From Candidatus Altimarinota bacterium (GTDB lineage: Bacteria; Patescibacteriota; Gracilibacteria; UBA1369): 16,902 nt of DNA. The stretch lies in contig JBAZYK010000016.1 in assembly GCA_041659405.1 (NCBI GenBank), positions 1 through 16,902 on the forward strand, read 5' to 3'. The position numbers and the translations under genes were made by a program. Every line of letters begins with the position of its first letter. Within the stretch, counting starts at the first letter, position 1. Below are positions 1 through 16,902 of this stretch, piece after piece. The notes below the pieces were generated by a model. The model ran no database searches and was not told the origin of the DNA. It saw only the letters and a list, made by a program, of their open reading frames with translations.

Positions 1-2
1 TG

Positions 3-47
3 GAGGGAATGGTGATGATTTAGTCATCTTTCATCATCCCTCTTTTT
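3..47 (+). terminator. Intrinsic terminator of a + strand gene that lies upstream of the window
   Basis: Interrupted hairpin: GAGGGA (3-8) pairs with TCCCTC (37-42), and TGATGA (13-18) pairs with TCATCA (31-36). It is followed by T5 (43-47). Confidence 0.6.
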
Positions 48-135
48 GTTGTGGCTTAAAACCTGTTTTTTCTCTTTCCCTCAATATCAAATCCGTCTCG
101 CACTCTCGAAATCTTGGAAAGGGGTGAGATTTTTC

Positions 136-164
136 TTGACACCTACCGCTATTTGGCGTACAAT
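136..164 (+). promoter_or_regulatory. Sigma70-type promoter, TTGACA-17 bp-TACAAT
   Basis: The -35 is a perfect TTGACA at 136-141. The spacer is exactly 17 bp. The -10 is TACAAT at 159-164. No gene lies downstream before the terminator at 757-791. Confidence 0.7.
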
Positions 165-170
165 TATATG

Positions 171-791
171 AAAGGTTGATTAGTTCTTTGAAAACCAGCA
201 AAAGATTTTAGGAAGAGTTGAGAAACCAAATTAGTTGGCTTTTCAGCCCTTCCTAAAACGTTCCTCCTCATGAATAATGGGTAGGTTCCATAGGAAAACC
301 TTATATTAAAGCAAAGCTTCGTGCTTTCTCGCTTTGGTGGTTTCGAAAGAGATTATCAAGGACGCTTGTAAGGGATTCGCTCCTTTTTTATTTCATTCTC
401 GAGTAGTCTTGAAGGATGATTAAAAAAGAATTGAATTTTGATTGGTCGGTTTTGTAAGGGTATCAACGATCCTTATTATCGCAAGGTTATAAGGAAGAAG
501 ATATTCTGTGATTGAACAAGAATGATGGCAACATTGTTCAAGTAAAGATCATTGATTATAGATACGTAAAAAGAAAGTCTTTTCTACGATTTATATTTAA
601 ACAATATTGATTATTCACGGGTCGCCATGACGCAAGTTGTGGTCGCCAGGGTAGAAATTCGATTATAAAGTCCGGTACAATTTAATCTTTTGTGCTAAAA
701 CTTTGTGGGCAGTCTTAAAAAATCTTATGGGACAGAGAAAGGTTTTAGTTGGGTACAAAAAGAGCCCCGCCTTGGCGGGGCTCTTTTTTTT
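171..791 (+). ncRNA. Candidate large (about 620 nt) structured non-coding RNA, class not recognised
   Basis: The ORF track shows no ORF of 60 aa or more in any frame across 1-810. The ATG frames I read by eye are 23 codons or fewer. The unit is bounded by a consensus promoter and a strong terminator. A 23-bp interrupted helix at 206-258 contains G-U pairs that work only on the + strand. A GNRA-capped stem CATGAC-GCAA-GTTGTG lies at 626-641. A further hairpin lies at 512-541. A module TTGTAAGGG...CCTT occurs twice, at 366-390 and 452-480. Confidence 0.45.
757..791 (+). terminator. Strong intrinsic terminator
   Basis: A 9-bp GC-rich stem (GAGCCCCGC at 762-770 pairing with GCGGGGCTC at 775-783) has a 4-nt loop and is followed by T8 (784-791). 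An A5 run precedes it, so it could also work for the - strand. Confidence 0.85.
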
Positions 792-1044
792 GTCGTGAAT
801 TTCCATTGATTTGCTAATAAAAACTCAAAGGACTACATTGAAGCATATCTCTTTAATAAACCTCATTTATGCTTTGGACAATTTTCGTAATTCTTTTGGT
901 GTTATGGGTGCTTGGATTGGTGAGTTCCTATACACTGGGTGGATATATCCATATTCTGCTTATTATAGCTGTTGTGGTTTTTTTGATAAGAGTAATTCAG
1001 GGACGCAAGCTTTAGCTTTGATCTGAAAGCGCTGAAACGCGCGC

Positions 1045-1073
1045 TTGATTTAATTTACATTATGTGTTAAAAT
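1045..1073 (+). promoter_or_regulatory. Promoter of the 1103 gene, TTGATT-17 bp-TAAAAT with an extended -10 TG
   Basis: TTGATT at 1045-1050, a 17-bp spacer ending in TGT, and TAAAAT at 1068-1073. It sits about 30 nt upstream of the ATG at 1103. Confidence 0.55.
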
Positions 1074-1102
1074 AACATGATGTATTTTATAAATCATTCA
1101 AA

Positions 1103-2200
1103 ATGAAAACAAAAAACAAAAACCTTTATTATATCCTTGGTGGAGTCGTGGTACTTGGCGTTGTTGCCCTGGTGGCAATGCAATTAAGGGGTTCATCATC
1201 ATTACAGGGAAATTTTGGGGGAGTTCTTCCAGGAGGTAAGCCACCCAGATCTACCGTGGGCACGGCAAAACCTAATACTTTAACGCCTAATCCGGTAGCA
1301 ACAAATTCGTCACCAAATGTTGTTGCAGATTTAAGAAAGCCACCTGTGGTTAATATTATAACTAATCCTTTACCTAGTGGACAGGCTCAACTTGGCGATA
1401 AATTTACGGTTGCTACTCTTATTTATCAAGGCGATTTGGCTTTAGATCATGTGGAAGTTTATGTTAATGAAAAAATGGTTAGTACACAAAAAATAAACCC
1501 TGTTAATCAACTTACTTATACCTATAACGTGGATCTGACCGCTCTAGTTGATGGTACATATTCGCTACGGGTTATAGCATATGACAATGTAGGGCATCAT
1601 GCCGAAAAGAAAATTGCATTTACTGTGAAACATCCTGTCAAAAAAGAACTGCCTCCTCATTTAACGGTAGCCATACCTAATATGGTGGCTCCTAAAGTTA
1701 AGGGACCCGGAGTCATTGGGAGCATTGATGTTGATGCTAATAAAGAATTAGTTTTCCGGGTAAATTTGGATGTTGTTGGGATAGACACTGTTAAATATTA
1801 TGTGGATTATGATGCTGTTAAAAATCCTGATCCTATCAATACGGTAACTTCTCCTCCAAATCCAGACTTTAATTGGGTATCACCTGTCTATGCATGGGCC
1901 AATCATGATGGAATCAAGACTTGGCACATTTATCCTAACGCTTTTAATCCTAATCCTCTTAAGGCTAAGTTTCCTCCTGAACAGCCAACACCTTTGGAGT
2001 GTTTTCCTGATCCTCATGCGGCTTCCTGTCCTCACACAATTAAGATTGAAGGCTTATCGAAAGGTAATGTATTGTTTGCCAAAGAGATAATTATTAATGT
2101 ATGGGGTCCTCAAGTGTGGGGTGAAATGACACAGGGGGCAATTTATATTGATGTGCAAAGCATAAAGGATGTGCAGCAAGTGGCTGAAGGTACTTTATAG
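1103..2200 (+). CDS. Membrane-anchored or secreted surface protein with an Ig-like domain
   Basis: 365-aa ORF. It has an N-terminal hydrophobic anchor (LYYILGGVVVLGVVALVAM) and a Pro/Thr/Asn-rich linker. A segment typical of bacterial Ig-like domains follows (DHVEVYVNEKMV...GTYSLRVIAYDNVGHHAEKKIAFTV). Assignment is by motif recognition only. Confidence 0.75.
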   Translation: MKTKNKNLYYILGGVVVLGVVALVAMQLRGSSSLQGNFGGVLPGGKPPRSTVGTAKPNTLTPNPVATNSSPNVVADLRKPPVVNIITNPLPSGQAQLGDKFTVATLIYQGDLALDHVEVYVNEKMVSTQKINPVNQLTYTYNVDLTALVDGTYSLRVIAYDNVGHHAEKKIAFTVKHPVKKELPPHLTVAIPNMVAPKVKGPGVIGSIDVDANKELVFRVNLDVVGIDTVKYYVDYDAVKNPDPINTVTSPPNPDFNWVSPVYAWANHDGIKTWHIYPNAFNPNPLKAKFPPEQPTPLECFPDPHAASCPHTIKIEGLSKGNVLFAKEIIINVWGPQVWGEMTQGAIYIDVQSIKDVQQVAEGTL

Positions 2201-2228
2201 GCGCTTATATATTGTTATTTATGAATAC

Positions 2229-2266
2229 AAAAAGCCCCCAAAAGAGGATCTTGAGGGGGGCTTTTT
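2229..2266. terminator. Bidirectional intrinsic terminator between convergent genes
   Basis: GCCCCC (2234-2239) pairs with GGGGGC (2256-2261). An A-run lies upstream and T5 (2262-2266) downstream. It sits between the stop at 2200 (+) and the stop at 2272 (-). Confidence 0.7.
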
Positions 2267-2271
2267 GTTGC

Positions 2272-4131
2272 TTATTTTTTCTTTTGGGTGTCGCTAAGAG
2301 GTAGCAGCATAAAGAAAGTCGTGCCTTTGTTTTCCGTTGATTCAAACCAAATTCTGCCGCCGGTGTGTTCCATGATTGATTTGACTATGTAGAGGCCCAG
2401 GCCCGTTCCTTCTTTATCTTGCTTTTTGGCGTTATCTGCGCGGAATAATTTGGTGAAGATCTGCTTTTGTTGTGCTTTGGGGATCCCGCAGCCGTAATCG
2501 GCAACCGATATAAAAATTGAGTCAGTGGTGTTTTTTTCACCATTCATAACTTTACCTTTTTTAGATAGCTTGATTTTGACTTCCACTTTGCCTTTTTCCG
2601 GTGTGTATTTTATGGCATTGGAAATAAGATTTTGAAAAATCATGCCGGCAAATTTTTGGTCAATATTCACTTTTGGCAGATTTGGAGCGTATTTTTCTTT
2701 GAGCACGATTTTCTTCTTTTTAATTAGCGGCTGCATTTCCTTAACAATTGTTTTAGAAATATTGCTGATATTTGTGGATTTCTGCTGTATCGTGAATGTT
2801 CCAAGCTCTAAACGTGAAACATTTAAAAGTGAGCTTATCAGCTCTACCATGCGCTGACTGCTATGATAAATCTGTTCCAGATATTTTTTTTGTTTCTGAT
2901 TTAACTTGCCGGCGTCACTCGCCAAAAGTAGCTCGGAATACCAGTTAATAACGGTAAGTGGACTTTTGAGTTGATGTGAAGTAAATGAGATAAATTCTGA
3001 TTTAACCTGATCAATTTCCTCCAAGTTGGTAATATCTATTTCACTCACAATAAAGCCTGTCAATTTGCCGTTGGCTTCAATAATTGGAGCGATTGATAAT
3101 TGGGCGATATATTGTTCCCCGTTTTTCTTCCTGTTGGTTATTTTGCTTGCAAATGGCTTTCTTTTGGTCTTGATTGTCTGCCACAATTTTTCATAAAACG
3201 ATTGGTTCATCAGGCCTCCCCAAAGACGGGGTGTATTTCCCAAAATTTCCTGAATGCTATAGCCGGTGATGCGCGCGCAAGCCTGGTTGGCATATAAGAT
3301 GCGGCCGTTGATGTCGGTAATAACCGTATGAATAAGCGAATCATCAGCGGCGAGTTTGTAGATGTTTGTTTCTTTGGGTTGATTATTTTCCAGCTCCAGT
3401 GAGTCGAGCATTTTTTCGGACGCAAACTCGGGATAATTTTCCTCGAACATCATCCGGTTTTTTGGTATGCCAATTGCTGAAACCACTGAGGATATTTTGT
3501 TGATCATGCCTGCTGGCCCGGTGAAATACCAGAAAGAATTTTTGTCGATTTTTACATTTTTTTTAATGAAATTCTCATCAAGTGGTCCGATGTTTATGGA
3601 GATTTTTAGAAATTTGTGATTTTTAACTTTTTTCTGCAGTTTCAATACTTCCGGAATAAGGTGATTTTTTGCAGATTCGCTATAAATTAAATGAATTTTT
3701 GGAGCGTTTTTGATATTTAAACTATTGCGGATAACGCTTAAAAATGGTGCCACTCCAACGCCTCCAGTCACAAAAATGTGGTTTTTTGCTTTTGGCAGCA
3801 ATGGGGCGATAAAAAAGCCAAATGGGCCGATAATTTCGACTGAAGATTTTAAAGGCATTTTAAGTAATGTTTTTTTAAAGCCGCTTTTTTCACCTCTGAA
3901 AATGATAACGATTGTGTCTTCTTTAGGGCTTGAAGCTATGGAAAAAGCTCTTCTGTTGCCCCGCGGATCGGGGTAAAGCAAATTATCAAGTTTTAACCAG
4001 ATATATTGTCCGGCCTGAAATGAAAATTGGCCTTCGGTTATTTTCAGCTCTATTCTAAAAGTATTCTCTGCAACGCGATCACGCTGCAAAATTCGGGCTT
4101 GAAAAGTTTTTTTATTTGTTGCATATGACAT
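2272..4131 (-). CDS. Sensor histidine kinase with an N-terminal FNR-like FAD/NAD(P)H oxidoreductase module and a PAS domain
   Basis: 619 aa.
- FNR-like motifs: RRAFSIASSP (RxYS-type FAD site), GPFGFF, TGGVGVAPFLS (GGxGxxP nucleotide site), FTGPAGM.
- PAS segment: ITDINGRILYANQACARITGYSIQEILG.
- Kinase motifs: H-box FTSHQLKSPL, N-box NLISNAIKYT, G1 DYGCGI, G2 GTGLGLYIV. Confidence 0.85.
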   Translation of the reverse strand: MSYATNKKTFQARILQRDRVAENTFRIELKITEGQFSFQAGQYIWLKLDNLLYPDPRGNRRAFSIASSPKEDTIVIIFRGEKSGFKKTLLKMPLKSSVEIIGPFGFFIAPLLPKAKNHIFVTGGVGVAPFLSVIRNSLNIKNAPKIHLIYSESAKNHLIPEVLKLQKKVKNHKFLKISINIGPLDENFIKKNVKIDKNSFWYFTGPAGMINKISSVVSAIGIPKNRMMFEENYPEFASEKMLDSLELENNQPKETNIYKLAADDSLIHTVITDINGRILYANQACARITGYSIQEILGNTPRLWGGLMNQSFYEKLWQTIKTKRKPFASKITNRKKNGEQYIAQLSIAPIIEANGKLTGFIVSEIDITNLEEIDQVKSEFISFTSHQLKSPLTVINWYSELLLASDAGKLNQKQKKYLEQIYHSSQRMVELISSLLNVSRLELGTFTIQQKSTNISNISKTIVKEMQPLIKKKKIVLKEKYAPNLPKVNIDQKFAGMIFQNLISNAIKYTPEKGKVEVKIKLSKKGKVMNGEKNTTDSIFISVADYGCGIPKAQQKQIFTKLFRADNAKKQDKEGTGLGLYIVKSIMEHTGGRIWFESTENKGTTFFMLLPLSDTQKKK

Positions 4132-4167
4132 TAACCGGTTAGGCTTCTGCTCGATAATGCTGAAAAG

Positions 4168-4196
4168 ATTGTAGCAAAGTATCTTTGAATCTACAA
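4168..4196 (-). promoter_or_regulatory. Promoter of the kinase gene, TTGTAG-17 bp-TACAAT with an extended -10 TG (- strand)
   Basis: Read on the - strand: TTGTAG (4196-4191), the 17-bp spacer ATTCAAAGATACTTTGC, then TACAAT (4173-4168). It is about 35 nt upstream of the ATG at 4131. Confidence 0.55.
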
Positions 4197-4214
4197 TAAA
4201 TGGTGAGCGGTGGT

Positions 4215-5514
4215 TTATTTTTCATACAGAAATTGGCCGATTTTGACGTGGCCGGCTTTGATGGCTCCTGCGTATAGCATAAAATAAAATTCCCATTTTC
4301 TGTATTCTTTGTCGGATATTTGGACTTTGCCGGCTTTTTTTTGATTGGTTTAAGCGGTTTTTCCAGGCGTGTAACGTTGGAGGATAATGTGCTGAAAGGT
4401 CTTCAAACCCAGCATAATTTGGATCATCGGTTGGTTTGAAATGTTCCAAGATTGCAGATTCGATTTCTTGGCGTGGCGCCAATTCTCCATTTGGGAAAAT
4501 ATGTTTATTGACCCAGGGATTTTGGGCTACTTCGTTGTGAGGAGTGTAAAGTGAATGAACCAAAACGCGACCGCCTTTTTTTAAATTTGCATGTAAAATG
4601 CGCATAAATTCTTGATAGTTTTTATGTCCAACATGTTCCAGCACGCCAACTGCACTTATGGCATCAAAGCTTTTTTTAAAGCTGGCGGGCATATCTCTGT
4701 AATCTCCTTCAAATACTTCCACTTTTCCACCGTGTTTTTGTCTGATGTGTTCCGCCTGCTTGGAAGACAATGTAACGACAGTTGGTTTTGCACCGTATTC
4801 ATCTGCCATAAATCGCGCTAATCCGCCCCATCCGCCGCCTACATCTAAAACTTTATATCCGGGTTTTAGGTGAAGTTTTTTGCAAATGTTATGCATTTTG
4901 ATTATTTGAGCTTCATCAAGATTGTTCGTTTCTTCAAAACGCGCGCAGGTATATTGAAAATTCGGATCTAAAAATGCCTCATAAAATGCAGTAGGCAAGT
5001 CATAGTGTTCTTTAATAACTTTTTTGGAGCCTTCTTTATCCTGCAAATTTGCTATTCGTCTTCTAACTCTGCCAACAATGTCGTAAACGGGGGCGAGTTT
5101 TTGATAAATGCCGGATTCCAGAATTTTTATGATAACTTCGTCGATTGCCGGACTGTCCCATTTTTCTTCAATATAAGAGTCCCCAAGGCCCATGGAGCCT
5201 CTTAACAAAACGTTGCGATAGAATGAAGGGTCGCGGATTATAATGTCGGGGGCGGGGGATTGGACGGACGCGTCAAGACTGTCGCTGGAGTCGGTGGATC
5301 GGCCAAAAACGTCGGCGGATTCAACGGAACTGTCGGCTGATTTGCCATTAGCCATCGTTATTCCCGCGTCAGCCAGCAAATATCTGAGAGCTTTTTCGGC
5401 ACTGCTGTTAAGAAATCCCGGGTTGGAGAGTGGGGTTGGAGGTGTTTCGTGTGTTTCTGATGGTTTCATTGAATGAATAAGTTTCTCCAGTGGCTTCATA
5501 ATGAGCCAGTTCAT
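4215..5514 (-). CDS. cfa: Cyclopropane-fatty-acyl-phospholipid synthase family SAM methyltransferase, with the frame broken at an A8 tract
   Basis: SAM motif VLDVGGGWGG, and FDAISAVGVLEHVGHKNY typical of the CMAS family. The ORF-track frame ends at 4222 in non-homologous sequence. Skipping one A of the A8 run (plus-strand T8 at 4335-4342) gives EYRKWEFYFMLYAGAIKAGHVKIGQFLYEK* ending at 4215, which is the canonical family C-terminus. Confidence 0.8.
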
Positions 5515-5746
5515 TTAAGATAAATTCTTCTTCTTTCTTCTGTTCCTGGAATGAAATTGTTGAACGTGGTGCTGACATTTGATAAATTCAAGTGGTTACG
5601 AAATCGTTGTATCGTAACTATTGGGTATTGGTCAAGATTTTAGTCTTTCGCTGCTTGTTTTTCCCGCCAGGGGAAGTATGATTAGGGAAAATCGATGTAG
5701 TGTATTATGCGAATGTTTTTTATCCTTTATATTTTATTCTAAAACT

Positions 5747-6205
5747 ATGGCGAAAAAAATTATCTTATTTATAATTTTATATTTTATCTATGTTCCGTTG
5801 CTCATGTTTTTGGGCGGACCATTGCTTGTTGGCATAACATCAAATTGGTTGATCATCTTCCCAATCTTTATTGTATTAATGGTAGTTCCTTTCATCGTGT
5901 TTTTTGCCACTTATAATCGTCCTTCAAAAAAACAAAGACAATTATTGCTTAATGGGAAGGACGCTCAGGCGGTCGTCACAAAAGTGGAGGATACCGGTGT
6001 CACCGTTAATGGCATTTATTTTAATTTGCGACTTTCTCTTCAGATTAAACCTAAAGATGGTCAATCGTTTGAAGCGAAAACTGAATCTTTATTTTCCAGA
6101 GTTAACCTGCCTCGTCCGGGGGACGTGTTTGCTGTGAAATATGATCCAAATGATAAAAGTGAGGTAATGCTGCATAATGCGGCTACGGTGCAGAAAGCTG
6201 CGTAA
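5747..6205 (+). CDS. Small membrane protein with two TM helices and a C-terminal beta-rich domain (DUF3592-like by eye)
   Basis: The ATG at 5747 (MAKKIILFIILYF...) is followed by two hydrophobic helices and then a soluble domain ending GDVFAVKYDPNDKSEVML. The ORF-track start at 5621 is a TTG with an implausible N-terminal extension. Confidence 0.6.
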   Translation: MAKKIILFIILYFIYVPLLMFLGGPLLVGITSNWLIIFPIFIVLMVVPFIVFFATYNRPSKKQRQLLLNGKDAQAVVTKVEDTGVTVNGIYFNLRLSLQIKPKDGQSFEAKTESLFSRVNLPRPGDVFAVKYDPNDKSEVMLHNAATVQKAA

Positions 6206-6303
6206 TGGCTGCATTTTAGATATTTAAGAATTTTTTTAAGATTATTTAATGTTTGTGTGGTAATGATGAATAATCAAATGACTTATTTTTAATTTCTTGA
6301 ATT

Positions 6304-7140
6304 ATGAAAAAAGAACTTATCCAATCGCTTACGGAAAATTTTGAATCTCACGCTCATCAAACCGAGCAGGGCGTGGAGTTTTGGTTTGCAAGGGACTTAC
6401 AGCAATTACTTGGATATGAAAAATGGGATAATTTTTTGAATGTTATCTCTAAAGCAAAGACGGCATGTGAAATATCAAAGCACAATATTTCTGACCATTT
6501 TGCCGACGTCGGGAAAAAGGTTTCTATTGGTTCTGGAGCCGAAACTGACGTGCTTGACATTATGCTTACCAGATATGCCTGCTATCTCATCGCTCAAAAT
6601 GGTGATCCAAGGAAAGAGCAAATTGCTTTTGCTCAAAACTATTTTGCCGTTCAGACTAGAAAGCTTGAGGTGATTGAGCAGAGGATAAAGGACTACGAAA
6701 GATTGTCGGCCAGACAAAAGCTGACTTTTTCCGAGAAAGAACTTTCGGAGCTTATTTTTGAAAAGACCGGTGATGACAAAAATTTTGCCATTATCAGAAG
6801 TAAGGGAGATGCTGCTTTGTTTGGAGGATATAATACGAGTGCAATGAAGAAAAAACTTGGAGTTTCCAGGTCTAAGCCTTTGGCAGATTTTCTTCCAACA
6901 ATTACTATTAAAGCAAAAGATTTTGCGGCGGAAATAACTGTTTTTAATGCGAAAGATAAAGACCTGCAGACAGAAAAGCAAATTTCAAACGAGCATATTA
7001 AAAATAACCGGAGCGTTAGGGGCGTTTTGCTTGAACGTGGTATTAAACCCGAAGAATTGCCTCCGGACGAGGATGTAAAAAAGCTGGAAAGACGTTTAAA
7101 GAGCGATGATAAGAAAAGTTTAAAAAAGCCTCTAAAATAA
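6304..7140 (+). CDS. dinD: DNA damage-inducible protein D homolog
   Basis: The 278-aa protein is collinear with E. coli DinD as I remember it. Shared segments include WxARDLxxLLGY, KAKxACExSxHxIxDHF, LTRYACYLIAQNGDP, AQxYFAxQTR and a PEELP segment near the C-terminus. Confidence 0.85.
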   Translation: MKKELIQSLTENFESHAHQTEQGVEFWFARDLQQLLGYEKWDNFLNVISKAKTACEISKHNISDHFADVGKKVSIGSGAETDVLDIMLTRYACYLIAQNGDPRKEQIAFAQNYFAVQTRKLEVIEQRIKDYERLSARQKLTFSEKELSELIFEKTGDDKNFAIIRSKGDAALFGGYNTSAMKKKLGVSRSKPLADFLPTITIKAKDFAAEITVFNAKDKDLQTEKQISNEHIKNNRSVRGVLLERGIKPEELPPDEDVKKLERRLKSDDKKSLKKPLK

Positions 7141-7164
7141 AGGCTTTGATAGTTTTTTGGCTCC
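7122..7164. repeat. 43-nt direct repeat, copy 1: a terminator hairpin plus 7 nt identical to the tRNA-Asn 3' end
   Basis: 38 of 43 positions are identical to 8230-8272. It contains the hairpin AAAGCCT/AGGCTTT followed by a T-run, which acts as the dinD terminator. It ends in TGGCTCC, the reverse complement of GGAGCCA. The last four dinD codons and its stop lie inside the repeat. Confidence 0.8.
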
Positions 7165-7261
7165 ACAGGGATTGATGCTGTTCTGGAATATATTAGGGCA
7201 GCGAAGTACTTAATGAATGTTAACTAAGTTCATGATATTCATCGAAGGCGGAACTTCTGGC

Positions 7262-7290
7262 TTGACTTATTGACCAATAAATTGTATCAT
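7262..7290 (+). promoter_or_regulatory. Promoter of the 7327 gene, TTGACT-17 bp-TATCAT
   Basis: TTGACT at 7262-7267, a 17-bp spacer, and TATCAT at 7285-7290. Confidence 0.55.
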
Positions 7291-7326
7291 AAGCTTCCTG
7301 TTTTTGTCCGGGATATCTAATTCTGA

Positions 7327-8139
7327 ATGTTCATGCGTGCATTAGTTAAACTACCCGAAGTCGCACAAAGGTTTTTTGAACCAGCTGATTGGAGGAATGA
7401 TCCATATTCGCTTCTTGATCCGGTGAGGGAAACTGATGCAAAAGTATTTGCGCTTCATAGAGAAACTGGAGAAAAAATTAGACGTACGATTAAAGGAGGC
7501 CCAAAAAAAGAATATATGCAAGCTAGAGGTCTTGGAGCTTATGAAGTTGCTTTTAACCTTAAAAAAGGTGCTCTATCAAATATTATTGATCTTTATAGAA
7601 ATAAAACAGGGTTGGCTGCGGTTTCTGTAATAGATGCTGGCTGCGGTGAAGGGCGTGCGACTGAGCAAATGTTTGTTCTTGATGCAGTTGATGAAAATGA
7701 AAGTATTGGTATAACAATTCATGAGCCAAATAGCAGTCGATCGAAAATTGCAGAAGTCAACATTGCTGAAATTAAGCCCAAAAAAGAAGGTGGTAATATG
7801 AAACGATTTGATTTATTTACCTGTTCGTATGGAGCACTGACTTATCATCCTATGAATCGCATTGTAAATGATTGCAATGATTTTGCTTTTGCTTTACTGC
7901 AAGCAATAAATTTTGTTAAGGATGGTGGATTGATTTTCTCCAAATCTTTTTCTTATATGAATATAAGTAGCTCTGATTTTATAAGTATGGGGATTTTGGA
8001 ATTAGCTCCTGAACATAACCAATTTACCTATTTTAATTATAATCCAGCTTGTGTATTAAGGGTAGTGCGTCGTCCTTCACCCAGAGAAATATTAAAACTG
8101 TTGAGAGTTGAAGATTCAAAAGAATATTCAATGTTTTGA
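7327..8139 (+). CDS. Class I SAM-dependent methyltransferase, substrate unknown
   Basis: 270-aa ORF with the motif I-like sequence VIDAGCGEGRAT, a later FDLFTCSYGAL, and a GGLIFS segment. I recognise no closer family. Confidence 0.6.
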   Translation: MFMRALVKLPEVAQRFFEPADWRNDPYSLLDPVRETDAKVFALHRETGEKIRRTIKGGPKKEYMQARGLGAYEVAFNLKKGALSNIIDLYRNKTGLAAVSVIDAGCGEGRATEQMFVLDAVDENESIGITIHEPNSSRSKIAEVNIAEIKPKKEGGNMKRFDLFTCSYGALTYHPMNRIVNDCNDFAFALLQAINFVKDGGLIFSKSFSYMNISSSDFISMGILELAPEHNQFTYFNYNPACVLRVVRRPSPREILKLLRVEDSKEYSMF

Positions 8140-8229
8140 TCGGCTGATCTTTAGAGTTATATATTCGGCTCTTTCTTTGTAAGTTCTTTTATCTGGCATA
8201 CAAAAGAATAATTTTTTAAATTATATATC

Positions 8230-8272
8230 AAAAAAGCCCTTAAAATAAAGGCTTTAATAATTTTATGGCTCC
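8230..8272. repeat. 43-nt direct repeat, copy 2: the terminator downstream of tRNA-Asn plus the tRNA 3' end
   Basis: 38 of 43 positions are identical to 7122-7164. The hairpin AAAGCC (8233-8238) / GGCTTT (8250-8255) is followed by a U-run when read on the - strand, so it terminates the tRNA transcript. Confidence 0.8.
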
Positions 8273-8572
8273 CCCGATTGGGCTCGAACCAATGACCTAC
8301 CGGTTACACTTATCCTTATGTTTCCATAAAGCGTGGACTATATCTTCACCATGTCGCCAAAGGGTTGGAATGACGATTTTAGGTGCGTTGGTATCTAGTC
8401 TCTACGGCGCTCCTCGCACTGTGCGAGGTTCCCACGGTATTGGCATGTTCGCTTGCGCGAATTTAGCTTTCACCGTTATCCCAACGAGTTTCAATCTGGC
8501 TTTAACCAGAAAGCTGCGTGTAATTTTTTAGTGTGTTCACAGCCGGTTGCTCTACCACTGAGCTACAGGGGA
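8266..8572 (-). tRNA. tRNA-Asn(GUU) interrupted in the anticodon loop by a group I intron
   Basis: Exons 8572-8539 and 8306-8266 join to a 75-nt cloverleaf. Its parts are acceptor TCCCCTG/CGGGGGA, D stem GCTC/GAGC, anticodon stem ACCGG/CCGGT, loop CTGTTAA, T arm ATTGG-TTCGAGC-CCAAT, discriminator G, and an encoded CCA. U1-A72, G73 and overall similarity to bacterial tRNA-Asn support the Asn identity. Confidence 0.85.
8307..8538 (-). other. Group I self-splicing intron, 232 nt, with no internal ORF
   Basis: Read on the - strand.
- P1: the 5' exon end GGCTGT pairs with the guide GCAGCT (8517-8512), with a U-G wobble at the splice site.
- P3: GTTGG (8485-8481) pairs with CCAAC (8391-8387).
- P4: ACGGT/ACCGT.
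- P5: hairpin TTCGC-GCAA-GCGAA (8461-8448).
- P6: hairpin at 8428-8412.
- P7: GACTA (8400-8396) pairs with TAGTC (8340-8336).
- J8/7: AAGATATAGTC (8346-8336), identical to the Tetrahymena J8/7 as I remember it.
- P9: hairpin CTTTATG-GAAA-CATAAGG (8331-8314).
- The intron ends in G. Confidence 0.8.
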
Positions 8573-8647
8573 ATGCCTGATTTTCAATAGCTTTCATGTG
8601 TCGCGAAAGCGTGTATTTTAAAAGCTTCTTTTTGGGAAGCACGAGCT

Positions 8648-8676
8648 ACTATAGCTAAGCCGAAAAGTTTTTTCAA
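8648..8676 (-). promoter_or_regulatory. Promoter upstream of tRNA-Asn, TTGAAA-17 bp-TATAGT (- strand)
   Basis: Read on the - strand: TTGAAA (8676-8671), the 17-bp spacer AAACTTTTCGGCTTAGC, then TATAGT (8653-8648). This implies a leader of roughly 70 nt before the tRNA. Confidence 0.5.
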
Positions 8677-8683
8677 TGCGAAT

Positions 8684-10012
8684 TTATTTTTTGACCAATT
8701 TCCAGATTTCGCGGCCGACGATTTGGTCGGGGCGGTCGTAAACCAGGGTTGGGCGCTGGAACATGCGTAATCCTTCTCTTTGGGCCAGTTGATCAGGAAT
8801 CAGCGGTTCCGTGTCATAGCCAAGGCGTGGGATTATTTCAGACAGGCCTTCAATAAAATGGAATTTCTGGTGATCACGATAAACCGGCACACTGATCACA
8901 ATTGGCGTTCCTGGTTTGATGATTTTGCCGACTGCCTTCAAAAAGCCAAAAATAAGGGCCTTAATATTGTCGAAGGTTTTTTCTACATTCTCGGGGATTG
9001 GCATCTTGCTCACCGGCGGGCCCAGATAAGACTCGGTAACAATGGCGTCGATTTTTGCGGGAAGGTCTCTGGCGATTAGTTGTGTTGCGTCTTGAACGAA
9101 AAGGCTGGCAGAAGGGAATTGTGCGCGGTTTGGTCCACTTTGCAGCTGTTTAACGTATTCAATATTAGTTTGCGATTTTTCGATGACGACAGGTTCAATA
9201 TCGGAACCGATGACATTAAAACCCATATTAAGGGCTTCGGTCAGCACTGTTCCAATTCCGCAGAAGGGATCGTAGATGGTTTTTGGCGGGGTCTGGTTTT
9301 GAGATGGATCAGAGCTAACTCCACTTAAATTCAGCATGATCTGGCACAATTTTGGTGGCAACATTCCAAGTCTGGGGTCGCGCGCGGGACGGTCGTAATC
9401 GCGCTTGCTGTAGCCTTCAAAATCTTGGAGTGCTTTGGTTTCGGCAAGGTAAAATTGGGTGCGGCCTTCAATTACTACAAGTTCAACGCCTTCCTGCAGG
9501 ATTTTTTCTCCTTTAAGAGCGGCGTTTTCGGGATTGGTGAAGTTTTTGTTGATGAAACGGCTTTTAAAGCCAGCATCAACCAATTGGATTTTAACTTTTT
9601 TTAATGTTCTCCTTAAGAATTGGTCATGTCTTTGCTTTAGATTGTAGGCACTTATTCCATAAATTATTTTCGATGTAACACCTTCAAACTTTTCCTGAAT
9701 ATGGTTGGCTAAAGCATGAGCGATAGTGTCCTTTTGAGAAGAGGGGATTTCCTCAAAGATTTCGGCAATTTTAATGGTCCCGCCCAGGCGGTTTAGGATT
9801 GCCTGAAAATCGAAAGGGGATTCGGAAGGGGATGCCGAAGGAGTGGCGGAAGGGGCAGAATCGGCTTTCGCTTCCGTTGAAAATTTCGGATCTAACTTGG
9901 CAATCAGCGCCTCGTTATTCGTCTCTAAAATATTTTCCTCTTTTAGAAATTGAGCGAGTTCCGCGATTGAGAGCAGATGTTTTCGGCCTAAGATAAAAGC
10001 GTATTTATTCAT
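8684..10012 (-). CDS. Putative RNA (or DNA) N-methyltransferase with a UPF0020/Trm11-like catalytic domain
   Basis: 442 aa. SAM motif DPFCGIGTVLTEALNMGFNVIGSDI, with a downstream FVQDATQL and IVTESYLGPP where the (D/N)PPY-type motif would sit. The N-terminal domain is unassigned and carries a Ser/Pro/Ala low-complexity insert. Confidence 0.65.
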   Translation of the reverse strand: MNKYAFILGRKHLLSIAELAQFLKEENILETNNEALIAKLDPKFSTEAKADSAPSATPSASPSESPFDFQAILNRLGGTIKIAEIFEEIPSSQKDTIAHALANHIQEKFEGVTSKIIYGISAYNLKQRHDQFLRRTLKKVKIQLVDAGFKSRFINKNFTNPENAALKGEKILQEGVELVVIEGRTQFYLAETKALQDFEGYSKRDYDRPARDPRLGMLPPKLCQIMLNLSGVSSDPSQNQTPPKTIYDPFCGIGTVLTEALNMGFNVIGSDIEPVVIEKSQTNIEYVKQLQSGPNRAQFPSASLFVQDATQLIARDLPAKIDAIVTESYLGPPVSKMPIPENVEKTFDNIKALIFGFLKAVGKIIKPGTPIVISVPVYRDHQKFHFIEGLSEIIPRLGYDTEPLIPDQLAQREGLRMFQRPTLVYDRPDQIVGREIWKLVKK

Positions 10013-10046
10013 GAGCTATATCATTACACTTTTTATTTAAAAAGCA

Positions 10047-10283
10047 ATGCAGAATACTAATTTCACAAATTTGCAAAATGGCGGTCAGCAGCATGGGGTT
10101 TCGCATCTTTTGCCGCGTCCGGTTGGGGCAAAAACCTTTTGGCTTTGGCTTTTGATGGTCGTTATTTCAGTAATGATTGCCTTTGGTTTTGGCTATTTCT
10201 TTGGGCGATATGAGCAGATCCAGATCAATAAATCTCTGCTAAAAATCATTCCTGATATTAATTGCGGAGTGCGTCAACCTTAA
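10047..10283 (+). CDS. Small hypothetical membrane protein (78 aa)
   Basis: It has one clear hydrophobic helix (FWLWLLMVVISVMIAFGFGYFFG). It lies only 34 bp from the divergent 10012 gene. I recognise no homology. Confidence 0.4.
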   Translation: MQNTNFTNLQNGGQQHGVSHLLPRPVGAKTFWLWLLMVVISVMIAFGFGYFFGRYEQIQINKSLLKIIPDINCGVRQP

Positions 10284-10297
10284 GTATGACCATGAGC

Positions 10298-10326
10298 TTG
10301 TTTTAAAAATGGCGTCTTTATATAGT
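10298..10326 (+). promoter_or_regulatory. Promoter of ssb, TTGTTT-17 bp-TATAGT
   Basis: TTGTTT at 10298-10303, a 17-bp spacer, and TATAGT at 10321-10326. Confidence 0.5.
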
Positions 10327-10359
10327 GGCCCTGATTTTTAATTTTTAATTCGATAAACT

Positions 10360-10860
10360 ATGGCAATGTCATTAAATCGGGCTCAGTTGATTGGAAATTT
10401 GACGCGTGATCCTGAACTTCGTCAAATTCCCGGTGGTCAAACTGTTGCGACTTTTTCGATCGCGACAAATTTTAGCTGGACTGATTCAAGTGGTCAAAAA
10501 CAGGATAAAACAGAGTTTCACAATATTACAGCATGGAGAAAATTGGCTGAAATCGTTGGTCAATTTATGAAAAAGGGGAGCAAGGTTTATGTAGAAGGCC
10601 GCATCCAGACTCGTGATTGGGAAGGTGAAGATGGCGTAAAGCGTTATCGTACAGAAATTGTTGCCGACAACGTAATCATGCTTGATCGTAAAGGTGCCGG
10701 TACAGGTGAAGGCGGCGAAGCTCCAGCTTTTAGTGGCGGTTTCCGTAAATCCGGATCAGTAAAATCAGCAGAACCTCAGGCTAATTCCGAAGTTTCCGAG
10801 GTTTCCGAATCTCAGGCTGCTCCTGCGGAAGAAGTTGCAATCGACGATTTGCCATTCTAA
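10360..10860 (+). CDS. ssb: Single-stranded DNA-binding protein
   Basis: OB-fold N-terminus (NRAQLIGNLTRDPELR...FHNITAWRKLAE...VYVEGRIQTRDWE), a Gly/Ser/Ala-rich linker, and the canonical acidic tip DDLPF. Confidence 0.95.
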   Translation: MAMSLNRAQLIGNLTRDPELRQIPGGQTVATFSIATNFSWTDSSGQKQDKTEFHNITAWRKLAEIVGQFMKKGSKVYVEGRIQTRDWEGEDGVKRYRTEIVADNVIMLDRKGAGTGEGGEAPAFSGGFRKSGSVKSAEPQANSEVSEVSESQAAPAEEVAIDDLPF

Positions 10861-10886
10861 CCTCAACCTCAAAGGTTGCCCGCAGT

Positions 10887-10900
10887 TGTGCGCGCGCACA
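10887..10900. repeat. Perfect 14-bp palindrome TGTGCGCGCGCACA
   Basis: Seen directly in the sequence, 27 nt after the ssb stop. Its half-site resembles that of the 18-bp palindrome at 13201-13218. Confidence 0.5.
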
Positions 10901-10934
10901 GATCAATTTTGAACTGTGTCCCTAAATCCACATA

Positions 10935-10972
10935 GAAAAAGAGCGTCACCTTAAGTTTAAAGATGACGCTCT
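10935..10972 (-). terminator. Intrinsic terminator that works only on the - strand
   Basis: The 9-bp stem AGAGCGTCA (10940-10948) / TGACGCTCT (10964-10972) is followed by TTTTT only when read on the - strand. On the + strand it is followed by CTGTCTCC. Confidence 0.7.
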
Positions 10973-11437
10973 CTGTCTCCCTGATCTCACCTTACTTGCA
11001 TAAAGTAGACCAGAAAGTCTTGTAACAGGAGCCCGACATGTTTCCTGGTACCGCCTTTCGGTGTGCCGAAAAGCTTTCTCCCTACCATTCTTTGGTGTTT
11101 TATTTTGTGACGATTTTCACCATCGTCTTTTTTGTATTTTTGTGTTTTTGATTTTCTCCCGGCAATTAAGCGAGAAGAAGATTTGTTTTTGGTAAGTTTG
11201 TTTTTGATTTTTACCTTCCGGCGGTGAATCGATTTGAATCGCCTACAGGAGGCTACTTTTTGGTGAGACATTAGTCGGATGTCTGCATCGAAAAGTAGGG
11301 AGAAGAAGGTTCTGAGAGTCCGTGCGGTCAACTGTGCTGCGTGTTAAGTGTTGCTGCGAAAGATTGCGCACTTTATTTTCAGCCACTTCTTTTCGCTACT
11401 TTTGCGATGACTTTCTAGTTTTTAAGGATCGGGAAAT
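10935..11437 (-). ncRNA. Candidate non-coding transcript of about 500 nt, class not recognised
   Basis: It runs from the strong - strand promoter (11472-11444) to the - strand-only terminator. Several hairpins are present: 11284-11266, 11127-11109, and 11074-11053. The last has a U-G pair that would be a C-A mismatch on the + strand. The central A-rich tract carries CAAAAACAAA at 11191-11182 and 11206-11197, and CAAAAACACA at 11150-11141. The only long frame, 10987-11331, starts with TTG and is low-complexity and Lys/Arg-rich. Confidence 0.4.
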
Positions 11438-11443
11438 CTTTAA

Positions 11444-11472
11444 ATTATAACATTTTTTCATAGGTTTTACAA
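11444..11472 (-). promoter_or_regulatory. Strong promoter, TTGTAA-17 bp-TATAAT with an extended -10 TG (- strand)
   Basis: Read on the - strand: TTGTAA (11472-11467), a 17-bp spacer ending in TGT, then a perfect TATAAT (11449-11444). Confidence 0.65.
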
Positions 11473-11532
11473 TCCACATAGAGCCAAATTCACAGGAAAA
11501 CGCCCTCACCCCCTTATCTTTTTTGAATATTT

Positions 11533-11541
11533 TGATAGAAT
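11533..11541 (+). promoter_or_regulatory. Extended -10 promoter element (TGATAGAAT) upstream of gmk
   Basis: A TGnTAGAAT match with a weak -35 (TTATCT, 16-bp spacer). It predicts a leader of about 120 nt before the gmk ATG. Confidence 0.4.
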
Positions 11542-11669
11542 GCGGACGTTCACGCATGAAGTGCCTATTTTTATGAGGCCATGGGCCGAGTGCGAAGCGT
11601 CCGGGTTTCCCGGCGCTGAGCTTATAAACAGTAGTGGAGCGAATTCCATATTTAAAGTCCGTTTAGCTT

Positions 11670-12284
11670 ATGGCAAAGCCAATAAATCCATCTTATAAAG
11701 GCAAACTGGTGCTGATTTCCGGCCCTTCCGGGGTTGGAAAAGGCACGGTGATCAGTGCTCTAAAAAAGCAATATTCGCAGTTTGTTTATCCGATTTCGGA
11801 AACAACCCGTCAGATTCGTCCAGGTGAAAAGGATGGCGAGGTTTACCATTTTATAAGCAAGGAAGCTTTTCTGCAGGCCAAAGCCGCCGGTGACTTTTTA
11901 GAGGTGGCAACGGTTCATCAGGATAATTATTATGGAACGCTCAAAAAACCAATTATGGATGCGCTGGAAGCCGGTCGTGTGGTAGTGCGTGAGGTTGATA
12001 TGCAGGGGTTTTTGTCGATTAAAGCCGTTATTCCTGCGGAAAATTTAGTGTCGATTTTTTTGGAGGCCGAGAATATGGAGGAGCTTCAGAAAAGAATTGC
12101 CCACAGAGGCCAATTACCCGCAGAGGAACTGGCGCGCCGCATGGAAAGTGCCAGCAAGGAGCTGGCGATTGCGCACATGTATGATTACCGCGCAAAAAGC
12201 CTGGAAAACCAGATTGATCGTTGCGTGGCCGACGTCGAAAAGATAATTTTGGACGAGGCTGAAAAAGGTGGGTTGCGGATTTAG
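11670..12284 (+). CDS. gmk: Guanylate kinase
   Basis: P-loop GPSGVGKGT, the TTRxxRxGExDGxxYHF segment, and 204 aa collinear with the family. Confidence 0.95.
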   Translation: MAKPINPSYKGKLVLISGPSGVGKGTVISALKKQYSQFVYPISETTRQIRPGEKDGEVYHFISKEAFLQAKAAGDFLEVATVHQDNYYGTLKKPIMDALEAGRVVVREVDMQGFLSIKAVIPAENLVSIFLEAENMEELQKRIAHRGQLPAEELARRMESASKELAIAHMYDYRAKSLENQIDRCVADVEKIILDEAEKGGLRI

Positions 12285-12310
12285 GGGGTGGAGGTACAGA
12301 AGCGGAAGGC

Positions 12311-13033
12311 TCAGGGGATTTGCTGAATCAATTGTAATACTTCCGGACGTTGGTCTTTGGTTTGCATGATTGCTTGCTGTGAGACTCTGTCATTTCTCTT
12401 TAAAAGTTCATTCCATGCTTGGAGTGAAAGTTTGCCATCTTCGGCAAGAATTCCAACTATATGAGCATCTTGATCAAACGGGTCCAGGGTATAATCTTTC
12501 ACAAGTTTTACTTGTAATTCAGGGCTAAAATTCGGGTTCCAACTGCGAATTGCACGAACAGTGCCTTCTCCTGCTAATAAGCCTCCTAAAGCTAGATCTT
12601 CATTTTTGAATTTATAGGCAAGGTCGCCATCGTGTGTATTTGTTAATATGGCTTGAAGGCGTTCTTTGCCGGTTCCACCAACGAAATATAAACTTGCAGT
12701 ATCAGGAATAGCTCTTTTTATGGCGCAACGGACTTTTGCCAAGACTCTTACTCTGATATCGACTACTTCTTTGCCAAACGCTAGTGGATAGGTTTTTTCT
12801 CGATGTTGATCTCTGTCTCCTTCGTTCCACTCTGTTTTCCATTCACAATCAACACTTGCCCCACTAATGGCTTCTCCCATCAGAGCCGCTCTAACATCAG
12901 CTAAAGTGTCGTCTTGATAGACTTCTAATGTGAGGTCGCTAAGGGATTGTCCAAAAGCTTCATCATTAATAATCTTATCAACCAATTCTTTGTCATCAAA
13001 ATTCAATATTTGTTCAGGGGGAAATTTACTCAT
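12311..13033 (-). CDS. Hypothetical protein (241 aa counted from the ATG at 13033)
   Basis: The long ORF has ordinary amino-acid composition from MSKFPPEQILNF onward. The 56 codons upstream in the ORF track (to 13201) are Cys/Phe-rich and overlap the promoter region, so I take 13033 as the start. I recognise no family. Confidence 0.6.
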   Translation of the reverse strand: MSKFPPEQILNFDDKELVDKIINDEAFGQSLSDLTLEVYQDDTLADVRAALMGEAISGASVDCEWKTEWNEGDRDQHREKTYPLAFGKEVVDIRVRVLAKVRCAIKRAIPDTASLYFVGGTGKERLQAILTNTHDGDLAYKFKNEDLALGGLLAGEGTVRAIRSWNPNFSPELQVKLVKDYTLDPFDQDAHIVGILAEDGKLSLQAWNELLKRNDRVSQQAIMQTKDQRPEVLQLIQQIP

Positions 13034-13057
13034 ATGTACTTTGTTAAAGGAGGGGTG

Positions 13058-13086
13058 ATCGTAACAAAAACGTAATGCAAATGCAA
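13058..13086 (-). promoter_or_regulatory. Possible promoter, TTGCAT-17 bp-TACGAT with an extended -10 TG (- strand)
   Basis: Read on the - strand: TTGCAT (13086-13081), a 17-bp spacer ending in TGT, then TACGAT (13063-13058). It is about 25 nt upstream of the ATG at 13033. Confidence 0.4.
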
Positions 13087-13200
13087 AAAGATATGCGAGT
13101 GGACTTGATGAAACAGCTTTCTTTGGGTAAGATCGTTTTGCTCGACTGCAAATTCGAGCACAAAATGAAAATTGACATACTGTCCAGAAAATTGTTCTCA

Positions 13201-13218
13201 AGTGTGCACGTGCACACT
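13201..13218. repeat. Perfect 18-bp palindrome AGTGTGCACGTGCACACT
   Basis: Seen directly in the sequence. It lies between the divergent hypothetical gene and tRNA-Gln, about 35 bp upstream of the tRNA -10 element. Confidence 0.5.
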
Positions 13219-13252
13219 TTTACAGTCGAAAAATGGCTTACAGCAATGATTG

Positions 13253-13261
13253 TGGTATCAT
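13253..13261 (+). promoter_or_regulatory. Extended -10 element (TGGTATCAT) immediately upstream of tRNA-Gln
   Basis: A TGnTATCAT match 10 nt before the first tRNA nucleotide. I see no good -35. Confidence 0.4.
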
Positions 13262-13271
13262 GATCGTGCGT

Positions 13272-13345
13272 TGGGGATTCGCCAAGTGGTAAGGCACCGC
13301 CCTCTGGAGGCGGCATCGGGGGTTCGAATCCCTCATCCCCAGCCA
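13272..13345 (+). tRNA. tRNA-Gln(CUG)
   Basis: 74-nt cloverleaf. Its parts are acceptor TGGGGAT/ATCCCCA, D arm GCC-AAGTGGTAA-GGC, anticodon stem CCGCC/GGCGG with loop CTCTGGA, T arm GGGGG-TTCGAAT-CCCTC, discriminator G, and an encoded CCA. It closely resembles E. coli tRNA-Gln as I remember it. Confidence 0.95.
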
Positions 13346-13385
13346 GAACGTACACCAAAATCGCGAAATTCCTTCCTCCCTATGG
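13339..13385 (+). repeat. tRNA-Gln 3' end plus 36-nt trailer, reference copy A of a dispersed repeat
   Basis: The trailer 13350-13385 is identical at 29 of 36 positions to 16407-16442. AGCCAGAAC (13341-13349) recurs exactly at 15235-15243. Confidence 0.75.
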
Positions 13386-13409
13386 ATAGGAAAAAACAAA
13401 AGTCAGTGT

Positions 13410-13438
13410 TTGACATTAACGTCGATGGATTAATAAAT
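13410..13438 (+). promoter_or_regulatory. Promoter of the 13459 operon, with a perfect TTGACA -35 and an AT-rich -10
   Basis: TTGACA at 13410-13415. The -10 is ATAAAT with a 17-bp spacer, or TAAATT with an 18-bp spacer. Confidence 0.5.
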
Positions 13439-13458
13439 TAATGTAATGCTTTAGATTT

Positions 13459-14853
13459 ATGAACAAAATTATTCTACAGAAATTGAACAAAAAAAGACTT
13501 TTAGGGCTAGCTATCTTGGTAGGCTTGTTGATATTGGTGGCGGTTATATCGCTTACATATTCCAAAAAAGATACAACTAATACAACGATAGTTTGGAAAC
13601 AATCCAATACGGGATTAACTACCCTTTCCGTAAATACGATTGCCGCTGACACAAACAATCAATCGATTCTGTATGCCGGAACAGATACAGGAATTTTTAA
13701 GAGTATAGATAAAGGTGAAAGTTGGACTGCTATGAATAATGGTTTTGGTAATCCGACTCCTGATATCCAAAAAATACTCCTCGCCACCACCAATATTAAA
13801 GCGGTTTTCGCTTTGAGTACGGCAGGCGACTTGTTTGAGACGCTGGACGGAGGAAACAATTGGAGTTTGCGCGGAATAAGGATAAAAGATTTCGCGTTAA
13901 AACTACACTCTTCAGAATCACCATTTGAAAAAATTTATATTCTTTTAGATGATTATGCAGATCTAACAAGGGAAATAGGTAGCCCTATAATTTATTCTAT
14001 AAGTACAGGAATTGGATTTTTAAATAAGCCTTCAGAAAAAACTCGAACAGAAATTAACTCATTCTATGAAGATCTTTATAAAAATCAAGACGAAATTAAT
14101 AAACGCAACGGAGGAGAAAGCAAAATTATAAGTAAATTTATTGTAGACACCGGTTCGCGAGAAGATACTGTTAATGCCACAAAGATAGATTTTCTAAAAG
14201 AGAAAGAAGAAATTCTTGCTCTTTTGCCACAGAATTCTGATTTTACATGGCTTCAAACAAATAGGACGGTTTATTTCTGCCTTTATAACTTTAAAGGCTG
14301 TGAAGGAGATATTGAGAAAGAAAAAATAAATGCCCATGGCTTTAACCTACGTTATGGAGCAGTAACGTCGTATTCACAAAGCGGCATATCTCACATTTAC
14401 ATTAATCCAGGTAATTTTGTAGGCAGATCCGATAAATTATTAATACTACCATGCTTAGAATTAGGAAGTGGCCAATGGATACTCAATGATTCACTCAGCA
14501 AATTAGGAGTAATACCAACACATATTTTTGTTTATTCTAAAAATAATTATATCAAATCTTCAGAATGTTATGACAAATCAGAGATAAAAAATAAGGTAGG
14601 AAGGGATTACCTTGAGGATGTAATTTTCGCGGTCGCTGATATTGAAATCGCTGATTTTCAAGGATATTATACAAAGCTTTTAATCAGCAAAGATAATGCC
14701 CAAACTTGGAAAGTGTTTGAAGGAAATTTGCCAATTTCAGAAGAATCCATGTTCGTAACTAAAACTGACCTTGGATATAATGTTTATATCACAACGGATG
14801 ATAACGGAATTTTCAAGACATCAATTTCTTCCCAAGAACTTTATTCTAGTTAA
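13459..14853 (+). CDS. Membrane-anchored BNR/Asp-box repeat protein with a large unassigned central insert
   Basis: 464 aa with an N-terminal TM anchor (LLGLAILVGLLILVAVISL). Asp-box-like motifs are SIDKGESW and TLDGGNNW near the N-terminus and SKDNAQTW near the C-terminus. The roughly 250 aa between them have no motif I recognise. Confidence 0.75.
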   Translation: MNKIILQKLNKKRLLGLAILVGLLILVAVISLTYSKKDTTNTTIVWKQSNTGLTTLSVNTIAADTNNQSILYAGTDTGIFKSIDKGESWTAMNNGFGNPTPDIQKILLATTNIKAVFALSTAGDLFETLDGGNNWSLRGIRIKDFALKLHSSESPFEKIYILLDDYADLTREIGSPIIYSISTGIGFLNKPSEKTRTEINSFYEDLYKNQDEINKRNGGESKIISKFIVDTGSREDTVNATKIDFLKEKEEILALLPQNSDFTWLQTNRTVYFCLYNFKGCEGDIEKEKINAHGFNLRYGAVTSYSQSGISHIYINPGNFVGRSDKLLILPCLELGSGQWILNDSLSKLGVIPTHIFVYSKNNYIKSSECYDKSEIKNKVGRDYLEDVIFAVADIEIADFQGYYTKLLISKDNAQTWKVFEGNLPISEESMFVTKTDLGYNVYITTDDNGIFKTSISSQELYSS

Positions 14854-14859
14854 ATCATT

Positions 14860-15249
14860 ATGCCTCTTACCTACAACGAGCAATTAATTACCATTCAATT
14901 GGAAAATGCCATAAAAGAGATGTATGATTTTCTTTTGGCTTTGGGAAGTCCTAATGCAATCAATTTAAACGATGAAAAAATATATGCAGAACATTATGCT
15001 AAAATAGGAAAGTTGAGTATAAAAGTACGTGCAGAAGGGTACAAAGGATATGAGCACAAAAATCCGCATAAAACACTTGGTGAATTTTTGAAGTCCGGTA
15101 AAATCAACGATTTTGTTCTGAAATTTTATTCAAAACCAGTTTTCAAGAGAGAGATCATCAAAAAGCCAATAGCATTGAAGGCGATAGACGGCATAATAAA
15201 ACGAAGTATTAAAATCGTGAGCGTTTTCAAAAAGAGCCAGAACAGGTAA
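14860..15249 (+). CDS. Hypothetical protein (129 aa), probably co-transcribed with 13459-14853
   Basis: Its start lies 6 nt after the upstream stop, and its AT-rich composition matches the neighbouring gene. I recognise no homology. Its last codons overlap a copy of the tRNA-Gln 3' junction. Confidence 0.6.
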   Translation: MPLTYNEQLITIQLENAIKEMYDFLLALGSPNAINLNDEKIYAEHYAKIGKLSIKVRAEGYKGYEHKNPHKTLGEFLKSGKINDFVLKFYSKPVFKREIIKKPIALKAIDGIIKRSIKIVSVFKKSQNR

Positions 15250-15287
15250 AAACTGACCAAAAGGTACTAGACCCGACCAGTCAGCCA
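15235..15287 (+). repeat. Composite repeat C: a tRNA-Gln 3' junction copy followed by a 36-nt hairpin element ending in CCA
   Basis: AGCCAGAAC(AG)GTA at 15235-15248 matches 13341-13352. The hairpin at 15253-15284 has outer stem CTGAC/GTCAG and core GGTACTAGACC, and is followed by CCA. The core GGTACTAGACCC is identical to 16378-16389. Confidence 0.65.
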
Positions 15288-15330
15288 ATACGGGCAGTTT
15301 GATTAGGGTTCTATTATTCTCAGAGCAAGC

Positions 15331-16302
15331 ATGTTAACACCTATAGATGTACATTATTTGGTTGGGCTGCTTTCACGAAATATTGAAGGGGCCTTGGTTG
15401 ATGTTATGCTAGGTGACATGGTTTATGATGTTGCAAAGAATGGGAAAAGAGACGTAGATATAACTGTGAAAGACAAGAGTGGAGTGATTACAGTATACAA
15501 GGGCATTGAAGTTAAGGCCTTCATAAAAGCAAAAAAGTTGAGACCTCTCTCATCAGACATTGTTGATGGGTTGATCCGGAAGCTTCAGGATATGCCTGAA
15601 ATTACACATAAGGCGATTGTATCTGCTACTGGCTATACGGCAGGAGCTGTAAATAAGGCGAATTATCATGGAGTGAACTTGTATGAATTTAAAACATTTG
15701 AAGGTGACCTAGATGGTGATCACATTAAAATGACTTTTGGTGCTGAGAATAACCAGTTTATTAATAACGTCTACTACTGGATAGGCAACATTCAGCTCGT
15801 AATTAATCCGAAAGAAAGCCTCAGTGAGGATTTGGTAGAAAAAATAAAAAAAAGCAAGCAGTTTATTGGCCGAGATGGACACATACTCAAGAAATGTCCA
15901 ACTCTTGATTTATTCTTGAAGAATATAAAAGACTATTCTTTAAATAAGATTATTCAGGATGAAACAATTGTGAAGCCACCCATTGGTACGCCATTTGTGG
16001 TTGATCAGATCATCACAACGCATGATCAGCCTTTAGTGTACATTGAAGGTGCAGATCCCGTCACAATTAAGGAAATACGTGTTACTGGCCGCGTAAATTC
16101 TGAGCAGAGGATATGCGTTCCACAATTTAAAGCATTATTCAGACAAGGCATGAAGGATCCTGACATTGTTAGTATGCTTTTTGAGGATGCTAACAGAAAC
16201 TTACACGGTATTTCCATACCGAAGCATGGAAATATTATTTCAGCACTTCATGTTCCATTAAGTGACCGATTGAAAAACCAAATTCGCCAGCAGAAAATTT
16301 AA
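15331..16302 (+). CDS. Mrr/restriction-endonuclease-like (PD-(D/E)xK) nuclease domain fused to an unknown C-terminal domain
   Basis: 323 aa. The N-terminal 120 aa carry D41-x-D43...E60-V-K62, followed by the HKAIVSATGYTAGAVNKA...NLYEF layout typical of Mrr_cat-type nucleases. Residues 130-323 have no motif I recognise. Confidence 0.7.
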   Translation: MLTPIDVHYLVGLLSRNIEGALVDVMLGDMVYDVAKNGKRDVDITVKDKSGVITVYKGIEVKAFIKAKKLRPLSSDIVDGLIRKLQDMPEITHKAIVSATGYTAGAVNKANYHGVNLYEFKTFEGDLDGDHIKMTFGAENNQFINNVYYWIGNIQLVINPKESLSEDLVEKIKKSKQFIGRDGHILKKCPTLDLFLKNIKDYSLNKIIQDETIVKPPIGTPFVVDQIITTHDQPLVYIEGADPVTIKEIRVTGRVNSEQRICVPQFKALFRQGMKDPDIVSMLFEDANRNLHGISIPKHGNIISALHVPLSDRLKNQIRQQKI

Positions 16303-16363
16303 ATCCAACATAAAATTAAACAGGAAACGCCACTATTGTGCCTCACGGCAAGAAACGGCAGGA

Positions 16364-16442
16364 TGGGATCGGCCAAGGGTACTAGACCCACTTAGCCAGC
16401 CAACAGGTATACCAAAATTGCGAAATTCCTTTGTCCTCATAG
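16364..16442 (+). repeat. Composite repeat B: a truncated tRNA-Gln-like element (hairpin plus AGCCA) followed by a copy of the tRNA-Gln trailer
   Basis: TGGGATCGGCCAAGGGTA resembles the tRNA-Gln 5' acceptor and D arm. GGTACTAGACCCACTTAGCCAGCCA matches 17 of 25 positions of the T arm, acceptor and CCA. The trailer 16407-16442 is identical at 29 of 36 positions to 13350-13385. Confidence 0.7.
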
Positions 16443-16478
16443 TGAAGGCACGGCTTGAGAATTTTGGCTTTTTTGTTG

Positions 16479-16841
16479 TTAATTACTGTGGTGAATGATC
16501 AGAATTTCATCTGCGTTTTCCATTGGCTTATAATCATGGGTGTATCGATACATCTCGGTTCTAAAAGTTCCTAGCTTATAGGGGCCCTGTTTTTCCGGAT
16601 TCTTAAGTTTATCAACAAAATCTGTTAGCGACTCTACATCTTTAATAATTATATCGGAATCTTTTTTTGATTTTTCGTTTATCTTCCAATCCTCAAACCA
16701 ATCCTTTTTCGTGGCGTATAAAAATTTATCTGCTTTAAGTTCCAATCGTTCTAAAACTTTTAACAATAAGATGCCTTCTATAATGGTCCCGCAAAATCGG
16801 ACAGAAAAATGGGGTATGCTAAGAGAGGTTTTTAACCCCAA
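16479..16841 (-). CDS. Hypothetical small protein with an uncertain start
   Basis: The ORF-track start at 16841 is TTG. An internal TTG at 16766, preceded by GAAGG with 7-nt spacing, would give about 95 aa (MLKVLERLELKADKF...). I recognise no homology. Confidence 0.4.
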   Translation of the reverse strand: MGLKTSLSIPHFSVRFCGTIIEGILLLKVLERLELKADKFLYATKKDWFEDWKINEKSKKDSDIIIKDVESLTDFVDKLKNPEKQGPYKLGTFRTEMYRYTHDYKPMENADEILIIHHSN

Positions 16842-16902
16842 AAATTATGCCAAAAGGTATACGGAAACAGTACGATGGAGCGTTCAAACTTAAAGTTATC
16901 CT

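Follow-up and report, generated by a model that had tools for sequence, protein, structure and literature searches.

The stretch of DNA between ssb and gmk in the window analysed here (positions 1 to 16,902 of contig JBAZYK010000016.1, from a Candidatus Altimarinota bacterium) raises the question of what its minus strand encodes: an earlier note, made from the letters alone, proposed an orphan non-coding RNA and offered an extremely basic protein as the alternative. Comparison of homologous spacers indicates that the minus-strand gene in this gap, at approximately 11438-10935, is a structured non-coding RNA of about 500 nt, with transcript start and ends placed from sequence. Against 100 dinucleotide shuffles, the predicted fold of the 503-nt transcript has a z-score of -8.47. 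We recovered every feature that the earlier note listed, with its motif coordinates exact, and its central claim of an independent minus-strand non-coding transcription unit is corroborated by promoter, terminator, hairpins and A-rich tracts that are kept in orthologous ssb-gmk spacers. Literature searches found no prior description of a ~500-nt RNA in this spacer. All features below lie on the minus strand, and every genome compared is an assembly from an uncultured organism.

The transcription unit and its distribution

The predicted sigma-70-type promoter (11444-11472; -35 TTGTAA at 11472-11467, extended -10 TGTTATAAT at 11452-11444) was returned by a pattern scan as the TTGTAA-17-TATAAT arrangement with upstream TG reported earlier at 11472-11444, and the same scan returned the minus-strand intrinsic terminator (10935-10974), with a 15-bp stem at 10974-10938 and a U run after it. 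Scan counts are near chance for both (3 promoter-like sites vs 2.2 expected; 4 terminator-like sites vs 2.9 expected), and we judged the two elements real because they recur in homologues: a TGnTAnAAT promoter and a terminal hairpin are found at matching relative places, and TTGnnn...TGCTATAAT followed by GAUUU occupies the same position. Transcription would start at about 11438, where a conserved GAU begins. Many relatives carry a longer terminal stem with CCACCUCUG and CAUGUG in place of the terminator. The preceding 3' domain (10975-11020), a helix of GACUUUCUGGUC and GAUCAGGGAGAC around a short hairpin, is bigger in most relatives and in homologues takes the form GCUCUUUGAUC...GAUCAGAGAGC with an inner CCUCAGC...GCUGAUAGG hairpin. 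A helix closing the 5' leader onto this domain, present in the minimum-free-energy fold of the window, was rejected as not conserved, with a mean duplex score of 8.64 vs 8.68 in shuffled sequence (50 homologues).

Conservation of the spacer DNA reaches far past the genus: at the BLAST level it covers 22 of the family's 24 genera and 7 of 16 families outside it. Our covariance model of the RNA (R1) gave exactly one strong match per genome in 95 of the 151 genomes of the order, and it also matched in several other orders of the class, including all 7 genomes of one family. The usual setting has divergent gmk on one side and convergent ssb on the other; the 3' end converges with the ssb C-terminus in most genomes, and the gmk P-loop lies divergent from the promoter, class-level loci included. 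No R1 match was obtained in four families of the order (0/38 genomes searched), and two further families were sampled by one genome each; in two of these families, where the spacer was read, it holds either a divergent version or a different RNA. Outside the class, R1 returned only weak A-rich matches (33.7 bits or less) without the hallmarks, and one ambiguous match of 119 nt in a single genome (G365). The best explanation of this pattern, read from sequence, is that the ~500-nt RNA is transcribed from a stand-alone gene that is present in one copy and passed down vertically in Candidatus Peregrinibacteria/Peribacteria and in related orders of the class.

The protein alternative starts from an open reading frame that does exist (10987-11331, 114 aa, TTG start): it is uninterrupted in this genome and stops just ahead of the terminator, and a highly basic product of 94-114 aa had been read from it. 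The product is very basic because the RNA is A-rich. The frame has no match in Pfam and is not kept in 55 homologues, where the same frame stays open across the conserved core for a median of 48 codons and reaches at least 90 codons in only 15%; neither of the remaining frames does better. A homologue from the same genus has 54 open codons. Variable regions change length irrespective of multiples of three, and substitutions keep base pairs, not codons. We consider it extremely unlikely that this frame encodes a protein, and we treat it as a chance ORF rather than a gene.

Core fold and the competing leader strand

The check that the earlier note had proposed, covariation among homologues, gave a positive result for the helices of the RNA. 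Across 69 distinct rows, 83.8% of cells are paired vs 76.5% in shuffles, a count that, like the pairing percentages below, comes from a model-fitted alignment of 476 columns over related genomes. The overall covariation score is 0.226 vs 0.115 in shuffles, 0/500 of which reach the observed value, and slid controls stay at or below 0.085. Many G-U pairs would turn into C-A mismatches if the opposite strand were transcribed, which fixes the strand of the RNA as minus.

The most conserved block is a hub strand, A2 (CUUCUUCUCCCUACUUUUCGAUG, 11286-11308), which contains the near-invariant CUCCCUACUUUUCGAU and which, as CCUCCCUACUUUUCGAU, has three alternative partners supported by covariation, namely D, A3 and A1. 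Strand D (AAAGAAUGGUAGGGAG, 11078-11093) closes the core in the RNAalifold consensus by pairing with the 5' half of A2; 98.6% of cells in this helix are paired, with compensatory changes such as CUUCCUAC/GUAGGAA (loci L125 and L136), CUCUCUAC/GUAGAGAG (L131) and CUCCUAC/GUAGGAG (L132). Strand A3 (ACCAAAAAGUAG, 11253-11264) pairs with the 3' half of A2 (CUACUUUUCGAUG) in 71-92% of cells and covaries at class level, as UGUUUG/CAAACA (L124), UCUC/GAGA (L135) and UUUUUGAUGG/CCAUUAAAAA (L118, L126). Between A2 and A3 lies hairpin H2 (11265-11285; stem AGACAU/AUGUCU, loop CCGACUA at 11278-11272), whose interval contains the AGACAT/ATGTCT hairpin noted earlier; its stem is 96.5% paired, with 17-34 double changes per pair. 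The comparative evidence supports a core in which the long-range helix of D with the 5' half of A2 closes the fold and the hairpin formed by the 3' half of A2, H2 and A3 sits beside it. Scanning the genome for 10-mers that complement D or are similar to its partners gave scattered chance matches only.

Just before D, the GACGAT/ATCGTC hairpin of the earlier note was reproduced at 11127-11109 and extends into a predicted H-type pseudoknot (11094-11127): the loop GGUG (11121-11118) of the hairpin GACGAU..AUCGUC pairs with CACC (11097-11094) across an A-rich linker (11108-11098). In the hairpin, 92.9% of cells are paired and 22-23 rows show GC to AU changes; for GGUG:CACC the figure is 99-100%, and one of its pairs has 4 double changes. 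A further contact involves hairpin H5 (GGUACCAGG...CCUGUUAC, 11022-11052), whose stem has 49 distinct sequences among the 53 homologues in which our script detected the hairpin, and whose loop GUCGG (11037-11033) is complementary to that of H2. The two loops change together, as CGACUA/UAGUCG, CGACUG/CAGUCG, CCAACA/UGUUGG, CGGCUA/UAGCCG and UCGACUC/GAGUCGA. At least 6 Watson-Crick complementary bases join a genome's own two loops in 31 of 57 genomes, vs 9.5% of cross-genome pairs, and the covariation score (0.237 vs 0.163 in shuffles, 0/500 of which reach the observed value) was obtained with loops extracted automatically, their complementarity not being consulted. The loops of these distant hairpins would thus form a covarying 6-bp loop-loop contact.

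The remaining hairpins are variable. V2 (11214-11252), read from alignments and closed by CCUCC / GGAnGG with a bulge, aligns poorly and for this reason reaches only 57% pairing in the model-fitted alignment, and H4 (UUCUC...GAGAA, 11151-11180, with a variable loop) occurs in most homologues with differing sequences and is 61% paired. The 9-bp stem with a CACA loop described previously was found within 11077-11053 as V3 (CUUUUCGG-CACA-CCGAAAGG, 11053-11077); homologues carry hairpins at the same place that are unrelated in sequence and length.

The third partner of the hub lies in the leader. Strand A1 (GCAAAAGUAGCGAAAAGAAG, 11386-11405) is complementary to the whole of A2, and the leader helix and the core fold would be mutually exclusive, a switch that rests on covariation and thermodynamics. 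The best A1:A2 duplex has a mean score of 11.3 vs 7.7 for shuffled upstream sequence (67 homologues), and A1 covaries with the variable 5' flank of A2. Of 20 homologues folded with the leader present, 14 have A1:A2 as their minimum-free-energy structure; in the remaining 6, this window included, it lies within 3 kcal/mol of the minimum. Alternative folds forced in RNAfold were usable for part of the homologues. A1 and A2 enclose a variable hairpin region, V1 (11309-11385), which ranges from ~20 to >180 nt between genomes and varies in sequence too. Since A1:A2 pairing is the predicted ground state for 14 of these 20 homologues when they carry the leader, A2:D pairing might never form in cis.

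These pairings could also be read as contacts between copies of the RNA, as in a homo-oligomer of the ROOL, GOLLD or OLE kind, with H2-H5 pairing between molecules building a dimer or cage and perhaps one of the competing hub pairings being intermolecular as well. Covariation is blind to whether a pair forms within or between molecules, the covarying partners of the hub are too many for one strand to pair with simultaneously, and the RNA has conserved A-rich segments. Kissing loops of ROOL and GOLLD, first called tertiary contacts from covariation, are intermolecular bridges, and those complexes are held by A-A and A-minor contacts (PMC12286853). The spacer RNA resembles none of OLE, ROOL and GOLLD in sequence or by model, is at 0.5 kb smaller than GOLLD, and is chromosomal, syntenic and single-copy with no phage or tRNA-gene association. 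On balance, we regard an RNA-only oligomer as rather doubtful.

A-rich strands and comparison with known RNAs

Two A-rich strands appear single-stranded, and the homologue comparison found no pairing partner for either. The first (UAAAAAUCAAAAACAAACUUACCAAAAACAAAU, 11181-11213; consensus AAAACAAAAACAAACUCAACAAAAA) keeps its sequence across order and class, and the second (CAAAAACACAAAAAUACAAAAAA, 11128-11150; consensus AAAAACAAAAAUAAAAAAG) is near-invariant in the 28 seed sequences. The repeats reported within this part of the RNA are present as described: CAAAAACAAA twice (11206-11197 and 11191-11182), CAAAAACACA once (11150-11141) and the 13-mer AAAATCAAAAACA twice (11211-11199 and 11155-11143).

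CrcZ titrates Hfq/Crc, and RsmZ titrates CsrA. The earlier note likened the RNA to these sponges, with their repeated A-rich motifs in single strands between hairpins, and CAAAAACAAA-type repeats could accordingly sequester an RNA-binding protein that prefers A-rich single strands: the motif is repeated, and the two long strands, with fixed C positions, are conserved in sequence without a pairing partner. However, neither Hfq (PF17209) nor CsrA (PF02599) was found in this 98.5%-complete genome, where positive controls worked, and the RNA lacks GGA-in-loop repeats. It is much larger than CrcZ or RsmZ, pseudoknotted and deeply conserved, and what is conserved in it resides mostly in an elaborate fold of several domains, with pseudoknots and long-range helices, that would be superfluous for a sponge; its class-wide single-copy conservation in fixed synteny is unlike that of fast-evolving sponge sRNAs. 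The likeness to CrcZ and RsmZ was therefore not upheld, and we consider a protein-titrating role unlikely. Because the A-rich tracts are conserved in sequence, they may still bind a partner other than Hfq or CsrA.

The RNA matches no catalogued RNA family. Following the check suggested in the earlier note, we compared the spacer by cmscan with all 4227 Rfam families at E<=10; the best match was BTnc005, at 15.6 bits vs a gathering score of 174.8, and Rfam 15 at gathering thresholds matched nothing in the whole window apart from tRNA-Gln. A very divergent copy of a universal RNA has some appeal, given that neither tmRNA (ARAGORN, RF00023) nor SRP RNA was found in this assembly. Divergent tmRNA was an attractive candidate, since SmpB is encoded and tmRNA was undetected, and the RNA resembles tmRNA (RF00023) in size, in its A-rich linkers between pseudoknots and in a 5' block that contains UUUCGA. 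It differs in having no tRNA-like domain and no tag reading frame; the spacer gave no RF00023 match at E<=10 and nothing with ARAGORN, and the candidate was ruled out by ordinary tmRNA genes (95-147 bits) at other loci in relatives of the family. An unusual SRP RNA was likewise rejected: the spacer has no RF00169 or RF01854 match and no candidate for the domain IV motif, and the GTPase domains of Ffh and FtsY and the M domain are absent from this genome and 41 relatives, so an SRP RNA would have no binding partner. Absence of SRP from many CPR bacteria has already been noted (PMC8080830). The spacer matches neither the RNase P RNA nor the 6S RNA model, and both RNAs are encoded elsewhere in the genome (RF00010 at C6:80282-80714, 143.7 bits; RF00013 at C11:55396-55551, 50 bits). 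Any of these identities is, in our estimation, exceedingly improbable.

Large ribozymes are typically of this size and have near-invariant core nucleotides, pseudoknots and long-range tertiary contacts too, and a housekeeping-like distribution would fit a ribozyme or the RNA subunit of a catalytic RNP, with the pseudoknotted core as active site. Yet no Rfam ribozyme family is similar, the place of RNase P RNA is taken by the gene just mentioned, and the context suggests no substrate or chemistry, which makes a catalytic role improbable. Closer likenesses in overall architecture are OLE (RF01071), ROOL, GOLLD, raiA and HEARO, which likewise span hundreds of nt, have their own promoter and terminator, combine many covarying helices with pseudoknots or kissing loops and near-invariant single-stranded nucleotides, and are confined to one bacterial lineage with a function not deducible from context. 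The spacer RNA differs from them in host (CPR class Gracilibacteria, order Peribacterales) and matches none in sequence or structure by cmscan. It is strictly single-copy and syntenic with gmk and ssb, whereas those RNAs are linked to phages, tRNA or partner-protein genes, and its leader carries both a boxA and a strand in competition with the core fold.

The boxA-like element (GAUCCUUAAAAAC, 11418-11430) is kept directly after the start site in homologues, reading UGUUCCUUGAAAA or UGUUCUUUAAAAUC in relatives. Its consensus, UGUUCYUURAAAA, is nearly identical to the organism's own rRNA boxA, which is UGUUCUUUAACAUU in the 16S rRNA leader of both this genome and genome G078. A boxA near the 5' end that matches the rRNA boxA is one mark of a boxA-dependent antiterminated transcript. 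CRISPR arrays are among the untranslated transcripts led by boxA. As in rRNA operon leaders, where antitermination depends on NusB/NusE, the element lies immediately downstream of a strong promoter in an untranslated transcript, and a strand of the leader pairs with part of the mature RNA, which also happens in pre-rRNA; the difference is that this is a 0.5-kb orphan RNA and not rRNA. From this analogy we infer that the element binds Nus factors and that the transcript is protected from Rho.

Proposed role and significance

Our best guess is a housekeeping role as a stable scaffold, with the hub masked by the leader until the RNA matures. The boxA would recruit the Nus antitermination complex, allowing the long untranslated transcript to escape Rho as rRNA operons do. 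During transcription the leader helix A1:A2 would form first and mask the hub; once the leader is processed or displaced, A3 and D could take over A2 and the mature fold would lock. The mature RNA might then be a stable and abundant scaffold, its conserved A-rich single strands offering a binding platform for a protein or nucleic-acid partner. We place our confidence in this explanation as a whole, from single-copy non-coding RNA gene through boxA antitermination and masked hub to scaffold role, only a little above even. The broader reading is probable: a new class of large, housekeeping-grade RNA with a leader-controlled folding switch, which scaffolds an RNP or forms an RNA-only multimer and which would, as part of the same reading, be conserved as a core gene throughout Gracilibacteria, a CPR class (in Peribacterales and its sister orders).

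Few large RNAs are at once core, single-copy and deeply conserved, and to our knowledge those that are known (rRNA, RNase P RNA, tmRNA, SRP RNA and 6S RNA) all serve central cellular functions. We know of no cultured member of this order. The lineage has tiny genomes and no signal recognition particle. For RNA biology, the molecule offers a compact natural case of a hub strand with three covarying partners, and its covarying long-range loop-loop contact makes it attractive for cryo-EM and RNA structure prediction. As a sequence marker of the class, it could help to check the binning of short contigs. That 0.5 kb and a strong promoter are devoted to an RNA with several almost invariant blocks points to important, undescribed cell biology in CPR bacteria.

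Gene boundaries and the non-coding reading

The gmk-ssb RNA gene, predicted on the minus strand at approximately 11438 to 10935, is flanked by the plus-strand genes ssb (10360-10860) and gmk (11670-12284). Pattern scans recovered both of the minus-strand signals that the earlier note had claimed, i.e., a promoter (TTGTAA-17-TATAAT with an upstream TG, 11472-11444) and a terminator (15-bp stem and U run, 10974-10938), and a motif search matched every coordinate of its hairpins and A-rich repeats exactly. The predicted 503-nt transcript folds with a z-score of -8.47 against shuffled sequence. A short plus-strand terminator-like hairpin downstream of ssb (10886-10901) is distinct from the RNA terminator, indicating that the ssb and RNA genes stop at different hairpins, without overlap. 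The sole Rfam/ARAGORN match in the window was a tRNA-Gln (CUG; 13272-13345, plus strand).

The alternative that the window's minus-strand ORF (10987-11331) encodes a real basic protein did not hold, as it has no Pfam match and its frame is not conserved. Across 55 homologues, the open stretch in this frame through the most conserved block had a median of 48 codons and reached at least 90 codons in 15%; it spans 54 codons in a same-genus genome. The remaining two frames were no better, and the variable regions of the RNA change length freely among homologues.

The proposed Rfam check of the spacer returned no known family: Rfam 15 gave no match to the RNA at gathering thresholds, and only noise for the spacer at E ≤ 10 (best 15.6 bits vs. 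a threshold of 174.8). RNase P RNA and 6S RNA were rejected, both being on other contigs of the genome. A divergent tmRNA was taken seriously because the genome encodes SmpB (C10:50272-50748) and neither RF00023 nor ARAGORN found a tmRNA in its assembly; it was rejected since relatives have regular tmRNA genes away from this RNA, scoring 95-147 bits within the family. The tmRNA is missing or truncated in the assembly, and the gene may be cut at the end of contig C15, where a weak partial RF00023 match (C15:26567-26658, plus strand) lies 200 bases from the contig end. SRP RNA, Ffh/FtsY (SRP54-type GTPase) and the Ffh M domain were not detected in this genome, where a six-frame DTAGR scan returned ribosomal protein L31 only, and no SRP54 GTPase was found in 41 relatives, 151 class genomes, or 120 of 121 phylum genomes. 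SRP subunits have already been reported missing from many CPR bacteria (PMC8080830).

Distribution and synteny of the gmk-ssb RNA

A BLAST search of 40 relatives with the spacer matched 22 of the 24 genera in the family and 7 of the 16 other families; conservation was strongest at ~11305-11247 and ~11150-11076. A search of 185,579 species genomes with the best-block pattern CACCAAAGRAYRGKWGGGAG returned roughly 35 assemblies, which carry the names Candidatus Peregrinibacteria, Peribacteria or Gracilibacteria. Of 151 genomes from the order, 95 had exactly one strong match to R1, a covariance model of the core (226 positions, window 11307-11076) that was trained on the order and gives rough E-values (21/22, 3/3, 8/8, 13/13, 9/9 and 10/11 by family; 0/10, 0/3, 0/22 and 0/3 in others). 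In a class-wide sample, 47 of 151 genomes matched, other orders included (7/7, 9/13, 5/12, 4/7); beyond the class, R1 gave weak A-rich matches only. One such match in another class of the phylum (G365:C6:5774-5892, locus L139; 119 nt, 25.6 bits) combines an A2-like strand, a pairing D-like CACCAAA..GGCAUG strand and an A-rich linker, and may be a miniature, distant homologue or a chance match.

In most genomes the 3' end of the RNA faces the C-terminus of ssb (…DDLPF). The gmk P-loop (GPSGVGKGT) is read in the direction away from the RNA promoter, class-level loci included. The distribution fits a vertically inherited, single-copy core gene; a mobile element is at odds with a single copy per genome and conserved synteny.

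The spacers of two R1-negative families were read directly. That of family f6 (L142, G029) is shorter and divergent, retaining AAAAACAAAAACAAAAU, a GGAGAGA/UCUCUCU pair and a terminal stem with ACCUCU, and is probably a reduced homologue missed by R1. Family f4 (L145 in G057, L146 in G027) holds a different RNA of ~170 nt with a promoter, boxA-like leader, long closing helix and terminator, which had no Rfam match and is unlike the 6S RNA of the window's genome. Both cases mean that the true distribution is wider or more varied than R1 indicates.

Architecture and covariation

From an inferred start at ~11438, the RNA opens, 5' to 3' on the minus strand, with a boxA-like element (11430-11418), then leader strand A1 (11405-11386) and variable hairpin V1, ahead of hub strand A2 (11308-11286), hairpin H2 (11285-11265) and strand A3 (11264-11253). 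Next come variable hairpin V2 and A-rich strands 1 (11213-11181) and 2 (11150-11128), which are separated by hairpin H4, and then an H-type pseudoknot (11127-11094) and strand D (11093-11078). Variable hairpin V3 and hairpin H5 (11052-11022) lead into a 3' domain (11020-10975), which is followed by the terminator. Most members beyond the window's genus have, instead of a simple terminator, a long terminal stem, UGGGGCGYC...GGCGCCCCUUAUU, with a conserved internal CCACCUCUG ... CAUGUG motif (e.g., L036, L046, L047, L062, L065).

Across 69 distinct sequences from related metagenome assemblies, 83.8% of cells in a 37-pair structure were paired (76.5% in shuffles), counts that come from a model-fitted alignment and are biased towards the model. 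Its covariation score was 0.226 vs. 0.115 when shuffled (0 of 500 shuffles as high), and slid controls gave at most 0.085. In the helix between the 5' part of A2 and D, 98.6% of cells were paired; three pairs showed CG to UA changes and a fourth mixed CG, AU and UA. Class-level compensations in this helix included CUUCCUAC/GUAGGAA, CUCUCUAC/GUAGAGAG and CUCCUAC/GUAGGAG; those between the 3' part of A2 and A3 included UGUUUG/CAAACA and UUUUUGAUGG/CCAUUAAAAA. Pairing reached 96.5% in the H2 stem, where single pairs showed up to 34 double changes, and 92.9% in the pseudoknot hairpin; for GGUG:CACC it was 99-100%. Frequent G-U pairs fix the strand of the RNA. Where our script detected H5 (53 homologues), its stem had 49 distinct sequences.

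The H2 and H5 loops are complementary and covary (CGACUA/UAGUCG, CGACUG/CAGUCG, CCAACA/UGUUGG, CCCAACU/AGUUGGG, CGGCUA/UAGCCG, UCGACUC/GAGUCGA). The two loops of a genome shared at least 6 Watson-Crick complementary bases in 31 of 57 genomes, vs. 9.5% of cross-genome pairs; with loops extracted automatically, blind to complementarity, covariation was 0.237 vs. 0.163 (0 of 500 shuffles).

Leader pairing and a putative role

A1 is complementary to the entire A2 and covaries with the variable 5' flank of A2. Duplex scores averaged 11.3 (7.7 for shuffled sequence), and several genomes have duplexes of 17-21 nt with no more than one or two mismatches. Of 20 homologues folded with the leader, 14 were predicted to have the leader helix as their ground state; in the other 6, the window included, it came within 3 kcal/mol of that state. 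Because A1 covers the whole of A2, its pairing excludes A2:A3 plus A2:D, yet all three covary. The near-invariance of A2, A1, A3 and D is explained by this need to match several partners. We infer that A1/A2 pairing acts as a maturation switch, in which the leader would mask the hub until processed or displaced. The main alternative is pairing between RNA copies, for which there is precedent: the kissing loops of ROOL and GOLLD, originally taken for tertiary contacts, turned out to link separate copies (PMC12286853).

The leader also carries the boxA-like element just after the start site (GAUCCUUAAAAAC in the window, UGUUCUUUAAAAUC or UGUUCCUUGAAAA in relatives), approximately one base different from the boxA of the 16S leader (UGUUCUUUAACAUU) in this genome and in G078. 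The obvious reading of this sequence is that Nus-dependent shielding may protect the long untranslated transcript from Rho. A second orphan unit of the same design lies elsewhere in the window's genome (C12:45058-45800, plus strand, L155), with a TTGACA-17-TGGTAATAT promoter, a boxA-like GAUCCUUGAAAAUUAG and a terminator bounding ~0.7 kb rich in helices. This unit had no Rfam match, its DNA is conserved in 7 of the 18 family genomes tried, and it probably encodes a further unclassified large RNA.

Sequence conservation of the A-rich strands makes it probable that they bind something. The earlier note is supported in part: the non-coding minus-strand unit is real, conserved and covarying, and the sponge mechanism is unlikely, since neither Hfq nor CsrA was found in the genome and the fold carries most of the conserved information. 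Overall, the gmk-ssb RNA gene is real and its product is a large structured RNA of a new class, most likely serving as a stable scaffold or as the RNA of a ribonucleoprotein, its folding controlled by the leader.
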